From the NCBI GenBank assembly GCA_018304505.1, contig JAGVWA010000018.1, positions 1-53,203 on the forward strand: a stretch of DNA of 53,203 nt. The letters are read 5' to 3'. The DNA comes from Nanobdellati archaeon. GTDB taxonomy: Archaea; B1Sed10-29; JAGVWA01. Made by a program: the position numbers and the translations under genes. A model generated the notes under the pieces. That model was not told the DNA's origin. It did no database searches and saw nothing but the letters and a program-made list of their open reading frames with translations. Shown one piece after another: positions 1-53,203 of the stretch. Numbering within the stretch: the stretch's first letter is position 1; each line of letters starts with the position of its first letter.

Positions 1-1947
1 ATAAGCAACAAGGGCGGCTTGACCCTGTATAACCTTTCAAGCTATACAGTGACGAATGCCACGGGTGGCAAAATCGTGTTGCCTAGCCCGGTTTACAAAC
101 TGGTTTTCACGGCAACAGATGGCATCCAGACGCAAACGAACGAAGTCAACATTTCTTATCACGAGAGAAATAAGTTAGTAACCGGAATGCTGAAATGGCC
201 CATAACGCTTCAAGGCGAAATCAACTTGACGACTGAAATCGTGCCTGTGGAGATGTTCGCTGATTCAAACATCAGCAACAATAAGAACGTTACGACCTAT
301 GGCGTCAAAGAGGAGACATTGCTTGCGCCAAATTGCCTTACGCAGCCAGACGAACATGGCTTCCTGGATTTGAGGGCAAGGGCGGGAGTCTATGATAATG
401 ATGGGAACTTGTTCTGTTCAGACACCGGCGTTTCAGTAACCATTGACGGGCAAACCCATGGGCTGAAACGCTATGCTGGCTGCACATACGCAAAGTTAGT
501 TCAGCTGCCAGGCGGCGATTACACTGCAACATATGAAGCAGAATTCCTGGATCATCCAAAGCAGCAGGCAGTGTGCACATATACCTCTGAGGAAGAATCA
601 GCAGCGGACGTCATTGTTTATGGAATAGGCCGGGGCTCAATAGTTAGGGCAGGACAGAACATAACGCTTGAAGCAGTGGCCACAGTGAGCCGATCCAAGG
701 TCTCTGGGGCTACCATATCTGTCGGCCTTGCAGAAGGAGACCAGGTAGTTGAAGCAAAACAAATGACTGAAAACGCTAGAGGGATACACTCTGCAGAAAT
801 GTCAATCCCGACACAACCCGGTGAGTACTCATTTGTTTACTTGATGGAGTACCAGGGCTTTACAGCAACAGAGATAATAGGGTTCACAGTAACAACCGAC
901 CCTGCAAAGGTTACGTTAGAGGAAATCACGCTAGGGAACAGGATGTTTATTATTTATCCCCAAGCAAAGGAGTACACAGTGGGGCAGCGGCTGCCGCTAC
1001 AAGTCGAGGTAATAGATGACCGCGGAGCTGCCTTGACTGACATCACGATGGTTGCAGAGGTCTACCAAAACGGTGCCCTGCTAGACTCAGTTGCACTGCC
1101 GATTCACAGGGACGGCTTTAGGGCCTTAAGGGAATTCACGCAGCCAGCAAACTACGACGTGGTGTATAAAACCGTAGTGCAGGGCGTTGAGCTGTCAGAG
1201 CGGGTCTCGTTTGTAATGGGCGAGCCAACGCAGATCGCGCAGGTAGCTGAGTTCGCAATACAAGTGATATCGCCGCAGGAAGACGTTTACGCTGAAAACT
1301 CGGAACTCATTGTCAGGGTGCAAGTAACAGAACAAGGATCGCCGGTAGCAGATGCCAATGTCAAGCTGGTTATTGACAACACTGAGCTGCAAATGGCCTA
1401 CGACAGCTTCGGCGAATACGAAACGGTAATAGGACCACTGGAAAGCGGCGAGTACAACATCCGCGTCGTTGCGTTGAAGCAAAACAAGGTTACAGAAGAG
1501 AGGATTACATTTATCATCAGCGACAAGTTCATTACCCTCGACGTGGTGAACCCAGTACCTAAAGCTGATCTAGAGCTTGAACTAGGGCAGCCAGTCGCGC
1601 TCAGAATAAAGGCGCTTGACGAAGCATCAGACGTGGTCTCTGCTGTAATAGTGCGCGGCTCGATTCTGGAGCCAAGCGGCAGAAAACTGACGTTGCAGTT
1701 CACACAAGACCCAGTTACTGGAGACTACACATCTGTCTTCTATCCAAATGACGAGGGCATATACAAAATCGACGTCAGGGCCACCAAGCCGGGCTTCATT
1801 TCAGACGAGATCTCGAGCACGTTCAACGTGAACATCCTCGTTGAAGAGACGCAGCCATTAACAGTCGACACAAGCACCGTGCTCACAATCGTCGTGGCCT
1901 TGGCGATCATCATCGCGCTAATAACAGTAATCCGCATGATCCTCTAA
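1..1947 (+). CDS. Large surface protein with Ig-like beta repeats and C-terminal membrane anchor, 5'-truncated
   Basis: Frame is open from base 1; beta-rich repeats (G.Y.... motifs); C-terminal hydrophobic helix VLTIVVALAIIIALITVI. Confidence 0.7.
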   Translation: MSNKGGLTLYNLSSYTVTNATGGKIVLPSPVYKLVFTATDGIQTQTNEVNISYHERNKLVTGMLKWPITLQGEINLTTEIVPVEMFADSNISNNKNVTTYGVKEETLLAPNCLTQPDEHGFLDLRARAGVYDNDGNLFCSDTGVSVTIDGQTHGLKRYAGCTYAKLVQLPGGDYTATYEAEFLDHPKQQAVCTYTSEEESAADVIVYGIGRGSIVRAGQNITLEAVATVSRSKVSGATISVGLAEGDQVVEAKQMTENARGIHSAEMSIPTQPGEYSFVYLMEYQGFTATEIIGFTVTTDPAKVTLEEITLGNRMFIIYPQAKEYTVGQRLPLQVEVIDDRGAALTDITMVAEVYQNGALLDSVALPIHRDGFRALREFTQPANYDVVYKTVVQGVELSERVSFVMGEPTQIAQVAEFAIQVISPQEDVYAENSELIVRVQVTEQGSPVADANVKLVIDNTELQMAYDSFGEYETVIGPLESGEYNIRVVALKQNKVTEERITFIISDKFITLDVVNPVPKADLELELGQPVALRIKALDEASDVVSAVIVRGSILEPSGRKLTLQFTQDPVTGDYTSVFYPNDEGIYKIDVRATKPGFISDEISSTFNVNILVEETQPLTVDTSTVLTIVVALAIIIALITVIRMIL

Positions 1948-2044
1948 AAGAATCAGAAGAATAATCAGAGGCCAGAACATGGGCATGTGAAAAGCTTTAA
2001 AAACAACAAAGCACACAACAGACACAAGGCAGGGGGAAATCGGT

Positions 2045-2275
2045 ATGACAAAAAAGCAACAGGACGAGGTACTCGTATGGCAAGACGCAGAAGGAAAGTA
2101 CAAACTTGGATACTCCCAGTACTTGGACATGCAGAAACTTAAGTGGCAGAAGTTTATCTTCGCAGCTCTCATTGTCTTGATTGTGCTTTTAATAGTTGGC
2201 GGCGCAGTAGCCTGGAATCTAGTGCAAAGAATCGACGCCCTTGATCCTATAGGAAAGCTCGCAGCGCTGCGATAA
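2045..2275 (+). CDS. Small single-pass membrane protein
   Basis: 76 aa, one strong TM segment, GGGGG SD-like element upstream. Confidence 0.6.
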   Translation: MTKKQQDEVLVWQDAEGKYKLGYSQYLDMQKLKWQKFIFAALIVLIVLLIVGGAVAWNLVQRIDALDPIGKLAALR

Positions 2276-2351
2276 ACTCGTTTCGCTATAAGGCGGCTGA
2301 ACAGCTCTATTAACAGCTAATTTTATATACAAAGGGGGGTTAGTGCAAAGT

Positions 2352-2492
2352 ATGCAAGCTAAACGAGCTAGGATAATACCACAAGGCAATGAGCGCACAA
2401 CCCTGGAAGAGTATGTCCTGATATTCATTACCATTGTAATCCTGCTGCTTTTGACGGTTGTTATTCTTACATTCCCGACTATAGGAAGCTAG
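2352..2492 (+). CDS. 46-aa membrane peptide, pilin/class III signal-like (not in ORF track)
   Basis: MQAKRARIIPQGNERTTLEEYVLIFITIVILLLLTVVILTFPTIGS; TTTTATATA and GGGGGT upstream; alternative GTG start at 2343. Confidence 0.5.
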   Translation: MQAKRARIIPQGNERTTLEEYVLIFITIVILLLLTVVILTFPTIGS

Positions 2493-2538
2493 GTTCGGCG
2501 CTAAACATTTAATAAGGCGCGTTTTGTAATCAGACACA

Positions 2539-4230
2539 ATGAAGGCACTATCCGCGTTTCTCGCAATTCTCGCATTGTCGGTCATGATGGGCTGCACGTA
2601 TTTCCAGCCTGCTGAAGAACCGATGCCCCCCGTGGCTATTGAGCTGCCGGCAAGAACAGTGACTATTAATGTTGAGGATCAAGATGGAAACGCATTTGAG
2701 GGGGCTGTGATAAGCATCGATTACCGAAACATGACGATAGAGAACTACATTATAAATGGCACACATGACATCGAAATCTTCGACACAGCGCCTTTCATAA
2801 TCCTCACGTGCCCAGAAGGCACAGATGGCGGATTTACACAAAACCTGGACACCACGGCAACTAATAACTTCACACTCATGTGCAATCTCCAACCAAGAGA
2901 GGTGTTGGCAGGGATTTTCGAAACCGGGATGGAATTCGACATCACTACATGGGGCTACAGGAAATCGCACGAAGGAATCGAGGTGCACCTTGGATTAAAC
3001 CCCGATGGGTCAGTGTACCTTGCAATCATTGGCAAGGACAGGGAAACAAACACTGAATTTTCGATATCCCATGACCTTTCAGCAGAGCCAGGACAATACA
3101 TGCTGGCACAGGGCGTGGTAAAATTCAATGTAACCATACACAAGATTGAGAAGTTGTATGAGCAGTACAAGGCATCCATTACCCTACAAACCACGCGCGA
3201 ATACTTCGATTATGGGGAAGAATTCGAAATCAACTTAAGGGAAGGCCTGCTTTCGCGCGACACAAACGTAACGCTAACAATGTACCAAATCGACGGAAAA
3301 TATTACCTGTATGTCACAAGCACCCGCAGTCCGAAGCTCTATGATGAGCTGCTCGACATGTCCTCTGCCATAGTTGAAACTGCAAAAGAAGAAAACAGGA
3401 TTTCTTTCGAAGTCATCAAGATTGATGAGCAGAATCAAAAGGCAGTCATAAAGGCCACGAAACCAGTGTACATAAAAGATGGTGAAGAATTCACCCTGAA
3501 GGAAAACGAGTCCATTAGGACAACTGACGGCTACGAAATAAAACTCGAAAAGGCCTCACAGAATTTCCATATTATTAGGAATGAAGCAACTCAACTAGAA
3601 GAGACGGAATTCATTCCAGTTGCAGAGGTAACGGTTTCGCGATACAATGTGCCGTACAGTACAGCGTTCAGGGAATACAACTACGATAAAACGCGCTACA
3701 CAATGACGTCGCTTAGTACAAACAGGCTGTTCCTCCTGTCGAGCCATGGCAACTACACCAATCGTCATTACTTCGACTCGCTGTTTTTCACAGACGAACG
3801 CAACGTCGGCAAGGCCCGCGTCTTCTTGAAAAACGTAACCGGCACAGAGAAAAACGCGACAAGCAACAAGACCGTAACATTATCCCTAACTAGAAACGAC
3901 TTCATTGCCCCGACAGGCACCCTAATCGTGCCTAGGTTGAATTACGCGCCAAAGGAGTCCATTAACGTCACATACACAGTTGATGACCAAAGCCAGGTAG
4001 GTGTAATTTATTTGGTCATGAAAAACGTGAGCGCGTCAGGCGAAACAATTACTTATCATTACATTAATTATGACTCGGCCAACAAGTACTATAGAGGATT
4101 GTTTAGGCTAGTGGGTGCCTTTGTTCTTTTTGAAGTGGTTGCATACGACAAGGCAGGCAACAAAGGCGTAATAGGCGGCCAGCTCGGAGGCCCACTCAAG
4201 ATGACTGAAGACCTAACTATCCCTGTCTAA
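2539..4230 (+). CDS. Secreted lipoprotein, S-layer-like beta protein
   Basis: Lipobox signal MKALSAFLAILALSVMMG-C; many N-x-S/T sequons; C-terminal AYDKAGN Ig-like motif. Confidence 0.7.
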   Translation: MKALSAFLAILALSVMMGCTYFQPAEEPMPPVAIELPARTVTINVEDQDGNAFEGAVISIDYRNMTIENYIINGTHDIEIFDTAPFIILTCPEGTDGGFTQNLDTTATNNFTLMCNLQPREVLAGIFETGMEFDITTWGYRKSHEGIEVHLGLNPDGSVYLAIIGKDRETNTEFSISHDLSAEPGQYMLAQGVVKFNVTIHKIEKLYEQYKASITLQTTREYFDYGEEFEINLREGLLSRDTNVTLTMYQIDGKYYLYVTSTRSPKLYDELLDMSSAIVETAKEENRISFEVIKIDEQNQKAVIKATKPVYIKDGEEFTLKENESIRTTDGYEIKLEKASQNFHIIRNEATQLEETEFIPVAEVTVSRYNVPYSTAFREYNYDKTRYTMTSLSTNRLFLLSSHGNYTNRHYFDSLFFTDERNVGKARVFLKNVTGTEKNATSNKTVTLSLTRNDFIAPTGTLIVPRLNYAPKESINVTYTVDDQSQVGVIYLVMKNVSASGETITYHYINYDSANKYYRGLFRLVGAFVLFEVVAYDKAGNKGVIGGQLGGPLKMTEDLTIPV

Positions 4231-4241
4231 AAAGCCTCTGC

Positions 4242-5291
4242 CTAAAACGCACACTTTAGCAAAACATCGTAAGGCGCGTCAGTCTTTATGCCATAGCCAG
4301 AAAACAGCGTGCCAGAAGCGTGAAAACCATTAGCCTGAATGGCCTTTACTATCACCGACTTTTGCTTGTTCTTCTTATTTAAAAATTTTCCAAGTTCATG
4401 CAAGTCATAGTAGAATGGCAAGTGCGCCTCGCTGTTGATTTTTTCAAACAGCGTGTGCTTGTAAGTCAGGTTTTTCAGAAAGTCAGAATCATACGTCCCC
4501 CCTAAGTAAATCGGGCCGCTGCACTTTAATTGATTTCCACATTTACATGTGCTAAGGGCGCTTGAATACAACCCGCGGGTGTGCTGGCGTAGGCACTTTT
4601 CGCACTCTGCAACAAATCCCTGCTGCTCGATTTTTTCGTCAGTGCGTTTTCTGCTGTCAACGGTTTTTAGGAACACCCGGTAGTAGTGCAGCCTGTGGTA
4701 ACTAAATAATGGCTCAAGGGCAATGTTGAACTTGGCGGCCTCGCGCATTGCATAAGTAATCAGGAGTCGTAGGCCAAGTTCATGCGCAAAACTTGTCTTG
4801 TGCACAACGCTTCCATATTTCCTGTAACAAGCATTCTGGAATGTGCCGCTCAAGCTTCCGATGTCTGTCGCAGTCAGGCAAAGTAAACCGTTGTTGCTCT
4901 TAAGTGCTCTGAAGGCATTAAAAGTGAACTTTCCCGGCGATCCGAACGGGTCGATGTCGATGCAGTCAAAGTATTCCCGTCTATGCCCAGTTAAGAAATC
5001 GTTAGCCTCTTCATTTGATATTTTCAAGTTGACCTTGTTCAGGTCTGCATTTTTCTCGATGAGCTTGACAGCGCTTGGCTGCACGTCGTTTGCCCATACC
5101 TCGAAATCGTTGCCCTCGACTGCATAACGCGTTGCTCGGGATCCGGTTCCCGACAGCAAGTCCAGTACCTTTGCCCTATTGGGCAAGTACTGCCTTAGCA
5201 GCAGTGCAGAGATGTCCCTGTCGTAACTCATCTTGGGGTTATAGAAAACCAAGGCATGCGCGGGATCGTCCAAGCCTTCTTGCCGTGGCAC
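4242..5291 (-). CDS. trm1: tRNA (guanine-26-N2)-dimethyltransferase Trm1
   Basis: VFYNP.M..RD, LDLLSGTG, DIDPFGSP, LTATD motifs and Zn ribbon; true start uncertain because homology extends to about 5324. Confidence 0.92.
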   Translation of the reverse strand: MPRQEGLDDPAHALVFYNPKMSYDRDISALLLRQYLPNRAKVLDLLSGTGSRATRYAVEGNDFEVWANDVQPSAVKLIEKNADLNKVNLKISNEEANDFLTGHRREYFDCIDIDPFGSPGKFTFNAFRALKSNNGLLCLTATDIGSLSGTFQNACYRKYGSVVHKTSFAHELGLRLLITYAMREAAKFNIALEPLFSYHRLHYYRVFLKTVDSRKRTDEKIEQQGFVAECEKCLRQHTRGLYSSALSTCKCGNQLKCSGPIYLGGTYDSDFLKNLTYKHTLFEKINSEAHLPFYYDLHELGKFLNKKNKQKSVIVKAIQANGFHASGTLFSGYGIKTDAPYDVLLKCAF

Positions 5292-5376
5292 CTCGAGCTT
5301 TGTCTTCCCTTCGATGACTGTTTCTTTTTAACGCTTTCGTGAAGTCTTTATATTCCAGTTCTGCTTACGCATATCA

Positions 5377-6045
5377 ATGAGAATCTTAGGCATAGACGAA
5401 GCGGGCCGCGGTCCTGTTTTTGGTTCATTATTTATTGGGGGCGTTTTGATAGACGACTCATTAAATGATGAATTGAAAAAAATCGGCGTCAAGGACTCCA
5501 AGTTATTGACGAACCAGCAGCGTGAGAACCTGTACAGGAAGGTCAATGAAATGGCCGATGAGGTTCATTATGTCGAAATCACTGCGAGCGAGATTGACGA
5601 CAAGAGAAAATACATGTCCCTGAATGAGATTGAGGCCATGAAGATGGCAGAATGCATTGAAATGTTTGACCAGTCGAAGATCGACAAGGTCATTTTCGAC
5701 TTACCTGAGCCCAACGGCAACCGATTTATTGGAAAGGTGCAGAAATACTTTGATTTCCGTCAGCCGGCGATTGCAGAGCATAAGGCCGACGTCAATTACC
5801 CTGCAGTTTCCTGTGCCAGCATTATTGCCAAGGAACGCCGAGAACGCTCACTAAAGCCGATTTATGACCAGTTCGGGTTTTTCGGCAGCGGCTACACCCA
5901 TGATCCCCGCAGCATCGAATTGTTAGAGCGCTTAGCAGATCATGCAGAGTATCCTGATTTTGTCAGGAGATCTTGGGACACGGCGATACAGGCGAGGAAC
6001 AGAAAGAATCAGAGCAGCCTGATGGATTTTAACAAGTCTAAATAA
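5377..6045 (+). CDS. rnhB: Ribonuclease HII
   Basis: GIDEAGRGP, VKDSK, KAD..YPAVS.ASIIAK, GSGY; C-terminal PIP box QSSLMDF. Confidence 0.96.
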   Translation: MRILGIDEAGRGPVFGSLFIGGVLIDDSLNDELKKIGVKDSKLLTNQQRENLYRKVNEMADEVHYVEITASEIDDKRKYMSLNEIEAMKMAECIEMFDQSKIDKVIFDLPEPNGNRFIGKVQKYFDFRQPAIAEHKADVNYPAVSCASIIAKERRERSLKPIYDQFGFFGSGYTHDPRSIELLERLADHAEYPDFVRRSWDTAIQARNRKNQSSLMDFNKSK

Positions 6046-6093
6046 TGGTTCAAGATAGCGAATTTGATTGTGAATTTGATTGTTACTTGCTGC

Positions 6094-6549
6094 TTATTCT
6101 TCTTCAGGAAAGTCTTCTTCGAGCTCTTTTTCAAGGTCCACGATCGGCTCCTCTTCATATCCTGGCGGTTCTGGAGGTTTCTCTGATGGCTTGAAGGCTT
6201 CCTCTGGCCTGAACAGGAAGTTCATGAATTTTTCAGCGGTCTCTGCTACTGCTTCTACAGCGCTTTGTTTCTGGCTGTCGTATAGGCACTTGAACACGAT
6301 TTTTCCTGTCTGGGCTTCAAAGTTCGCGAGCGCATTGTAAAACCCATCGAGCGACTCGTGGTTTTTTTCGTAAGTATCGACTACAATGACAAGTTGATCA
6401 AAGTCTTGCCATTTTTTCAAGTAGGCTAGGACATCAAATATGTCGATGACGCGCTTCTTTTCAAAATATATGTCCTGTACTTTGTACTTTGTGGCGTCTA
6501 TGAAGATGTCCGAGAAGTCTCCGCCGTACTCGATGATGCCGACTTTCAT
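6094..6549 (-). CDS. Hypothetical protein, possibly a degenerate lumazine/archaeal riboflavin synthase fold with acidic tail
   Basis: MKVGII start, R-V-x-D-I-F-D, EAQTGKIVF pattern resembles RibC; acidic Pro-rich C-terminus. Confidence 0.5.
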   Translation of the reverse strand: MKVGIIEYGGDFSDIFIDATKYKVQDIYFEKKRVIDIFDVLAYLKKWQDFDQLVIVVDTYEKNHESLDGFYNALANFEAQTGKIVFKCLYDSQKQSAVEAVAETAEKFMNFLFRPEEAFKPSEKPPEPPGYEEEPIVDLEKELEEDFPEEE

Positions 6550-6596
6550 GAGTTACATATGGGTTTTGAGAATAAAAAGAAGGGGGTTGGGAATTG

Positions 6597-8237
6597 TTAC
6601 ATTCCCATTCCGCCCATGTCTGGAGGCATGCCTCCTGGAGGCATTCCACCGCCGCTGGCCTTGGTTGCAATGATGTCGTCTATCTTGAGGATCATTTCTG
6701 CTGCCTCGGCTGCTGAACTTATTGCCTGCTTCTTGACCTTCATTGCTTCAATGACGTTTTGTGCGCTCATGTCCTCGACCTTTGCAGCCATGACGTTGAT
6801 GCCGTGGTTCCTGTTGCCCTTAGCGTGCTGGTTTCTTAACTCGACGATTGAGTCGATTGAGTCCATGCCTGCGCTCTCTGCCAATGTCCTTGGAATGATT
6901 TCGAGTGCGTCTGCAAATGCTTCGATGCCCAACTGTGCTCGGCCGCCTTCTTGTCTTGCAAAAGTGCGTAGCTGCTCAGCGATCTCGATTTCCACTGCGC
7001 CCCCGCCGCTAACGATCTTGCCTAGTTCCAAGGCGCTTGTTGTTGAACCGATGCCGTCCTCCACTGCCCTTTCGGCCTCGTCAATCACGTGTTGCGTGCC
7101 TCCGCGTATGAGGACTGTAACTGCCTTCGGGTTTGTGCAGCCTTCGACAAAGGTCATTGCTTCGCCCGAGACTTTGCGTTCCTCGACTGTTTGTGCTTTG
7201 CCAAGGTCTGAGTCGCTTAGGTCTTTAAGGCTTGACACAATCTTTGCGCCTGTCGCTTTTGCCAATTTGTCGAGATCTGACTTCTTAACTCGTCTTACTG
7301 CAAAGACCCCTGCCTTGGCAAGGTAGTGCTGCGCCATGTCATCAATGCCCTTTTGGCAGAACATGACTGTTGCTTTGCTTTCAACGATTTTGTCCACCAT
7401 GTCCTTGAGCATTTTTTCTTCTTGTTCTAGGAAGGCTTGCATTTGGTCAGGGCTTGTGATTCTAATTTCGGCATCTGTCTCGGTGTCCTTGATTTCAAGG
7501 GCCACGTCTATGAGCGCGATTCTGGCGTTCTCGACTCTTTGTGGCATTCCTGAATGAACGCGTTCTTTGTCCACGACGATGCCCTCTATCAGCTGTGAGT
7601 CTGTGACCATGCCACCTTCTTTCTTTTCAACCTTGATGTAGTCCTTGTCCACAATTGCTTTCCCGTCTCGCTTTTCAGCCACTTTTATAATGGCGTTAAC
7701 AATTATCTTTGACAAGTGGTCCTTCTGGTGGCCTATTGAGCCTTTGCTGGCCATGGTTGTCGTGCATACGTTTATGAGTTTTTCCTTGTCGTCAATGCTT
7801 ATTGGCTGCGCGATTTCTTGCAGGATCTCCTGCGCCTTCTGCTCTGCGCTCTTGTATCCGCGGACGATCATTGTCGGGTGAACATCCTGATCAAGTAGGC
7901 CCTCGGCTTTTTTCAGGAGCTCCCCCGCGATCACTACTGCTGTTGTCGTTCCGTCTCCGGTTTCAGCGTCCTGTGTTTTTGCGACTTCTACGAGCATTTT
8001 TCCAATTGGGTGCTCAATAGACATTTCTTCGAGTATTGTTGCTCCATCGTTTGTTATTGTGATGTCTCCGATTGAATCGACGAGCATTTTGTCCATGCCC
8101 TTCGGCCCAAGTGTGGTCTTTATAGCTGTTGCCACGGCTCGGGCAACGAGAATGTTAATTCTCTGCGCGTCTTTACCTAATGTCCTCTGGGCACCTTCTG
8201 GTAGTATATATACTGGTTGCCCTGTTAGCTGCGTCAT
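6597..8237 (-). CDS. ths: Thermosome (group II chaperonin) subunit
   Basis: [30 protein letters not shown] motifs and GGM tail. Confidence 0.98.
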
Positions 8238-8381
8238 TTAAAAACCTCCGATCTGTTTCTATTTTAGTTATTTACTATGATAAGAATAACTTAGACTAAG
8301 GAATTGATTTGTGGACATTCACTTATATAAAGCTTTTGCCTACCTATGGCCTATATATACATGCATTCCTTTTTTTAGAGC

Positions 8382-9161
8382 ATGGACTCGGGAAAAATTG
8401 ACATGTACAAGACAGCGCTTTACTTGCTGTTGGCAGTCATTGTGGCAATGCTCTCAGTGATCTTTGTGCCAATTGAACCAAGCTCGGTGATACAGAGCAA
8501 CAGAACTGATGTAAGTATACAAGGCGTTTCGTTCAACATCAGCGCAACTGGCACGGCTACTGTTTATCTCAACCCTGATGAAGTCACGGTAACGCTTGGC
8601 GTGGAAACCCTGGACATGAACGCGCAAGCGTCACAGCAGCAAAATACGCTGGCCATGAACGCTGTAATTGATTCACTCAGGGGGCTTGGCATTCATGACG
8701 ATGACATCAGGACCGTGACGTACAGCCTTACCGAGCAATACGACTACACCAGAGAAACTCGGGTATTTGCTGGTTACAGGACAGCGCACCACGTAACCGT
8801 GACAAGTAATGATGTAAAAAAAGCAGGGTTGATCATTGATTCTGCTTCAAAGGCTGGCGCCAACTACATTGGAGAGATAAACTTTGGCTTGCAAGACGAA
8901 ACCCGGCGTGCGGCATTACTGCAGGCTGTCACAGAGGCCACGCGAAACGCTTACGTAAAGGCCGAGGCCTCATCAAAGGTCTTCGGAGCAGACCAACTCA
9001 AGCCTGTAAACGTGCGCGCAGAACAGGACATCATTTATCCATTGTTCAGGGAATCGCTTGTAGTGGATGTGCAAGGCGCGTCTACTGAGGTAAGTCCAGG
9101 CCAAGTATCCGTGTCAGCAACCGTCACAGTGGACTTCCACGCAAGCGACCTTGGGATATAG
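8382..9161 (+). CDS. SIMPL (DUF541) domain membrane-anchored protein
   Basis: N-terminal TM; G.A.V...PD....LGV, GAN.I..I.F.L, PGQV.VSA.V.V.F patterns. Confidence 0.88.
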   Translation: MDSGKIDMYKTALYLLLAVIVAMLSVIFVPIEPSSVIQSNRTDVSIQGVSFNISATGTATVYLNPDEVTVTLGVETLDMNAQASQQQNTLAMNAVIDSLRGLGIHDDDIRTVTYSLTEQYDYTRETRVFAGYRTAHHVTVTSNDVKKAGLIIDSASKAGANYIGEINFGLQDETRRAALLQAVTEATRNAYVKAEASSKVFGADQLKPVNVRAEQDIIYPLFRESLVVDVQGASTEVSPGQVSVSATVTVDFHASDLGI

Positions 9162-9184
9162 CTTAAACTGTTGAATTGCAAATG

Positions 9185-9192
9185 TTTAAATA
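9185..9192 (+). promoter_or_regulatory. TATA box for Cys leader/tRNA-Cys/cysS unit
   Basis: TTTAAATA ending 24 nt before the ATG at 9216. Confidence 0.55.
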
Positions 9193-9215
9193 AAACGAGG
9201 GGTATAATGAGTTGC

Positions 9216-9260
9216 ATGATTAACCAACGCACATGTTGCTGTTGTACCCAAACGAGGTAA
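9216..9260 (+). CDS. Cys-rich leader peptide MINQRTCCCCTQTR (alternative start 9207, adding MSC)
   Basis: TGT TGC TGT TGT run directly upstream of tRNA-Cys and cysS; lies at the expected transcript start. Confidence 0.7.
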   Translation: MINQRTCCCCTQTR

Positions 9261-9322
9261 TGGTTAGTTCTAGCTCTGTTTCTCTGTTGAGATGAACGCG
9301 GGCTAGTGAAAACTTTGAAAAT

Positions 9323-9469
9323 GCAGGGATGGCAGAGTCTGCGTTGAACTCGTTCAACGAGCTTTCAGCGCGGCTGCAATGGCCATGCACCCGGCTGCAG
9401 TTCAGTTCTCTGTAAACTGGAGGACGGGACAGGAACCGGGAGACACGGATTCGATTTCCGTTCCCTGCT
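9323..9469 (+). tRNA. tRNA-Cys(GCA) with two introns (15/16: 9338-9379; 37/38: 9401-9434)
   Basis: Acceptor GCAGGGA/TCCCTGC plus U73; anticodon arm CCCGG-CTGCAG|A-CCGGG; T arm ACGGA-TTCGATT-TCCGT; BHB-like motif at the D-loop intron. Confidence 0.88.
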
Positions 9470-9491
9470 TTCATCTTATCGGGTAATTAAA

Positions 9492-10052
9492 ATGAATGGT
9501 TTAAATCAATATGACGGAAAAACCTTGCCTGGGTACACAACACCTGATGGCGAAGAGATAGTCATACGCGTAGTGACAAGGTCAGATGTAAGCAAGCTGT
9601 ATACGTTTTACAACAAAATGATAGGCACTGCCCCGTTTTCAAGGTATTTCAATCAATCGGATTCAGAAGAAAAAAAGAAAAAATGGATAAATGATTACAT
9701 TGAGTCAGACTACCAAACACTTGTGGTTGCAGAAGCCAAAAATGAAATCATTGGCTCAATAGGATTAGAGCTTACAGATGTGCCCGGCGCAAGCCATGTC
9801 GGTACATTACGGGGCATATCGGTAATTGAAGCTTGGAAGGGCAAGGATATATCGCGGCATATTGTTGCCGGCGTACTCAGTCTCGCGAAAATTGTTGGTC
9901 TTGAACTCATAATTTTGTCAATTAGGAGTGGGAACAACCTTGCTATAAGCCTATTTATCTCTGCAGGGTTTACAGAATATGGTAGTCTTCCCCAGGGGAG
10001 GAAAATTGATGGCAAGTACTATGATTCAATAATGCTCTTCAAAAAATTGTGA
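9492..10052 (+). CDS. GNAT family N-acetyltransferase
   Basis: LVVAE..EIIG, HVG..GISV, N..AI.LF...GF.EYG, DGKYYD.I.L motifs; stop overlaps cysS start (TGATG). Confidence 0.85.
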   Translation: MNGLNQYDGKTLPGYTTPDGEEIVIRVVTRSDVSKLYTFYNKMIGTAPFSRYFNQSDSEEKKKKWINDYIESDYQTLVVAEAKNEIIGSIGLELTDVPGASHVGTLRGISVIEAWKGKDISRHIVAGVLSLAKIVGLELIILSIRSGNNLAISLFISAGFTEYGSLPQGRKIDGKYYDSIMLFKKL

Positions 10053-11440
10053 TGCAAATGATCAAACTTTACAACACGCTTACACGACAAAAGGAAGAAT
10101 TCAAGACAATAAACGACAAGGAAGTCACTTTTTATAGCTGCGGGCCTACGGTTTACTGGTATGCGCACATCGGCAATCTAAGGGCGTACGTGTTTGCAGA
10201 CCTTCTAAAGAAAACCCTGGAATACAATGGCTACAAAGTAAGGCATGCCATGAACATAACCGATGTTGGTCACCTCACAAGCGACAGCGACACAGGCGAG
10301 GATAAGATGGAGAAAGCCAAAAAGCGCGAAGGGAAAAACGCATGGGAAATCGCCAAGTTCTATGAGGCCGCATTTTTCATGGACACTGATCGGCTCAACA
10401 TCGCGCGGCCAACAATAACGTGCAGGGCAACAGACCACATCAAGGAACAGATAAGCTTAGTAACGGCACTGGAAGAAAAAGGCTACACGTACCGTATTGA
10501 AGACGGAATCTATTTCGACACGTCCAAGTTATCTGATTACGGAAAGCTGGCAAGGCTCGACATTGAGGGCTTAAAGGCCGGCGCGCGCATCGAACTAGTT
10601 CCGGGTAAGAAGAACCCGACGGACTTCGCCCTATGGAAATTTTCCCCAAAAGACGCACAGCGCGACATGGAATGGGACAGCCCGTGGGGCATCGGGTTTC
10701 CAGGATGGCACATTGAATGCAGCGCGATGAGCATGCACCATCTCGGTAATCATTTTGACATACACACAGGCGGTGTTGATCACATTCCAGTACATCACAC
10801 AAACGAGATCGCGCAGTCAGAAAGCGCAACAGGGGAACAGTTCGTGAATTATTGGCTCCATAACGAGTTTGTTAATTTTAAGGACGTGAAGATGAGCAAG
10901 AGCAGCGGGGACATTTTGACATTGGACGTCCTAATAAACAGTGGCTACTCTCCAATGGATTACCGCTACCTGCTTTTGATGAGCCATTACAGAAGCCAAG
11001 TCACGTTTTCATTAGAAGCAATGGACAATGTAAAGAACACCCTCGAGCGGCTAAAGCGGCATGTTGTAGAACTCAGAAAGTCAGGCACAGGAAAAATTAA
11101 CGAAGCGTACGTGACAAAATTCGTTGAGAAAATGAATGACGATCTCAGCACGCCGGAAGCCCTTTCCGTGATGTGGGAGATGGTCCGCGATGATTCCATT
11201 TCAAGTAGCGATAAATACGCCACGCTCCTCGATTTCGACAAAATCCTATCATTGGGCATTGCGGAAATGCAGGAAGAGAAAGTAGAATTGACTCCCGACG
11301 AGCAGGCACTGGTGGAAAAACGCGATAAGGCACGCGCAGAGAAGGATTGGAAAACCAGCGACGAAATTCGGGATGAATTGAAGAAGCGCGGCCTGCAACT
11401 GCTTGACACGCCAGAGGGTACCAAGGTCGAGCAGGCGTAG
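10052..11440 (+). CDS. cysS: Cysteinyl-tRNA synthetase
   Basis: CGPTVY, HIGN, DFALWK, PGWHIECSAM, HH.NEIAQS, KMSKS. Confidence 0.98.
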   Translation: MQMIKLYNTLTRQKEEFKTINDKEVTFYSCGPTVYWYAHIGNLRAYVFADLLKKTLEYNGYKVRHAMNITDVGHLTSDSDTGEDKMEKAKKREGKNAWEIAKFYEAAFFMDTDRLNIARPTITCRATDHIKEQISLVTALEEKGYTYRIEDGIYFDTSKLSDYGKLARLDIEGLKAGARIELVPGKKNPTDFALWKFSPKDAQRDMEWDSPWGIGFPGWHIECSAMSMHHLGNHFDIHTGGVDHIPVHHTNEIAQSESATGEQFVNYWLHNEFVNFKDVKMSKSSGDILTLDVLINSGYSPMDYRYLLLMSHYRSQVTFSLEAMDNVKNTLERLKRHVVELRKSGTGKINEAYVTKFVEKMNDDLSTPEALSVMWEMVRDDSISSSDKYATLLDFDKILSLGIAEMQEEKVELTPDEQALVEKRDKARAEKDWKTSDEIRDELKKRGLQLLDTPEGTKVEQA

Positions 11441-11490
11441 TGTAAGATGTTGTGGCTTAGAAGCTTAGGACGGTTAGGTGAATAACTTCA

Positions 11491-14397
11491 TTAAACCTTC
11501 GCAGCTACAACAGTAATACTTGCTTCAGCGATCTTTGCCTTTGTCTCTTCGCCGGCTAGCGATTTTTTCTCAACAACATTTATTGAATCAGAGTTTGTGG
11601 TCTTCTGCACTTCATCCAACGCCACCGAGTTCTTGAAATCGCGAGGCGCGATCACTTCGACCTTGATGTGGTCAGGCTCTTGCAAGCCGAGTTGTTTCCT
11701 CAGTTGCTGCACTGTCCGAATTAAATCGCGCGTAGCACCTTCTTTCCTCAACTCGTCATTGAGTTGCTTGTTCAAGTAGACCGTTCCTGACCCGAATTGC
11801 GCTTCTGCATAGTCCCCCTTTGGCGCTTCTTTTGCATGTTTTATTTCGTGAACATTCAGTTGCTCTTTCATTATGTGCTCAACGCCAGCCAGAGGAACTG
11901 GCGAATCGCTAACTATAACAAGGTCTTGCAATGGCTGCCTGACTTTCATTCCAATCTCGTTCCGCAATGCTAGCGCTGATTCCATTATCTGTTTCATCCT
12001 TATGAATTGCTCTTCGAGTTTCTCGTCGTGCATTTCATCATTCGCTTCTGGGAATGTTTCCAAGTGCACTGACTCGTTGCCAGTCAGGTTTGTGTAGATT
12101 TCGTCAGACGCAAACGGCATTATTATTGATGAAATAATCGAAGTTTCCCTGAGGAGCTTGTTCAGCACATCAAATACGGCTTCATTGTTGCGGTTTTCCT
12201 TTACGCGCGAGCGTATGTATTTTACGTAGTCTCTTGACAAGTCATTCACGATGAACTCATGCAAGGCCCTTGCAGGTATAGACGTGTTAAGCTCTTTTTC
12301 GTAGCCCTGCACTGTATCGATTTTCAGCTTCTGGAGCCTTGAGAGTATCCACTTATCCTCGATTTCAAGCTTTTCTGGCAGTGGCTCTTTTGGCGTATAT
12401 CCATTCAGCAGCATGAATTTGACTGCGTAATTGTAGACGTTCCAGTAGGTGTTCATGGCGTTTTGTATTATCCTAATGTTGTCTTCGTCCCACTGCACGT
12501 TATCCCATGGCGTTGATGCCCACAGCAAGAACCACCTCACAATGTCAGGCCCGAATTTCTCAATAACGTCAAATGGCGCAACAACATTGCCCCTGCTCTT
12601 GCTCATTTTTTCGCCCTTCGCGTCCAGCACCAGGCCATTGACAAGGACCGAGTTAAACGGTGCCTCGTTGAAAACAATTGTGGATTCAACCAGCATAAGG
12701 TAGAACCAGCCCCTTGTTTGGTCTAGCCCTTCGGTTATAAAATCAACGGGAAACCATTTCTTGAATTCTTCATTTCTTGGATAACCAAATGGCGCCCAAG
12801 TGTCAGCACCAGCGTCGAACCAAACGTCGGTAACGTCCGTAGTGCGATGTGATTCCTTGCCACAGTTTTCACACTTTATGGTTACCTCATCAATATACGG
12901 CCTGTGCAGGTCCATACCCGCCTTGTAATTTGTGGCCTTTTCTCGTAGCTCTTTCACACTACCAATGACAGTGAGTTTGTCACAATCTGAGCATTCCCAT
13001 ACCGGAATCGGTATGCCCCAATACCTCTGCCTGGAGATGTTCCAGTCCCGGGCATTGGAAAGCCAATCATGGAATCGCTTCTGGCCGGCCCAGTCTGGTA
13101 CCCACCTTATTTTCGAGTTCAGGTCGAGCATTCGCTGCTTGATCGGCTCAATTTTGATGAACCACTGCGGCGTCGTTATGTAAATCAGTTTAGTTCTGCA
13201 CCGCCAACAGTGAGGATAGCTATGCGTAATTTTCTCGGTAAACAAGAGTGAGCCTTGATGGTCCAGCATTTCATTTATCTCGTTGTTGACCTTCAATACA
13301 TTTTTTCCCTTTAGTTCGGGGCCCGCTTCTTCATTATACTTTCCAGCCCGGTCAACGGGAGACAGTATTCTCAGATTGTATTTTAGTCCCGAGTTGTAAT
13401 CGTCTGGCCCATGCCCTGGGGCTGTGTGGACAACGCCTGTGCCGTCTCCAGTTGTGACATATTCTTCTGTAATTGTTTTGTGCACGAATTCCTTGTGCAC
13501 AGGCACCTGGTTTTCTAATGGATGTACATACGTCAGGTTCGTCAAGTCCGCTCCCTGCATCTCCTCAAGAACTTCGTAGACATCATGGCCGAGTTTTTTC
13601 ATCACGCTTTCAACTAAGTCCTTGGCGAGTATGTATACATCATCTTGGACTTTGACCCTGGCATAGGTAAAAGTTGGATGCACTGCCACGGCAACGTTGC
13701 TCGGTATTGTCCACGGGGTTGTTGTCCAAACCAAGAAGTACTCATTGTCCTTGTCGTTTATCTTGAACCTAAGGTATATCGAGGTATCGGTAACGTCCTC
13801 ATATCCCTGGCTGACTTCATGCTGCGCTAAACCGGTTTGGTGGTGCGGGCACCATGGCGTAGAGCCCTGGCCCTTGTACAATAAGTCTTGAGCATGCGCT
13901 TTTTCAAAAAAGAGCCACGTTGAGTCAATGTAATCATTTTCAAATGTTATGTATTTGTTGTCTAAGTTCCACAAGCTCGATGAGCCGAACTTTTCATAGA
14001 ATTCACCCCATAAATCCAGGTACTTTAGCGCGTGTTCCCGGCACGCCTTGTTGAACTTTTCAATGCCGAATTTCTCAATGTCAGAGCTGTCGAGTTTCAG
14101 TTCGTTTTGCACCATTGTCTCGACTGGCAGGCCGTGGGTGTCAAATCCAGGCTGGAGCCACACATTCTCCCCCTTAAGCAATCTGTATTTGCAGATGGTT
14201 TCGCGCAGGGTCCTGGTAAGGGCATGCCCCATGTGCGGCGGCGCGTTGGCATATGGCGGCCCATCGAGGTAGAAAAACTTTTTCCCCATTGCGTTTTTTT
14301 TCTTGCGCTTTTCAAGTAACTTGATGTCGCGCCATCGCTTGATGAACTTTTCCTGCAATTCAGTTGCGTTGTATTGTCCAACAGATTCCATTGTCAT
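11491..14397 (-). CDS. ileS: Isoleucyl-tRNA synthetase
   Basis: DGPPYAN, HMGH, WTTTPWT, DWNISRQRYWG, DQTRGWF, KMSKS. Confidence 0.97.
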   Translation of the reverse strand: MTMESVGQYNATELQEKFIKRWRDIKLLEKRKKKNAMGKKFFYLDGPPYANAPPHMGHALTRTLRETICKYRLLKGENVWLQPGFDTHGLPVETMVQNELKLDSSDIEKFGIEKFNKACREHALKYLDLWGEFYEKFGSSSLWNLDNKYITFENDYIDSTWLFFEKAHAQDLLYKGQGSTPWCPHHQTGLAQHEVSQGYEDVTDTSIYLRFKINDKDNEYFLVWTTTPWTIPSNVAVAVHPTFTYARVKVQDDVYILAKDLVESVMKKLGHDVYEVLEEMQGADLTNLTYVHPLENQVPVHKEFVHKTITEEYVTTGDGTGVVHTAPGHGPDDYNSGLKYNLRILSPVDRAGKYNEEAGPELKGKNVLKVNNEINEMLDHQGSLLFTEKITHSYPHCWRCRTKLIYITTPQWFIKIEPIKQRMLDLNSKIRWVPDWAGQKRFHDWLSNARDWNISRQRYWGIPIPVWECSDCDKLTVIGSVKELREKATNYKAGMDLHRPYIDEVTIKCENCGKESHRTTDVTDVWFDAGADTWAPFGYPRNEEFKKWFPVDFITEGLDQTRGWFYLMLVESTIVFNEAPFNSVLVNGLVLDAKGEKMSKSRGNVVAPFDVIEKFGPDIVRWFLLWASTPWDNVQWDEDNIRIIQNAMNTYWNVYNYAVKFMLLNGYTPKEPLPEKLEIEDKWILSRLQKLKIDTVQGYEKELNTSIPARALHEFIVNDLSRDYVKYIRSRVKENRNNEAVFDVLNKLLRETSIISSIIMPFASDEIYTNLTGNESVHLETFPEANDEMHDEKLEEQFIRMKQIMESALALRNEIGMKVRQPLQDLVIVSDSPVPLAGVEHIMKEQLNVHEIKHAKEAPKGDYAEAQFGSGTVYLNKQLNDELRKEGATRDLIRTVQQLRKQLGLQEPDHIKVEVIAPRDFKNSVALDEVQKTTNSDSINVVEKKSLAGEETKAKIAEASITVVAAKV

Positions 14398-14409
14398 CTT
14401 CCGATATCA

Positions 14410-16722
14410 TTATTTTATGTTGTGCATTATTACTAAGTCATCTTTGAACAGTTCTAACTCTTCAGGTATTTTAATGCCCGTGATTTCTGCTTTTAATGAA
14501 ATGCCTTTTTCTTTTTTTGTTTTCCAAATCATTGAGTTGAAGTCCATCAATGCTTGCGTTTTTTCGCTTAGAATTTGTGGCGTTTTCGCATCGTATTCTG
14601 GAAACGTCTCGTTGTGTATCAATCCGCTGTACAGCTCATTGTAAACCTTGTGCGTAACAAACGGTGTTATCGGCGCTAGTAGTTTAAGGACGCCCTGTAA
14701 AACGTAATGCAGCGTGTACAATGCCGAAGCGTCGTTGTCATAAGCCCTGTTCTTGACCATTTCAACATAGTGACTCGCAAACTGGTTCATGACAAACTCC
14801 CTGACGCGGTTTGCCGGAACGAAGAAATTATAATCTTGGTAGCCTTTTAGCGATTCCTTAACAAGGTTGTTGAACTCCTCCAGGATCCACTTGTCTGTGC
14901 CCGTTAGTTCTTTTGGTTTCTCAGCCTGGGCGAACATGGAAATCAGTTTTGAGAGGTTCCAGAGTTTTGTAATGAACTTTGCCGCTCCGTTAATGCGGTC
15001 TTCAGAAATCCTGAAGAACTCCCCAACATTGGATTCGCTGGCGGCCCATAATCGCCATGCATCGGCCCCGTATTTTTCTAGTATTGGGTTTATTTCCAGG
15101 TAGTTGCCTGCCGACTTCGACATTTTCTTTCCATCTTCTGCCAAGCCGAGGCCGTCGATCCACACCTTTTTGAAAGGCGCTTCATTCAATAGCTGCAAGT
15201 TGCGGAGGATCGTATAGTACAACCAGGTTCTGACGATTTCTGGACCCTGCGGTCGAATCGAAACAGGAAATGCTTTTTTGAACAACTCATCGTCGCGCGA
15301 AAACCCGGAGATGTAAAGGCTGGACAAGGATGAGTCAACCCACGTATCAAATACTTTATCTTCGCCAATAAACTCTGTGCAGCCGCATTCTGTGCATTTC
15401 GTAAACGGTGCCTTGTCCTTCCACGGCCTATAGTACGGGCCTGGCTCTGGCAGCATAGGGTGATGATTGTCCTTGCAGTACCACAACGGAATCTCAGTGT
15501 GATAGTACCTGCGTCGTGATATCGGCCAGTCGATTGTTATCGAGTTTATCCAGTCAGTAAGTATCTGCTTGTTTTTCGCTGGCAGGAACGTCATCGCGTC
15601 TGCCTTTTTCCTAACGTCATCTAGAAATTCGAGTTGTTTGATGTACCATTCCTTCATGCTGACGAATTCTAGAGGGTCTTTTGAGCGCTCGCACGTCGGA
15701 GTCCTGTGCGTCATGTCTTCTTGTTTCACGAGCAGGTCTTCATGCTTAAGCTTTTCAATAATTGTCTTGCGCGCCTCTTTCACAGTAAGACCTTTCAGAA
15801 ATCCAGTGGCTTGTGTCATTAGACCGTCTTCGCCAATGCCTTGCACTGGCTCCAAGCTCAATTCTCTGAAGATCTGCACATCGCTTGTGTCGCCGTAGCT
15901 GCATATCATTACGATTCCAGTGCCGAATTCAGGCTTGGCGTAAGTGTGTGCATAAATTGGAACTTCAGTTCCATACAATGGAACGATTGCATGTTTTCCG
16001 TGTAAGTATTTGTAGCGCTCGTCGTCTGGATGGACTAGGATTGCTTTACACGCCACCAATAGTTCTGGCCGTGTAGTACCAATTTCGATTTCGTCATTGG
16101 TTTCCGTTACCTTGAATTTTATAGTATTCATTTTGCTTGGCAATTCTTCGTAAACAATTTCGGCTTCCGCTATCGTTGTCCTGCAGCCGGGGCAGTAGAA
16201 GTTTGGCCGTAGGTGTTCGACAATTTGCCCCCTGTGCCACATTTCAATGAACATGGCTTGAGAGAAAGCCCTGTAGTCGTCACTGTCTGTGGCGTACGCG
16301 TTTTTGAAGTCAAAACTCATTCCGGAGCGCTTGAAAATATCAATGATACTTGTACCGATTTTGTTCATCTCGATAACGCATTCTTTGACGAAGAATTCCC
16401 TGTCCATGTCATGGATGCTCTTCTTGTGCTTTTTTTCAACTAAGAGTTCTAGGTTTATGCCGTTCCTGTCGAGGCCAATTGGAAAGAGAACATTGTAGCC
16501 TTGCATCCTTGCGGTGCGTCCGATCATGTCGATCTTGCAGTAGTGCGCCAGCTGTCCAGGATGGGGATCTCCAGAAGGATACGGCGGGGGATTGTCTATT
16601 GAAAACGTTTCCTTGTCCGAGTTCCTGTCGAACGAGAAATCGTAGTCAATATCGAATTCTGTTATGAGTTCTTTTTCGTTTTCGCTCGTGAATCTCTTTT
16701 CAGTCAGTTTCGCTTCAGCCAA
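14410..16722 (-). CDS. valS: Valyl-tRNA synthetase (TTG start)
   Basis: DNPPPY, TTRPEL, FGTG.VM.CSYGD, DWPISRR, IVRTW, KMSKS; GGTGA SD. Confidence 0.95.
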   Translation of the reverse strand: MAEAKLTEKRFTSENEKELITEFDIDYDFSFDRNSDKETFSIDNPPPYPSGDPHPGQLAHYCKIDMIGRTARMQGYNVLFPIGLDRNGINLELLVEKKHKKSIHDMDREFFVKECVIEMNKIGTSIIDIFKRSGMSFDFKNAYATDSDDYRAFSQAMFIEMWHRGQIVEHLRPNFYCPGCRTTIAEAEIVYEELPSKMNTIKFKVTETNDEIEIGTTRPELLVACKAILVHPDDERYKYLHGKHAIVPLYGTEVPIYAHTYAKPEFGTGIVMICSYGDTSDVQIFRELSLEPVQGIGEDGLMTQATGFLKGLTVKEARKTIIEKLKHEDLLVKQEDMTHRTPTCERSKDPLEFVSMKEWYIKQLEFLDDVRKKADAMTFLPAKNKQILTDWINSITIDWPISRRRYYHTEIPLWYCKDNHHPMLPEPGPYYRPWKDKAPFTKCTECGCTEFIGEDKVFDTWVDSSLSSLYISGFSRDDELFKKAFPVSIRPQGPEIVRTWLYYTILRNLQLLNEAPFKKVWIDGLGLAEDGKKMSKSAGNYLEINPILEKYGADAWRLWAASESNVGEFFRISEDRINGAAKFITKLWNLSKLISMFAQAEKPKELTGTDKWILEEFNNLVKESLKGYQDYNFFVPANRVREFVMNQFASHYVEMVKNRAYDNDASALYTLHYVLQGVLKLLAPITPFVTHKVYNELYSGLIHNETFPEYDAKTPQILSEKTQALMDFNSMIWKTKKEKGISLKAEITGIKIPEELELFKDDLVIMHNIK

Positions 16723-16727
16723 TCAAT

Positions 16728-16794
16728 TCACCATAACTCGTTTTAATAGCAACTCCAAAATGTTTGTTAGAGTAGCTATTTAGAAATAACTACT
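16728..16794 (-). promoter_or_regulatory. Putative attenuator with mutually exclusive hairpins upstream of valS
   Basis: 1:2 AGTAGTTATT/AATAGCTACT; 2:3 AATAGCTACTCTAA/TTGGAGTTGCTATT; weak 3:4 pairing over SD GGTGA. Confidence 0.6.
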
Positions 16795-16856
16795 ACGGGT
16801 TGAGGTAAAGAAATTATTTCTATTATAACTTTTGTAAGGTAGTACATGAGTCTCAT
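16776..16856 (-). CDS. Val/Ile-rich leader peptide MRLMYYLTKVIIEIISLPQPVVVISK
   Basis: 4 Val and 5 Ile within 15 codons; ends 53 nt before valS-ileS; TATA at 16886-16894. Confidence 0.7.
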   Translation of the reverse strand: MRLMYYLTKVIIEIISLPQPVVVISK

Positions 16857-17107
16857 TTTGCCCAGATAAATTAGCAGGGATTTGGTATATATTAATTGTT
16901 GCTCTCTTCCTGCATACTCACGGGTTTTGTTTCAAAAATGTCTTAGTTTGCTTTAGGAATTCCTTTAGCGTGAATTCTGTTAGTTTCGATCAAGGATTCG
17001 AAGTAAGGCTCTCTCTAGTGATATGTTAAGCAGCGGAAATTCATTATAGTCAAAACGTTAATCGAATCCATCAGCTAGGCATAAATTTAAGATGGTTTTT
17101 AAAACTA

Positions 17108-17168
17108 TGCTTTAGTAATGCACAAAAGCTTGCATTAGTAATGCACAAAAGCTTGCATTAGTAATGCA
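17108..17168. repeat. 23-bp tandem repeat (about 2.6 copies) containing palindrome TGCATTAGTAATGCA
   Basis: Read directly: TGCWTTAGTAATGCACAAAAGCT x2 plus a partial copy. Confidence 0.9.
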
Positions 17169-17206
17169 TGAAAATATGTATTGCCCCTGCACAATTTAAA
17201 ATAAGG

Positions 17207-18688
17207 TTAGTATGCCTTGGCAACGTACATGACGTGCTTGGCTTCTTTGCCACAACCAATACATTTCGCGCCATTGGCAACTCTTTCTTCTTTGCCAAAC
17301 TCGATAAACTTAGTGCCTCGAACTTCGGCATGGTATGCTTCGCCGATCTTGTCCGCGCATTTCAATCCATCCTTCTCGCGCGAGCAGAAATTCACCTTGA
17401 CGAAACCGCCTTTCTCTAGCTGCTTTCCGAGCTCTTCAAAATCCGTGGCCTCGTGAGTGTTTCCTTCAAACCATTTCATGGTTTGATCCTTTAGTGTTTT
17501 CAGAATCTCAGGAACTGCTTTTTCAATGTACGTTTCCAAGTCTTTTTGCTTGATTGTTTCCTTTTTTCCATTGTCCCTGCGCGCAATCGTTAATTCATGC
17601 TTTTCAAGTTCCTTGCTGCCGATTTCAATCCTCAGTGGAGTGCCCCGCGCTTCCCAGTAGTAGTACTTAGAACCTGGGCGCTTGTCACTGTCGTCGACCT
17701 CTGTTCGGTAATCAAGTTCCCTGAGTTGCGTTTGCAAGTCATAACACTCCTGAAGTAGGGTGGTGCTATCTGCGTCGGCCTTTAAAATTGGAACGATAAC
17801 GACTTGTGTAGGCGCAAGTCCAAATGGCAGCCTTAGGCCCTTGTTGTCTCCATGCACTGAAATCAGGGCTGCATAGATTCTGGAAATGGCTGGCCCGAAC
17901 GTGGTCTGGAACGCATATTTCTCCTTCTCGTTCTCATCAAGAAATTTTATGTTGTATGACTTCGCGAAGTTCTGCCCGTAGAAATGTGTGCTCGGTAACT
18001 GTAAAACTTTCTTGTCTGGCATCAACGCGTCAGCAGCGAAACTGTGTTGCCCGCCTGCGAACTTATCCCAGTCAGGCCGGTGAAAGAAAATAATCGGCAA
18101 CCCCCATTTATCACGCAATACATCGTAAGTCATTTCCATGTCTTCCTTAACCTGGTTCCAGGCTTCTTCTGCGGTGGCGAAAACGTCATGCGCTTCTATC
18201 CAGTGAAATTCCCTGTCACGTAAGAAAGGTCGCGTGTGCTTTGTTTCATACCTCCAAACTTGGCAAGACTGATAAATCTTCAACGGCAGGTCCCTGTGGC
18301 TGCGTATCCATTGCGAGTACGTGTCGTACATCGCGGTTTCAGATGTTGGCCGCATTGCCAGCTTTTCTTCAAACTCGTCATCCGTGCCACCTTTTGTCAC
18401 CCAAAACACGTTTGGGGCAAAGTTCTCGATGTGCTCTGCTTCCTTGGCAAAGTAGTGCTCTGGAATCAATGAAGGAAAACGCGCTGGCTTGTGGCCATGA
18501 GTTTCCAGCGAGGATTCCATGTCTGCATACATTCGCTTTTCTGTAATTGCGGCATTTGGCATGTGGACTATGAAGCCCTTCAAGCGGTACCTTTGGTCTG
18601 CCAGCTCGGCGTAACTGACGATTTCAGTAAACCATTCTGAGAAATTCTTTTCCTTATCGATGTTAAATCCCTTGTCTTCCTCTGCCAT
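17207..18688 (-). CDS. proS: Prolyl-tRNA synthetase (archaeal/eukaryotic type)
   Basis: RPTSET, RYETKHTRPFLRDREFHW.EAH, C-terminal Zn site and AKAY end. Confidence 0.97.
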   Translation of the reverse strand: MAEEDKGFNIDKEKNFSEWFTEIVSYAELADQRYRLKGFIVHMPNAAITEKRMYADMESSLETHGHKPARFPSLIPEHYFAKEAEHIENFAPNVFWVTKGGTDDEFEEKLAMRPTSETAMYDTYSQWIRSHRDLPLKIYQSCQVWRYETKHTRPFLRDREFHWIEAHDVFATAEEAWNQVKEDMEMTYDVLRDKWGLPIIFFHRPDWDKFAGGQHSFAADALMPDKKVLQLPSTHFYGQNFAKSYNIKFLDENEKEKYAFQTTFGPAISRIYAALISVHGDNKGLRLPFGLAPTQVVIVPILKADADSTTLLQECYDLQTQLRELDYRTEVDDSDKRPGSKYYYWEARGTPLRIEIGSKELEKHELTIARRDNGKKETIKQKDLETYIEKAVPEILKTLKDQTMKWFEGNTHEATDFEELGKQLEKGGFVKVNFCSREKDGLKCADKIGEAYHAEVRGTKFIEFGKEERVANGAKCIGCGKEAKHVMYVAKAY

Positions 18689-18774
18689 GCAATTGATTCA
18701 GTCAAACTGAGTTTAAATAAGTTTGGAAGTGTGGTACGCGTACATTTATAAAGTTTGAGTTCAATAAAGGCTGC

Positions 18775-19353
18775 ATGAAGAAAGCAGTGATGCTGGTACT
18801 TTTAATTCTGTTAATTGCAGGCTGTACCAGCAATTCAAATAGCCAAACTTATTCTACAAGTTATTCTACAGACATACTCAGTTCACAAAATGAAAGCATT
18901 CAAGTAAACACAAGCTCAAATGCAGGAGAGGATAAAATGACAAATGAGAAGACAGCACAAAATGGCGACACGGTCAAGGTGCATTACACTGGTCGGCTCA
19001 AAGATGGCACTGTGTTCGATAGCAGTGAAGGCCGAGACCCGTTACAAGTTACCCTAGGCAGCAGCATGGTGATTCCAGGATTCAACGACGGAATTCTTAA
19101 CATGAAAATTGGGGAGAAAAAGACTGTTGAGATTCCAGTAGACCAGGCGTATGGCCCTGTTGACCCAATGAGGTTTATGAATGTTGAGCCGGCAGAGCTC
19201 CCGGGTGCAGAAGTTGGCAGGATGATCCAGGCAAACAACGGCATGATCGGAGTCATTACAGAAGTGTACCCTGACAGGATTGTGGTAGACTTCAATCATC
19301 AGCTTGCTGGCAAAGACCTGATTTTCGAAATCGAACTGGTTGAAATCGCATGA
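18775..19353 (+). CDS. FKBP-type (SlyD-like) PPIase with lipoprotein signal
   Basis: GDTVKVHYTG, FDSS, IPGF, AYG, DFNH.LAGK.L.F; N-terminal LLIAG-C lipobox. Confidence 0.9.
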   Translation: MKKAVMLVLLILLIAGCTSNSNSQTYSTSYSTDILSSQNESIQVNTSSNAGEDKMTNEKTAQNGDTVKVHYTGRLKDGTVFDSSEGRDPLQVTLGSSMVIPGFNDGILNMKIGEKKTVEIPVDQAYGPVDPMRFMNVEPAELPGAEVGRMIQANNGMIGVITEVYPDRIVVDFNHQLAGKDLIFEIELVEIA

Positions 19354-19466
19354 CGCAATCGGGACTTATAAATAACTGAATTGTGCTGTACGTTTTCTCT
19401 TTGCGTACATTAAAAAATCAGAATTGAGATCTCTGAGTTGATATATAGTTGAGAGAGGATGCTTAA

Positions 19467-19865
19467 CTATTTGACACGCTGCACGAATCGCTGTCCCATG
19501 ACAGCCTGTACCTCGACCTCTGACCCCGCCTGTATCTTGCTTCTGAATTCGGCAGGTATCTCGGATTCGTAGGTCTCGAAGCTTTCCATGTCCATCAGTT
19601 GCCATTTTCCATTGCCAACATCAGCCACTGCTGATGCGGTTTCTTTCTTTAGAACAGGCACCTTGACCCTGTGCCCTGTCGGCGACAGTAATGTCTTCTT
19701 TTTGCCCGTAAAAAGCGAGACGCCCTCAATACGCGCTTTTGCTTCCCCATGCTTTCCTGGTTTTGAAATAGAAATGCTTGTAACCCTGCACGGATCTTCT
19801 TCAATGATAATGTAGCGTCCTTCCCTTGCTTCCTTTGCTTCGATTACTGTATACTCTTCTGGCAT
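19467..19865 (-). CDS. eif5a: Translation factor aIF5A
   Basis: SKPGKHGEAKAR hypusine loop, QLMDME.FE. Confidence 0.96.
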   Translation of the reverse strand: MPEEYTVIEAKEAREGRYIIIEEDPCRVTSISISKPGKHGEAKARIEGVSLFTGKKKTLLSPTGHRVKVPVLKKETASAVADVGNGKWQLMDMESFETYESEIPAEFRSKIQAGSEVEVQAVMGQRFVQRVK

Positions 19866-19877
19866 TTTGTTCTCCCC

Positions 19878-20876
19878 CTATTCGTTTTCATCGTATTTCT
19901 TTATTCCTAGATAGTATGATGAAAAGAGCCCGCCAAAGGTCAGCAACCAATATGAGATGAGCCTATCGACCATTGTAGCGGTTCCTGCTAATAATAATGA
20001 AATGCCGGACGAAGTATAAATAAGTATCATTGCGCCCTCAACCAAGCCCAACCCGCCGGGAAGCAATGGGATCAAGCCAGCAAGCGGTGCAAGAACCAAC
20101 ATTATTAGGATGAGCTTTGGGTTAACTGCTGCGCCCAGGGCGAGGAAAACAAAGTACACGCGCAATACGTCTGAAACCCACATTATGCTTGAGTAGAAAA
20201 TGCCCCAGCCCCAGAGGCGTTTCTTTTTCAGGAAGGCCTTAACAGTTTCAGAGTACGCCGACACGTCATCTTTGAGTTTTTTTCTCAGGGGCTTGAGCAT
20301 ATCGAATTTCTTAACAAAGAGAGAAACAATACCCGAGCTGATGTCATGCGTTATAGAAAGGTATGTGATAAAAAACATTATCAGTAATGTCAGAACTAGT
20401 GACACTGTCAATGCGATGCTGACCCAGTCCGGCAAAAAGAAGCTTGACAATACAAAGAACAGCGTTATGATTGTAACAAGAAAGAACGAGAACTGATCAA
20501 ATATCCGGTCAGTGATGATAGTTGCTAGGCTTTGAGCAGTGTCTGCTGTGCTGTGTTTCCTAAGAAAAAATGTCCGCACTGGCTCTCCGCCAAGGCGGGA
20601 AGACGGGGTTATGTTGCTAAATGCTATGCCTGAGAGCGTTGAGTTAAACAATTTCCACCGGTCGGTTTTAATTCCGTCGTACTCAACGATCTTCGCCCAG
20701 CGCATGTTTGTGGCCCATACTGCTATGACCTGGAAAAACAGCGCATACCCCAAATAGGCCGGCTGCGCATTCCTCAGGACACTCATGATGTTTTCCACGC
20801 CAAAGCCTGCGCCAAATGCGAATGAAATGACGATGCCGGCAACCAGCGTGTAGACTATGAGCCTTTCCGGCTTCAT
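19878..20876 (-). CDS. UPF0104/LPG synthase TM (flippase-like) membrane protein
   Basis: RW, NITP..RLGGEPVR, PGGLG.VE, DRLISYW motifs. Confidence 0.88.
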   Translation of the reverse strand: MKPERLIVYTLVAGIVISFAFGAGFGVENIMSVLRNAQPAYLGYALFFQVIAVWATNMRWAKIVEYDGIKTDRWKLFNSTLSGIAFSNITPSSRLGGEPVRTFFLRKHSTADTAQSLATIITDRIFDQFSFFLVTIITLFFVLSSFFLPDWVSIALTVSLVLTLLIMFFITYLSITHDISSGIVSLFVKKFDMLKPLRKKLKDDVSAYSETVKAFLKKKRLWGWGIFYSSIMWVSDVLRVYFVFLALGAAVNPKLILIMLVLAPLAGLIPLLPGGLGLVEGAMILIYTSSGISLLLAGTATMVDRLISYWLLTFGGLFSSYYLGIKKYDENE

Positions 20877-20925
20877 GAGCTATTAGTGGAAGTAGTATTA
20901 TATAAACTCTATCAGTAATTCAGGC

Positions 20926-21666
20926 ATGATCGACACGCACTGCCATCTTGACGTTAAGCAGTTCAACAAGGATCGCGATGACGTTATTGAACGGGCAAGG
21001 CAGCAGCTACGTTATGTAATAAACCCCGCGACTGATTTTGGGTCGAACATTAGGGTCCAGCAAATCCAAAAGCAGCATAGGGGATTCGTGTTCGCGTGCA
21101 TGGCCCTTGACCCAGTGAATTTCGTGAAACAGCAGGACCGACAAAATGAATTTATCGAGCTGGCGAGGCAGCACAGCAACGACATCGTGGCGATTGGAGA
21201 AGTCGGTTTAGATTATTATTGGCTGCCCGACAAAAAGGGGGTACAGCAAAGCAACTTTATAGCTATGATAGAGCTCGCGAACGAGCTCAAGAAAACGCTT
21301 GTGATACATTCACGCAACGCAATGGAAGACGCACTGGAAATATTGGAGCGGCACGCAAATACCAGGGTTGTGATGCACTGCTTCTCAGGCAACAAGACGC
21401 AGATGAAGAGGTGCTGGGACAGCAATTACATAACCAGTTTTGCAACAAGCATTTGCCGCATGGGCAAAGTTTTAAGTAAAAGCCTTGATTTAGACAAGAT
21501 TGTAGTGGAAACCGATTCCCCGTATCTGAATCCTGTAAGCACCGAGCGCAACGAGCCAGTAAACGTAAAGTACGCGATTCAAAAGATCGCGGAAAAAACA
21601 GGAACAACGTTTGAGGAAATCGAAGCCATTACTGATAAAAACGCTATGAGGGCCTTTAATTTGTAG
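20926..21666 (+). CDS. tatD: TatD family DNase
   Basis: IDTHCHL, AIGEVGLDY, IHSR, HCFSG, ETDSPY. Confidence 0.93.
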   Translation: MIDTHCHLDVKQFNKDRDDVIERARQQLRYVINPATDFGSNIRVQQIQKQHRGFVFACMALDPVNFVKQQDRQNEFIELARQHSNDIVAIGEVGLDYYWLPDKKGVQQSNFIAMIELANELKKTLVIHSRNAMEDALEILERHANTRVVMHCFSGNKTQMKRCWDSNYITSFATSICRMGKVLSKSLDLDKIVVETDSPYLNPVSTERNEPVNVKYAIQKIAEKTGTTFEEIEAITDKNAMRAFNL

Positions 21667-21674
21667 GGATAAAA

Positions 21675-22136
21675 ATGCTGTTTAGAACATTTGGAAATTT
21701 CTTAAGAAGAAACACGCGAAAACGAATCGGGGTGCTGGTTGACGGCCCCAACATGCTACGCAAGGAATTCGACTTTGACTTTAATAAGATAAAGCAAGAG
21801 CTGCACCAATTCGGGGACATAAGGATAGCCCGGGTCTTCCTCAATCAGTTCGCGCCAGGAAAACTGATAGAGGCAGTGACAAACCAGGGCTTTCAGCCGA
21901 TCATGATCACTACCGGGGACGTGGATGCGCCAATGGCTGCAGAAGCCATGGAAATAGTTTACAATAACAACATAGACATGCTTTGCTTAATGACCCGGGA
22001 CAGTGACTTTCAACCAGTGCTGCAAAAGGCAAAGGCCCATGGTAAGGAAACAATCGTGATTGGGGGAAAACCATTTTCAGTAGCGTTAAAAAACACGGCG
22101 GACCACATAATAATGCTTAAGGATCTAAGCAAGTGA
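21675..22136 (+). CDS. NYN domain protein (TIGR00288-like)
   Basis: VDGPNMLR, GDVD, TRDSDF.P, FS.ALKN.AD. Confidence 0.88.
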   Translation: MLFRTFGNFLRRNTRKRIGVLVDGPNMLRKEFDFDFNKIKQELHQFGDIRIARVFLNQFAPGKLIEAVTNQGFQPIMITTGDVDAPMAAEAMEIVYNNNIDMLCLMTRDSDFQPVLQKAKAHGKETIVIGGKPFSVALKNTADHIIMLKDLSK

Positions 22137-22194
22137 CAATTAATGATCAACTATATAAGTGATGTATTTTAAGATGTAATTTAAGTGATGTATT

Positions 22195-22797
22195 ATGAAC
22201 ATAGCAGCGGGGACAGAACTCGAAACCGGCAAGCAGATCGGGAGCTTCGATGCAAAGTCCTATATTACACGCTTAATGGCGGACTCATTCAGCGGATATT
22301 TGTGCGCAACAGTAGAAGAAAAGCACGGATTTGAAGAGGGCATCCTGCTATTTAATGCCGGGCAACTAACGCTGGCAGAGTACGAGTACTTTCACTTTTC
22401 AAGGGTCTACAAGGGCAAGGAAGCGCTAGACCGGGCACTTAATGCACTGACCGCAAACAGCGGCATAATGGATACTTATTCGCTGACGTCGCAGGAAACG
22501 CAACTCGCCATGTCCTTAAACGCTGAATCGATCATACCCCAGATAATAACAGTACGCGATTTCAAGATGCCTCAAGCTTTTTCACGGACATATGAAGAGC
22601 AGTTGTTGGAGCAAAAGCAGGAAGAATTTGGAAAGCAACAATTATTAAAGAAGATGGGCATAACTAAAAGGAGAGAAGTGACAAACGAACAGCTCCTCGA
22701 CAAGTCAAGGGACGAGCAGAAAGAAGAAATCGAAATGTCCGAAGCAGCGGAAACAGATGAATCCGGGGCAATGCAAGACGATGAATCTGAATCATAA
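22195..22797 (+). CDS. DUF2226 domain protein
   Basis: FSGY, EEGILLF..G, GKEAL, LLKKMGI patterns; upstream of minD. Confidence 0.7.
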   Translation: MNIAAGTELETGKQIGSFDAKSYITRLMADSFSGYLCATVEEKHGFEEGILLFNAGQLTLAEYEYFHFSRVYKGKEALDRALNALTANSGIMDTYSLTSQETQLAMSLNAESIIPQIITVRDFKMPQAFSRTYEEQLLEQKQEEFGKQQLLKKMGITKRREVTNEQLLDKSRDEQKEEIEMSEAAETDESGAMQDDESES

Positions 22798-22803
22798 AAT
22801 ATG

Positions 22804-22844
22804 AATTCGAAACAATGAACAATTAATTCGAAACAATGAACAAT
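22804..22844. repeat. 20-bp direct repeat AATTCGAAACAATGAACAAT x2
   Basis: Copies at 22804-22823 and 22825-22844. Confidence 0.85.
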
Positions 22845-22865
22845 GAATTGAATCAACACATGTGA

Positions 22866-23318
22866 TTGAAAATGGGCGTATTTTTGTCAAAACTCATCGG
22901 GAAATCAACACGCGCAGAGCGCGAAAGGAAAAAAGCTGCATTCATAAGAGAGCTATTAAGAATAAAGAGCCTGAGAAACCAAAAGGCAAAGCCGGATGAA
23001 TACATAAAGAACCTCGCGCATGACTTCCTGATTGATGAGATGACCGTTACGAAAAAAGATGGCTCTGTATTGCTGACGACCGACAAGACGAATGCATTCA
23101 AAAAAGCAGTAGCCAGCTCAAGCGTCTATGAATTCATAAAGTCAGAATACCCTGATTCTAAAATGCTGACAATAAAAGACGATGACCATTACAACATAAT
23201 CTACTCAGAGGGAAACCTTATCTACATAATGAAAAGCACGGGCGAGATAACGCCCATAGAGACAAAGAAAATCGTCGAGTACGTAAATGGAAAGCTAAAT
23301 AAAGCAGCGATAGCATAA
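22866..23318 (+). CDS. Hypothetical protein, possible roadblock/profilin-like fold
   Basis: Helix, beta-hairpin (VTKKDGSVL), helix, 3 strands, helix pattern; likely start ATG 22872. Confidence 0.55.
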   Translation: MKMGVFLSKLIGKSTRAERERKKAAFIRELLRIKSLRNQKAKPDEYIKNLAHDFLIDEMTVTKKDGSVLLTTDKTNAFKKAVASSSVYEFIKSEYPDSKMLTIKDDDHYNIIYSEGNLIYIMKSTGEITPIETKKIVEYVNGKLNKAAIA

Positions 23319-23376
23319 TACAACAAGGAATGCAGAATGCACAACTTGCGCGCAGAAAAATAAAGAAAAGATAAAC

Positions 23377-24255
23377 ATGACGAGAACAATCGCAATCGTT
23401 TCTGGAAAAGGGGGAGTTGGAAAAACAACCATAGTGGCGAACCTAGGCCTTGCGCTTGCGTCACTTGGAAAATCAGTAATACTTCTGGACGCTGACCTGG
23501 ACATGGCAAATCTTGAATTAGCCCTGGACATGGCTGGCAGACCAATCACCATGCAAGAGGTGCTAACAGGGGAATCAACAATAGCAGACGCTACATACGA
23601 GGTTGCAACCAACATGAAATTCATACCCGCGGGCGTGTCAATCGAGCAGTACCGACGCGTGGATCCTGAAAAACTCGCCAAAGTCGTTGCAGAGGTGTCG
23701 ACGCAAGCTGATTTTGTGTTGATAGATTGCCCTGCAGGCATTGGGCGAGACACCATGGCGTGCCTCAGCGCAGCCAAGGAAAACATCATAATCGCAATGC
23801 CAGAGACCATGAGCGCAGTCGACGCGTTCAAGACAAAAATGACTGGAGAAAAGATGGGCTCAGAAACCATAGGTCTGGCAATCAACCAGATACGAAAAAT
23901 CAGGGGTGAGGAGTCTGAACGAGACATGCAAACAATGCTCGAAGCGCCAATAATAGCCAGGATTCCTTATGATAACGATTTAAAGATATCTATCCTTGAA
24001 AAAAAACCGCTGTTTACCAGAAAACCGAACTCGCCGGCAATGATCGAAATTGCCAAGATAGCTGCACACCTAACCGGAATCGAGTTCAAGCCCCCAGAGA
24101 AGGGGCCAGGATTGCTTCAAAGTATCCTCTCAAAATTACCATTTGGAAGAAAGACTGAAAAGCCAAACTCGCAAGCAACACAATCCGCAAAGCAAACACA
24201 GCAAGCAACAAAGCTAGCTATGCAAGCAAAGGTAATACAAGGAAACAAAAAATAA
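23377..24255 (+). CDS. minD: MinD family ATPase
   Basis: Deviant Walker A SGKGGVGKTT, DADLDMANL, IDCPAG; amphipathic GLLQSILSKLPF near the C-terminus. Confidence 0.93.
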   Translation: MTRTIAIVSGKGGVGKTTIVANLGLALASLGKSVILLDADLDMANLELALDMAGRPITMQEVLTGESTIADATYEVATNMKFIPAGVSIEQYRRVDPEKLAKVVAEVSTQADFVLIDCPAGIGRDTMACLSAAKENIIIAMPETMSAVDAFKTKMTGEKMGSETIGLAINQIRKIRGEESERDMQTMLEAPIIARIPYDNDLKISILEKKPLFTRKPNSPAMIEIAKIAAHLTGIEFKPPEKGPGLLQSILSKLPFGRKTEKPNSQATQSAKQTQQATKLAMQAKVIQGNKK

Positions 24256-24275
24256 AAAAAAAGAGGAAGGAGAGA

Positions 24276-24506
24276 ATGAACGACATGAACATAAGCAGGC
24301 CGTTCGATTTACTCAACAATGCCATAGGAAAACCAGTGCTCCTAAAGCTAAAGGGCAACAAGCAATTCAGGGGAAAGCTCCAGGCATTTGACCAGCACAT
24401 GAATGTGGTGCTTGAGGAAGTCGACGAGTTAGAAGATGGAAAAAAAATAGAAACAATAGGCAAGGCGCTCATCAGGGGAGACACAATAATTTACATCGCT
24501 CCATGA
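24276..24506 (+). CDS. Sm-like (LSm) RNA-binding protein
   Basis: RP.DLL, G.L.AFD.HMN.VL, LIRGD.I. Confidence 0.95.
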   Translation: MNDMNISRPFDLLNNAIGKPVLLKLKGNKQFRGKLQAFDQHMNVVLEEVDELEDGKKIETIGKALIRGDTIIYIAP

Positions 24507-24574
24507 ATCAACAAGAGCAACTGTTTTTAAGGCCAAAAAGCACAATGAATAGCGAAAGCAATTTGGCGAAAACT

Positions 24575-24646
24575 GGGCTCGTGGTTCAGCGGAAGAACGC
24601 TCGGCTGGCAGCCGAGAAGTCGGGGGTTCAAATCCCTCCGAGTCCA
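24575..24646 (+). tRNA. tRNA-Ala(GGC)
   Basis: GGGCTCG/CGAGTCC with G3:U70 and A73; CTCGG-CTGGCAG-CCGAG anticodon arm; GGTTCAAATCC. Confidence 0.95.
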
Positions 24647-24654
24647 TAAGAGGG

Positions 24655-24729
24655 GCTTCGCTTGCAACGAAACTTCGTTTCGTTGAAGATTTGAAAAACA
24701 AGTTTTTTCAAATTTGGCAAACGCGAAGC
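24655..24729. repeat. Branched palindromic element (Y-shaped hairpin) after tRNA-Ala
   Basis: Outer GCTTCGC/GCGAAGC; inner CAACGAAAC/GTTTCGTTG and ATTTGAAAAA/TTTTTCAAAT. Confidence 0.75.
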
Positions 24730-24762
24730 ATTCTGCGTGCAATGAAATATCGCACGGGGGTA

Positions 24763-25032
24763 TTAATATCGATATGGATTAGACGCGCCTGTTTCTGGTT
24801 TTCCACGTAGTGCCTTGGCGTCAGCAAGAATGCGCCGCACTTTTTCAGGATCTGTAACCCCTATAGCTGTGAGGCCTGCAAGCAAATCCCGCGGGGTGCT
24901 TGGCCGTTTCCCGGTTTGCTCTTCAATCTTTTTGGCGGTTGTGATGTACAAATCCCCTGGGCGTGGCTCCCCTTTTTTGATTCTCGCCTGAGCTGTTGCT
25001 CGCCGCTGCGCGTATGGATCAATTACTGCCAT
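24763..25032 (-). CDS. Hypothetical basic protein
   Basis: 89-aa ORF filling the gap, AT-rich promoter-like region upstream. Confidence 0.5.
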   Translation of the reverse strand: MAVIDPYAQRRATAQARIKKGEPRPGDLYITTAKKIEEQTGKRPSTPRDLLAGLTAIGVTDPEKVRRILADAKALRGKPETGASNPYRY

Positions 25033-25099
25033 ATTAGAATCAAGTTACAGGCATTAAAAAACGTTACTATGCACTGATTGACCAAGCCGCGACGATTAA

Positions 25100-25654
25100 T
25101 TAAGCTGCAGGTGTGGGCACGTAATTCTTGTTTGGCTTTACTTCAATTCTGAATGTACCGGGGAGTTTTCGTGCCGCCCTTGCTAGGCCTTCACGCGCTA
25201 CCTTGTCGTGCTTTTCATCAGTGTAGATAGATGCAACCGGAGTCCCTGGACGCAGTCGCGCAGCCCTGCCCTTGACCTTGCCAAATGACAACCTCATTCC
25301 AGTGCTCAGACGGTCAGCGCCTGCCCCTGAAGCCATTGTGTGCTCCCTAATAACCTCATGCGGAAACAAGCGCATCTTGTAGTAATAATTCTCCTTCAAA
25401 ATCTTCTTTTCAAAAACCTTGTTAGAGAAAGTACGTGCTGCTTCAAGCGAGTTATCCCTCGCAAGGATAGTCACATTCGGCATTAAATTATATTGCATGC
25501 TGAACTCCGACAGCTTTGTAGGGCTCCCTAAGTCATACTTCCTGATCCGTGAGTCAGGTACACCTCGGATGAAAGCCTTGCGCTGCTTTTTCCTCGCAGT
25601 CCTGCTCCATGACCTCAGTAACCCTCTTAAGGTGTGCGCTGGTCTTAGTCCCAT
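25100..25654 (-). CDS. rpl10e: Ribosomal protein L10e (uL16)
   Basis: MGLRPA, LEAAR, GAGADRLS.GMR.SFGK..G.AAR, KLP. Confidence 0.95.
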   Translation of the reverse strand: MGLRPAHTLRGLLRSWSRTARKKQRKAFIRGVPDSRIRKYDLGSPTKLSEFSMQYNLMPNVTILARDNSLEAARTFSNKVFEKKILKENYYYKMRLFPHEVIREHTMASGAGADRLSTGMRLSFGKVKGRAARLRPGTPVASIYTDEKHDKVAREGLARAARKLPGTFRIEVKPNKNYVPTPAA

Positions 25655-25777
25655 TTTGTCTACCTCAAAATCTACCTATAAAAGTAGTGAATACTTTGTC
25701 ATTCCTCAAATATAAAAGCATTGCGGTGTTCCTACTGCCATTCTGAAATGATTTAATCCTGTATATCGCTCTGTATA

Positions 25778-26299
25778 TCATTCTATATTCTCTTCAAAAT
25801 TACTTTTGAAGGTTTGAAACACTTCCTTAACATTGGGTACATGCTTCATCATGTGTCGTTGTTCGCCGCGCCCAAAAATCCAAAAATTCCGCGAGGGGGA
25901 CGGCGTCGAAATTATTATGGTTCCAGAATCCCTATTGAACAACGCATCAAATGCGCTCTTGTGAAGTTTTATGTCCTTTATTTGGCTGAAGCTGATCCTT
26001 TTTGGGTCTTCCCATGCCCCCTGGAGCACAGCACCCTTATTTGTAATCAAATAATGTTCATTTTTATGGTAGTATAGAATAAACCAGATTAAAAAAAGAT
26101 TGAGTAGAAGCTTAAAAACGAGGCTAGGAGATAGTGATTCCCATTTTAGTTCCCCTCCCTCTGGCAAAATAAGATTAATCACAAGCACTAAAATGAATAT
26201 TGGCACTATGGCGTTTTTAATAAAGAATGGCCAGAACTCGGGTTTTCCTTTCCAAAGAACCGTTTCATTAATGCCTACTAACCCATCGATTTCATTCAT
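25778..26299 (-). CDS. Membrane protein with bacterial PH domain
   Basis: E.VLW.GKP, 2 TM, Y.IT.K, I.DI.L.KS.FD.LF..GTI.I; AT-rich. Confidence 0.75.
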   Translation of the reverse strand: MNEIDGLVGINETVLWKGKPEFWPFFIKNAIVPIFILVLVINLILPEGGELKWESLSPSLVFKLLLNLFLIWFILYYHKNEHYLITNKGAVLQGAWEDPKRISFSQIKDIKLHKSAFDALFNRDSGTIIISTPSPSRNFWIFGRGEQRHMMKHVPNVKEVFQTFKSNFEENIE

Positions 26300-26392
26300 C
26301 CCACCTACTTTGGCATACCCTATTTATTAATCCCCCATATTGACGTGGCCCTAAGGAAAACCTTTATATACAAACAGCTCCACAAGAAAATC

Positions 26393-26462
26393 ACTCATTA
26401 TCGAGTAACATCAAATGTTCGCCGAAAGAGCGAGAATGATGACGAGGGGAGATGAAAATCAC
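26393..26462 (+). promoter_or_regulatory. Structured 5' leader of rpl15e (candidate r-protein leader)
   Basis: TATA at 26363-26370; TCATTAT/ATGATGA stem enclosing AACAT/ATGTT and TCGC/GCGA hairpins. Confidence 0.45.
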
Positions 26463-26993
26463 ATGGCAGCAGCTAGCAAGTACATAATGCAGTCTTTCCA
26501 GAAATCAGTAAGCGGAAAGGACAAGGTGCTAAGGGACGCTTACAAAAGCAGATTAATCACATGGCGCAAGGAACACGTCGTCGAACGCATCGATGGCCCA
26601 ACAAACCCAGTCCGAGCCAGGTCATTGGGGTACAAGGCCAAGAAGGGCTTTGCAGTAGCCAGGGTAAGGATCCGAAAAGGCCGTTCAATGAAAACTCGTC
26701 CAAACAAGGGGCGCAGGCCAACAACGATGGGCGTAAAGAAACTTAAACTTAACAAGAGCACGCAGCAAACCGCAGAGGAGAAGGTGTCTCGAAAGTTTCC
26801 GAACCTTGAGATCCTCAACAGCTACATCGTAGGCGAAGATGGCGTTAGCAAGTTCTTCGAGGTAATCATGATCGACCCAACAAGGCCAGAGATTATGAAC
26901 GACAAGGACATAAGCTGGATCATAACAGAGACAAGAAGGGTCTTCAGGGGCAAAACCTCTGCAAGCAAAAAGACTCCAGGTAGACAAAAGTGA
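26463..26993 (+). CDS. rpl15e: Ribosomal protein L15e
   Basis: RLI.WR, PT...AR.LGYKAK.G, FPNLEILNSY.VGEDG..KFFEVI, RVFRGKTSA. Confidence 0.96.
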   Translation: MAAASKYIMQSFQKSVSGKDKVLRDAYKSRLITWRKEHVVERIDGPTNPVRARSLGYKAKKGFAVARVRIRKGRSMKTRPNKGRRPTTMGVKKLKLNKSTQQTAEEKVSRKFPNLEILNSYIVGEDGVSKFFEVIMIDPTRPEIMNDKDISWIITETRRVFRGKTSASKKTPGRQK

Positions 26994-27424
26994 GAAAGTT
27001 TAACTCCATAACCATAGAGCTGTTCGAATACCCGACAGAGCAACGTAGGTTAGTAGAACACGCTCTGAGCCACTTGTTTTCAAATATTGATTACAGCGCT
27101 GAAGAGAGCAGGATCGAAAGTTATTATGGCCCTGAAATAAAAAGAATTGAAGTAACTGTGAAAAAACAGCAGGAAATCACGGCGTTGTTAAGCAATTTAT
27201 TACTGAGCCTACCAGAAGCCGAGAAAAAACAGCTTGCTGCGGAAGCGAAAAAACGTATAGACCATGAGGGGGCTTTCCACTTCAGAATCAGCAAGCAGCA
27301 CCTTGTTGACGGGCAAGTACGGATTCTTGACTCTGGAGACATTGTGAAAATCAAGGTAAGGGCCGCCACATATCCAGCAAGCCCAGAGAAGGCATTACGA
27401 ATAATTGAGGAAGTGTTTAAATGA
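26990..27424 (+). CDS. RNA-binding protein (DUF54 family)
   Basis: TE...V..AL, YYG..I, FHFR.SKQ, GDIVKIKV; conserved position after rpl15e. Confidence 0.8.
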   Translation: MRKFNSITIELFEYPTEQRRLVEHALSHLFSNIDYSAEESRIESYYGPEIKRIEVTVKKQQEITALLSNLLLSLPEAEKKQLAAEAKKRIDHEGAFHFRISKQHLVDGQVRILDSGDIVKIKVRAATYPASPEKALRIIEEVFK

Positions 27425-27960
27425 CTGACTACTACGACCTGCTGGCGCCGGACCAGGAATTTGCGGAAAAACTCGGCTTTTCCAAAATTGACGTGAGCAA
27501 AATAAATTACATTGAGCCAAGGTCAGGAAATGACATAAAGCCCCAAAAGAACAAAATCAACATAATAAGGGGGGGTGACGAAAAAATAAATCAGGAGGCG
27601 GTACGGACACGGAACGTCCATGTCCTGCTTGATCCAGTAAACTGGGAATTTGGGAAGTTTGACACGGCCACAGCAAACATGGCCAAGAAAAATAACGTCG
27701 CGATTGGAATTTCTCATGCCACCTTTATTGAGGCAAAGGAATCGCAGCGCGTCAAGCTGATGTTGAATTTACAGCGCATGGTCAAGGTCACGAACAAGAT
27801 AAAGAACAGCATCGTAATCGTGTCAAATTCAAAGGGCAAGTATGGTATGCGAGCCCCACTCGACCTCGTTGGCATTGGCGCATTTATCGGATTGACTGAA
27901 AATCAAGCCAAATGGGCAATATCTGAAGTGCCAAAGTCAATTTTTGAGGTGAAAACATGA
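27421..27960 (+). CDS. rnp3: RNase P protein Rpp30
   Basis: GG..KIN..AV, AKKNNVAI, S.....Y.MRAP.DL; operon context. Confidence 0.85.
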   Translation: MTDYYDLLAPDQEFAEKLGFSKIDVSKINYIEPRSGNDIKPQKNKINIIRGGDEKINQEAVRTRNVHVLLDPVNWEFGKFDTATANMAKKNNVAIGISHATFIEAKESQRVKLMLNLQRMVKVTNKIKNSIVIVSNSKGKYGMRAPLDLVGIGAFIGLTENQAKWAISEVPKSIFEVKT

Positions 27961-28283
27961 AACCATATCCCCCGACCCTGATGGACAACGACCGGTACAT
28001 CCAGTTCACGGTCCACTCTGACAAAAAATTCAAACAGGCAGATGTCTGGAAAGCGATTTACAAGATAGCCAAGGAAAACATAGGCCTCAAGGGCATTGCA
28101 GATGCGAATCTGGCACTGATAGACTTCAATGAAACCGAGCAGAAAGGCTTAATAAGGACAAATACAAAAAGCATATATATAGTGAAAGGAGTAACAAGCA
28201 TGTTGGCCGAAATAGAGTCAACCCCGGCTTTTATCCAAACGTTACGTGTTACAGGCACAATAAAAAAATCTAGAGGTGTATAA
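27957..28283 (+). CDS. rnp2: RNase P protein Pop5
   Basis: PPTL....RYI.F, GLIR, TLRVTGTIKK. Confidence 0.88.
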   Translation: MKPYPPTLMDNDRYIQFTVHSDKKFKQADVWKAIYKIAKENIGLKGIADANLALIDFNETEQKGLIRTNTKSIYIVKGVTSMLAEIESTPAFIQTLRVTGTIKKSRGV

Positions 28284-29015
28284 ATGTATCCTGGAGCGGC
28301 AACGCAAGCATACGACCGAGCAATTACAATATTCTCCCCCGACGGACGACTTTTCCAAGTAGAGTACGCCAGGGTCGCGGTAAAGCGAGGAACAACCGCA
28401 GTCGGCATTGTCTATGGCGACGGGGTTCTTTTGGCTGCCGACAAAAACGTTACAAGCAAGCTCATGAAAGGAGAATCGATTGAAAAGATTTACAAGCTTG
28501 ATGCACACATAGGCGCAGCTACATCTGGTTTAGTGGCAGATGCACGCAGGCTAATTGATTTTGCAAGATACGAGGCTCAGGAAGAGCAAATCACGTACCA
28601 GGAGCCTATTGAAATTGAGACGCTGACAAAGCGGATATCAGACGTAAAACAGTACTACACCCAATGGGGAGGCGCAAGGCCATTCGGAGCCGCGCTCATC
28701 ATCGTCGGAGTAGATGACACGGGGCCAAGGCTGTTCGACACTGACCCCAGCGGGGCCATAGGTGAGTGGACTGCAGTTGCCATAGGCTCGGGAAAACAGG
28801 AAGCAGAAGAAGTGTTCGAAAAAGACTACAAGGAAAGCATGACACTGGAAGAGGCAATTGAATTAGCATTAAAAGCCCTAAAACAGGTTGGTGACAAGAA
28901 GGTCACTATTGACACAGTAGAAATGGCATATGTACCGGTGAAGACAAGAAAATACACGAAGCTGACAGAAAGCCAGCTATCGAAGTACATCGGCCCACAA
29001 AGCAAGAAAAAGTGA
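28284..29015 (+). CDS. psmA: Proteasome alpha subunit
   Basis: YDRAITIFSPDGRLFQVEYA, RPFG, TDPSG. Confidence 0.98.
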   Translation: MYPGAATQAYDRAITIFSPDGRLFQVEYARVAVKRGTTAVGIVYGDGVLLAADKNVTSKLMKGESIEKIYKLDAHIGAATSGLVADARRLIDFARYEAQEEQITYQEPIEIETLTKRISDVKQYYTQWGGARPFGAALIIVGVDDTGPRLFDTDPSGAIGEWTAVAIGSGKQEAEEVFEKDYKESMTLEEAIELALKALKQVGDKKVTIDTVEMAYVPVKTRKYTKLTESQLSKYIGPQSKKK

Positions 29016-29022
29016 GTAAAAA

Positions 29023-29724
29023 ATGATTCCATTAGAAGACGCCGTGATAGCACGATACAGCCACAGCGGATCGCACTTTGAGGTTCTGGTTGGCCCAGAT
29101 GCAGCCCAGGAGATCAAGAAAAAAGGGAGCATATCCGACCTAGACGCTTGTTTTGCATCAGGTGAAGTCTTTAGCGACTCAAACAAGGGGATGCGCGCTG
29201 CCGAAAGCGACATAAATCGGGTATTCGGAACAATTGACTTTTCAGAAATCGCAATACGGATACTGCAAAAAGGCGAGATCCAGCTAACAACCGACCAAAG
29301 AAGAAAGATGCTGCATAACAAAAAACAGCAGATCATTACACGCATAAGCCGCTTTGCAGTCGACCCGAGAACACACACGCCACATCCACCGCTAAGGATT
29401 GAAAAAGCAATAGACGAAGCTAAGGTGCACATTGACCCATTCAAGACCGCTGAAGAACAGGTTGAGGGAATCATAAAGCTGCTGAAACCAATACTCCCGA
29501 TAAGCATGGAAGTCAGCCAGGTAATGCTTAGAATACCAACGGAATTCACTGGGCGTGCGTACAGCGTTCTCAGGGAGCACAAGACCATCAAGGAAGAGTG
29601 GCAGAACGACGGCTCACTAAAAGCGGTTATCGAACTTCCAGCGGGCTTGCAAGGAGAATTTTTTGACAAATTGAACAAAGCAACACAAGGAAACGTGCAA
29701 AGCGAAGTCGTTCCAACGCGCTAA
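29023..29724 (+). CDS. sdo1: Ribosome maturation protein SBDS/Sdo1
   Basis: FEVLV, FGT.D, KGEIQLT.DQR, PHPP.RIE.A. Confidence 0.95.
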
Positions 29725-29818
29725 GAACATTAAAACACGATAAATAAAAACAAACATAAAAAAACAGGATACGAAATCAGAATATTTAAATCAAGAATCA
29801 CAAAGGAGAAATGAAATT

Positions 29819-30409
29819 ATGAAAACAATTGTAGTTCCGGGGGAGAAACTATCCTCGGAGACAAGATTCAATACATATAAAGACAATGGCGAAACATTCT
29901 CGCTCGTCTGCGGAGTTTTCAGTGAAAACGACAAGGGCGGAAAAATCGTCCCAATAAAAGAAAAGTACATCCCAAAGATAGATGACCAAATTATCGGCGT
30001 CGTCAGCGAACCAAAATACGGGGGGGCTGTCATAGACATAAACTCGCCGTACAGCGCTTTTTTGCCTACAAAACGGGAGTATAAGCACTACGAGATCATC
30101 AGCGCATCAGTAATGGAAGTTGACGAGACCAATAATCCAAAACTTGGTTATGAAAAACTGCTCACGGGCGGGGAGGTCATTAGCGTGGCCCCTGAAAAAA
30201 TTCCGAGGATCATTGGCAAGAATAATTCCATGATCGACGCCATACGCAACGGAACAGGCTGCATGATCATGGTCGGCCGCAACGGCAGGATCTTCATAGC
30301 AAACGGGGACATCGAAAAGGCAAAGCAAACCATAAAGAGGGTTGAAAAAGAAGCGCACAAGTCAGGTTTAACAGATGAAATAACAAAATTTTTAGGTGAA
30401 AAACAATGA
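29819..30409 (+). CDS. rrp4: Exosome RNA-binding subunit Rrp4
   Basis: VVPGE, YIP..DD.IIG, DINSPY, IPRIIGK..SMI, VG.NGRI, EAH.SGLT. Confidence 0.93.
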   Translation: MKTIVVPGEKLSSETRFNTYKDNGETFSLVCGVFSENDKGGKIVPIKEKYIPKIDDQIIGVVSEPKYGGAVIDINSPYSAFLPTKREYKHYEIISASVMEVDETNNPKLGYEKLLTGGEVISVAPEKIPRIIGKNNSMIDAIRNGTGCMIMVGRNGRIFIANGDIEKAKQTIKRVEKEAHKSGLTDEITKFLGEKQ

Positions 30410-31137
30410 GTAGCAACACAGATGTACAATTGATAAAAAACGGAAAAAGGTTGAGCGGAAGAAAGCTCGAAGACTTAAGGGAAATAAAAATACAGCCAGG
30501 GGTGCTGGACAACGCGGACGGCTCATGCTATCTGGAATGGGGTAACAACAAGGTCATCGCCGCTGTGTATGGCCCAAAGGAAGCCATGCCACGGCACACG
30601 CAAAACCCGCTAAAGGCGGTCATGAATTACAAATACAACATGGCGCCGTTTTCTGTAGAAGACAGGAAACGCCCAGGCCCGGACAGGCGGTCAACGGAAA
30701 TTTCAAAGATCTCAGGGGCGGCCCTTTCAAAGGTGGTCCTCCTGGAGAAATTTCCAAACATGCAAATCGACGTGTTCGTTGATGTGCTGCAAGCAGACGC
30801 AGGGACGCGATGCGCCGCACTAAGCGCAGCTTCTGTTGCGTTGGCAGACGCAGGCATTCCAATGACAAGTTTGATAGCCTGCTGCGCTGCTGGAAAAATC
30901 GATAACAAGGTAGTTGTAGACCTGGACAAGCCTGAGGACAACCACGGCCAGGCTGACGTGCCGATGGCAGTGATTCCTAGGACAGAAGAAATCGTGCTTC
31001 TGCAGATGGACGGGCACCTAACGGCAGATGAATTCAAAACCGCGATGAGGATGGCCATTGACGGCTCCAAGAAAGTTAATGAAATACAAATACAGGCACT
31101 AAAAGAAAAATATCAAGGTGAATTAAATGGAGACTAG
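30406..31137 (+). CDS. rrp41: Exosome subunit Rrp41
   Basis: ADGS, VYGP, Y.MAPFS, DRRSTEISK, DAGTR, LQMDG. Confidence 0.96.
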   Translation: MSSNTDVQLIKNGKRLSGRKLEDLREIKIQPGVLDNADGSCYLEWGNNKVIAAVYGPKEAMPRHTQNPLKAVMNYKYNMAPFSVEDRKRPGPDRRSTEISKISGAALSKVVLLEKFPNMQIDVFVDVLQADAGTRCAALSAASVALADAGIPMTSLIACCAAGKIDNKVVVDLDKPEDNHGQADVPMAVIPRTEEIVLLQMDGHLTADEFKTAMRMAIDGSKKVNEIQIQALKEKYQGELNGD

Positions 31138-31918
31138 CGAAGTATTATTAGCATTGCAAAAGCCCCGATTATATGAACTCGCAGCAGCGGGGGCGCGAAT
31201 CGATGGGCGCAAACCCGATGAATACAGGCAGATAACAATAGATGAGAATTTCATCGCCTTTACAGCAGAAGGCAGCTGCAGGCTCAGAATGGGCAACACC
31301 GACCTCATAGCAGGCGTGAAACTCACTACCGGCACCCCGTTTCCGGACACGCCAGAAGAGGGGGTCCTGATGACTGGCGCAGAACTGCCGCCATTGGCGT
31401 CATCTGAATTCTCGTTTGGCCCGCCAAGCCCGTTCGCCATAGAAACAGCGAGGGTCATAGACAGGGGCATTAGGGAATCCAAAATGCTCGACGTTAAAAA
31501 ACTCGTGATAGAACCAAAAGAATCGGTGTGGATCGTAAACATCGACATACAAGCCCTAAACTACGACGGCAACTTGATAGACGCAGGCCAGTTGGCTGCA
31601 GTGAAAGCTTTATTAAGCACAAAAATACCCAAATATGAAGATGGCAAGATTATTAGAGAAGAGTCATCTGGCAACCTGCCAACACAAGACAAGCCCATAT
31701 CGACAACCTTTGCCCAAGTCAACAAGCACAACTTCTTGGACCCAAAGTTCGAGGAAGAGCGCCTTGCAGATGCCCTCCTAACAATACAGAGCACAGAAAA
31801 AGGCGCGCTCTGCGCAATGCAAAAACAGGGCACTGGGTCATTCATGCCAAAGGAAGTCGAGGGCCTTGTTGAAGAGTCAATCAAAAAGGGTAAGGAAATC
31901 AGGAAAAAATTCCTATAA
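31127..31918 (+). CDS. rrp42: Exosome subunit Rrp42
   Basis: RIDGR, AEGS, PFPDTP..G, ARVIDRGIRES, YDGNLIDA. Confidence 0.95.
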   Translation: METSEVLLALQKPRLYELAAAGARIDGRKPDEYRQITIDENFIAFTAEGSCRLRMGNTDLIAGVKLTTGTPFPDTPEEGVLMTGAELPPLASSEFSFGPPSPFAIETARVIDRGIRESKMLDVKKLVIEPKESVWIVNIDIQALNYDGNLIDAGQLAAVKALLSTKIPKYEDGKIIREESSGNLPTQDKPISTTFAQVNKHNFLDPKFEEERLADALLTIQSTEKGALCAMQKQGTGSFMPKEVEGLVEESIKKGKEIRKKFL

Positions 31919-31945
31919 CCAAAATGATTAACCAACGTGATTAAA

Positions 31946-32227
31946 ATGGCAAGAAAAAAAACGAAATTGGGAAGCGCAAGCCGCTATGGCCCGCGATATG
32001 GGTCGCCTCTAAAACACCAGGTCAGGAAAATTGAGGAAGTGCAAAGGAGACCGCAGCAGTGTCCCCAATGCGGCCGCAAATCACTGCATAGGCAAAGCAA
32101 CTCAGTTTGGGCATGCCGAAAATGCAATGCTGTTACAGCCGGCGGGGCATACGCACCAACAACCACAATCGGTATTGCAGCCAAGAGGATAGTAACAAAA
32201 ACAGGCCTAAAAGAAGTGGGTGAGTAA
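31946..32227 (+). CDS. rpl37ae: Ribosomal protein L37ae (eL43)
   Basis: RYGPRYG, CPQC...W.C.KC, GGAY.P. Confidence 0.94.
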   Translation: MARKKTKLGSASRYGPRYGSPLKHQVRKIEEVQRRPQQCPQCGRKSLHRQSNSVWACRKCNAVTAGGAYAPTTTIGIAAKRIVTKTGLKEVGE

Positions 32228-32231
32228 CAAC

Positions 32232-32357
32232 ATGTGGATATGCATAAAGTGTAACAAAAAAATCACGTCAGCAGAAATAATAAAGTGCCCAAGTTGCGGC
32301 TACAGGCTGTTCAGAAAAGAAAGGCCCCCGTTCGTAAAAAACGTCCAAGCAGTATAA
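32232..32357 (+). CDS. rpoP: RNA polymerase subunit P (Rpo12), not in ORF track
   Basis: MWICIKCNKKITSAEIIKCPSCGYRLFRKERPPFVKNVQAV; position after rpl37ae. Confidence 0.92.
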   Translation: MWICIKCNKKITSAEIIKCPSCGYRLFRKERPPFVKNVQAV

Positions 32358-32358
32358 C

Positions 32359-32823
32359 ATGACACTAATAACAACCAGCAGAAAGCCAGTGCAGAACACC
32401 CGCACTTTTTCAAAAGCCCTCGGCGCACTGCTGCCGATGAGCGAATACAAGGCCCGTGGCAAATCTGCACTTGAAACAATAATCGAATACGCAGGCAGCA
32501 GGGGCCATGGCACCGTCATCATAATAGAAGAAAAAAACGGCAATCCAAAATCAATCAGGTCACTGAAAATCCACAACCATGAATGGGACTGGCAGCCACG
32601 ATATCTTGAAATCCTCGGCTACCGACTCGTCAAAAAATCTGGACCAGTAAAAGATATTGAAGTATTGGGCAGCAGCACAGACGCCATAACCGAGCTGTTC
32701 GGCATAGAATCAACAGACGCAGTTGAAGTTTCACTTAAAGCTGAAGATAATGAGCTAGTGTTTGCCAAGAATGATGAACAATTAATGAAGGTACGCATAA
32801 AAATACAAAAAATGGAGGTATAA
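32359..32823 (+). CDS. Brix-domain ribosome biogenesis protein
   Basis: LITTSRKP..TR.F.K.L, RGK, IEEKNGNP. Confidence 0.88.
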   Translation: MTLITTSRKPVQNTRTFSKALGALLPMSEYKARGKSALETIIEYAGSRGHGTVIIIEEKNGNPKSIRSLKIHNHEWDWQPRYLEILGYRLVKKSGPVKDIEVLGSSTDAITELFGIESTDAVEVSLKAEDNELVFAKNDEQLMKVRIKIQKMEV

Positions 32824-32825
32824 CC

Positions 32826-33191
32826 ATGGCAGAGCAAAAACAAAAGGCGGAAGGACAAAGCGCAGCAGACATTACAAAGAAACTATCAGAAATGCAAGCA
32901 CAACAGCGGCAGCTGCAAGTAACGTCAATGCAACGACAGCAATCTGAATACGAGTTCGTCCAAACAGAATCAGCAATCGCCGCACTTGAAACTTCAACTG
33001 GTACGGCTTACAAAGCAATTGGATCTATCATAGTAGAGGGAAAACCAGAAGACATAAAGCAAGAACTGTGGAACAGGAAAGAAACCGTGCAGGTCCGGAT
33101 AGAGTCGTTTAAAAAACAGGAAGAGCGGCTAAAGAAAAGCATCGATGAGCAACAGGCTGAATTGCAAAAGTTCCTTGAAAGATCAAAATGA
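32826..33191 (+). CDS. pfdB: Prefoldin beta subunit
   Basis: Coiled coils around YKAIGSIIV; operon context. Confidence 0.9.
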   Translation: MAEQKQKAEGQSAADITKKLSEMQAQQRQLQVTSMQRQQSEYEFVQTESAIAALETSTGTAYKAIGSIIVEGKPEDIKQELWNRKETVQVRIESFKKQEERLKKSIDEQQAELQKFLERSK

Positions 33192-33255
33192 TGCGACAAA
33201 AAGCAAAAAGCAAAACTTTAAAAAGCATCATTGCCTTATCCACACAGGTGGGAAA

Positions 33256-33492
33256 ATGAACCGAGTAAGCGACATATACGGAAGGCGGATATACAACCAA
33301 AATTCAGAGTTCGTTGGCACAGCCAAGGACCTGCTAATTGAACCTGAAACAGGAAACATAAAATACCTATTAAAGGCAGAGGCCGAGTCGATATTCGGAA
33401 GAGATGCCAAGGAAGCAAAGAACTTCGCCCGCGAAAACTTCATCCCATTCACGAAGATAATCGCTATCAGCGACATAATCATAATCAAATAA
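33256..33492 (+). CDS. PRC-barrel protein (CdpB-like)
   Basis: SDIYG..IY....FVG...DL.I, IPF.KI.AI.DIII; GGTGG SD. Confidence 0.85.
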   Translation: MNRVSDIYGRRIYNQNSEFVGTAKDLLIEPETGNIKYLLKAEAESIFGRDAKEAKNFARENFIPFTKIIAISDIIIIK

Positions 33493-33508
33493 CGTACACA
33501 CTTGGTAG

Positions 33509-33763
33509 ATGCACATGACAACACCCGTTTTAGGAAGCAAACTGCGACAGAAACGAGTCATTTCAGACAATGGCCTGGACATAGGATACGTCCTAGACGC
33601 TGAATTTGACGCAAGCCAGGCTAAACTGACCGCAATACTCATAAAACCAGAACATGAAACAAAGGAAATAAAGGAGTACGTAAATGAGGACCATGTGCTC
33701 AAGATCCCATATGAAAGGGTGTCTGCAATTGGCAGGCACGTTATAGTCAAGTTCCCGTTTTAA
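33509..33763 (+). CDS. PRC-barrel protein (CdpB-like)
   Basis: K.VIS..G..IG.V.D, IPYERV.AIG..VIV. Confidence 0.87.
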   Translation: MHMTTPVLGSKLRQKRVISDNGLDIGYVLDAEFDASQAKLTAILIKPEHETKEIKEYVNEDHVLKIPYERVSAIGRHVIVKFPF

Positions 33764-33929
33764 GGCAAGTAAGAAATGGGCAAATGTCCAATATATACCA
33801 CATAAACTGGCCATGTTGCATGGGTATTGGCCATTTCACCCCTCAAACTGGCCATTATTTGGCTGCCGCAACCTGATTTTAACCTGATTAGCCAAATCGA
33901 AAGCTTTATATATGAGATGTTTCATAAAA

Positions 33930-34043
33930 TGATATGCCGCGAATTTTCTGGAGAGGATAGGGACACGTACTGTTTATATCCATTGGCTGGGTGAGTTCAT
34001 TCTCCTCCTCTCCAACCCCACTTCATATTAGCCCTAATTTTTT
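33930..34043 (+). ncRNA. Candidate small non-coding RNA
   Basis: TTTATATA at 33905-33912; TGGAGAGGA/TCCTCTCCA stem (33949-34014); T6 tract; no long ORF. Confidence 0.3.
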
Positions 34044-34130
34044 GGTTTAAAATCACAAAAGCGATAGCAGTAAAATTAAAAAACAAAACCACTAACAGAC
34101 ACAACACGCCAAAAATAAGCTCAAAGGTAA

Positions 34131-35039
34131 TTAAGCATTAGGGATGTCAAGGCCCAGCCGATCTTTGAGTTCCCTGTATCTGTTTCTAATAGTTACTTCT
34201 GTCACGCCAGCAATGTCAGCTACCTCTTTCTGCGTTTTGCGTTCGCCCATTAAAACACCCGCGATGTAGACTGCAGCTGCCGCCACGCCAGTTGGCCCCC
34301 GACCTGAAATCAAGCCCTGTTTTATGGCCTTGTCGAGAATCGTGGTGGCCTTCTCTTGAACCTGCCCTGACAAGCCAAGTTCAGATGCAAAGCGGGGGAT
34401 GTAATGAATTGGATCCGTCAAGGGCATTGAAATTCCAAGATCGCGTTTCAGGAATCGGTATGTTCTGCCTATGTCCTTCTTGTTGGCTCCAGAGACTTCG
34501 GCGATCTCGTCTAATGTCCGTGGAACATTGTATTGCCTGCATGTGGTATATAACACAGCGGCAACAACGTGCTCAATCAGCCTGCCCCTAATCAGGCCTT
34601 TTTCAACAGCCTTTCTATACAAAAGGGCACTGGATTCCCGAATGTTGCTTGGCAAGGACAGCATTGAAGAAGTCCGCTCTAGTTCCGCAAGCGCAATGCT
34701 GAGGTTTCGCTCCATGCTAGAGCTTATCGACGTGCGCTTGTGCCATCGCCTGAGCTTGTACATCTGGCTCTTTTGCTGTGCGCTTATCGGGACACCGCGG
34801 ATGTCCTTATTGAACGCGTCAATTTCAGTGGAAAGGCCTTTGTTGGCCCTTGTGAGCTTTATCGGGGCCCCTGTCCTGGCCCTTTTGGCTGATTGATCTG
34901 AGTCGAAGGCACGCCATTCCTGCCCAGGGTCTACGATCTGCTCGTCTATAACTAAGCCGCATTGGTTGCAAACAACCTCTGCCCGAGTATAATCATGCGA
35001 AAGGCTCACCGAGCCACAGTCTGAACACTTATCTGCCAT
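34131..35039 (-). CDS. tfb: Transcription initiation factor IIB
   Basis: Zn ribbon, EWRAF, ERNL..AL.E, GR.P.G.AAA, VTEVTIRNRY. Confidence 0.98.
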   Translation of the reverse strand: MADKCSDCGSVSLSHDYTRAEVVCNQCGLVIDEQIVDPGQEWRAFDSDQSAKRARTGAPIKLTRANKGLSTEIDAFNKDIRGVPISAQQKSQMYKLRRWHKRTSISSSMERNLSIALAELERTSSMLSLPSNIRESSALLYRKAVEKGLIRGRLIEHVVAAVLYTTCRQYNVPRTLDEIAEVSGANKKDIGRTYRFLKRDLGISMPLTDPIHYIPRFASELGLSGQVQEKATTILDKAIKQGLISGRGPTGVAAAAVYIAGVLMGERKTQKEVADIAGVTEVTIRNRYRELKDRLGLDIPNA

Positions 35040-35058
35040 AATGCTTCAACTCAAGATT

Positions 35059-35271
35059 TCATCCGTAAAGGTCCTTGCCGTAAAATGGCTCTGGTGCTTT
35101 TTTCGGGCTGATCAATAAGTATGGCCCCATTGTCGGGCCGAAATAATCGATAACCGTGCCTACAAATGCGCCTTCTTCGTCATAGATCTTGGCGCCGATT
35201 TTTACAAGCTTCTCTGTCTTGAGCACCAGCTTGCCTTCGTTAATGCTTTTAACAACGCCCAGCTTCTTCAT
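35059..35271 (-). CDS. gar1: H/ACA RNP protein Gar1
   Basis: LG.V, VG.VIDYFGP...PY; directly upstream of tfb (conserved pairing). Confidence 0.88.
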   Translation of the reverse strand: MKKLGVVKSINEGKLVLKTEKLVKIGAKIYDEEGAFVGTVIDYFGPTMGPYLLISPKKAPEPFYGKDLYG

Positions 35272-35389
35272 GTATAAACCCCCCACTCAGCATGTGTTTT
35301 TTTGTCAAGAACTAGTTAGGTATTTATACTTCTTTGATTTCTTATATATAAAGCTTTTGGTATCCATACGTTGATTGCCGTAAATTGGG

Positions 35390-35560
35390 CTATGAGACAA
35401 TGCCAGTTACAGCAGAGTAAAGCCCTTCTACCGACGTTGGGAAAATGAATTGCAGGCCGAGCATTGGCAGCGCGTACAGGACAAGCATTAGCGCGATGGC
35501 GATCCAGAACGCCCAGGCTTCCTGTACAGTTAATCCGGTTATCTTGTCGATTTTCGTCAT
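35390..35560 (-). CDS. 56-aa membrane protein (not in ORF track)
   Basis: MTKIDKITGLTVQEAWAFWIAIALMLVLYALPMLGLQFIFPTSVEGLYSAVTGIVS; TTTATATA and AGGA upstream. Confidence 0.6.
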   Translation of the reverse strand: MTKIDKITGLTVQEAWAFWIAIALMLVLYALPMLGLQFIFPTSVEGLYSAVTGIVS

Positions 35561-35685
35561 TATTTTTCCTAACTCGGTTTCGCTATATAAATGTTGGTAT
35601 TGATGTTTCTAAGCAGTTAAGCTGGTAATCATTTATATACCCCAAAAAATGTATCTAATGAAGCAAATTAAGCAATTTTTGTCAA

Positions 35686-35811
35686 GCCGAGGTCGCATAG
35701 ACTGCAAAGGAGCAGGGCTCTTTGAATCTGCACCTTGCAGGTGCAGCGGTATTGCGCTGGTCTTGAAAACCAGTCCCTCTGGGATCGTGGGTTCAAATCC
35801 CACCCTCGGCG
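35686..35811 (+). tRNA. tRNA-Ser(UGA) with 46-nt intron at 15/16 (35701-35746)
   Basis: GCCGAGG/CCTCGGC plus G73; CTGGT-CTTGAAA-ACCAG; long variable arm; BHB helix GCAT/GTGC with AG|A and AG|C bulges. Confidence 0.92.
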
Positions 35812-35814
35812 CTC

Positions 35815-36225
35815 TCACTTTTTTCTAACTTCCTTTTTCTTGAAATCAAGCGCGGCGCTGTTGATGCAGTACCGCAAGCCCGTAGGCTGTGGCCCGTCGT
35901 TAAAAACGTGCCCCAGGTGGCCTTGGCACTTGCTGCACAGCACTTCTGTGCGCGCCATGAGCATTGCATTATCCGATTTTGTGTCAACGCTATCTGCCTT
36001 TGCTGGTTTGTAGAAACTCGGCCACCCGGTGTAAGACTCGAATTTTGTTTCAGAAGAGAAGAGTTCCGCGCCGCAGGCTGCGCAAACATACATCCCGTTG
36101 TCCTTTTTGTTCCAGTACCTTCCAGTAAATGGAACTTCAGTGCCATTTTCCCGCAGGATCTGGTATTGCTCTGGCGTTAGGCAGGTTTTCCATTCCTGCT
36201 CTGTCTTCTTTACAGCCGTTTTCAT
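35815..36225 (-). CDS. msrB: Methionine-R-sulfoxide reductase
   Basis: GTE.PF, CAACG, GWPSF, HLGHVF.DGP, RYCINS. Confidence 0.97.
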
Positions 36226-36259
36226 AACCCTTAATATACCAAAGCTACATAAATACTTT

Positions 36260-36430
36260 ATGTGGCAGAGCGACAGTGCAGTGCATGGGGACGAACCCGA
36301 GGCTTCTCAAAAACCGCAGGGCCAAACCCCAGTAACAGAAGATACGCCAAAAAATGTAGAAATACCGATAGACAGGGGCACGGATCCGAAAGACCACTAC
36401 ACCCTTTTGAAGCAAGAGTTTTCGTTTTAG
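36260..36430 (+). CDS. Possible small hypothetical protein (56 aa)
   Basis: Fills the msrB-fen gap; start uncertain. Confidence 0.3.
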
Positions 36431-36493
36431 GCCTTTGACGCACGCGCATCGGCACGCGGAACGTTTTTAAAACCCTTTTCCTTTCAGATAAGC

Positions 36494-37519
36494 ATGGGCG
36501 TAGAACTCGGCGAATTGCTTGAAAAGGAAAAAATCGAGCTTTCGTCGTTGTCTGGAAGAAAAATCGCTATCGATGCGTTTAACACGCTCTACCAGTTTTT
36601 GTCGATCATCAGGCAGCCTGACGGCACGCCGTTAATGGACTCCCGTGGCAGGGTGACATCGCACCTATCAGGCTTGTTGTACCGCACGGCAAACGTAATA
36701 AAAGAAGGCATCTATCCAGTATACGTTTTTGACGGCAAGCCGCCTGAGTTGAAGCACAAGACCATCGAAGAACGAAAGCAGGTTCGGAAAAAGTCAATGG
36801 AAAAATGGGATGCGGCGCTAGAGCGGGGCGAAAAAGAAGAAGCCCGCAAGTACGCGCAGGCCTCGTCAAGACTGACAAATGAAATGATTGAAAACTCAAA
36901 GCAACTCCTGGACGTGTTAAATGTTCCGTATGTTGATGCGCCCGGGGAGGGGGAAGCGCAGGCAAGTTTCATGGCACGCAAAGGCGACGTGTGGGCTAGT
37001 GCGTCGCAGGACTTCGATTCCTTGCTGTTTAATTCACCAATCCTCATTCGGAACTTGACCATAACAGGACGTAGAAAATTGCCGCGGCGCAACGTTTACG
37101 TCATGGTTGAGCCTGAAAAAATCATCTTGGACGCAAACCTGCAGAGGCTTAAAATCACTAGGGAGCAGTTGATTGACATCGCGTTGCTGATGGGCACAGA
37201 CTACAACGAGGGCATAAAGGGCATTGGCCCAAAAACCGCGTTGCAGTACATCGAAAAAGGCATGACTGCCGATGATGTTTACAAGCAGAAGCAAGCAAAG
37301 CCCGAAGTTGACCTGAAGCAACTACGGCAGCTGTTCCTGAAACCAGATGTTACAAAGAAGTACGCGCTGAAATGGAAAAAACCCGATGACGAAAAAGTGC
37401 TGGACTTGATGGTTAACGAATTTGACTTTTCACAAGATAGGGTGCAAAGTGCCCTTGAAAAAATCCACGGGCACTTAGAAACAAAAGGGGCCCAGTCGAG
37501 GCTGGACCAGTGGTTTTAG
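36494..37519 (+). CDS. fen: Flap endonuclease 1
   Basis: MGV, IDAFN.LYQF, FDGKPP, EGEAQ, SQDFD, GTDYN; PIP box QSRLDQWF. Confidence 0.98.
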   Translation: MGVELGELLEKEKIELSSLSGRKIAIDAFNTLYQFLSIIRQPDGTPLMDSRGRVTSHLSGLLYRTANVIKEGIYPVYVFDGKPPELKHKTIEERKQVRKKSMEKWDAALERGEKEEARKYAQASSRLTNEMIENSKQLLDVLNVPYVDAPGEGEAQASFMARKGDVWASASQDFDSLLFNSPILIRNLTITGRRKLPRRNVYVMVEPEKIILDANLQRLKITREQLIDIALLMGTDYNEGIKGIGPKTALQYIEKGMTADDVYKQKQAKPEVDLKQLRQLFLKPDVTKKYALKWKKPDDEKVLDLMVNEFDFSQDRVQSALEKIHGHLETKGAQSRLDQWF

Positions 37520-37536
37520 CTTAAGACATTAGTGTC

Positions 37537-37827
37537 CTATTTTCTAAGCAAGCTTGCAATTGCGTCGTCGCAAATCATACGTTCTGCTGATGCTGCGCCG
37601 CCTGTTAATTGCATTACATCCCTGCGGAATTCACCCCAAGACCTTAGTTCCACGTCTCTGTTGAGCCGCTCTTGCTCTCCTGGTAGCTGCCTTGTTAAGC
37701 CTGCCACCTGTACCCGTAAATGAACGGATTCTGGAGCACGTGCGCGTCGGTCTTGCAAAGCACTCAGTTGTGCCTCGAGTGGCGTTGCATTTGCATCTAT
37801 AAATTTGTCCCACATGTATTTTTTCAC
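37537..37827 (-). CDS. Hypothetical protein
   Basis: GTG start with overlapping GAGG, TTTATATA upstream, helical composition. Confidence 0.45.
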   Translation of the reverse strand: MKKYMWDKFIDANATPLEAQLSALQDRRARAPESVHLRVQVAGLTRQLPGEQERLNRDVELRSWGEFRRDVMQLTGGAASAERMICDDAIASLLRK

Positions 37828-37931
37828 CTCTGTTAGGTTATTACAATATATTTGCAGGTCTTCCTATATAAAGGTTTCCTTACACAAATGTAACGATAAC
37901 TTTATATATCAAAGTAAATTAATATTACAAT

Positions 37932-38189
37932 ATGATTAAGGAAACCCGCGTTAAGATAGACCTTAGGATCGACCTGTTCCTGAACAAAATAGTGACTCAG
38001 GCGTTGAACATTGCGGTACTCACCGGGCTGGCGCTGCCGTTCATAAGCACGTCTACGTGGCGCTTCGAATTCGACCAGGCCCTGATAAGCAACGACAAAT
38101 ACATAATCTTCATTTTCGTCCTCGCCTTGCTCAACTACTTATGGCACAGGCAACACGAAAAAGCCAAAGCTGCAACTGGAAAGAAGTAA
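37932..38189 (+). CDS. Small 2-TM membrane protein
   Basis: Two hydrophobic segments; TTTATATA upstream. Confidence 0.6.
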   Translation: MIKETRVKIDLRIDLFLNKIVTQALNIAVLTGLALPFISTSTWRFEFDQALISNDKYIIFIFVLALLNYLWHRQHEKAKAATGKK

Positions 38190-38218
38190 TTTAAACCTCC
38201 TCCACTTTTTATTAATCC

Positions 38219-38779
38219 ATGGAGCCAATAACAGAAAAGCTAATTGACGAACTGCTAAAAGAGCTGGTTTTCTACATAGAACAGAACAACACGACAGAGC
38301 TCAGGGAGCTCAGCAACCGCATAATCGAACGAGCCCTGGTATTCGAAGATTCAAGGCTGATCGACATTTCGCTAACAGCCTACGCACTGTCAAAATTGCT
38401 GTCAAAGCCACACATCATGGATCAAAAGGGCTTCAAAAAACTCAAGGTCCAACTCATCAAGCTGATCGAAAAAGAGGTCAAGGAAGAGCAGACAATACTG
38501 CACATGGAGCACATCCTAGAAAAGGTAATGAAGCTAATCAGCGAATATGATGACAAGGAAGGCAACTACCTCCAGGACGTGATTGAAAAGGCGCGGCTAA
38601 AACAGGCAAGCCGAGCCTACGCGCTAGGCCTGAGCTTAAGACGGGCGGCTGAACTAACAAGGGTAAATACAGCAGCGCTGCTGCCTTATGTCGGCCAAAC
38701 AAAAATACACGACAGGCCGTACACGCAATCAAAAGGCCTCAAGGCGCGATACCAAAGCCTGAAAAAGGTGATGCAATGA
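38219..38779 (+). CDS. Helical protein with C-terminal UPF0175-like HTH
   Basis: GLSLRRAAELT.V HTH; ATGA overlap with the PIN gene. Confidence 0.65.
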   Translation: MEPITEKLIDELLKELVFYIEQNNTTELRELSNRIIERALVFEDSRLIDISLTAYALSKLLSKPHIMDQKGFKKLKVQLIKLIEKEVKEEQTILHMEHILEKVMKLISEYDDKEGNYLQDVIEKARLKQASRAYALGLSLRRAAELTRVNTAALLPYVGQTKIHDRPYTQSKGLKARYQSLKKVMQ

Positions 38780-39432
38780 ACACAATCGTGTGCGACGCAA
38801 GCTCACTAATTTCGCTGTCAGACAACTGCCTGTTCAAGGTGCTCTTGGGGCTATCGAAAAACGTAGAATTCATAATCCCGCCAGGTGTCCTTGGCGAAAT
38901 AATAGAAAACCCCATGCACTCTAAGCGTTTTGAACTAAAGGCCATAATGATGAAGGACTACCTGACAAGCGGCGCAATCAAGGTATCAAACAACAAGGGC
39001 ATACAAGATAAAACTGAGCGGATAATAAACGTGTCTAATCAGCTGCTCATGCACAAGAAACGGCCAATAAAGATAATTCACCAGGGCGAAGCAGAGGCCA
39101 TAGCGTGCCTGCAGGACCGCGATTTGCGGTACCTACTTATTGATGAGCGCACGACGAGGCTCTTGATTGAAGACACCGACCAGCTAAAGGACTACATCGA
39201 AAACCGCACCGGGCTCAAGTTAACTGTTAATGAAAAATCGCGAAGAGAACTAGAGCCATACATAACGGGCATTAATGTCGTCAGGTCTGCAGAGCTGCTT
39301 GCCTATGCGCACGAGCAGGGCCTTCTCGAGGAATATGGAAAACACGGCTTTGAAGCAGCATTGTGGGCCCTAAAATTCTCCGGGTGCTCAATAACAAATT
39401 CAGAGATCGATGAATACCTCCGCATGTTCTAA
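38776..39432 (+). CDS. PIN-domain protein (DUF3368-like)
   Basis: IVCDASSLI, IPPGV..E, HQGEAEAIA, LIDER. Confidence 0.8.
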   Translation: MNTIVCDASSLISLSDNCLFKVLLGLSKNVEFIIPPGVLGEIIENPMHSKRFELKAIMMKDYLTSGAIKVSNNKGIQDKTERIINVSNQLLMHKKRPIKIIHQGEAEAIACLQDRDLRYLLIDERTTRLLIEDTDQLKDYIENRTGLKLTVNEKSRRELEPYITGINVVRSAELLAYAHEQGLLEEYGKHGFEAALWALKFSGCSITNSEIDEYLRMF

Positions 39433-39488
39433 CCAGCAGAATGTTCTAACAAAGGTTTATTTAAACAACAACATCTAAAAGTGGTACT

Positions 39489-40352
39489 ATGGCGGGTTTA
39501 GATGAGTTAAAGAAGAAGCTCACAGAGAAAGAGCCTGAAGACCTAAAAAAGCGCATGAACAAAACCGGCACAGAGAACAAGCTCGTAAAGAAATTTGAGG
39601 GCACACCCCTACTGGTGTCCCAAACTGAAAAAAAGGCCATGATGTATATGGACAATGACACAATTGAAATTAATAGTGCCCCAGAAAATCCACGGGAATC
39701 CGGAATGGCGTACTTAAAACGGCACAACATAATGCTTGGCGAAGAGGCCCCATTGGAAGAGGTGATGGCTAAAAAGCTAGCCAAGGCCCCAGTTGCGGAA
39801 CCAATCATGGTTGCAGAAGAGATCCAGGCGCAAATGAAAAGACAACAGAGCCAAAAACTAGAACAACCGCTGCCTGCACAAGCCCAATCCCTAGATAAAG
39901 CGCCCATGGCCCGGGAGGCAAGGCCATTTAGGAGCAGGCTTTTCTCCATGCTGACAAAGTCAGAAAAGCCAAAGCAGCAAGAAGAAAATCCGATCATGAC
40001 TGTTGAGGAACACATAGAATCGAAGAAGCGAGAGCAGATGCTGCCAATGCCAAAACCCGAAACGCCAAAAAAGCCGCGCCAGGAGCCGGTTCTTGAGCTC
40101 ACAAAACAAGGCACCTTCAGGGATGCGAACGAGCCTGTGAAGACCCAAGGTGTTGCAGCACCTGAAAACCCTGAGCCACAATTACAGCAGCAGACCGGGA
40201 AATTGATTACTGAAAACGAGATCAACACGGCTCGCGAGGCAATGCGCCACGGCATTCCGCTGCACGAGATCTACGACGCCCTCGACCTGGACGGATTCAA
40301 CAATGCCCAGATACGCGAGATCATAAAAAAGGCGAGTGCGCAACAGCTCTAG
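39489..40352 (+). CDS. Hypothetical protein, largely disordered P/E/K/Q-rich
   Basis: 287-aa ORF with a small C-terminal helical domain (G..L.EI..AL...GF...QI). Confidence 0.65.
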   Translation: MAGLDELKKKLTEKEPEDLKKRMNKTGTENKLVKKFEGTPLLVSQTEKKAMMYMDNDTIEINSAPENPRESGMAYLKRHNIMLGEEAPLEEVMAKKLAKAPVAEPIMVAEEIQAQMKRQQSQKLEQPLPAQAQSLDKAPMAREARPFRSRLFSMLTKSEKPKQQEENPIMTVEEHIESKKREQMLPMPKPETPKKPRQEPVLELTKQGTFRDANEPVKTQGVAAPENPEPQLQQQTGKLITENEINTAREAMRHGIPLHEIYDALDLDGFNNAQIREIIKKASAQQL

Positions 40353-40446
40353 CCTCACAAACTGAAAAACAAATAAAAAAATAGTTTGAAGAGGGCAGCA
40401 CTTTTGCACAGCCCCCCAAATTCTTGGTTTTCATGCTTTTTTGGTT

Positions 40447-41160
40447 TTACTTCTTTTGCTCTTTAATCTGCCCGAAGAAGTTGTCAAACACCCGTTGGTT
40501 CTTTTTAGCTGCTGCAGCTATTGAGTCTTTTAAGCCCAAGCCAAACGCTATTGCCAAACCAAAGCCTATCGCCACGGCTGCTGCTCCAATGAAGAGTTCA
40601 AATGCCCTCTCCAAAATAGCGACCTTGACGCCCGGCAATATCAACGGCAATGCAATGACCAAAGCTATATACGCCACAAACAGTTGTACTACAGCCGCCA
40701 CCATGTTCGTAATTGGCATGCTGCTGCTTCTCTTGATGAGTCTTGCAATGTAGTCTGAGAACAGCAAACCGACCACGAGTATGGCCACACCTTGGATCAA
40801 TGTTGGTACGTATATTACTGCCAACTTTATCAAGTCGGTAAACAATCCTAGGTTGACGACTTCCGTTGCTGTCCCTAAGAATGCGAGTACCACAAAGATC
40901 TTTACCAAGGCGGTTGTTATTCCTGTTAGAGTGAAGCCTAGCAGTACCCTGTCGAGTTTTTGTCTTCTAATGCGTTTCTCTACCTCGATTTGTTCAAACA
41001 CGCGGATGATTACCTGATTTACCACCCAGGCTACAAAGTAACCGAGCACTAGAAAAACAGCGATCACCACGACAGAGATCAGGGCATTCACCAGTTGGGC
41101 TATAAAGCTGCTTAGTGTTTCTGTTAGCTTTGAAAATGTTTGTGTTGCTAAGTCTGCCAT
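40447..41160 (-). CDS. TM-helix-repeat (MscS-associated/CmpX-like) membrane protein
   Basis: YVP.LI.GV.ILV.G, A.AIGFGLA.AFGLG.KD. Confidence 0.82.
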   Translation of the reverse strand: MADLATQTFSKLTETLSSFIAQLVNALISVVVIAVFLVLGYFVAWVVNQVIIRVFEQIEVEKRIRRQKLDRVLLGFTLTGITTALVKIFVVLAFLGTATEVVNLGLFTDLIKLAVIYVPTLIQGVAILVVGLLFSDYIARLIKRSSSMPITNMVAAVVQLFVAYIALVIALPLILPGVKVAILERAFELFIGAAAVAIGFGLAIAFGLGLKDSIAAAAKKNQRVFDNFFGQIKEQKK

Positions 41161-41359
41161 CTGGAATTACACCTCCATCTAAGGGAAACAGCTTTGGCTT
41201 TATAAAGGTTTCCCTAGACTTACCTATAAAATTAACGTCAAGTTATACTCACATTTTTTAGTTCACAATTTGACCTTTGAATTGCTTTCGCGGTAACCCG
41301 AATTGTTTGGAGACCTAAACAACTAAGATAAAACTCAATAAATAAAAACCGATGGATAA

Positions 41360-41648
41360 TTAAGACTTAATAGCCTCTTTTATCTTAGCAACAAACTCTT
41401 TCACTAGCCCAATCCCCTGCATTACATCAAAAATCTGATCAAATGTGATATCAAAATATTCATGCGACAAAAGATTTCTGTAAAACACTAGCCTACCCAA
41501 AGAACTGGACATCCTGCCGTCTATTACATTGTTTTTATTCAAAATAGTGAATATCTCCTTTACTTTTAATGCTCAGCCTATCAAGGTCATCAAAATACAT
41601 CTCAATATCGCTTAGAATCTTGCCGATTCTTTCAGCATCATACTTCAA
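41360..41648 (-). pseudogene. HEPN (DUF86/HepT) toxin pseudogene with internal deletion and frameshift
   Basis: N-part MKYDAERIGKILSDIE.. stops early; C-part KEIFTIL..RNLLSHEY is in another frame; central helix absent. Confidence 0.8.
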
Positions 41649-41649
41649 T

Positions 41650-42012
41650 TTAAACACCCACTGCAGCCAAATGACGTTCTATTGTTGGCTTAAAGTCGAG
41701 ATAATGCCTTATTGCTTCATTAATTATTCTATTAGTCCAGCCCTCATCTTTATTAAAAAGAACTTTTCCTTCTTTTAAGACCCTGTATCGCATGTTAACT
41801 GGTAAATCCCAAAATAACGAGACATCAAGCTTTTTTGAAGAATAACTAAGAATCTCAGCCCAGGTGTCTTTTGAAACATCTTTCGCTGTTATTACACATA
41901 TATCTACGTCTGAATATGGCCTTGCTGTACCCTTTATTGAAGATCCAAACTGAAGAATAACCTTTACACCCTTAATCTTTCTAATGTCATTTACAATTGA
42001 ATTCAACTGCAT
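41650..42012 (-). CDS. MNT nucleotidyltransferase antitoxin
   Basis: FGS..KG.....SDVD.CV, D..LF.DLP; upstream of HEPN. Confidence 0.9.
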   Translation of the reverse strand: MQLNSIVNDIRKIKGVKVILQFGSSIKGTARPYSDVDICVITAKDVSKDTWAEILSYSSKKLDVSLFWDLPVNMRYRVLKEGKVLFNKDEGWTNRIINEAIRHYLDFKPTIERHLAAVGV

Positions 42013-42149
42013 TACATTTTATAAGGGTAAACATGTTAATAAACATATAACTTTTCATTACCAAGCTATTTTAGAGGCCACTCTACTTCAACCAACTTGC
42101 GAATTTGACTTAACTTCTATCAGCTAAGTATAAGTATCCCTACTGACTT

Positions 42150-42872
42150 GTGATTTTCATGTACGAAGTCTCGATCGCTGTTGCAGTGCTTCTGTCGGTT
42201 ATTCACCACATGGCAGACCACCTAGCAGGGCACGTTGAAAAATACAAGAGCAAGCTAAGCAGTTTCAACGCAGGCCTTTTCCTTTCAATCATATTCCTAT
42301 TGTTCCTGCCGGAAATCACTATACGGAACCCCAACCCTAGCATGTGGATTTTTGAGATAATCCTCCTGGGCTTTATAGCCTTTAGGTTTGCAGAGAAATA
42401 CATCTACATCCACATACCAGACAGAAAAATGCGCACAAGGGACCTCGATGAGTTGCACGTTGTCAGCTTCTTCGCCGACAGCTTCGTCATTGGATTCAGC
42501 CTGGTGTTTTTCGAAATCGTTGGATACACGTCCACATTGAATTCAATAGTGATCCTGCCGTTTTTCCTACACACCATTGCCGCCACGCTCTCCATCCACG
42601 TGCTTGTTAAGGGCCTGAAATTAGGCCATTTAGCCAAGCTGGGTTTGTCTTCATCAACAATTATTGGCGCACTTGCGGGAATAGCCATTGGCTCAACGGC
42701 ATTGACAAGCCTCTTCTATCCTATCTTTGCATTCATTACCGGCGTCTTGATTTACATTGTTGTTCGGGAACTAACACCACCAGAAGTACGGGGAACCCCA
42801 GGGTTTCTTGCCCTTGGCGTCCTTGTGGGGATTTTGTCCCTTGACGTGCTAAGAAATTTGTTCACGGTCTAA
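42150..42872 (+). CDS. ZIP-like metal transporter
   Basis: SF.AG..LS.IFL..LPE, LH, G..IY.V.RE..P; multiple TM. Confidence 0.65.
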   Translation: MIFMYEVSIAVAVLLSVIHHMADHLAGHVEKYKSKLSSFNAGLFLSIIFLLFLPEITIRNPNPSMWIFEIILLGFIAFRFAEKYIYIHIPDRKMRTRDLDELHVVSFFADSFVIGFSLVFFEIVGYTSTLNSIVILPFFLHTIAATLSIHVLVKGLKLGHLAKLGLSSSTIIGALAGIAIGSTALTSLFYPIFAFITGVLIYIVVRELTPPEVRGTPGFLALGVLVGILSLDVLRNLFTV

Positions 42873-43761
42873 ATTGACGCAGCGCCTTGATGCGCTTTGC
42901 TGTCAATGGATGAGACATGAAAATTTCGACGAAGCCGTGTTTTTCTTCTTCAGCCATCCTGCCCTCAACGTCATGCAAACTCGTGGCCTGATCAAGGATG
43001 TAGAACGAATTGAGCATGGCATTCCCCGGAACTGGTTTTGACCTTGACAAGCCATAACTGATTTTTGCCAGTGCACTCCCGAGCGCGTCAGGATTCCTGG
43101 TTGCCCTTGCAGAGTGCTCATCAGCGTGGTACTCCCGAACCCTTGACAAATAAAGCACAAGCAGTGACCCTATGAACTGCGCAATCAAGCCCCCAAAGTA
43201 AGCGCCGAGCCAGAATCCAATGCCACCATTGTTCCTGTCCCTGCCGCCCGCCATCATGCCCCCGAAGTAGAAAATGTAGAACAGCAATGTCGGGAGTACC
43301 GATGCAAGCGTCATTATAATTACGTCCCTGTGCTTTATGTGCCCGACTTCATGGGCAATAACGCCCCTCAATTCATCCTTGTCCAGCAAATTCAGCAAGC
43401 CAGTGTGCAGCGCAATGGAACTTGACTTCTGTGTCCTACCAAACGCGAAGGCGTTGGGCGTGTGGTTCTCGACAATGTAAACCTTGGGTGTTGGAACGCC
43501 GGCGTTCTGCGCCTCTGCTGAAACCATGGCAAGTACACCCGAGTCATTGCAATCCCGCATCCGGGTCATGAATTTAATAAGCCATGGACCGATGTACCAC
43601 TGTAGCCCCGTGAAGAACAGCACGAAGGGAATCATGTAAACCAAGGCCGATTCTGCGTTGACGCCGAAGAACCACAGCGCGGCTAGATAAACCAAGGACA
43701 GCAGTGCAAACAGCACAGCCATTGTGACAGCCATTGCCCCGAAGAGCCGATATGAACTCAT
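42862..43761 (-). CDS. htpX: Zinc metalloprotease HtpX (M48)
   Basis: PNAFA.G, HEVGH, SRVREY.AD, SHP....RI. Confidence 0.93.
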   Translation of the reverse strand: MSSYRLFGAMAVTMAVLFALLSLVYLAALWFFGVNAESALVYMIPFVLFFTGLQWYIGPWLIKFMTRMRDCNDSGVLAMVSAEAQNAGVPTPKVYIVENHTPNAFAFGRTQKSSSIALHTGLLNLLDKDELRGVIAHEVGHIKHRDVIIMTLASVLPTLLFYIFYFGGMMAGGRDRNNGGIGFWLGAYFGGLIAQFIGSLLVLYLSRVREYHADEHSARATRNPDALGSALAKISYGLSRSKPVPGNAMLNSFYILDQATSLHDVEGRMAEEEKHGFVEIFMSHPLTAKRIKALRQFRP

Positions 43762-43820
43762 TACCTTAATATCTGTACGAAGTTTTTTATAAAGCTTTCT
43801 TAAGAAATTAAGGCGACACA

Positions 43821-45008
43821 GTGAAACGTATGTTGAACTTTTGCATGACCAACGCCTTTTTTCACCCGTTCATTGGTGGAACAGAAAAGATGATGCTGGA
43901 ACTCGGAAAGAGGCTGGCGAAAAAGACGAATTTTCACGTGCTCACCTCCGCATTGCCAGAGGCGCCGGAAAGCGAAATCTACGAGAACATGACAATCCAT
44001 AGAGTACCAGCTACGCTGCAGAGAATGCCATACCTCTACCCACCGCCAATGGTCTTCGCGCCACAGGCCCGCAAATACCTAAGGGAACTTGATCAGGAAC
44101 AGGACTTTGACGTGTTTAACTGCCACGGCAGGTGGTTTCCGGACTTTGCCTATTCAATTAAGTATGCGCACAAAAACCACAAGTACTCAACATTGACCTT
44201 GCACAACAAGCGGCCACACGGGATTCAAAAGCGCCTGACCGCAATCGGACTCATGTATGAGTACTGGTACGGCATCAACATAATGAAACAAGCCACAAAG
44301 GTAATCGCGGTAAGCGAAGGCGGAAAACGCGACGTGATGAAATACGGCATACCTGAAAGTCATTTCGAAGTTATACACAACGGCGTTGACACCAACAAAG
44401 TGAAGCAAGCAGAACCCACATACAGGGAAAAATACGCCGACGGTTTTGACCATGTAATCGGGTTCCAGGGCCGCGTCATAAAGCAAAAAGGCATCGACTA
44501 CCTAATCGATGCAATGCCCAGCATTCTCGATGAGTTTCCAAAAACAAAGCTCCTCATCGTAGGCAAGGGCAAGATGCTGCCAGAGTTAGAGAAGCAGGTT
44601 TCAAAAAACGGACTGCGGGACAACATCACATTCACGGGCTTTATTCCGGAAGAAGAAATCAACAACATGTTCTCAAGCCTCGACGTGTTTGTCATGCCGA
44701 GCCTCTGGGAAGTGCTGTGCGTCGCGCTGTTGGAGGCCATGTCATGCGGTGTTCCCCTTGTTGCTACAAACGCCACAGGCAATGACGAAATAGTGAAAGA
44801 CGGCGTCAATGGGTACGTCGTTCCAATGCGCCAGCCCGACGCGCTGGCAGAGAAAATCAAAACCCTTCTGCGCGACGATGCGCTGCGGAAAAAGATGGCA
44901 AAGAACAGCCGCGACATCGCAGTAAAAAACTTCGAATGGGACATCATCGCAAAGCAAACGCTTGATTTTTATGAGAGGGAAACTAATGAGTTCTACAAAA
45001 CGCGTTAA
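43821..45008 (+). CDS. GT4 family glycosyltransferase
   Basis: GG.E, NGVD, GR..QKG, PS.WE....LLEAM.CG.P. Confidence 0.92.
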   Translation: MKRMLNFCMTNAFFHPFIGGTEKMMLELGKRLAKKTNFHVLTSALPEAPESEIYENMTIHRVPATLQRMPYLYPPPMVFAPQARKYLRELDQEQDFDVFNCHGRWFPDFAYSIKYAHKNHKYSTLTLHNKRPHGIQKRLTAIGLMYEYWYGINIMKQATKVIAVSEGGKRDVMKYGIPESHFEVIHNGVDTNKVKQAEPTYREKYADGFDHVIGFQGRVIKQKGIDYLIDAMPSILDEFPKTKLLIVGKGKMLPELEKQVSKNGLRDNITFTGFIPEEEINNMFSSLDVFVMPSLWEVLCVALLEAMSCGVPLVATNATGNDEIVKDGVNGYVVPMRQPDALAEKIKTLLRDDALRKKMAKNSRDIAVKNFEWDIIAKQTLDFYERETNEFYKTR

Positions 45009-45104
45009 TGAGTCAATGAGAAGAACGTTTTTATACCCTGATTTTCTATAACAACCGGGATAATAACACAAACAAAACACAAAAAGAAAACGGAGGAATA
45101 AAAC

Positions 45105-45266
45105 ATGTGGGAAAATCAAGAGCCTTCACAACCAGTGCATTGGCCAACAATTGTCGGAACCGACATTCGGAAAGTGACATTGGCTGCCTTGCTGTCCAAC
45201 GAGAATGAAAACCCCCCAAAACAGATCGGGGCGCATGGCCTGGATTGTTTAAGCACCTATGACTAA
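45105..45266 (+). CDS. Possible 53-aa protein (not in ORF track)
   Basis: GGAGG SD 9 nt upstream of ATG; TTTTTATA further upstream. Confidence 0.45.
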   Translation: MWENQEPSQPVHWPTIVGTDIRKVTLAALLSNENENPPKQIGAHGLDCLSTYD

Positions 45267-45284
45267 TGGACCCGCGCGCGTGTT

Positions 45285-47153
45285 TCAGTGCTCGATTTGT
45301 TCAAAGTAGCCCTTCTTAGTCGGTACCTTCTTCACAAACAAATCGTAGTACGCGTTGGCATATTCAATGAACACCCTGACGTGCCCCAGTTGATGAAATC
45401 TCCGGGGAGAGCTGTACACCTGCATGTACGGATCAACGTTCAGCTTGCCGTGCTTTTTAATCCGCAGCCCCAAATCAAGGTCTTCCAACGGGCCTAGCTG
45501 CTCGTCAAAGCCTGCTTCCTTTTCATAAACCGTCTTCAGGTATGCGCAGTTGTTGCCTATGAACTGGTAGAACTTGATTTGCTTAGTCATCCTGAACATC
45601 AGGTTGTTGGTCGTGTAATACAAAACATCATCACTCAAGTCGCCTTTCCACGGCGCGACGACGCCGCCTACCCCAACGAAGCCTTTTTTGAAGTTTTCGT
45701 TGATGCGCTCCAGCCAGTCTTTTTTAGGTATTGTGTCCCCGTCAATAAATGCCACAACCTGACCTGTCGCTATTTTCGCGCCTAAGTTGCGTGCAGCAGC
45801 AGCCCCTTGCTTTTCATCCAAGACTACCTTGTCAGCGTGCTGTTTCGCGATTTCAATTGTCTTGTCATTTGAGTGCGCGTCAACAACAATTATCTCGTGC
45901 GCAGGATAAGTCTGTTCCTTAAGCGATTCAAGGCACCGCTTTATTGTCCTCTCCTCGTTCATTGTAGGCACTATAACTGAAATCTTGAAGTCAGTGCCGT
46001 AAGCGTATTCATTAGCCGGCTTGATTGGCTTGTATTTGAAGTGCGTGCTAATGAATTCCGTGTCATGACCTTCAATCGTGCTATAGTACAGCTCTTCAAG
46101 CTGCTTCGTCATCTTTGGAACAGTGTACTTCTTCGCAGTTTCCCTGGCGTTTTTCTTCATCAGGGTTTTGATTTTCTTCACCTTCCTTGCCAGGTCCTCA
46201 GGATCGTCTGGCTTGAATGTGTATCCATTGTAGCCGTTTTTTACCGCGTCTGGTAATGCCAGTGCGTTTGCGACCACAACCGGTGTGCCACAGGCCATGG
46301 CTTCTATTGCCACAAGCCCCTGTGTTTCGGTTTTCGATGCTGAAATGAAAACGTCTGCTGCGCTGAAGTACAGCCTTTTCTGCTCGTCAGTGACAAAGCC
46401 AGTGAAAACAATCCGTGGATCCTTGCTACGCTTTTTCAGTTCATCGAGCAGTGGGCCTTTTCCAACTATGAACAGCACTGAATCGCCATCAAGGAAACCA
46501 TTTGCAGCATCAAGTACTATGTCTATTGATTTTTCCTTCGATATCCTACCAAGGTAGAGATAAACGTGCTTTTGCGTTATCCCAAGTTGCTTTCTCGCTT
46601 CCTTTTGCGAAACGCCCTTGAAATCCCCAGAGATCCCTGATGGCAACACCGCTATTGGTTTTTTAACCCTGCTGAGATATTGCTTGATTGATTCGCTCGG
46701 CACAATGACGCGGTCATAGTTGTTGAAGTGCTTGTTCACGTAGGCATCGGCGATCTTTCTAAGCGCAGGCTTGGCTCGCGGAGACACGTAATGCGTGTAC
46801 TCTTGCATCACCGTGTGATATGTCCCAATGGCAGGGATGTTGCGCCTTTTCGCTACCCTCAATGCAAAGACGCCGAACGTAAATGGAGAATGCGAGTGAA
46901 CAATGTCTAGGTCAGCAACAGAGCTGGTCTTCAGCGGAAAGCCGACCTTGTATTCCGGATACGGCCTGAATGTAATCGACGGATAATCATGCACCATCAT
47001 GCCATGGTCTTGTTTCACGTTGCTTTTTGGGCAATACACATAGACTTCATGACCCCTGTTAACTAGTTCCTGGCCAAAGCCCTGCATTGACGTGACCACG
47101 CCGTTTATCTGCGGAAGGAATGTGTCCGAGAAAAACCCTATCTTCATGCCCAT
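45285..47153 (-). CDS. GT4-GT2 fusion glycosyltransferase
   Basis: N-part DTFLPQINGV, ETQGLV..EAMACG; C-part SVIVPTMNEE, VVD..S.D.T, ARN.GA, FIDGD, EDLDL. Confidence 0.9.
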   Translation of the reverse strand: MGMKIGFFSDTFLPQINGVVTSMQGFGQELVNRGHEVYVYCPKSNVKQDHGMMVHDYPSITFRPYPEYKVGFPLKTSSVADLDIVHSHSPFTFGVFALRVAKRRNIPAIGTYHTVMQEYTHYVSPRAKPALRKIADAYVNKHFNNYDRVIVPSESIKQYLSRVKKPIAVLPSGISGDFKGVSQKEARKQLGITQKHVYLYLGRISKEKSIDIVLDAANGFLDGDSVLFIVGKGPLLDELKKRSKDPRIVFTGFVTDEQKRLYFSAADVFISASKTETQGLVAIEAMACGTPVVVANALALPDAVKNGYNGYTFKPDDPEDLARKVKKIKTLMKKNARETAKKYTVPKMTKQLEELYYSTIEGHDTEFISTHFKYKPIKPANEYAYGTDFKISVIVPTMNEERTIKRCLESLKEQTYPAHEIIVVDAHSNDKTIEIAKQHADKVVLDEKQGAAAARNLGAKIATGQVVAFIDGDTIPKKDWLERINENFKKGFVGVGGVVAPWKGDLSDDVLYYTTNNLMFRMTKQIKFYQFIGNNCAYLKTVYEKEAGFDEQLGPLEDLDLGLRIKKHGKLNVDPYMQVYSSPRRFHQLGHVRVFIEYANAYYDLFVKKVPTKKGYFEQIEH

Positions 47154-47206
47154 GTTGTATGTATGTACCGTTATGCTTTATAAGCTTGGTTTTTCTTTAA
47201 AACACA

Positions 47207-47686
47207 ATGAGGCTAAAGCAAGCATTGGAGAAGATCAAAGGCAACAAGGAAATAAAGGCCCTGGAGAACCAGGGGTACTTTTTGAATTCGTGCATCGCCA
47301 TGATGAAATACAGCGACGCAGAGCCTGAATCATGGACCCTTACTTATTTCAGCAATGCTACTGAGCTGGTTTCAGCAGTCAACGTCAACAACGGGGTTGA
47401 TGTAAAACAACCTGCAAGAGCCACGTCGAAGACAACAAGAAAACTGGACTTGAAGCAAGTGAAGGTCTTTGACAAAAACGTTCTAGAGAAGTCCAAGCAG
47501 GCTTTTGAAAAGGGGTTCAGGACCTCATCGAAACAGATAATCCTTACCTTAAGCCACACTGGGAACAGGCTGTTATGGAGCGCGAATTTTGTTACCCCAA
47601 ATCTAGAACTCGTTATAATCAAAACAGATGCAGAAACAGGCGAGGCCATCTCAAAGACAAAAGAGAGCCTCACCGCCCCCGTGTAG
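47207..47686 (+). CDS. Hypothetical protein (PepSY-like pattern)
   Basis: W...YF, W...FV, DAETGE motif. Confidence 0.6.
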   Translation: MRLKQALEKIKGNKEIKALENQGYFLNSCIAMMKYSDAEPESWTLTYFSNATELVSAVNVNNGVDVKQPARATSKTTRKLDLKQVKVFDKNVLEKSKQAFEKGFRTSSKQIILTLSHTGNRLLWSANFVTPNLELVIIKTDAETGEAISKTKESLTAPV

Positions 47687-47693
47687 CGATTGT

Positions 47694-48098
47694 TTAGCGC
47701 GTAGCTGGCTTGCTGAACTTGGCTTCAAGGTCGCGCTTTATTGACTCTGCGTCTTTGATGATGACGTCCATGTGCGCGTTTAGCCTGTCCTTTTCCTTCT
47801 GTAGCTCCTTGACTTGCTTGTAAGGCTTTACAGCCTCTTCAAACATCCTGTAGTCCATTGTCGAGTACGGGTTCTTGTCCATTTCCTGCGAAACATTCTC
47901 AACTAGCTCCCCAAGGAACTTGTTCATGCCGACCTTTACGTCTTTCTTGATCTGCTTGTTCTTGTCGATGTACTTCTTCATTTCCCTGACAACTGCGGCT
48001 GTTGGAAATGGAAGCCTTTGCTCCGCGTCAAGCGCTTCGTCTTCCACTTCTTCTTCCACTTCTTCCTCATGTGTAAGCTGTACTTCTTCGTCTGCCAT
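47694..48098 (-). CDS. Histone-fold protein with acidic N-tail and coiled-coil C-extension
   Basis: LPFP.A.VVR.MK, I.KDVK..MN.FL, T.DY.MF.EA pattern. Confidence 0.7.
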   Translation of the reverse strand: MADEEVQLTHEEEVEEEVEDEALDAEQRLPFPTAAVVREMKKYIDKNKQIKKDVKVGMNKFLGELVENVSQEMDKNPYSTMDYRMFEEAVKPYKQVKELQKEKDRLNAHMDVIIKDAESIKRDLEAKFSKPATR

Positions 48099-48221
48099 AA
48101 CCCTATCTCACCTTCTCAGCGTTTTTCTTTCCTTTCTATAATTAGCCCTAAGTGATCTCGTGGCCATAGAAATTCGTGTACTAAATATGAAGTTTAGTGA
48201 ATATAAAGGTTTTGCGCATGC

Positions 48222-48636
48222 TCAGAATTCCCTGTAAAAGAGGTTTACAAAGTCCCTTGTTTTTAGAATTGGAAGTGATTTTTGCTTGTCAAAATGCTTA
48301 TCCTCAGACCAAATCACTGCATCCCCCTGACTTAAGGCTGCAGCAATAAATGTAACATCTTCGGGGTCTATATGCTCCATTATCCGCTTTGCATTTTCCC
48401 AATGGAACATCACTTCCTCTGTTGGGATCAAACGAATGAACTTAAATAGATTATTCAGGATCAAGGAATACTCTGCCTCAGAGAGCCCTGACTTTTTAAT
48501 AACCATATTTTCTAATCGTGTGCAAGGAAGGTTCTGGAAAGCAGAAGTCCTGTTCGGTTTTTAGAATGATTTCCCGGGTTGTTGAATCCTTGATTAACGC
48601 GGATAGTATGACATTAACGTCAACAATAACGATCAT
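48222..48636 (-). pseudogene. PIN-domain toxin, frameshifted near 48505
   Basis: MIVIVDVNVILSALIKDS...IRKY then stop; continues in another frame as VIKKSGLS...DPEDV.F.A.AL..IWSEDKHF. Confidence 0.85.
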
Positions 48637-48866
48637 CGCTTGTTCAGCTCTTTGAATGTCTCTGCCTTGATCTTGCGAGACAATTCATCAACGTCCTTCT
48701 GCGTCAACTTGCTCTTCTTAGCGATTTTGTCCATCGAATCTAAAAGCTCGACCTTCTGTGTTATTGTTTTTCTGACAACCTCACTCCATCGGATTTCAGA
48801 GTGTGCCCTCATCCTTTCCTGTAATTCATTTGGCAATGCAAGTGTAATGTTACCCATTCCGTTCAC
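48633..48866 (-). CDS. RHH/CopG-type antitoxin
   Basis: NITL.LP.EL...M..H.EI.WSEV.R; ATGA overlap with the PIN gene. Confidence 0.85.
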   Translation of the reverse strand: MNGMGNITLALPNELQERMRAHSEIRWSEVVRKTITQKVELLDSMDKIAKKSKLTQKDVDELSRKIKAETFKELNKR

Positions 48867-48910
48867 CTGTGAATTAATGTGTTTTCACATATATAATACT
48901 TTGCGCATGC

Positions 48911-49138
48911 TCAGGTAGTACTGATCTCCAGATACGCCTTGTATCCATTCTCGCTGCAAATGTCATGTACCCGCTCTTCCACGAAGCTCTGCAAATGCTT
49001 GCAGTGTGAGAAATCAAGCACGACAAAGACATGCTTGTTTTCCTCATTCAATTCTATGCTTTTCAGGATGCCGAGCTGTGAAATTGAGTCGCCGTTGATG
49101 TCCTGTATGCTATTGAGTTCATCATTAATGTTTGCCAT
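48911..49138 (-). CDS. Minimal DUF59/MIP18-like protein
   Basis: L..I.D..G.SI.QLGI...I, conserved-type Cys. Confidence 0.55.
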   Translation of the reverse strand: MANINDELNSIQDINGDSISQLGILKSIELNEENKHVFVVLDFSHCKHLQSFVEERVHDICSENGYKAYLEISTT

Positions 49139-49234
49139 TAACTATAGCTAGTGAAGGAAGCTTTAAAAACGCTCGCATCCGAGGGCGAAACCACTGGAAA
49201 AGAAGTTATAAAACGTTTTGAAAAGCAGAAATGA

Positions 49235-49672
49235 TTATTCCTGTTTCCAATAATCGTCGCCAACATAATGCAAATTCCTAAGGACCTTGCCTTGCGTCAT
49301 CTGCTTCATTTCCCCAGACGAAAACAGGGCTTGGCATATGGCCAACGGCTTCTGGTTTTTTTCATCAACCACAACAACCAGCGCGCCTTTTTCAAACTCA
49401 TCTATTTTCGTAATGCCTGGCCGCATCACATCGGCGCCTTTGGCAACGAACTTCACCGCACCCATGTCGACGGTAACTAGAGGCAGGCCGCTCTCGGTTT
49501 TCAATGAAGGCACCATGATGTCTTGCTTTTCAATAAGCACAAGCTTCTTGTCTACAAAATACAACTTTTTATTATCGGCTTCCTGCACTTCTATGCGCGA
49601 TTTCCTGCCAATAAACCCGTACTGCTCTGCAAGTTTTTTGACTTCCTTTCCACTCAGCTGGTACTGCTTCAT
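49235..49672 (-). CDS. PUA-domain RNA-binding protein (MCT-1/Tma20-like)
   Basis: VDMGAVKFV.KGADVMRPGI, GKV..NLHYVGD. Confidence 0.92.
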   Translation of the reverse strand: MKQYQLSGKEVKKLAEQYGFIGRKSRIEVQEADNKKLYFVDKKLVLIEKQDIMVPSLKTESGLPLVTVDMGAVKFVAKGADVMRPGITKIDEFEKGALVVVVDEKNQKPLAICQALFSSGEMKQMTQGKVLRNLHYVGDDYWKQE

Positions 49673-49723
49673 TCAATCGGGTTAGCCAGGCAAGTTATTT
49701 AAAGCCACGCCCCCTCTCAATAA

Positions 49724-50611
49724 ATGATGAAAATCATTATCGCCCTTGGCGGCAACGCCATGATCCTGCCAAAAGAACGCGGAAGCAAAGAGGAACAAGT
49801 GAAGCACATTCGTTACACCGCAAAGAGGCTTGAGTCACTGGTAGACAGAAACCAGTGCGTTATTACCCACGGCAACGGCCCCCAAGTAGGAAACCTGATG
49901 ATACAACAGGAAGCCACAGGCGAGGTACCAAAGATGCCCCTGGATGTGCTTGTAGCCGAAACGCAAGGCGAATTGGGGTACATGCTGCAACAGGAGTTCG
50001 ACAATGCGTTCGACAAGGACGTCATTACAATAGTAACGCAGGTTGTTGTTGACAAAAACGACGCGGCTTTCCAGAACCCGACAAAGCCCGTAGGCCCATT
50101 CTTCAAAGAACCAAAATCGGGATACAAAGAGGACGCCGGCAGGGGCTACAGGAAGGTAGTCTCATCACCAATGCCGCTTGAGGTGCTTGAGGCTGAGCAG
50201 ATCAACAGCCTCATTTCAGACAACGCCTGCGTCATCGCCTGCGGAGGCGGAGGAATTCCGGTTGTTCAAATAGCGCCGGGGAAACACGAAGGTGTCGAGG
50301 CCGTGATCGACAAGGACCTGGCGTCGCAAGTCCTGGGCAACCAGATCGGTGCAGACCTACTAATAATACTAACTACGGTGCCTTACGCATACCTAAACTT
50401 TGGCAAAACAAATCAGAAGCAGATCGAAAAAATGACCATAGACGAGGCCAAAAAATACCTCGAAAAGGGTGAATTTGCAGAGGGCAGCATGGCCCCAAAA
50501 ATCAGGGCGTCAATAAGGTTCCTGGAAAACGGGGGCAGGAAGGTCATAATTACTGACATTGACACGCTGGACCCGGCACTGAAACTCGAAGCTGGAACGA
50601 TAATTGAGTAG
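49724..50611 (+). CDS. arcC: Carbamate kinase
   Basis: ALGGNA, THGNGPQVG, NPTKP.GP, GGGGIPV, EAVIDKD, GSM.PK. Confidence 0.96.
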   Translation: MMKIIIALGGNAMILPKERGSKEEQVKHIRYTAKRLESLVDRNQCVITHGNGPQVGNLMIQQEATGEVPKMPLDVLVAETQGELGYMLQQEFDNAFDKDVITIVTQVVVDKNDAAFQNPTKPVGPFFKEPKSGYKEDAGRGYRKVVSSPMPLEVLEAEQINSLISDNACVIACGGGGIPVVQIAPGKHEGVEAVIDKDLASQVLGNQIGADLLIILTTVPYAYLNFGKTNQKQIEKMTIDEAKKYLEKGEFAEGSMAPKIRASIRFLENGGRKVIITDIDTLDPALKLEAGTIIE

Positions 50612-50666
50612 TTATGTTACCAGATAGTTATGTTTAGATATATGTTTAAATATATGTTTAAACATA
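50610..50666. promoter_or_regulatory. TATGTT repeat array and palindrome TATGTTTAAACATA, likely vapBC operator/promoter
   Basis: 12-bp-period repeats ending 8 nt before the antitoxin ATG. Confidence 0.6.
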
Positions 50667-50674
50667 GTCTTTGC

Positions 50675-50920
50675 ATGGCATTTAAAACAATAACCATCAA
50701 AGAAAGCGTCTACAATGAACTTTTCAACTTCAAATACCCCTCAGAGAGTTTTAGCGAGCTTTTCGAGCGCTTCCTACACAAGAAAAAATTGGACGTGCAC
50801 CGATTCTATGGGGCTTGGAAATTGACAAAAAAGAAATCAGCAAAGATAGACTCAGAATTAAAAAAGATGCGCGTTGAAGCAGAGAGGGGCTTCAAGAGGA
50901 GAACCAATGAAAGTTCTTGA
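50675..50920 (+). CDS. vapB: VapB-type (DUF217) antitoxin
   Basis: KTITI.E.VY..L...K...ESFSEL, FYGAW. Confidence 0.87.
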   Translation: MAFKTITIKESVYNELFNFKYPSESFSELFERFLHKKKLDVHRFYGAWKLTKKKSAKIDSELKKMRVEAERGFKRRTNESS

Positions 50921-51302
50921 CTCCGACCTTTTAATCGGCATAATGAAAAAAAATTCAGACGCCTTTGATTGGTTTGAAGCTTCAAAAAATAGCAGGGAGG
51001 ACCTTGCGACAACTGCCCTAAACGCCCAGGAACTGTTGTATGGCTCATTGCTAACTATAAATCCATCTGAAGGCTACAGATTAACAGCTGAATTCATTAA
51101 AAGCCTCAGCATCCTAGATCTTGACCTTGAATCTGCAGAATTATCATCAAGACTTAGATCAGAACTGAAAAAAAAGGGGCAATCAATCGGTATCATGGAT
51201 GAGATGATTGCAGGCATTTGTTTACGAAATGATGCTTCGATTGTGACACGCAACACTAAACACTTTTCACGGGTAGGTGGTCTAGATGTCGAGAAATGGT
51301 AA
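50907..51302 (+). CDS. vapC: VapC PIN toxin
   Basis: LDSD.LI, EL..G, D.MIAGI, VTRN.KHF.RV.GL. Confidence 0.92.
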   Translation: MKVLDSDLLIGIMKKNSDAFDWFEASKNSREDLATTALNAQELLYGSLLTINPSEGYRLTAEFIKSLSILDLDLESAELSSRLRSELKKKGQSIGIMDEMIAGICLRNDASIVTRNTKHFSRVGGLDVEKW

Positions 51303-51415
51303 AATGAAGAAGAAAGTTGGTGCTGAATTTGGGCGCCTAGAGAATTTATCCGCCATAAACAGACAAAATATAAAATGGCGGATTATGTCCGACAAATAAA
51401 ATTGGAGCGCAATAC

Positions 51416-52756
51416 ATGGAAAAACACAAGCCTAAAAAAGTAATAATAATGGGGGCTGCGGGCAGGGACTTCCACAATTTCCTGAGGTTCTACAAAGACA
51501 ACCCAAACTACGACGTGGTTGCGTTTACGGCGACGCAGATCAGCGGCATCGAGAAAAGAAAGTTTCCAAAACAGCTTGCTGGCAAGCTGTACAAGCGCGA
51601 CATTCCAATTTACCCCGAAGCCAAATTAGGGGAACTGATAAAAAAGCACGGCATTCATGAAGTGGTGTTCGCGTACAGCGACGTCTCATACACATACGTG
51701 GCTGAGAAATCGGCAGTGGTGAACGCTGCCGGAGCTGATTTTATTTTGATGGGGCCAAACACAACGATGATAAAGGCGCGCAAGCCCGTGATTTCGGTGT
51801 GCGCCGTGCGCACTGGCAGCGGTAAATCGCAGACATCCAGATACATTGTTGGGATACTGAAAAAGCTCGGAAAGAAATCAGTCATCATTAGGCACCCGAT
51901 GCCCTACGGCGACCTCATTAAACAGGAAGTGCAGCGCTTTTCCTCATTAAGCGACTTGGAAAAACACAATGCTACGATAGAGGAACGCGAGGACTACGAG
52001 CACCACATCCGCGCAGGCACTGTGGTTTACGCAGGTGTTGACTATGAAAAGATCCTGAAACAGGCAGAGAAGGAGGCAGACGTGATTGTGTGGGACGGCG
52101 GAAACAACGACTTCCCGTTTTACAAGCCAGACTTGCATGTTGTGGTTGCAGACCCGTTAAGGCCAGGCCATGAATTAACTCATTATCCTGGATCAGTGAA
52201 TGCACGCATGGCTGACGTTGTCGTGATTAACAAGGAAAACAGCGCGCGCAAGGGCGACATTGAAACTGTTGTAGGGAACATCAGGTCAGTAAACCAAAAA
52301 GCGCTGGTGGTGCACGCTGACTCTTTAGTCAAAATTGAAAAACCAAATGAGGTAAAGGGCAAGCGCGTGCTTATTGTCGAAGATGGCCCAACAATGACGC
52401 ATGGCAACATGAGTCATGGTGCGGGCTACGTCATTGCAAAGCAGCTTGGCTGTAAAATAGTTGACCCAAGAAAGCACGCCGCGGGAAGCATAAAAGAAAC
52501 CTTCAGGAAATTCACGCACCTAAAAGAGGTTTTGCCTGCCATGGGCTACTCTAAAAGACAATTAAAGGAACTCGAAGCCACTATCAACGCCGCGCCTTGC
52601 GATGCCGTCATTATTGGAACGCCTATTGACTTATCCTTGTTCATGAACATCGACAAGCCGAGCTACAAGGTCTCGTATGAATTGAAGGAGAAAAAACCAG
52701 GATTGCTTGAAAGATCAATAGTATCAACACTGGCTGTGGTTTCAAAAAAGGCTTAG
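51416..52756 (+). CDS. arcE: COG2403 P-loop protein (cDPGS-like), probable arginine synthetase ArcE
   Basis: MGAAGRDFHNF, AVRTG.GKSQ, RHPMPYG, T.EERE.YE, WDGGNND, EDGPT.THG; near arcC. Confidence 0.8.
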   Translation: MEKHKPKKVIIMGAAGRDFHNFLRFYKDNPNYDVVAFTATQISGIEKRKFPKQLAGKLYKRDIPIYPEAKLGELIKKHGIHEVVFAYSDVSYTYVAEKSAVVNAAGADFILMGPNTTMIKARKPVISVCAVRTGSGKSQTSRYIVGILKKLGKKSVIIRHPMPYGDLIKQEVQRFSSLSDLEKHNATIEEREDYEHHIRAGTVVYAGVDYEKILKQAEKEADVIVWDGGNNDFPFYKPDLHVVVADPLRPGHELTHYPGSVNARMADVVVINKENSARKGDIETVVGNIRSVNQKALVVHADSLVKIEKPNEVKGKRVLIVEDGPTMTHGNMSHGAGYVIAKQLGCKIVDPRKHAAGSIKETFRKFTHLKEVLPAMGYSKRQLKELEATINAAPCDAVIIGTPIDLSLFMNIDKPSYKVSYELKEKKPGLLERSIVSTLAVVSKKA

Positions 52757-53035
52757 TATAAAACCAACCAGGACTACAAGAAAAAAGAGGACGATGAAAA
52801 CCATTACCATGTCTGCCATGCTCTGCTCGCTAGCAGCGATTTCCTCCTTGCTGGCCTCGTAAGGCGCGTTTTCAATCGGCACCCTCCGGCCATCTTGGGT
52901 GTACCCATATCTTGTCTGCAGAAATCGAATGTAAGCGCCCCCAAAGAGCCTGCCCCAGCGGGCCCTTCGAGTCCTTTTCTTGGCGTCCTTGGTTTTGCGT
53001 TTGGACGCCCTGATTGCTTCCTTCATCCCTGGCAC
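52742..53035 (-). CDS. Tail-anchored hypothetical membrane protein
   Basis: Basic N-terminus, C-terminal TM; GGTGA SD. Confidence 0.6.
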   Translation of the reverse strand: MPGMKEAIRASKRKTKDAKKRTRRARWGRLFGGAYIRFLQTRYGYTQDGRRVPIENAPYEASKEEIAASEQSMADMVMVFIVLFFLVVLVGFILSLF

Positions 53036-53045
53036 TGGCTCACCT

Positions 53046-53203
53046 TCAGAAGAACACTTTCAAGATGGCTCCAATAATCAGTACTGCGAGGACAATAATT
53101 AAGATAATAATCATGCTTTCCTTGCCAAGGTACCTCGGCTCCTTGGCGCCATGAAGGTAGGCGGCTTCGCGTGCTTTTGATTCTGCAAGTTTCTCCTTGA
53201 ATT
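53046..53203 (-). CDS. Tail-anchored membrane protein, truncated by window end
   Basis: ...FKEKLAESKAREAAYLHGAKEPRYLGKESMIIILIIIVLAVLIIGAILKVFF stop. Confidence 0.6.
   Translation of the reverse strand, partial: FKEKLAESKAREAAYLHGAKEPRYLGKESMIIILIIVLAVLIIGAILKVFF

Follow-up and report, generated by a model that had tools for sequence, protein, structure and literature searches.

Tiny open reading frames rich in cysteine or isoleucine/valine codons precede the matching tRNA-charging genes in a small archaeon and its relatives and resemble bacterial amino-acid-sensing leader peptides

In a 53,203-nucleotide stretch of a Nanobdellati archaeon genome (contig JAGVWA010000018.1, assembly GCA_018304505.1; referred to here as the window), two transcription units for aminoacyl-tRNA synthetases are each preceded by a tiny ORF whose codon run matches the downstream genes. 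The first, M(SCM)INQRTCCCCTQTR (9207/9216-9260, +), lies behind a TATA-like box and ahead of an intron-split tRNA-Cys, a GNAT gene and cysS, while the second, MRLMYYLTKVIIEIISLPQPVVVISK (16856-16776, -), lies behind a TATA-like box and ahead of valS-ileS. The initial annotation had described both ORFs, their TATA boxes and overlapping alternative hairpins, and this observation is confirmed, although mutually exclusive hairpins were confirmed for the Val/Ile leader only. Its interpretation, that these are ribosome-mediated attenuators forming a lineage-level regulatory strategy with little precedent in archaea, is supported in part: the cognate matches are a lineage-level feature, but attenuation of transcription was not demonstrated. 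No archaeal precedent was found in the literature searched. The features of the two units are as follows.

9185-9192 (+), TATA-like box TTTAAATA, its centre about 27 nt upstream of the ATG at 9216
9207-9260 (+), Cys leader ORF MSCMINQRTCCCCTQTR, ending in TAA; the conserved, probably leaderless start is the second ATG at 9216 (MINQRTCCCCTQTR)
9234-9245 (+), run of four Cys codons, TGT TGC TGT TGT
9270-9306 (+), predicted hairpin between the leader ORF and tRNA-Cys, its 5' side carrying a recurrent TAGTTCTAG-like box
9323-9469 (+), tRNA-Cys(GCA) gene with two insertions (about 9339-9378 and 9401-9434)
9492-10052 (+), GNAT-family acetyltransferase gene, overlapping the cysS start and so probably co-transcribed with it
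10049-11440 (+), cysS, cysteine--tRNA ligase (TIGR00435, 467.6 bits; cut-off 340)
16886-16895 (-), TATA-like box TTAATATATA (position approximate), its centre about 34 nt upstream of the leader ATG, implying a 5' UTR of roughly 8 nt
16776-16856 (-), Ile/Val leader ORF MRLMYYLTKVIIEIISLPQPVVVISK, from ATG to TAG, with 9 of 26 residues I or V
16771-16794 (-), predicted hairpin 1:2, in which the Val-Val-Val-Ile codons pair with the stop-codon region
16745-16780 (-), predicted hairpin 2:3
14410-16722 (-), valS, TTG start with GGTGA 5 nt upstream (NF009687, 873.5 bits)
11491-14397 (-), ileS, 12 nt downstream of valS (TIGR00392, 883 bits)
17207-18688 (-), proS

Gene identities were assigned with NCBIfam profiles. 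The TATA-like boxes were read by eye and without statistics; a spacing of 26-29 nt between box centre and ATG is also seen at the tRNA-Cys loci of genomes G029, G039 and G048, is unclear in G049 and was not measured in the other three. The same layout, a short ORF upstream of the controlled genes behind a TATA-like box, occurs in relatives. The tRNA-Cys is missed by both ARAGORN and Rfam, but alignment with intron-less tRNA-Cys genes of relatives places it at 9323-9469, with one insertion in the D-loop, a second after position 37, the anticodon GCA and a U discriminator.

The hairpins were examined by folding against shuffled sequences. In the valS leader, 16794-16785 pairs with 16780-16771 at -8.7 kcal/mol (z -5.1, 0 of 300 shuffles as low), and 16780-16767 pairs with 16758-16745 at -13.5 kcal/mol (z -4.8). 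The two share the strand 16780-16771 and so exclude each other. In the Cys leader, the hairpin at 9270-9306 is better than shuffles (region 9262-9322, -17.5 kcal/mol, z -2.97), whereas the fold of the whole leader is not (z -1.7). A further hairpin of the Cys leader, H1, is not better than shuffles in the window, though it is in G039, G047, G048 and G052, which leaves the presence of alternative hairpins in this leader undecided. Neither leader of the window holds a hairpin followed by a T run, the bacterial factor-independent terminator; archaeal termination signals differ from bacterial ones, so its absence does not exclude attenuation.

Within this genome, CCCC is the only run of three or more Cys among 1594 short ORFs in 619 upstream regions, while an I+V score of 5 in a 6-residue window occurs in 2 of 244 background upstream regions. 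Ile runs do occur in background short ORFs of this genome, and short TGY repeats gave many chance hits in two large collection scans, as could be expected if AT-rich intergenic DNA yields Ile/Val-rich ORFs and TGY repeats arise by slippage. However, chance as an explanation is contradicted by the recurrence, frame specificity and cognate matching described below, and is considered very unlikely.

The initial annotation had named the loss of cognate runs or of intact frames in orthologous leaders as grounds for rejecting its proposal, and leaders were sought in relatives. For the Cys leader, the order TATA box, ORF ending in a Cys run, spacer and tRNA-Cys(GCA) occurs in G000 and G029 of the window's phylum, which is 2 of 16 genomes in which a tRNA-Cys was located. 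In a second archaeal phylum it occurs in G039, G047, G048, G049, G052 and G053, or 6 of 9 tRNA-Cys loci, with the tRNA confirmed by ARAGORN and Rfam in three of them. The peptides are MKSRTFCCCC, MNQIRLCCCCC, MKLNLCCCC, MKRNLCGCCCSQ, MDQKKKKSKCGCCS, MKSKTFDCCCCCQ and MMNTDKICCCCCC. A strict form of the Cys pattern gave 0 hits, and 0 control hits, in 371 genomes of a third phylum, which also argues against chance. The leaders are patchy, as there is no Cys run before tRNA-Cys in the closest relatives G011, G013 and G001 and none in family f30.

Ile/Val-rich ORFs followed by a hairpin precede valS-ileS in 11 of 17 genomes of the window's order, across families f1-f6. An I+V score of 4 or more was found in 8 of 16 loci, against 13 of 244 background regions (binomial 6e-7). 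Among 14 outgroup genomes, none has such an ORF at the right place, and the four genomes of the order in which proS abuts valS have no leader. The reading frame is conserved, with in-frame indels of 18, 27 and 39 nt lying between conserved ORF ends. I+V counts are 59 of 193 in frame against 5 and 10 in the other two frames, and 44 of 88 against 2 and 5 in the last 8 codons; the maximum in 2000 shuffles was 37. Some of the 11 ORFs were chosen partly by their I/V content, which inflates this frame test, but neither the background comparison above nor the uniform scan below has this bias. Both kinds of leader show little sequence conservation except for the cognate run.

All 11 valS leaders have a hairpin at the stop codon (z -1.05 to -4.6), with 9 of 11 matched by at most 3.5% of shuffles. 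Structural covariation, which had been put forward in advance as a check, was seen in family f4, where 6 of 10 pairs show compensatory changes. In this family the hairpin is followed by A-rich, not T-rich, sequence. The first 8 codons of the f4 leaders are conserved at every codon position and the few changes are non-synonymous, which points to an RNA-level constraint as well as, or instead of, a coding one. A test against shuffles for sequestration of the valS ribosome-binding site was negative (0 of 11 leaders).

In the second phylum the run tracks the downstream enzyme. There valS is not followed by ileS and carries Val runs (MSNSSVVVV, MKTNVMVVV, MITNTVVNV, MTSNIVVVI), while ileS carries Ile runs in 9 of 15 loci, for example MNTDTSIIIIIR, and is followed by an intron-bearing tRNA whose anticodon was read as UAU. 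A uniform scan for loci with 4 or more of a residue in a 6-residue window gave, for ileS, I 8, V 0 and C 0 of 15; for valS, I 1, V 2 and C 0 of 17; and for tRNA-Cys, I 0, V 0 and C 5 of 9. This is 15 of 41 cognate hits against 1 of 82 non-cognate hits. Fisher tests gave p of about 1e-7 and 2e-8, values which overstate the case as relatives are not independent. In some ileS leaders of this phylum, a TATA-like box, read by eye, lies between the leader and ileS, and the gene may therefore have its own promoter. In G051-G053 the Val ORF lies inside a long-range helix that is followed by T4-T7 tracts, which is terminator-like.

The scan of other synthetase genes, also proposed beforehand as a check, showed the feature to be narrower than implied by the initial annotation. 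Of the other synthetase genes of the window's genome, 10 upstream regions were read and none has a cognate leader; a metG-like gene was absent from the ORF list used. In the second phylum leuS has none (0 of 5).

The best explanation, given a probability of roughly 0.6, is that the two ORFs are cis-acting leaders that report the supply of charged tRNA to the genes that make it. In this view each lies at the 5' end of its transcription unit, probably leaderless for the Cys ORF and behind a 5' UTR of about 8 nt for the Ile/Val ORF, and a ribosome translating it must read a run of codons for the very amino acid handled by the downstream genes. When the cognate aminoacyl-tRNA is scarce, the ribosome would pause on the run, which lies within a ribosome footprint of a hairpin starting at or next to the leader's stop codon. 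In the valS leader of the window, the paused ribosome would cover strand 1 (the Val-Val-Val-Ile codons) and so force pairing 2:3 instead of 1:2, a switch proposed to raise expression of the downstream genes. The analysis itself establishes the ORFs with their runs and position, their conservation and conserved frame, the match between run and downstream gene, and the hairpins. Translation of the ORFs, their co-transcription with the synthetase genes, an effect of pausing on expression and its direction, and the nature of the output (transcription read-through, translation, or RNA processing or stability) are inferences. The kept frame and frame-specific I/V content are only indirect evidence of translation and do not settle it; no RNA or ribosome data were available, and the response of expression to limiting charged tRNA was not measured.

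Two other explanations were considered. The conserved element could be RNA or DNA in the 5' region, for instance an operator bound by the synthetase or another protein, as with the E. coli thrS operator, or a processing or stability signal, with the ORFs as by-products not used for sensing. The strong conserved hairpins at the stop codon and the nucleotide-level conservation of the first codons in family f4 are in favor of this, as are an invariant GUGCYCC...GGGGCAC element in 9 ileS leaders with no covariation and a TAGTTCTAG-like box which recurs after the stop codon in Cys and Ile leaders and also before ileS in G020 and G022, which have no leader ORF. However, this reading is unlikely, as it does not explain why the run matches the downstream gene in three separate cases, why I/V is confined to one frame, why indels keep the frame, or why leaders of different families share nothing but the run. 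Alternatively, the ORFs may encode small peptides acting in trans, such as hydrophobic or Cys-rich micro-proteins that bind the synthetase, a metal or a membrane. Frame conservation is compatible with this, and a trans role has been reported for the bacterial leader peptide peTrpL. This appears still less likely, as the peptides are 9-28 residues long and conserved only in the run, with lengths and remaining residues varying freely between families, and the run tracks the neighboring gene, which is expected of a sensor rather than of a folded product.

Among bacterial systems, the E. coli pheM leader of pheST and the ilvL/ivbL and trpL attenuators have leader ORFs whose end overlaps alternative hairpins, as is seen in the valS leader of the window; in the pheM case the controlled genes encode an aminoacyl-tRNA synthetase, and the ilv-type leaders mix Ile and Val, as does that of the window. 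The archaeal units differ in their TATA-box promoters, in the lack of a hairpin-plus-U-run terminator in the window and in that one unit begins with a tRNA gene, and their output step is unknown. Leaderless polycysteine short ORFs of mycobacteria, the "Cys ribulon" (bioRxiv 10.1101/834739), likewise have a Cys run near the 3' end of a first cistron and are proposed, and were tested there, to sense Cys-tRNA through ribosome pausing. Here, however, the next gene is tRNA-Cys, not an ORF, followed by cysS, no ribosome-binding-site pairing applies, and the sequences are unrelated and from another domain of life. T-box riboswitches also give amino-acid-specific control of synthetase genes through the charging state of the cognate tRNA, but these bind the tRNA directly and need no ORF. 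There was no match to the T-box covariance model in an Rfam search of positions 8800-17600 at E up to 1, and no Rfam family other than tRNA matched these positions or 12 leader loci. In ermC/cat-type translational attenuation (also named in 10.1101/834739), a ribosome stalled in a leader ORF remodels a downstream hairpin, but those systems sense a drug through the nascent peptide and free a ribosome-binding site, whereas the occlusion test here was negative.

A more far-reaching possibility, considered about as likely as not, is that small-genome archaea of at least two phyla run a regulon directed by ribosomes, in which leader ORFs with Cys, Ile or Val runs would sense charged-tRNA supply and control modules made of a synthetase gene and, in some cases, the tRNA that reads the leader's own codons (tRNA-Cys with cysS; ileS with tRNA-Ile(UAU)). 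The output could be an archaeal step with no bacterial counterpart, such as a paused ribosome deciding whether RNA polymerase stops at oligo-T tracts or whether the tRNA is correctly excised from its precursor. This would be the first case of translation-coupled attenuation in Archaea.

These ORFs of 9-28 codons, and the intron-split tRNA next to one of them, are invisible to standard gene and tRNA finders, which is a practical lesson for annotation. Leader-peptide attenuation is a bacterial mechanism that depends on ribosomes following RNA polymerase closely. A conserved family of archaeal leaders specific for Cys, Ile and Val would show that archaea use ribosome pausing as a metabolic sensor, would give a natural handle on transcription-translation coupling and on termination in archaea, and would explain how very small genomes with few regulators tune tRNA charging.

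The window derives from a small archaeal genome of 917 kb in 21 contigs (G000), estimated to be 92.8% complete, which has a thermosome gene, many intron-bearing tRNA genes and TATA-type upstream boxes. Positions 9185-18688 hold a cluster of synthetase genes, with cysS on the plus strand converging on ileS-valS on the minus strand and proS lying further upstream of valS. The two tiny ORFs to which the initial annotation drew attention, one with Cys codons before tRNA-Cys/cysS and one with Ile and Val codons before valS-ileS, are present as described. The features of this region are as follows.

9207-9260, plus strand: short ORF from ATG 9207 to TAA 9260, reading MSCMINQRTCCCCTQTR
9264-9272: TAGTTCTAG-like box (TAGTTYYAG) just after the stop codon of the Cys ORF
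9323-9469: tRNA-Cys(GCA) gene interrupted by two insertions, one in the D-loop region and one after position 37
9492-10052: GNAT acetyltransferase gene wedged between tRNA-Cys and cysS and overlapping the cysS start
16856-16776, minus strand: short ORF from ATG 16856 to TAG 16776, reading MRLMYYLTKVIIEIISLPQPVVVISK
about 17110-17185, minus strand: two and a half tandem copies of a unit of about 23 nt (tgcattactaatgcaagcttttg), read by eye, in the 485-nt gap between proS and valS, upstream of the valS leader promoter

The tRNA gene at 9323-9469 is not found by ARAGORN, with or without its intron option, nor by the Rfam tRNA model, and a scan of single in silico deletions mostly gave a spurious tRNA-Gln(CUG) (140 of 187 calls). 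This identity was rejected in favor of tRNA-Cys(GCA) following alignment with intron-less tRNA-Cys genes of relatives. ARAGORN also found no Cys, Gln, Glu, Val or Thr tRNA in the genome, so other split tRNA genes are probably hidden as well.

The cysS and tRNA-Cys loci of relatives were searched, and the same architecture was found repeatedly, namely a TATA box, a short ORF ending in a Cys run, a spacer and then tRNA-Cys. It occurs in G029, a genome from another family of the same phylum, as MKSRTFCCCC, with cysS lying 13 nt after the tRNA and abutting it directly. In a different phylum it occurs in genomes G039, G047, G048, G049, G052, and G053, corresponding to 6 of 9 tRNA-Cys loci there. 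In the window's own phylum the Cys leader is rare, being present in 2 of the 16 genomes in which tRNA-Cys was located, with the nearest relatives having at most one or two scattered Cys codons. The strict pattern gave no match, and no control match, in 371 genomes of a third phylum. Two larger scans do not measure the distribution of the element: in a collection of genome contigs there were at least 120 matching stretches, of which 80 were examined and none was true, while in a collection of metagenome contigs 25 stretches included one true case, which carries the same sequence as G039.

The eight Cys leaders align, sharing the start ATGA(A/T), the run, the stop codon, a post-stop box (CATAGG in the second phylum) and a TAGTTCT-like box. 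In four of the five leaders measured, by eye, the TATA center lies 26-29 nt before the ATG. The ORF is therefore probably leaderless, and in the window the conserved start is the second ATG at 9216. A hairpin pairing the codons just before the run with the post-stop box, and so enclosing the Cys codons, is better than shuffled sequences in G039, G047, G048, and G052 but not in the window. Most spacers carry T4-T6 tracts, whereas that of the window has only T3. Pairing of the post-stop CAUAGG box with the D-arm of tRNA-Cys was also considered, by eye only, and was discarded as it was inconsistent between genomes.

In the window's order, 11 of 17 valS loci have a short ORF rich in Ile and Val, which starts 84-151 nt before valS and ends 51-76 nt before it, behind a TATA-like box. 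The peptides of different families share only the I/V cluster near the C-terminus. Three tests argue against composition or chance as the source of these ORFs. An I+V window score of 4 or more is reached at 8 of 16 loci, against 13 of 244 background upstream regions of the window's genome, and none of 14 outgroup genomes reaches it at the right place. The I+V counts are 59 of 193 in the ORF frame against 5 and 10 in the other two frames, although it should be mentioned that some of these ORFs had been chosen by their I/V content, which inflates this test. In family f4 of the order, conserved ORF ends are separated by in-frame insertions of 18, 27, and 39 nt. The synteny also fits, as the order keeps proS-valS-ileS together and the four genomes in which proS abuts valS have no leader.

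Every one of the 11 Ile/Val leaders has a hairpin at or just after the stop codon. Covariation had been proposed in advance as a means of checking such structures, and in family f4 the hairpin has compensatory changes in 6 of 10 pairs. In the window, the Val-Val-Val-Ile codons pair with the stop-codon region, which can alternatively pair with a third segment further downstream, and both hairpins are far better than shuffled sequences. The valS leaders of family f4 (loci L075, L076, L078, L083, and L073) have a further feature in that their first eight codons, ATGCCGTCGATAACAACCAAGACA (MPSITTKT), are conserved at all codon positions while the flanks diverge, and the same block read on the opposite strand encodes VLVVID, which suggests an RNA- or DNA-level constraint.

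The strongest evidence came from the second phylum, in which valS and ileS are separate. There, valS is preceded by Val-run ORFs in G048, G051, G052, and G053 (G051 being a further genome of this phylum), while ileS is preceded by Ile-run ORFs in 9 of 15 loci. In at least four genomes ileS is directly followed by an intron-bearing tRNA, located at L275:1160-1262(-), L276:1322-1439(-), L281:1115-1230(-), and L280:4198-4313(+) of the respective loci, whose anticodon was read from the alignment as UAU (tRNA-Ile for AUA) and which ARAGORN does not call correctly. The Ile leaders upstream use mostly AUA codons. The same blind scan was then applied to all loci, with the following result. As relatives are not independent, p-values for such comparisons overstate the case. 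Where valS and ileS form one operon, as in the window's order, the leaders mix Ile (38 residues) and Val (21 residues).

Table. Loci of the second phylum with 4 or more of a given residue in a six-residue window.
Upstream of ileS: 15 loci; I 8, V 0, C 0
Upstream of valS: 17 loci; I 1, V 2, C 0
Upstream of tRNA-Cys: 9 loci; I 0, V 0, C 5

The leaders recur among relatives but were not found before the other synthetase genes that were checked. The upstream regions of synthetase genes had been named as the place to look for further cognate-rich ORFs, and 10 such regions of other synthetase genes of G000 were read (leuS-, hisS-, thrS-, glyS/serS-, aspS/asnS-, and trpS/tyrS-like), none of which has one; the metG-like gene was absent from the list of ORFs used. 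At G000:C3:82915-84316, on contig C3, a tRNA-His gene lies directly upstream of a 456-codon ORF which weakly matched a class II synthetase family; this may be another tRNA-plus-synthetase pair, but no His-rich ORF precedes it. On the same contig, a GTG-started short ORF with a run of four His, VQSTLHHHHY, lies about 150 nt before a 262-codon gene (upstream of G000:C3:21915-22703) which was not annotated. In the second phylum, Leu leaders were found before leuS in 0 of 5 loci, the threshold of 1e-100 having left 12 of the 17 genomes without a locus. In other orders of the window's phylum, leaders were present at 0 of 5 ileS loci and were absent before valS of G029.

The pattern is the logic of bacterial leader-peptide control, whereby a ribosome pausing on cognate codons, within reach of a hairpin, reports the supply of charged tRNA to the genes that supply it. 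What the analysis shows is comparative throughout, no expression data having been examined, and the mode of action is inferred from it. The output step is not settled. The Val leaders of G051-G053 favor transcription attenuation, as there the whole ORF lies inside a long-range helix followed by T4-T7 tracts, and the T-rich spacers of the Cys leaders point the same way. However, RNAalifold on a MAFFT alignment of four valS leaders of the second phylum did not recover this helix, which rests on single-sequence folds and on one compensatory change read by eye. Against a bacterial-type terminator, a scan found none in the leaders of the window, and in family f4 the hairpin is followed by A-rich sequence. 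Occlusion of the valS ribosome-binding site is likewise not supported.

Conservation at the RNA level suggests further players, examples being the f4 block, an invariant GUGCYCC...GGGGCAC element and the TAGTTCTAG-like box. Helix B of the ileS leaders is invariant and so gives no covariation evidence. The TAGTTCTAG-like box (window 9264-9272 and loci L013, L024, L239, L240, L276, L278, L301, and L302) recurs just after the stop codon of the Cys and Ile leaders, and also lies 25-30 nt before ileS in G020 and G022, two genomes which have no leader ORF. Its function is not known; in several leaders it supplies extra in-frame stop codons, and in G000 as a whole the 7- to 9-mers occur at the expected frequency.

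The closest systems described to date are the pheM-pheST and ilv/trp leader attenuators of enterobacteria and the leaderless polycysteine ORFs of mycobacteria, which act on translation (10.1101/834739). No archaeal leader-peptide attenuator was found by full-text literature searches, which did not extend to most subscription journals. The sensing logic of the leaders is familiar from bacteria, while the domain of life in which they occur, their tRNA-containing targets and their RNA architecture are new.

What the first reader, a model, noticed from the sequence alone, without database searches (positions are those of the whole stretch)
9207..9260. Tetra-cysteine leader peptide in front of tRNA-Cys-GNAT-cysS
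ATG9216 ATT AAC CAA CGC ACA TGT TGC TGT TGT ACC CAA ACG AGG TAA encodes MINQRTCCCCTQTR. An in-frame ATG at 9207 with a GAGGGG SD adds MSC, giving 5 Cys. TTTAAATA at 9185-9192 places the transcript start about at ATG9216, so it would be leaderless. The ORF is enclosed by stem GATTAACCA(9218-9226)/TGGTTAGTT(9261-9269). Cys is a rare residue, so four in a row 78 nt before tRNA-Cys is striking.
Basis: partly seen in the sequence, partly recalled or inferred. Interest (0 to 1): 0.9.

Follow-up and report, generated by a model that had tools for sequence, protein, structure and literature searches.

The report
Poly-cysteine leader ORF before archaeal tRNA-Cys/cysS
A 14-codon reading frame with four cysteine codons in a row sits at the very start of the transcript for the cysteine tRNA and its charging enzyme in a tiny archaeon, recurs in relatives, and probably lets the ribosome sense cysteine supply, a control so far shown only in bacteria.

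Summary
ATG9216..TAA9260 reads MINQRTCCCCTQTR. A perfect TATA box (9185-9192) ends 23 nt before the ATG. That spacing is this genome's normal one for leaderless genes. Downstream lie a two-intron tRNA-Cys (9323-9469, missed by default ARAGORN and Rfam), a GNAT gene and cysS.

The same layout occurs in 14 other loci from two archaeal phyla: TATA, 20-26 nt, ATG, 4-6 codons, 2-6 Cys codons, then a stop within 4 codons. Eleven of these precede tRNA-Cys, and cysS follows in 10 of the 11. Three precede a cysteine synthase gene followed by tRNA-Cys. TGT/TGC usage varies while Cys is kept. In genome-wide scans, nearly all in-frame CCCC short ORFs were these leaders.

Best reading (0.7): a leaderless Cys-sensing leader peptide on which ribosomes stall. 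It is the archaeal counterpart of the mycobacterial polycysteine leaderless sORF attenuators, here placed before a tRNA gene and its synthetase.

The sensing half is well supported. The output step is unresolved. Most leaders can form a helix enclosing the ORF, but fixed-column covariation failed, and the window has no clear oligo-T terminator. No RNA data exist. The closest relatives lack the leader.

The parts
9185..9192 (+). TATA box TTTAAATA (8/8 to TTTAWATA), promoter of the leader/tRNA-Cys/GNAT/cysS unit
   Evidence: Sequence. It ends 23 nt before ATG9216. In G000 the TATA-to-ATG distance for 533 long ORFs peaks at 20-24 nt.
9216..9260 (+). Leaderless leader ORF MINQRTCCCCTQTR, stop codon included
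   Evidence: It is the only Cys-run short ORF among 115 leaderless-like short ORFs of G000. It has counterparts in 14 other loci.
9234..9245 (+). Four consecutive Cys codons TGT TGC TGT TGT, the proposed ribosome stall site
   Evidence: Cys runs of 2-6 codons with varying TGT/TGC are kept in all 15 leaders.
9218..9226 (+). 5' arm of helix P1 (GAUUAACCA), inside codons 1-4 of the leader
   Evidence: Minimum-free-energy fold. RNAduplex (window alone z -0.8). The analogous helix passes the shuffle test in 10 of the 12 leaders tested and is in the MFE fold of the 3 cysK-type leaders.
9261..9269 (+). 3' arm of helix P1 (UGGUUAGUU), directly after the stop codon. It corresponds to the GCAUAGGUU block of the relatives.
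9270..9306 (+). Second hairpin P2 (CUAGC...GCUAG) with a pyrimidine-rich 5' arm
   Evidence: It is in the fold and stays in all ribosome-masked folds, shortened by 2 bp at its base when the ribosome is placed at the stop codon. A second hairpin just before the tRNA is also predicted in L013, L284, L286, L287, L288 and L289.
9303..9309 (+). Conserved block CTAGTGA, about 14 nt before the tRNA
   Evidence: It aligns with (C/T)TAGTGA in L286, L287, L288 and L293. Its function is unknown.
9323..9469 (+). tRNA-Cys(GCA) gene with two introns: a D-loop intron at about 9340-9380 and a canonical 37/38 intron at about 9401-9434. The anticodon is at 9396-9398 and U73 at 9469.
   Evidence: The D-loop intron is at the same place as in L002. 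No other tRNA-Cys exists among the 33 ARAGORN tRNAs of G000. Exact splice sites are not determined.
9492..10052 (+). GNAT acetyltransferase gene. It starts 22 nt after the tRNA and overlaps cysS by 4 nt.
   Evidence: Pfam. NCBIfam gives only weak, below-cutoff hits.
10049..11440 (+). cysS, cysteinyl-tRNA synthetase
   Evidence: Pfam tRNA-synt_1e at 2.7e-94, plus CysS_C and DALR_2.

Best explanation
The short ORF at 9216-9260 is a leaderless leader peptide gene. It reports the supply of charged Cys-tRNA(Cys) to the operon behind it: tRNA-Cys, a GNAT gene and cysS.

Inferred course of events:
- Transcription starts at or next to ATG9216, set by the TATA box at 9185-9192.
- A ribosome loads on the 5'-terminal AUG and reaches four consecutive Cys codons after six codons.
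- When Cys-tRNA(Cys) is plentiful, the ribosome finishes and leaves. The RNA then closes into a helix (9218-9226 with 9261-9269) that encloses the ORF and buries the 5' end.
- When Cys-tRNA(Cys) is scarce, the ribosome stalls on the Cys run, holds that helix open and frees the segment after the stop codon.
- The open state is proposed to favour expression of tRNA-Cys and CysRS, through less premature termination in the pyrimidine-rich tract or through altered stability or processing of the precursor.

What is shown: the ORF, its promoter spacing, its conservation with Cys codons in frame, and its exclusive association with Cys genes (tRNA-Cys, cysS, cysteine synthase).

What is inferred: translation, stalling and the direction of regulation.

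What is open: which molecular step is controlled in the tRNA-type loci.
For: 1. Promoter and start.
- The TATA box is 8/8 and ends 23 nt before the ATG.
- In G000 the TATA-to-ATG distances of 533 long ORFs peak at 20-24 nt. That range holds 73 of the 177 TATA hits. Only 56 of the 533 ORFs have an SD-like motif.

2. Recurrence: 15 leaders share the architecture.
- Window: MINQRTCCCCTQTR.
- G039: MNQIRLCCCCC.
- G029: MKSRTFCCCC.
- G002: MAAGLLCC.
- G047: MKLNLCCCC.
- G052: MKSKTFDCCCCCQ.
- G053: MNTDKICCCCCC.
- G051: MEPKTIECCCCCC.
- G045 and G046: MKSELCCCC.
- G042: MKAKILCCC.
- G048: MKRNLCGCCCSQ.
- G024: MRKMACCCCC.
- G023: MQGLACCCCC.
- G018: MNTMDLCCCC.
- The TATA score is at least 7/8 in 14 of 15, with gaps of 20-26 nt.
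- TGT/TGC usage differs between loci while Cys is kept.

3. Downstream genes.
- tRNA-Cys follows directly in 12 of the 15. cysS follows in 10 of the 11 non-window cases.
- In the other 3, a cysteine synthase comes first and tRNA-Cys follows it. TIGR01136 scores 375 and 388 bits (above cutoff) and 325 bits (below cutoff).

4. Unbiased scans for ATG-N(9-21)-CCCC-stop.
- In the 17 genomes of G039's phylum, 8 loci hold in-frame ORFs of at most 40 codons. Seven of the 8 are the tRNA-Cys leaders.
- In the class of G000, the 29 fetched loci held 3 such ORFs, and all 3 are leaders.

5. Within G039's phylum, the leader is present at 9 of 14 tRNA-Cys loci. cysS lies within 1.5 kb in 8 of the 9 loci with a leader and in 0 of the 5 without.

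6. RNA pairing.
- The 5' part of the ORF pairs with the 35 nt from the stop codon on more strongly than in 300 shuffles. Mean z is -2.57, and p is at most 0.06 in 10 of 12 leaders.
- Minimum-free-energy folds enclose the Cys run.

7. Physiology.
- G000 (92.8% complete) has no PALP-family hit.
- It has no SepRS or SepCysS above cutoff.
- It has a single tRNA-Cys candidate.

8. Precedent: polycysteine leaderless sORFs act as Cys-responsive attenuators in mycobacteria (bioRxiv 10.1101/834739; abstract and passages read).
Against: - There is no transcript, TSS or ribosome data. No RNA run holds the locus.
- The closest relatives lack a Cys run. G011 (CysS 64% identical) has the tRNA directly behind its promoter. 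G013 has at most one Cys in a short ORF.
- Most tRNA-Cys loci of the class have no leader.
- A pattern tied to GCRG-type tRNA 5' ends found nothing in 152 and 16 genomes of two other phyla, and only one coding-looking hit in 151 genomes of a third.
- The helix is not at fixed homologous columns. RNAalifold gave no consensus. On the model-fitted alignment only 53.8% of cells pair, and 210 of 500 shuffles do as well.
- The window's own helix is not better than shuffles (z -0.8).
- The window's spacer has no oligo-T run of 4 or more, so classical archaeal termination is not evident there.
- Folds of leader plus tRNA show no leader-dependent change of the tRNA in 7 of 8 loci.
- Ribosome-masked folds of the cysK-type leaders free the start region in only 1 of 3.
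Confidence: 0.7

Rival explanations
1. The short ORF is translated but does not sense cysteine. It would be a constitutive 5' element, for example one that loads ribosomes to protect or couple the young transcript, and the Cys run would be incidental or serve another purpose.
For: The output step could not be identified. There is no terminator in the window. The tRNA fold does not depend on the leader state in 7 of 8 loci. The leader is absent from the closest relatives.
Against: Only the Cys run is conserved, while the N-terminal codons vary freely. The element occurs only before Cys genes: tRNA-Cys, cysS and cysteine synthase. Seven of 8 in-frame CCCC short ORFs in 17 genomes are at tRNA-Cys.
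Confidence: 0.1
2. The element works as RNA only. The UGY repeat and the flanking helix would bind a protein or the tRNA-Cys anticodon, in a T-box-like way, without being translated.
For: There are conserved nucleotide blocks outside the ORF: GCAUAGGUU, AAUUUCUUUG and UAGUGA. Most leaders have a helix around the repeat.
Against: In 15 of 15 loci an ATG sits 20-26 nt behind a TATA box and in phase with the Cys run, and an in-phase stop follows within 4 codons. Wobble positions vary between TGT and TGC. No Rfam family matches 9100-9550 at E up to 10. No consistent UGGN box for the tRNA 3' end was seen by eye; this was not tested formally.
Confidence: 0.1
3. The product is a functional Cys-rich micropeptide, for example a metal- or redox-active one, that merely happens to be encoded next to tRNA-Cys.
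For: The ORF is conserved as an ORF, with Cys at the C-terminus.
Against: Length varies from 8 to 14 residues. The non-Cys residues are not conserved, and the number of Cys varies from 2 to 6. Its position is always at the 5' end of Cys-related operons.
Confidence: 0.05
4. It is a chance ORF in a spacer.
For: G000 has 20 runs of 4 or more Cys codons in its six frames, about ten times the mononucleotide expectation. The window's helix is not significant on its own.
Against: Only 3 of those 20 runs have an in-frame ATG upstream. Only 1 of 115 leaderless-like short ORFs has a Cys run. Fourteen further loci have the same layout. None of the 80 metagenome cysS loci, used as a control, has a CCC short ORF within 1 kb upstream of cysS.
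Confidence: 0.03

Closest known systems
Mycobacterial polycysteine leaderless short ORFs (Ms5788A and the 'Cys ribulon'; Canestrari et al., bioRxiv 10.1101/834739; abstract and passages read)
   Same: The mRNA is leaderless, starting at the initiation codon. The ORF is very short, with consecutive Cys codons at or near its 3' end. It is the first ORF of an operon of cysteine-related genes. The RNA around the ORF forms a duplex that a stalled ribosome would hold open. Three relatives (G018, G023, G024) put the leader before a cysteine synthase, as in mycobacteria.
   Different: The domain is Archaea, with a TATA-box promoter. In the window and 11 other loci the next gene is a tRNA gene, which has no ribosome-binding site to sequester, followed by the synthetase. 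The mycobacterial output (Cys tract pairing with the SD of the next gene) therefore cannot apply as such. No sequence homology is claimed, and there is no experimental evidence here.
Predicted Cys-run leader peptides of Actinobacteria (cys operon of Mycobacterium and Propionibacterium, cbs of Bifidobacterium; Seliverstov et al. 2005, PMC1262725; passages read)
   Same: Candidate leader peptides have runs of Cys codons near the stop codon. No classical terminator hairpin was found, so the mode of regulation was left open.
   Different: Those are bacterial biosynthetic operons. The authors suggested Rho dependence.
Classical ribosome-mediated attenuators, including the pheST leader (pheM) of E. 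coli that controls a synthetase operon (recalled, from no call)
   Same: [quoted passage not shown] Ribosome position decides between RNA folds.
   Different: Those have a defined 1:2/2:3/3:4 topology with a hairpin-plus-U terminator. Here only the ORF-enclosing helix is supported, and no terminator is evident in the window.
T-box leader of the Bacillus subtilis cysE-cysS operon (recalled, from no call)
   Same: It has the same physiological logic: expression of CysRS responds to the charging state of tRNA-Cys.
   Different: A T-box reads uncharged tRNA directly by RNA-RNA contacts and needs no translation. No Rfam T-box or other family matches here.

Membership tests
Leader-peptide (ribosome-mediated) attenuator | Short ORF in the 5' leader with tandem codons for the regulating amino acid | tested here: met
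   Four consecutive Cys codons in a 14-codon ORF. Cys is 1.0% of residues in long ORFs.
Leader-peptide (ribosome-mediated) attenuator | Placed before genes for the synthesis or charging of that amino acid | tested here: met
   tRNA-Cys and cysS in the window. cysS follows in 10 of 11 other tRNA-type loci. A cysteine synthase follows in 3 loci.
Leader-peptide (ribosome-mediated) attenuator | Regulatory codons kept in frame across relatives, with synonymous variation | tested here: met
   15 of 15 leaders.
Leader-peptide (ribosome-mediated) attenuator | Mutually exclusive RNA structures overlapping the ORF | tested here: inconclusive
   The ORF-enclosing helix is supported per sequence (mean z -2.57). 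Fixed-column covariation does not support it. Alternative pairings were seen by eye and in 1 of 3 masked folds.
Leader-peptide (ribosome-mediated) attenuator | Terminator, or sequestered ribosome-binding site, as the output | tested here: inconclusive
   The window spacer has no T run of 4 or more. T5-T6 tracts follow the helix in L286, L287, L288 and L024. The next gene is a tRNA, so no SD is involved.
Leader-peptide (ribosome-mediated) attenuator | Downstream expression responds to limitation of the amino acid | not testable with these tools
   No RNA run holds the locus.
Mycobacterial-type polycysteine leaderless sORF | Transcript begins at the start codon | tested here: met
   Shown by promoter spacing only. 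The gap is 23 nt, inside the genome's 20-24 nt peak. There is no TSS mapping.
Mycobacterial-type polycysteine leaderless sORF | At least two consecutive Cys codons near the 3' end of the sORF | tested here: met
   CCCC is followed by 4 codons and the stop. In 11 of the other 14 leaders the stop follows the Cys run directly.
Mycobacterial-type polycysteine leaderless sORF | The Cys tract pairs with the Shine-Dalgarno region of the next gene | tested here: not met
   The next gene in the window is a tRNA. In the folds the Cys run sits in the loop of the helix.
tRNA-Cys gene | Cloverleaf with GCA anticodon and U73 | tested here: met
   R1 scores it 54.3 bits over model positions 1-71. ARAGORN calls tRNA-Cys(GCA) after in-silico removal of two introns. 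T at 9469 follows the acceptor stem. That U73 is an identity element is recalled.
tRNA-Cys gene | Introns bounded by bulge-helix-bulge motifs | not tested
   Boundaries were inferred from L002 and L003 and from loop length. BHB motifs were not modelled.

The most novel reading that the evidence does not exclude
This is the first amino-acid-sensing leader peptide system in Archaea. A leaderless poly-Cys ORF makes the translating ribosome the sensor of Cys-tRNA(Cys). It controls, from one promoter, the only tRNA-Cys gene and the only route to Cys-tRNA (CysRS) in a cysteine-auxotrophic, host-dependent archaeon. Relatives put the same sensor before cysteine synthase, which would make it an archaeal 'Cys ribulon'. 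The controlled gene directly behind the sensor is a tRNA, so the output cannot be sequestration of a ribosome-binding site. It would have to be a so far undescribed ribosome-dependent control of archaeal transcription elongation or termination, or of precursor-tRNA fate.
Probability: 0.55. Interest if true: 0.85.

Novelty: new variant of a known kind. Interest (0 to 1): 0.8.

Why it matters
To my knowledge (recalled), regulation by ribosome stalling on a leader peptide has been shown experimentally only in bacteria. Five full-text searches found no archaeal case with Cys leaders.

This element gives a concrete, conserved and very small test object: about 110 nt, from the TATA box to the tRNA. 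With it one can ask two questions. Do archaeal transcription and translation talk to each other in a regulatory way? How can a tRNA gene be put under translational sensing?

It also suggests how genome-reduced archaea that cannot make cysteine keep Cys-tRNA(Cys) in balance.

Finally, leaderless short ORFs with amino-acid runs are a usable search key for regulators in uncultivated archaea.

Tried and rejected
1. Whole-collection pattern scan (genome contigs). Of 119 loci, 6 hold a tRNA-Cys. Only L235 (the G039 locus itself) and L141 have the Cys run just upstream of it. The L141 frame (a Thermoproteota MAG) has no start codon, so I rejected it as chance.

2. Metagenome scan with CysS. It returned 80 loci, at most 60% identical, and no close relative. 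Only L031 and L034 have tRNA-Cys before cysS. L034 has a doubtful ORF, MACRMTGEYFCNI. I used these loci as a negative control.

3. My first tRNA-linked patterns were too narrow. The strict pattern would miss 8 of 10 known positives and the relaxed one 5 of 10. The 7 matching genomes among the 371 are coding-looking chance hits.

4. A revised pattern gave 0 of 152, 0 of 16 and 1 (coding-looking) of 151 genomes in three other phyla. It sees only tRNAs that start with GCRG, so these blanks are weak.

5. Sequencing runs. No RNA holder is listed. Contigs from four DNA runs laid on 8700-10300 are identical, low-coverage fragments with no variants, so they give no microdiversity test.

6. RNA structure tests.
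- RNAalifold on the MAFFT alignment gave no consensus.
- The fixed-column pair count on the model-fitted alignment was not better than shuffles.
- Leader model R2 found only its training sequences plus G018 at 21.8 bits.
- Its two weak genome hits, in G001 and G027, are coding regions.

7. Leader-tRNA cross-pairing as an output. It was seen only in L024, 1 of 8 loci.

8. Masked folds of the cysK-type leaders free the start region only in L260, 1 of 3.

9. Other homopolymer short ORFs of G000 (LLL, SSSS) look like chance: no cognate gene lies downstream.

10. The f4-family frame 'YYCCCCSVS' lies about 540 nt upstream of the tRNA, beyond a divergent gene start. It has no ATG, so I rejected it.

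Supplementary files of the papers were not opened. Tables S1 and S2 of 10.1101/834739 may list features of the mycobacterial sORFs that I could not compare.

Full report
OBSERVATION

- ATG9216 opens a 14-codon frame, MINQRTCCCCTQTR, with TGT TGC TGT TGT at 9234-9245 and TAA at 9258-9260.
- An in-frame ATG at 9207 would add MSC.
- TTTAAATA lies at 9185-9192.

Pfam confirms a SIMPL-family gene ending at 9161, a GNAT gene (9492-10052) and cysS (10049-11440). It also shows a thermosome gene at 6597-8237 on the minus strand.

The window is contig C1 of a 917-kb assembly in 21 contigs, 92.8% complete. I read it as a small-genome, DPANN-like archaeon. That label is an inference from genome size, the thermosome gene, TATA promoters and intron-bearing tRNAs.

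THE tRNA

Default ARAGORN and Rfam report no tRNA between the ORF and the GNAT gene.
- Relaxed ARAGORN finds an acceptor stem and T arm spanning 9323-9469.
- A covariance model built from ten intron-free tRNA-Cys genes of relatives (A1 and R1) matches 9323-9469 over its full length. The score is 54.3 bits, E 6e-10, the best hit in G000.
- The closest relative, G011 (L002), has a D-loop intron at the same place.
- Removing two introns in silico makes ARAGORN call tRNA-Cys(GCA) in 161 of 1200 boundary variants, for example with introns 9340-9380 and 9401-9434.
- ARAGORN finds 33 other tRNAs in G000 and none is for Cys. This is therefore the only tRNA-Cys candidate.
- Only 22 nt separate the tRNA from the GNAT start, and GNAT overlaps cysS by 4 nt. 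I infer one transcription unit driven by the promoter at 9185-9192.

LEADERLESS START

I measured the distance from the end of a TATA-like 8-mer (at least 7/8 match) to the first ATG for 533 long ORFs of G000.
- The distances peak sharply at 20-24 nt (counts 8, 17, 30, 10, 8). That range holds 73 of the 177 upstream hits, against 11 hits in an equal span inside genes.
- Only 56 of the 533 ORFs have an SD-like motif.
- Leaderless mRNAs are therefore this organism's rule.
- ATG9216 lies 23 nt behind a perfect TATA box, inside the peak. ATG9207 lies 14 nt behind it, outside the peak.
- The leader therefore most likely starts at 9216 and has four Cys, not five.

RECURRENCE

CysS-anchored loci from 41 related genomes showed tRNA-Cys directly before cysS in many lineages. 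In G039, G029 and more weakly G002, a short ATG-started ORF ending in a Cys run lies upstream of that tRNA.

Searching G039's phylum (17 genomes) with R1 gave 14 tRNA-Cys loci, and 9 of them carry such an ORF.

Leader model R2 and an unbiased pattern then found three more in family f9 of the window's own class: G018, G023 and G024. There the ORF precedes a cysteine synthase gene, which is followed by tRNA-Cys.

In total there are 15 leaders.
- TATA scores at least 7/8 in 14 of 15.
- The TATA-to-ATG gap is 20-26 nt, most often 23.
- 4-6 codons come before the Cys run.
- The run has 2-6 Cys codons, interrupted once by Gly in G048.
- The stop follows directly in 11 leaders and within 1-4 codons in 4.
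- TGT and TGC alternate differently from locus to locus. Within one genus, G051, G052 and G053 differ at wobble positions and in Cys number, while the residues before the run are unrelated.
- cysS lies downstream in 10 of the 11 non-window tRNA-type loci.

CHANCE

- G000 has 20 runs of at least 4 Cys codons in its six frames, and only 3 have an in-frame ATG upstream.
- Of 115 leaderless-like short ORFs in G000, only this one has a Cys run.
- In the 17 genomes of G039's phylum, the pattern ATG-N(9-21)-CCCC-N(0-9)-TRR gave 24 matches. In-frame ORFs of at most 40 codons occur at 8 loci, and 7 of the 8 are the tRNA-Cys leaders.
- In the class of G000, the 29 loci fetched from the same kind of scan held 3 such ORFs, all leaders. 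Two further rows (G018, G024) were read in L273 and L260. The remaining unfetched rows were not checked by script.
- None of the 80 metagenome cysS loci has a CCC short ORF within 1 kb upstream of cysS.

RNA STRUCTURE

In the window the minimum-free-energy fold of 9216-9322 has two elements.
- P1 pairs 9218-9226 with 9261-9269 and encloses the ORF.
- P2 is a hairpin at 9270-9306.

Folds of the other leaders also place the Cys run and stop in the loop of a helix. Its 5' arm lies in the codons before the run. Its 3' arm is a conserved GCAUAGGUU-like block about 10 nt after the stop.

RNAduplex energies between the two parts beat 300 shuffles, with mean z -2.57. Ten of 12 leaders have p at most 0.06. 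The window scores z -0.8 and L291 shows no signal.

The arms are not at fixed columns.
- RNAalifold found no consensus.
- On the model-fitted alignment the nine given pairs hold in only 53.8% of cells, no better than shuffles.

So each leader can close around its ORF, but covariation in the strict sense is not shown.

Pyrimidine-rich or T-rich tracts follow the helix. L286, L288 and L024 have T5 there, and L286 and L287 have T6 closer to the tRNA. The window has only TTT. A further block, AAUUUCUUUG..UAGUGA, lies about 15 nt before the tRNA in several loci. The window has CTAGTGA at 9303-9309.

PHYSIOLOGY

G000 has no PALP-family gene, although the same search hits all 14 control genomes. It has no SepRS or SepCysS above cutoff. 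As far as a 92.8% complete assembly shows, the organism cannot make cysteine and depends on CysRS for Cys-tRNA.

MECHANISM

The sensing half follows from established attenuation logic and from the mycobacterial precedent. A ribosome on a leaderless short ORF must read several Cys codons in a row and stalls when Cys-tRNA(Cys) is short.

The stalled ribosome would cover the 5' arm of P1 and keep the helix open. After normal termination the helix closes and buries the 5' end.

What the open state changes is not settled.
- Model a: less premature termination in the T-rich or pyrimidine-rich tract. This fits the AT-rich relatives better than the window.
- Model b: altered stability or processing of the precursor.
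- In the cysK-type relatives, exposure of the start region of cysK is possible, but masked folds show it in only 1 of 3.
- Folds give no sign that the leader state changes tRNA folding, in 7 of 8 loci.

I put 0.7 on Cys sensing by stalling. Within that, I have no more than even odds on transcription attenuation as the output.

KNOWN RELATIVES OF THE IDEA

- Cys-run leader peptides were predicted before actinobacterial cys and cbs genes (PMC1262725; passages read).
- Polycysteine leaderless sORFs were shown to be Cys-responsive attenuators in mycobacteria. There, stalled ribosomes block a structure that sequesters the next gene's ribosome-binding site (10.1101/834739; abstract and passages read).
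- uORF4u states generally that uORFs regulate in archaea too (PMC10219788; passages read).
- Five full-text searches found no report of a Cys leader in archaea or before tRNA-Cys or cysS. The library lacks most subscription journals, so this is not proof of absence.

LIMITS AND CONTRARY RESULTS

- The closest relatives lack the element. G011 has none, and G013 has one Cys at most.
- Most tRNA-Cys loci of the class lack it.
- So far it is seen in only two small phyla, of 31 and 17 genomes. Scans of three other phyla were blank but narrow.
- No expression data exist.

Noticed in passing
window 9323-9469: The only tRNA-Cys candidate of the genome carries two introns, one in the D loop and one at 37/38. 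Default ARAGORN and Rfam do not see it. The D-loop intron sits at the same place as in the three-intron tRNA-Cys of G011 (L002).
   Followed up: partly
L273 850-1500 (-), G018: An ORF with weak LAGLIDADG endonuclease matches lies between tRNA-Cys and cysS, inside the leader-cysK-tRNA-Cys-cysS unit.
   Followed up: no
L028, L029, L030 (G006, G010, G004), just upstream of tRNA-Cys: In these leader-less loci a small winged-helix-like ORF (…TPTQII..T..SERTVR.AL.KLK…) ends right before the tRNA-Cys/cysS pair. It may be a protein regulator standing in for the leader.
   Followed up: no
G000 whole genome: TATA-to-ATG distances peak sharply at 22 nt, and only about a tenth of long ORFs have an SD-like motif. 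The organism seems to run almost entirely on leaderless mRNAs.
   Followed up: partly
G000 whole genome: There is no PALP-family gene and no SepRS or SepCysS above cutoff. The organism is apparently a cysteine auxotroph. Relatives G018, G023 and G024 do have a cysteine synthase, and it sits behind the same kind of leader.
   Followed up: partly
window 9492-10052: A GNAT acetyltransferase is wedged between tRNA-Cys and cysS and overlaps cysS by 4 nt. Only weak family matches were found. It was not seen at this place in the other loci inspected.
   Followed up: no
L013 about 2290-2410 (-), G039: A second, intron-containing tRNA-like gene and a ~95-codon ORF lie between tRNA-Cys and cysS (read by eye; ARAGORN did not call it).
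   Followed up: no
window 35735-35811: The tRNA-Ser(tga) scores only 32.2 bits against Rfam tRNA, just above the gathering score of 29.
   Followed up: no
leaders of L286, L287, L288, L293 and window 9303-9309: A conserved block (C/T)TAGTGA lies about 14-18 nt before the tRNA in L286, L287, L288 and the window, and much further upstream in L293. In L286-L288 it is preceded by AAUUUCUUUG. It is kept across two phyla, and no role has been assigned.
   Followed up: no

What the first reader, a model, noticed from the sequence alone, without database searches (positions are those of the whole stretch)
9270..9340. Leader contains an anti-tRNA segment: a switch that may gate tRNA-Cys folding or splicing
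Segment 9273-9287 (GCTCTGTTTCTCTGT) has two possible states. It can sit in hairpin CTAGCTC..GGGCTAG (9270-9306), or it can pair over 15 bp (with G-U pairs and one bulge) with gene positions 9323-9338 (GCAGGGA-T-GGCAGAGT). That target includes the acceptor strand and the GCAG that forms the splice helix of the 15/16 intron. Inference: a ribosome reaching the uORF stop (9258-9260) would melt the hairpin base and release the anti-tRNA strand, while stalling on Cys codons would let the tRNA fold. A tRNA as the expression platform of an attenuator would be unusual.
Basis: partly seen in the sequence, partly recalled or inferred. Interest (0 to 1): 0.8.

Follow-up and report, generated by a model that had tools for sequence, protein, structure and literature searches.

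The report
Leader pairing with tRNA-Cys: probably incidental
A stretch of the RNA leader in front of an archaeal cysteine tRNA gene can indeed pair with the start of that tRNA, but the match is about what chance allows, loses to the normal tRNA fold and is not seen in relatives; the neighbouring short reading frame with four cysteine codons in a row is the more interesting feature.

Summary
The sequence facts hold. 9273-9287 can pair with 9323-9338 (10 Watson-Crick pairs, 5 G-U, one bulge). It also forms the 5' arm of hairpin 9270-9306. The target is the 5' exon of a two-intron tRNA-Cys(GCA).

The switch is not shown:
- **Chance:** p = 0.07-0.15 for the whole leader; p = 0.002 for the arm picked post hoc; p = 0.04 once the downstream search space is counted.
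- **Full precursor:** the duplex costs +12.4 kcal/mol, with pair probability 1e-6 to 1e-9.
- **Nascent RNA:** it wins only in some unfinished transcripts, and only if 9270-9272 is masked. An archaeal ribosome at the stop codon should reach only about 9269-9270.
- **Relatives:** 16 relatives with tRNA-Cys upstream of cysS show no such complementarity. No close relative carrying this leader was found.

What looks real is an operon. A TATA box at leaderless distance precedes a 14-codon ORF with four consecutive Cys codons, then the hairpin, tRNA-Cys, a GNAT gene and cysS, with no inner promoter or terminator. It resembles the mycobacterial leaderless poly-Cys attenuators but sits in a small archaeon in front of a tRNA.

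The anti-tRNA gate remains a roughly 15-20% possibility.

The parts
9185..9192 (+). TATA-like box, 31 nt before ATG 9216
   Evidence: In 533 long ORFs of this genome, TATA-like hexamer starts pile up at -31 to -27 from the ATG (16, 32, 43, 44 and 13 hits, against 0-9 at other positions). This fits a leaderless start at 9216.
9216..9260 (+). Leaderless short ORF MINQRTCCCCTQTR* (an in-frame ATG at 9207 would add MSC)
   Evidence: It is the only ATG-started ORF of 32 codons or fewer holding a run of 4 or more Cys codons, among 20 such runs in 1.83 Mb counted on both strands.
9234..9245 (+). Four consecutive Cys codons (TGT TGC TGT TGT)
   Evidence: Cys makes up 0.99% of residues in ORFs of 200 aa or more.
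9218..9269 (+). Predicted 9-bp long-range helix 9218-9226 / 9261-9269 that encloses the short ORF
   Evidence: MFE and centroid structures. Prediction only.
9270..9306 (+). Leader hairpin, 15 pairs, -15.1 kcal/mol
   Evidence: The whole leader has z = -1.72; 9 of 200 shuffles fold as well.
9273..9287 (+). The 'anti-tRNA' strand, which is most of the hairpin's 5' arm
9323..9337 (+). tRNA-Cys exon 1 (positions 1-15): the 5' acceptor strand and the GCAG of the D stem / splice helix
9338..9379 (+). Intron 1 (42 nt, at 15/16): helix 9332-9335 / 9374-9377, bulges 9336-9338 and 9378-9380, inner helix 9339-9348 / 9364-9373
   Evidence: Hand parse. G001 and G011 have an intron at the same position, and G013, G012 and G004 have none.
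9380..9400 (+). tRNA-Cys exon 2, up to G37 of the anticodon loop CUGCAG
9401..9434 (+). Intron 2 (34 nt, canonical 37/38 position); the central helix has 3 of 4 pairs
   Evidence: Hand parse.
9435..9469 (+). tRNA-Cys exon 3, ending in discriminator U73
9492..10052 (+). GNAT acetyltransferase gene, overlapping cysS by 4 nt
   Evidence: It reaches no curated NCBIfam cut-off.
10049..11440 (+). cysS, cysteine--tRNA ligase
   Evidence: TIGR00435 scores 467.6 bits against a cut-off of 340.

Best explanation
The region is the 5' end of one transcription unit: promoter, leaderless poly-Cys short ORF, hairpin, two-intron tRNA-Cys, GNAT, cysS.

My reading of how it works:
- Transcription starts at about 9216, and the first 14 codons are translated.
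- How quickly the ribosome clears the four Cys codons reports the supply of charged tRNA-Cys. This is the principle of the mycobacterial leaderless poly-Cys ORFs.
- RNase P then removes the roughly 107-nt leader and the splicing endonuclease removes the two introns.

The pairing of 9273-9287 with the tRNA 5' exon is most likely a by-product. A pyrimidine-rich hairpin arm lies 36 nt upstream of a purine-rich tRNA start, and G-U pairs make such matches cheap. It does not gate the finished precursor.

Which step the short ORF controls is not resolved. My best guess, with low confidence, is that ribosome position changes how the leader folds (helix 9218-9226 / 9261-9269 and the hairpin base) and so how well the precursor is processed or how long it survives.

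- **Shown:** the sequence features, the promoter geometry, the lack of inner signals, and the folding energies.
- **Inferred:** translation of the short ORF, cysteine sensing, and any regulatory output.
For: - **Chance level:** duplex p = 0.07-0.15 for the whole leader and 0.037 per arm once all downstream RNA is allowed.
- **Both arms find partners:** the 3' arm finds an equally good partner (-20.7 kcal/mol at about 9335-9352) and a 7-bp match to the trailer. This is expected from base composition. Local alignments, direct and reverse-complement, give p = 0.24 and 0.22.
- **Energetics:** the full precursor prefers hairpin plus tRNA by 12.4 kcal/mol.
- **Relatives:** 16 of 16 show no excess complementarity.
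- **Operon:** no TATA-like box lies within 60 nt of the tRNA, unlike most of the 33 other tRNA genes (judged by eye). There are no terminator-like sites in 9100-9560.
- **Promoter:** the TATA box sits at the genome's leaderless distance.
- **Short ORF:** a poly-Cys run is rare here. From 20 such runs in 1.83 Mb, the chance of one falling in 160 nt is about 0.002 (my arithmetic).
- **Processing enzymes:** RNase P RNA and EndA are both present.
- **Precedent:** abstract and section 11 of bioRxiv 10.1101/834739.
Against: - With a mask to 9272 the duplex takes over in nascent RNAs ending at 9340, 9380 and 9400 (0.94-1.0).
- The size of the mask-dependent change (0.73 and 0.87) was reached by 0 of 200 shuffled spacers. 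Shuffling also destroys the hairpin, so this control is biased in favour of the switch.
- The arm-specific p is 0.002.
- A direct-path estimate puts a barrier of up to 22 kcal/mol between the duplex state and the native fold (an upper bound), so a trap could persist.
- The poly-Cys ORF itself was found in none of the 15 order loci or the 80 metagenome cysS loci. Its function therefore rests on one genome.
Confidence: 0.5

Rival explanations
1. A ribosome finishing the short ORF frays the hairpin. The freed 5' arm captures the emerging tRNA 5' exon before its 3' partner is made. The precursor is trapped misfolded, so less tRNA-Cys (and perhaps less cysS mRNA) matures when cysteine is plentiful. 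Stalling on the Cys codons leaves the hairpin closed and the tRNA folds.
For: - Nascent-transcript folding: duplex 0.94-1.0 with a mask to 9272, against 0.15 or less with a mask to 9258, at ends 9340, 9380 and 9400.
- 0 of 200 shuffled spacers reach the same change.
- Arm-specific p = 0.002.
- Barrier out of the duplex state up to 22 kcal/mol.
- The stop codon lies 9 nt before the hairpin.
- The direction of regulation is sensible.
Against: - The whole-leader p is 0.07-0.15.
- The duplex vanishes at ends 9345 and 9352, reaches only 0.18 at end 9440, and is absent at 9475.
- The expected ribosome edge is about 9269-9270 (PMC7261190 passages), where predictions range from 0.003 to 0.97.
- There is no conservation in 16 relatives.
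- There are no RNA data.
Confidence: 0.2
2. Nothing here is regulatory. The Cys codon run is a chance feature of a long, plain 5' leader that RNase P removes, and the hairpin is ordinary intergenic structure.
For: - The short ORF is unique to this genome among the 15 order loci and 80 metagenome loci.
- The leader fold is only mildly unusual (z = -1.72).
- 20 runs of 4 or more Cys codons occur elsewhere in the genome by chance.
Against: The run lies in an ATG-started 14-codon ORF, exactly at leaderless distance from a TATA box. It sits directly upstream of the genome's only detected tRNA-Cys and of cysS. The chance of such placement is about 0.002, or about 0.0003 if an in-frame ATG is required (my arithmetic).
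Confidence: 0.25
3. The hairpin is a decayed partial copy of the tRNA acceptor region or of intron 2. This would explain why both of its arms match tRNA strands.
For: The leader and intron 2 share an 8-mer. The 3' arm matches the acceptor 3' strand plus trailer at 16 of 22 positions.
Against: Neither match exceeds shuffles (p = 0.24 and 0.22). The repeat finder reports no direct repeat family.
Confidence: 0.05

Closest known systems
Polycysteine leaderless short ORF attenuators of mycobacteria (Canestrari et al., bioRxiv 10.1101/834739; abstract and section 11 read)
   Same: A leaderless first cistron with consecutive Cys codons, placed ahead of cysteine-related genes. Ribosome stalling reads charged tRNA-Cys, and a leader RNA duplex is involved.
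   Different: Those are bacterial and tested. A stalled ribosome frees a sequestered ribosome-binding site. Here the organism is an archaeon, the next element is a tRNA gene rather than a ribosome-binding site, nothing has been tested, and no relative shares it.
Classical leader-peptide transcription attenuators (trp, his, pheST; recalled, not from a call)
   Same: A run of codons for the cognate amino acid in a short leader ORF, a stop codon close to a hairpin, and proposed alternative pairings.
   Different: There is no terminator hairpin with a U tract (0 sites), and no run of four or more T between 9200 and 9490. The polymerase is archaeal.
Designed RNase P riboswitch (Nucleic Acids Res 2021, PMC7897497; search listing and passages seen)
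   Same: Alternative leader structures that decide whether a pre-tRNA is processed.
   Different: It is synthetic and ligand-driven, and it hides the single-stranded leader rather than the acceptor strand. My searches listed no natural ribosome-driven case.
Archaeal multi-intron and split tRNAs (review PMC4090602, passages)
   Same: Bulge-helix-bulge introns at non-canonical positions. In split tRNAs, leader and trailer segments pair.
   Different: Here the leader pairs with its own 5' exon, and that duplex forms no bulge-helix-bulge motif.
T-box riboswitch upstream of aminoacyl-tRNA synthetase genes (recalled)
   Same: The physiological logic: tRNA charging state controls a synthetase operon.
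   Different: There is no T-box. Rfam found 0 matches at E up to 10 in 8800-9900. The proposed sensor is a ribosome, not a tRNA-binding leader.

Membership tests
Leader-peptide (ribosome-mediated) attenuator | A short ORF with a run of codons for the regulating amino acid | tested here: met
   Four consecutive Cys codons in a 14-codon ORF.
Leader-peptide (ribosome-mediated) attenuator | The ORF lies in the 5' leader of the genes it would control, on the same transcript | tested here: inconclusive
   The TATA box is at leaderless distance. There is no TATA-like box near the tRNA and no terminator-like site. No RNA data exist.
Leader-peptide (ribosome-mediated) attenuator | Mutually exclusive RNA structures chosen by ribosome position | tested here: inconclusive
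   This is seen only in some nascent-transcript predictions with a mask to 9270-9272, and never in the full precursor.
Leader-peptide (ribosome-mediated) attenuator | An expression platform: an intrinsic terminator or a sequestered ribosome-binding site | tested here: not met
   0 terminator-like sites. The element that follows is a tRNA.
Leader-peptide (ribosome-mediated) attenuator | Conservation of the ORF and the pairings in relatives | tested here: not met
   The ORF is absent from 15 order loci and 80 metagenome loci. No same-family genome is held.
Archaeal intron-containing tRNA | A cloverleaf with the expected identity elements after intron removal | tested here: met
   ARAGORN calls the joined exons tRNA-Cys(GCA). 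Discriminator U73 is present. The exons align with intronless orthologues.
Archaeal intron-containing tRNA | A bulge-helix-bulge or relaxed motif at the splice sites | tested here: met
   Intron 1 has a 4-bp helix, two 3-nt bulges and a 10-bp inner helix. Intron 2 has 3 of 4 central pairs. This is a hand parse, using the motif definition in PMC4090602.
Archaeal intron-containing tRNA | The splicing endonuclease is encoded in the genome | tested here: met
   PF01974 at C7:26257-26511, 99.2 bits.
T-box riboswitch | A match to the Rfam T-box model | tested here: not met
   0 Rfam matches at E up to 10.

The most novel reading that the evidence does not exclude
An archaeal amino-acid attenuator that uses the pre-tRNA itself as its output. 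A ribosome finishing a leaderless poly-Cys ORF releases a decoy strand. The decoy traps the nascent tRNA-Cys 5' exon (the acceptor strand plus the splice helix of the 15/16 intron). Maturation of tRNA-Cys, and with it the co-transcribed cysS message, would then follow cysteine supply.
Probability: 0.15. Interest if true: 0.85.

Novelty: new variant of a known kind. Interest (0 to 1): 0.5.

Why it matters
Ribosome-sensed leader peptides are textbook bacterial regulation. The literature searches I ran listed no archaeal case, and none placed in front of a tRNA gene.

If the poly-Cys ORF works, this would be a small, testable example in a reduced archaeal genome. It would sit in the one operon that makes both tRNA-Cys and its synthetase.

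If the leader-tRNA pairing were also functional, it would be a natural counterpart to designed switches of tRNA processing.

As it stands, the pairing adds little beyond what base composition explains.

Tried and rejected
- **Intron enumeration:** I removed every candidate intron 1 and ran ARAGORN. It was too permissive (249 hits with many anticodons), so I used a hand parse plus orthologue alignment instead.
- **Close relatives:**
  - The genome is the only one of its family held.
  - The metagenome scan with CysRS gave at most 60% identity.
  - The runs that hold the locus carry it unchanged, with 0 differences in the pieces laid, so no population covariation can be read.
- **RNA evidence:** no RNA holder is listed.
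- **Duplication origin of the hairpin:** not supported.
- **A second amino-acid-run leader in the genome:** a WWW short ORF on contig C19 lies inside a 119-aa ORF on the opposite strand, so I dropped it.
- **Minus-strand ORF 9220-9474:** no Pfam family, and it lies over the tRNA.
- **Row left out at first:** the G008 locus was omitted and added.
- **Wrong parse:** the first tRNA parse for L107 was wrong and was redone.

Full report
**Setting.** The window is contig C1 of a 917,116-bp archaeal genome in 21 contigs, 92.8% complete.
- It encodes a thermosome subunit, an archaeal RNase P RNA (90.7 bits) and a tRNA splicing endonuclease.
- Around the finding lie a SIMPL-family gene (8382-9161), a 330-nt gap, a GNAT gene (9492-10052) and cysS (10049-11440).
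- The stretch 9200-9480 occurs once in the genome.

**The tRNA.**
- ARAGORN finds no tRNA here and no tRNA-Cys among 33 tRNAs in the genome. Rfam finds nothing in 8800-9900 at E up to 10.
- Read by hand, 9323-9469 has a 7-bp acceptor stem, a T arm, the anticodon loop CUGCAG/A and discriminator U.
- Two insertions interrupt it: 42 nt at position 15/16 and 34 nt at 37/38.
- ARAGORN calls the joined exons tRNA-Cys(GCA).
- Orthologues in G013, G012 and G004 have no insertion at 15/16 and align across the junction. G001 and G011 have an intron at the same place.
- Intron 1 shows a full motif: a 4-bp helix 9332-9335 / 9374-9377, two 3-nt bulges and a 10-bp inner helix. This matches the definition in PMC4090602.
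- The precursor folds far better than shuffles (z = -4.42, 0 of 200).

**The observation.**
- All 15 proposed pairs exist: 10 Watson-Crick and 5 G-U, with T9330 bulged. The duplex is worth -18.6 to -19.6 kcal/mol.
- The same strand is the 5' arm of a 15-pair hairpin, 9270-9306, worth -15.1 kcal/mol.

**Is it more than chance?**
- Best duplex anywhere in the 107-nt leader against tRNA nt 1-20: 7.2% of 2000 dinucleotide shuffles and 14.9% of 5000 random genomic 107-mers do as well.
- The 18-nt arm alone, chosen after the fact: p = 0.0022 and 0.0015. If the arm may pair anywhere in 9307-9475: p = 0.037.
- The other arm finds an equally strong partner (-20.7 kcal/mol near 9335-9352). It also has a 7-bp perfect match to the 3' trailer.
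- This is what one expects when a pyrimidine-rich and a purine-rich arm face a purine-rich tRNA 5' end and its pyrimidine-rich 3' end.
- Watson-Crick-only local alignments, direct and inverted, are unremarkable (p = 0.24 and 0.22).

**Folding.**
- *Finished precursor.* In 9216-9475 the best structure (-95.1 kcal/mol) has the leader hairpin and the tRNA.
  - Forcing the duplex costs 12.4 kcal/mol, or 7.6 to 15.4 kcal/mol with ribosome masks.
  - Duplex pair probabilities are 1e-6 to 1e-9.
- *Unfinished transcripts.* Here the picture is mixed.

  | Transcript end | Duplex, mask to 9272 | Duplex, mask to 9258 |
  |---|---|---|
  | 9340 | 1.0 | 0.15 |
  | 9345 | 0.02 | 0.0004 |
  | 9352 | 0.001 | 0.007 |
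  | 9380 | 0.94 | 0.002 |
  | 9400 | 0.97 | 0.0006 |
  | 9440 | 0.18 | 0.0001 |

- The mask-dependent change at ends 9380 and 9400 (0.73 and 0.87) was reached by 0 of 200 shuffled spacers. Shuffling removes the hairpin, so this control favours the switch.
- A direct-path search puts the barrier out of the duplex state at 22 kcal/mol or less, an upper bound.
- In Haloferax the ribosome's 3' edge lies 15-16 nt from the P-site codon (PMC7261190, passages).
  - With the stop codon in the A site, the edge would fall at about 9269-9270, touching only the first hairpin pair.
  - With a mask to 9270, the duplex probability ranges from 0.003 to 0.97 depending on transcript length.

**Relatives.**
- No genome of the same family or genus is held.
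- In the order, 16 of 18 genomes have a cysS match, G000 included. I read the upstream sequence of the 15 loci other than G000.
- 14 of those 15 have tRNA-Cys on the same strand within about 400 nt of cysS; the exception is G007.
- Two metagenome loci (L022, L025) show the same arrangement.
- In these 16 relatives the best duplex between the upstream region and the tRNA start is no better than shuffles (p = 0.10 to 0.93).
- Those I read closely (G011, G013, G012, L022, L025) have a TATA-like box close to the tRNA, so they probably lack a long leader (judged by eye).
- None of the 15 order loci or the 80 metagenome loci has an ATG-started ORF with three or more consecutive Cys codons upstream of cysS.
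- Public runs that hold the locus carry it without differences in the pieces laid.
- Conservation therefore gives no support, but the right comparison, a sibling genome with this leader, is not available.

**What looks real.**
- The TATA-like box at 9185-9192 starts 31 nt before ATG 9216. In 533 long ORFs of this genome, such boxes pile up at -31 to -27, so leaderless messages are common here and 9216 fits.
- The ORF reads MINQRTCCCCTQTR.
- Runs of four or more Cys codons occur 20 times in 1.83 Mb counted on both strands. Only 3 have an in-frame ATG upstream, and only this one sits in an ORF of fewer than 32 codons.
- Cys is 0.99% of residues in long ORFs.
- Most other tRNA genes have a TATA-like box some 25-45 nt upstream; this one has none within 60 nt (by eye).
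- There are no terminator-like sites in 9100-9560.
- The simplest reading is one transcript from 9216 through tRNA-Cys, GNAT and cysS.
- This mirrors the mycobacterial leaderless poly-Cys attenuators (10.1101/834739, abstract and section 11). The differences are that the host is an archaeon and the next element is a tRNA rather than a ribosome-binding site.

**Verdict.**
The proposed switch is neither shown nor excluded.
- I put about 0.5 on a real cysteine-sensing leader with an incidental anti-tRNA match.
- I put about 0.2 on a functional kinetic trap, about 0.25 on nothing regulatory at all, and about 0.05 on a decayed tRNA-derived copy.
- My literature searches listed no natural ribosome-driven control of tRNA folding and no archaeal poly-Cys leader. 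They cover only the held library.

Noticed in passing
Order relatives: loci L103, L104, L106-L117; metagenome loci L022, L025: tRNA-Cys(GCA) lies directly upstream of cysS on the same strand in 14 of the 15 order loci read (all except G007) and in two metagenome loci. This is a conserved tRNA-synthetase pairing. G000 alone has a GNAT gene inserted between the two.
   Followed up: partly
Genome contigs, e.g. window 24648-24672 (after tRNA-Ala); also C5, C8, C12, C16, C20, C21: Many tRNA genes are followed within a few bases by a shared trailer of about 20 nt (GGGGCTTCGC...CAACGAA type). It may be a processing or termination element.
   Followed up: no
Whole genome G000: ARAGORN finds only 33 tRNAs, many of them with introns, and none for Cys, Glu, Gln, Thr or Val. 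Multi-intron tRNA genes like this one are probably being missed.
   Followed up: no
L117:1233-1481 (G001) and L103:1240-1503 (G011): The tRNA-Cys genes of G001 and G011 carry a third, long intron in the T loop. The two introns share conserved blocks at both ends, which suggests an embedded functional RNA.
   Followed up: no
L104 (G013) and L112 (G008), about 150-250 nt upstream of tRNA-Cys: An identical 21-nt stretch opens a short ORF (MRRDLLC...) in two genera of one family. It could be a conserved short ORF or an RNA element ending on a Cys codon.
   Followed up: no
Window 9290-9296 and 9470-9476; 9316-9320 and 9471-9475: The 3' trailer of the tRNA can pair either with the hairpin's 3' arm (7 perfect pairs) or with the leader just upstream of the tRNA (5 pairs, extending the acceptor stem). 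Neither pairing exceeds chance.
   Followed up: partly
Whole genome G000: TATA-like hexamers peak sharply at 28-30 nt before the ATG of long ORFs, and Shine-Dalgarno-like motifs peak at -14 to -11. The genome appears to mix leaderless and leadered messages.
   Followed up: partly
Window 10049-10052: The GNAT stop and the cysS start overlap by 4 nt, which suggests translational coupling of the two genes.
   Followed up: no

What the first reader, a model, noticed from the sequence alone, without database searches (positions are those of the whole stretch)
16728..16894. Val/Ile leader peptide with 1:2 / 2:3 / 3:4 hairpins upstream of valS-ileS
Minus-strand 16856-16776 encodes MRLMYYLTKVIIEIISLPQPVVVISK (GTT ATA ATA GAA ATA ATT ... 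GTA GTA GTT ATT). Segment 1 (16794-16784, over the terminal VVI codons) pairs with segment 2 (10 bp). Segment 2 (16781-16767) can instead pair with segment 3 (16758-16745; 13 bp, one mismatch). Segment 3 can weakly pair (G-U rich) with ATGGTGA, the valS SD. Stalling at Val/Ile codons would favour 2:3 and free the SD, which suggests translational attenuation sensing both substrates of the two-gene operon, like bacterial ilv leaders. Three Ile codons are AUA, which archaea read with agmatidine-modified tRNA-Ile2.
Basis: partly seen in the sequence, partly recalled or inferred. Interest (0 to 1): 0.9.

Follow-up and report, generated by a model that had tools for sequence, protein, structure and literature searches.

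The report
Val/Ile leader peptide before archaeal valS-ileS
A tiny upstream gene packed with valine and isoleucine codons, ending at the foot of an RNA hairpin, sits in front of the valyl- and isoleucyl-tRNA synthetase genes of a small-genome archaeon and many of its relatives; it probably lets slowed ribosomes tune those two genes, a bacterial-style control I could not find described for archaea.

Summary
A 26-codon ORF (16856-16776, minus strand) with 9 Val/Ile codons lies 53 nt upstream of a valS-ileS operon in a 0.92-Mb archaeal genome. Its Val/Ile content exceeds all 2000 composition-preserving shuffles and ranks first of 592 upstream regions in the genome.

Hairpins 1:2 and 2:3 are real and better than chance. 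The proposed 3:4 pairing with the valS Shine-Dalgarno (SD) sequence is not.

The main new evidence comes from relatives. In 10 of 16 same-order genomes (six of eight families), plus one metagenome contig, a short ORF sits upstream of valS. Nine of the ten are clearly Val/Ile-rich; one is Val/Ile-poor but homologous. In every case the ORF ends 44-65 nt before valS, a hairpin starts at its stop codon, and in 11 of 12 a TATA-like box lies 30-43 nt upstream of it. Peptide sequences differ between families; only the Val/Ile richness, which is frame-specific and poor in Leu, is shared.

This is most likely a ribosome-mediated, Val/Ile-tRNA-sensing leader. How it changes expression is unresolved. There is no terminator, and four pairing or footprint tests gave no consistent SD masking. 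There are no RNA data. My literature searches found no archaeal precedent.

The parts
16886..16895 (-). TATA-like box TTAATATATA, 30-39 nt upstream of the leader ORF's ATG. It is the likely promoter of the leader-valS-ileS transcript.
   Evidence: Sequence. A TATA-like motif starts 30-43 nt upstream of the leader ATG in 11 of 12 leaders. The same motif class peaks 45-26 nt before start codons in this genome. It occurs at that distance for 72 of 365 genes against 173 of 1825 random intergenic positions. No TSS data exist.
16776..16856 (-). Leader ORF: 26 codons plus TAG, encoding MRLMYYLTKVIIEIISLPQPVVVISK, with 9 Val/Ile codons.
16812..16829 (-). First Val/Ile run, codons 10-15: GTT ATA ATA GAA ATA ATT.
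16785..16796 (-). Second Val/Ile run, codons 21-24: GTA GTA GTT ATT. It overlaps segment 1.
16771..16794 (-). Alternative hairpin 1:2. The Val/Ile codons pair with the 5' arm of the main hairpin. The stop codon lies inside its 3' arm, and the loop is 16784-16781, just upstream of it.
   Evidence: -8.7 kcal/mol. 0 of 300 shuffles as good. The equivalent pairing is significant in L004 (0 of 300) and L002 (7 of 300).
16745..16780 (-). Main hairpin 2:3, starting 2 nt before the TAG stop. It has 13 pairs with one bulge per arm and the loop CAAACAUU.
   Evidence: -13.5 kcal/mol, z -3.0, 0 of 200 shuffles. A hairpin of -8.4 to -20.5 kcal/mol starts -9 to +5 nt from the stop in 12 of 12 leaders. Background is 17% of 150 sampled intergenic sORFs.
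16723..16744 (-). A-rich spacer of 22 nt carrying the valS Shine-Dalgarno GGTGA (16732-16728).
14410..16722 (-). valS (770 aa, TTG start), first structural gene.
   Evidence: NF009687 valine--tRNA ligase, 873.5 bits.
11491..14397 (-). ileS (968 aa), 12 nt after valS. The valS-ileS adjacency is conserved in the order.

Best explanation
This is a ribosome-mediated leader (attenuator) of the valS-ileS operon.

Proposed mechanism:
- Transcription starts a few nucleotides upstream of the 26-codon leader ORF, from the TATA-like box at 16895-16886.
- Ribosomes translate the leader. Their speed over its nine Val/Ile codons reports the supply of Val-tRNA and Ile-tRNA, which are the products of the two enzymes encoded downstream.
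- The last Val/Ile codons (16796-16785) form segment 1, and the stop codon sits at the base of a strong hairpin.
- A ribosome slowed on these codons blocks the 1:2 hairpin, leaves 2:3 (16780-16745) formed, and occupies the 3' end of the leader for longer.
- A fast ribosome runs to the stop, melts the hairpin briefly and leaves.
- I infer that slowing raises valS-ileS expression. This would be homeostatic feedback in an organism that probably cannot make these amino acids.
- I infer that the output acts after transcription initiation, on translation initiation or mRNA fate, rather than by intrinsic termination.

Shown here: the ORF, its codon bias, the hairpins, and their conservation and placement.
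Inferred only: translation of the leader, the direction of the response, and the output step.
For: In the window:
- The Val/Ile bias exceeds 2000 of 2000 shuffles and ranks first of 592 upstream regions.
- Hairpins 2:3 (z -3.0) and 1:2 (0 of 300 shuffles) are mutually exclusive.

In relatives:
- 10 of 16 same-order genomes with a valS match carry a short ORF ending 44-65 nt before valS. They come from families f2, f3, f4, f5 and f6; the window's own family f1 makes six. One of 4 metagenome loci (L036) has it too.
- Shuffles out of 2000 reaching the observed score: L002 6, L004 5, L006 1, L008 8, L009 4, L013 7, L020 8, L036 17, L015 31, L012 65, L010 314.
- The peptides differ between families (MNANAVRVIIVAA, MTRVILIRVVA, MQITKCIIIV, MAFISIKQITVIVTIS, MPSITTKT..IIIPIS). 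Only the Val/Ile richness is shared.
- Val/Ile makes up 31% of residues in frame, against 3% and 5% in the other frames. Across seven lineages, Ile is 24.8%, Val 17.1% and Leu 4.8%. The proteome has Val+Ile 14.1% and Leu 9.1%.
- 12 of 12 leaders have a hairpin starting -9 to +5 nt from the stop, against 17% background. In family f4 the arms differ in sequence, and 4 of 10 aligned pairs show compensatory changes.
- 11 of 12 have a TATA-like box 30-43 nt upstream of the leader ATG, conserved in the f4 alignment.
- In L002 and L004 the 1:2 and 2:3 ensembles are nearly iso-energetic: -38.7 vs -37.7 and -31.8 vs -32.1 kcal/mol.
- In G002 a class IV aminotransferase gene (Pfam Aminotran_4, 1.2e-57) sits between valS and ileS, behind such a leader. 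As recalled, that family includes the branched-chain aminotransferases.

Specificity:
- I saw no cognate-rich uORF upstream of nine other aaRS genes of this genome.
Against: - There are no RNA data. The TSS, leader translation and any response are untested.
- No output mechanism is supported statistically:
  - 3' arm against the ribosome-binding site: summed p 0.91.
  - uORF 3' part against the SD region: p 0.37.
  - 5' arm against the ribosome-binding site: p 0.29.
  - Ribosome-footprint modelling gives no consistent SD opening, and none in the window.
- The 1:2 alternative is absent from the other nine leaders (L006, L008, L009, L036 and the five f4 leaders).
- No hairpin-plus-T-run terminator is present.
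- The leader is missing in 6 of 16 order relatives. Three of them have only 8-60 nt upstream of valS, so it is dispensable.
- G009's homologous leader has only 3 Val/Ile codons of 24 (314 of 2000 shuffles reach it).
- A TATTAAAA at 16748-16741 could be an internal promoter that would exclude the leader from the transcript.
- I chose the scoring window and distance range.
- My gene calls for the genome-wide rank are crude.
- The five f4 genomes, and probably the two f2 genomes, are not independent.
Confidence: 0.6

Rival explanations
1. Classical transcription attenuation. Hairpin 1:2 followed by the U-rich stretch in the 2:3 loop acts as a premature terminator. A ribosome stalled on the Val/Ile codons prevents 1:2 and lets RNA polymerase read into valS.
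For: - In L002 the 1:2 hairpin is followed directly by CUUUACUCUUUCUUGUUAU.
- In L004 it is followed by UAGUCUUUG, and in the window by UAACAAACAUUUUGG.
- 1:2 is significant in these three leaders.
- As recalled, archaeal RNA polymerase terminates at oligo-U.
Against: - No terminator-like site is found in 16600-17300.
- The window's U run is only 4 nt long and lies about 10 nt after the hairpin.
- The other nine leaders (L006, L008, L009, L036 and the five f4 leaders) lack 1:2.
- In f4 the U-rich tract lies before the hairpin, not after it.
- A ribosome that is not stalled would also disrupt 1:2.
Confidence: 0.12
2. The conserved element is the RNA hairpin, acting as a protein operator, stability element or processing element of the valS-ileS mRNA. 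The short ORF in front of it is not translated or is incidental.
For: - The hairpin is the most uniformly conserved feature: 12 of 12 leaders, with compensatory changes in f4.
- In f4 the first 24 nt of the ORF are invariant even at third codon positions. This points to a constraint at the nucleotide level.
- Translation of the ORF has not been shown.
Against: - Val/Ile enrichment is frame-specific (31% against 3% and 5%) and recurs with unrelated peptide sequences.
- ORFs with start and stop codons are kept in all lineages.
- Several leaders have their own SD-like motif: L002, L009, L010, L012, L015, L036.
- Most Val/Ile codons lie outside the hairpin.
- By eye, the hairpin loops share no motif and no anticodon-like triplet.
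Confidence: 0.1
3. Positive coupling. Ribosomes finishing the leader melt the stop-codon hairpin and thereby permit 30S loading on valS. Stalling at Val/Ile codons would then lower valS-ileS expression, giving growth-rate or stringent-like control.
For: - The stop codon lies at the hairpin base in 12 of 12 leaders.
- The hairpin ends 8-33 nt before the valS start. As recalled, that is within the reach of a 30S footprint.
Against: - Cognate-codon specificity (Val and Ile but not Leu) fits feedback on these two enzymes better than general growth control.
- The distance from hairpin to start codon is variable (8-33 nt).
Confidence: 0.08
4. The ORF encodes a functional hydrophobic micro-peptide co-expressed with valS-ileS.
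For: The ORF is conserved and the peptides are hydrophobic.
Against: - Lengths range from 10 to 28 aa and sequences are unrelated between families.
- 10-13 residues is too short for a membrane helix.
- Only composition is conserved.
Confidence: 0.04
5. Chance ORF in an AT-rich spacer.
For: The spacer has 33% G+C, which favours Ile codons.
Against: - 0 of 2000 shuffles reach the observed score.
- It ranks first of 592 upstream regions.
- It recurs in six families with the same placement.
Confidence: 0.02

Closest known systems
Bacterial leader-peptide attenuators of amino-acid and aaRS operons: E. coli pheST (pheM), ilvGMEDA/ilvBN, trp, his. These are recalled. A comparative study of such attenuators for aminoacyl-tRNA operons (Lopatovskaya et al. 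2010) was seen only as an entry in the reference list of PMC4833913.
   Same: - A short promoter-proximal ORF enriched in the cognate codons of the regulated genes.
- A stop codon next to a hairpin.
- Mutually exclusive hairpins overlapping the ORF's end, in the window and family f2.
- The target includes aaRS genes.
   Different: - The host is an archaeon.
- There is no hairpin-plus-U-run terminator.
- There are three segments, not four, and no 3:4.
- The alternative pairing is not conserved across the order.
- No Rfam leader family matches.
Mycobacterial polycysteine leaderless short ORFs that act as cysteine-responsive translational attenuators (bioRxiv 10.1101/834739; abstract, outline and two passages read).
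   Same: - The first ORF of the transcript lies right at the promoter.
- It is enriched in codons of the amino acid relevant to the operon.
- Ribosome stalling is proposed to remodel leader RNA, with no terminator needed.
   Different: - There, stalled ribosomes block a duplex that sequesters the downstream ribosome-binding site.
- Here, such sequestration was tested and is not above chance.
- The host is archaeal and the targets are aaRS genes.
ermC/cat-type translational attenuation (recalled).
   Same: A stalled ribosome in a short leader ORF switches between alternative hairpins.
   Different: - In that system the stall is induced by a drug and the nascent peptide.
- The SD of the target lies inside the switched hairpin. 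Here the SD lies 12 nt beyond the hairpin.
T-box riboswitches of aaRS genes, including ileS in Actinobacteria (PMC1262725, search listing and abstract only).
   Same: The same regulatory task: sensing tRNA charging to set aaRS expression.
   Different: T-box elements bind tRNA directly and need no ORF. No Rfam T-box match was found in the window.

Membership tests
Ribosome-mediated (leader-peptide) transcription attenuator, trp/his/ilv/pheST type | A short ORF within the 5' leader of the regulated transcript. | tested here: inconclusive
   The ORF is present. TATA-like boxes lie 30-43 nt upstream of the leader ATG in 11 of 12 leaders. There is no TSS or RNA evidence.
Ribosome-mediated (leader-peptide) transcription attenuator, trp/his/ilv/pheST type | Enrichment of codons cognate to the regulated genes. 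| tested here: met
   9 of 26 codons are Val/Ile. 0 of 2000 shuffles reach this. It ranks first of 592 upstream regions. The bias recurs in relatives, is frame-specific and is poor in Leu.
Ribosome-mediated (leader-peptide) transcription attenuator, trp/his/ilv/pheST type | Mutually exclusive hairpins, one overlapping the regulatory codons. | tested here: inconclusive
   Met in the window, L002 and L004. Not found in the other nine leaders.
Ribosome-mediated (leader-peptide) transcription attenuator, trp/his/ilv/pheST type | An intrinsic terminator (hairpin plus U run) between the leader ORF and the structural gene. | tested here: not met
   0 terminator-like sites in 16600-17300. No consistent U tract follows the hairpins.
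Ribosome-mediated (leader-peptide) transcription attenuator, trp/his/ilv/pheST type | Expression responds to limitation of the cognate charged tRNA. | not testable with these tools
   No RNA holder is listed and the organism is uncultured.
Translational attenuator (ermC/cat; mycobacterial Cys short ORFs) | The downstream gene's ribosome-binding site is sequestered in a structure that a ribosome stalled in the leader relieves. | tested here: not met
   The window's ribosome-binding site is about equally open in all modelled states: free RNA 0.56, with footprints 0.34-0.59. Complementarity to the ribosome-binding site is at chance: p 0.37, 0.91 and 0.29. Some relatives show a partial effect (L002, L004, L012, L015).
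T-box riboswitch / any Rfam family | A match to the covariance model. | tested here: not met
   There are no hits at gathering score in the window other than two tRNAs. At E up to 10 in 16600-17300 there are only four chance-level hits.

The most novel reading that the evidence does not exclude
This would be the first amino-acid-specific, ribosome-sensed leader-peptide control described in Archaea. The module consists of a promoter-proximal Val/Ile ORF and a stop-codon hairpin. It is conserved across six families of a small-genome (DPANN-like) order. It feeds the charging state of tRNA-Val and tRNA-Ile back onto the valS-ileS operon. It would do so without a bacterial-type terminator and without evident SD masking, which implies an archaeal output step not yet described. 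Candidates are stalled-ribosome or hairpin control of mRNA decay, of factor-dependent termination, or of 30S loading.
Probability: 0.5. Interest if true: 0.88.

Novelty: new variant of a known kind. Interest (0 to 1): 0.8.

Why it matters
Leader-peptide attenuation is a textbook bacterial mechanism that depends on ribosomes reading nascent mRNA. Whether archaea use it has been an open point. Six searches of the paper library returned no archaeal case.

The signature here is clear and comparatively supported, and it lies in front of two aaRS genes. That makes the question directly testable with reporters and toeprinting.

It also suggests how genome-reduced, probably auxotrophic archaea keep synthetase levels matched to tRNA charging without known regulators.

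Because no terminator or SD-masking helix is evident, the output step may reveal how archaeal mRNA fate is coupled to a stalled leading ribosome.

Tried and rejected
Expression data. No RNA holder is listed for the 5-kb stretch, so the TSS and expression could not be examined.

DNA contigs. Contigs of four runs were laid on 16300-17400. They show no variant inside 16728-16894, so there is no population-level covariation to use.

Closer relatives. Scans of metagenome contigs (4 loci, best 56% ValRS identity) and genome contigs (3 loci: Bathyarchaeia and a bacterium) gave none. The order holds 18 species genomes and the class 31.

Known RNA families. None match.

SD-masking models:
- Ribosome footprints stepped along each leader.
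- uORF 3' part against the ribosome-binding site (p 0.37).
- 5' arm against the ribosome-binding site (p 0.29).
- Forced 1:2 against forced 2:3 states.
- None gives a consistent result.
- A stem between the window's SD and valS codons 12-14 is not better than shuffles (52 of 200).

Bacterial-type terminator. None is found.

Similar leaders elsewhere:
- None seen upstream of the candidate LeuRS, ThrRS, PheRS, two Tyr/Trp-type, two class II (Ser/His/Gly-type), ProRS or CysRS genes of this genome. The MetRS candidate on C21 was not printed by my script, and other aaRS genes were not searched (judged by eye).
- None upstream of the separate ileS of G001. In G003 the contig ends before the ileS start.
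- None upstream of valS in 13 of 13 genomes of the other orders of the class.
- None in 5 more distant archaea (L016, L017, L019, L021, L029).
- None in L033-L035 or L042. L043 (C-terminal piece only) and L044 (bacterial) were not examined.

Other checks. Supplementary files of papers were not consulted.

Full report
**Context**

The window is contig C1 of a 917,116-base, 21-contig genome, 92.8% complete. Its SSU rRNA is best matched by the archaeal Rfam model (1135 bits). G+C is 47%. By size it looks DPANN-like. No tool named the taxon. DNA runs that hold the stretch are labelled groundwater and soil metagenomes.

On the minus strand lie proS (18688-17207), a 484-nt spacer of 33% G+C, valS (16722-14410) and ileS (14397-11491). 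cysS converges on the plus strand. The 16S 3' end reads ...GATCACCTCCT. SD-like motifs peak 15-6 nt before start codons genome-wide. valS has GGTGA at 16732-16728, 5 nt before its TTG start.

**The observation**

Nine of its 26 codons are Val or Ile, in two runs: 16829-16812 and 16796-16785.

- None of 2000 dinucleotide-preserving shuffles of the upstream 250 nt gave an equally Val/Ile-dense short ORF in the same position range.
- I made crude gene calls for the genome: 998 genes, of which 592 have at least 60 nt upstream. Against these, the valS leader ranks first. Only 4 of 592 reach its window score of 5 Val/Ile in 7 residues.
- Hairpin 2:3 (16780-16745) folds at -13.5 kcal/mol, z -3.0, with 0 of 200 shuffles as good.
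- Hairpin 1:2 (16794-16771) folds at -8.7 kcal/mol, with 0 of 300 shuffles as good.
- The 3:4 pairing with the SD is -2.9 kcal/mol, never appears in predicted folds, and is at chance.

**Relatives**

The order contains 18 species genomes and the class 31, and all were searched. The nearest ValRS is only 61% identical, so the spacers cannot be aligned across families.

Even so, 10 of the 16 order relatives with a valS match have a short ORF upstream of valS that ends 44-65 nt before it. Examples:
- G013: MNANAVRVIIVAA
- G008: MTRVILIRVVA
- G002: VNRVMPYQLVICGIVVIQ
- G005: MQITKCIIIV
- G004: MAFISIKQITVIVTIS
- Five family-f4 genomes share MPSITTKT...(I/V)IIP(I/V)(F/S).

A metagenome contig (L036) has MSCQVRVVESIIVDFS.

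Shuffles out of 2000 that reach each observed score: 6, 5, 1, 8 and 4 for the first five; 7, 8, 31, 65 and 314 for f4 (G017, G016, G003, G012, G009); and 17 for L036. G009's copy is clearly homologous but poor in Val/Ile.

I fixed the scoring details. The f4 genomes are one lineage, and the two f2 genomes probably are too. The independent count is therefore about seven lineages, including the window.

Pooled over the 12 leaders, Val/Ile make up 67 of 213 residues in frame, against 7 of 201 and 10 of 201 in the other frames. Taking one leader per lineage, Ile is 24.8%, Val 17.1% and Leu only 4.8%. The proteome has Val+Ile 14.1% and Leu 9.1%. The bias is therefore at the codon level and matches valS-ileS specifically.

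The leader is absent in six order relatives:
- G001, G015 and G007, where only 45, 60 and 8 nt separate valS from the upstream gene.
- G011.
- G006, where only 139 nt are available before the contig end.
- G010, which has a different ValRS type.

It is also absent in all 13 genomes of the other orders of the class and in 5 more distant archaea.

**Shared anatomy**

- In 12 of 12 leaders a single hairpin of -8.4 to -20.5 kcal/mol begins between -9 and +5 nt of the first base of the leader's stop codon.
- Among 150 randomly sampled intergenic short ORFs of this genome that end 40-70 nt before a gene (of 162 eligible), 17% have a hairpin of -8.4 or better there and 10% have -10 or better.
- In f4 the hairpin arms differ in sequence between genomes. 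Even a structure-blind alignment shows compensatory changes at 4 of 10 pairs.
- In 11 of 12 leaders a TATA-like motif starts 30-43 nt upstream of the leader ATG. The exception is L013 at -64, which has an insertion. The motif is invariant in the f4 alignment.
- In this genome such motifs peak 45-26 nt before start codons. They occur at that distance for 72 of 365 genes, against 173 of 1825 random intergenic positions.
- The leader ORF is thus placed as the first cistron of the transcript.
- Several leaders also have SD-like motifs of their own.
- In G002 a class IV aminotransferase gene lies between valS and ileS, behind the leader. As recalled, that family contains the branched-chain aminotransferases.

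**Mechanism**

The sensor half is well supported by comparison: a translated ORF whose Val/Ile codons report charged-tRNA supply.

The output half is not resolved.
- There is no bacterial-type terminator and no consistent U tract after the hairpins.
- Masking of the valS ribosome-binding site was tested in four ways and is not above chance. A partial opening on stalling is predicted for L002, L004, L012 and L015, but not for the window.
- The 1:2/2:3 switch is strong in the window and in the two f2 leaders, where the two states are nearly iso-energetic. It is absent in the other nine leaders.

I therefore commit to a ribosome-mediated leader that acts after transcription initiation, with stalling raising expression by analogy to pheST and the mycobacterial Cys short ORFs. 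I mark translation of the leader, the direction of the response and the output step as inferred. Transcription attenuation, positive coupling and a hairpin-only element remain as rivals.

**Comparison and novelty**

Functionally this works like bacterial leader-peptide attenuators. It resembles most closely the terminator-less, promoter-proximal short-ORF attenuators of mycobacteria (10.1101/834739; abstract and passages read).

It fails two defining tests:
- the terminator test of the classical family, and
- the test for sequestration of the ribosome-binding site in the translational family.

So I file it as a new variant and not as a member of either family.

Six searches of the paper library found no archaeal leader-peptide attenuator and no regulatory leader of archaeal aaRS genes. 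The library lacks most subscription journals, so this is not proof of absence.

Noticed in passing
window 17108-17168: A tandem repeat with a 23-nt unit, 2.7 copies and 97% matches lies just downstream of proS. On the minus strand each unit holds the 15-nt palindrome TGCATTAcTAATGCA followed by AGCTTTTG. Other contigs in the metagenomes pile up here, with summed depth up to 55. It could be an operator or terminator array, or a repeated element.
   Followed up: partly
window 16986/16987 and 16942-16986: Contigs of three other runs (X2, X3, X4) match the window without other differences. They carry 26 extra bases behind 16986, so the window may lack them through a variant or an assembly collapse. 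Separately, 16942-16986 is matched at about 83% by short contigs that diverge on both sides. This suggests a small conserved or mobile element in the proS-valS spacer. No Rfam match was found.
   Followed up: partly
G000 contig C15, about 18912-22046 (outside the window): The 16S rRNA gene is interrupted. The Rfam model is matched at 18912-20352. A second piece (model positions 1349-1438) lies at 21162-21250. The canonical 3' end GATCACCTCCT lies at about 22034-22044. This implies large insertions, possibly introns, near the 3' domain.
   Followed up: partly
G000 contig C20:23039-23147 (outside the window): ARAGORN, with intron search on, predicts a tRNA-Ile with anticodon UAU and an intron. 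AUA may therefore be read without agmatidine-modified tRNA-Ile2. Only 33 tRNAs were found, and no tRNA-Val or tRNA-Ile(GAU) was found.
   Followed up: no
window 10049-18688: Four aaRS genes are clustered: proS, valS and ileS on the minus strand and cysS converging on the plus strand. In three order relatives (G001, G007, G015) a 450-482-aa gene lies 8-60 nt upstream of valS on the same strand. It is of proS-like size but was not identified.
   Followed up: partly
L039 (G002:C39:5100-6400), ORF 269-1231 minus: A class IV aminotransferase gene (Pfam Aminotran_4, E 1.2e-57) is inserted between valS and ileS in one relative that has the Val/Ile leader.
   Followed up: yes
alignment A1 (L010, L012, L013, L015, L020): In family f4 the first eight codons of the leader (ATGCCGTCGATAACAACCAAGACA) are almost invariant at the nucleotide level, third positions included, while the middle of the ORF varies by 0-40 nt. 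A similar ACAAC..AGAGG motif recurs just upstream of valS. This constraint is unexplained.
   Followed up: no
window 16756-16723: A second mini-ORF (TTG GAG TTG ... ATG GTG AAT TGA) starts in the 3' arm of the hairpin and stops directly against the TTG start of valS. This could allow termination-reinitiation coupling. It has no evident SD of its own and I did not see an equivalent in the relatives' leader sequences.
   Followed up: no
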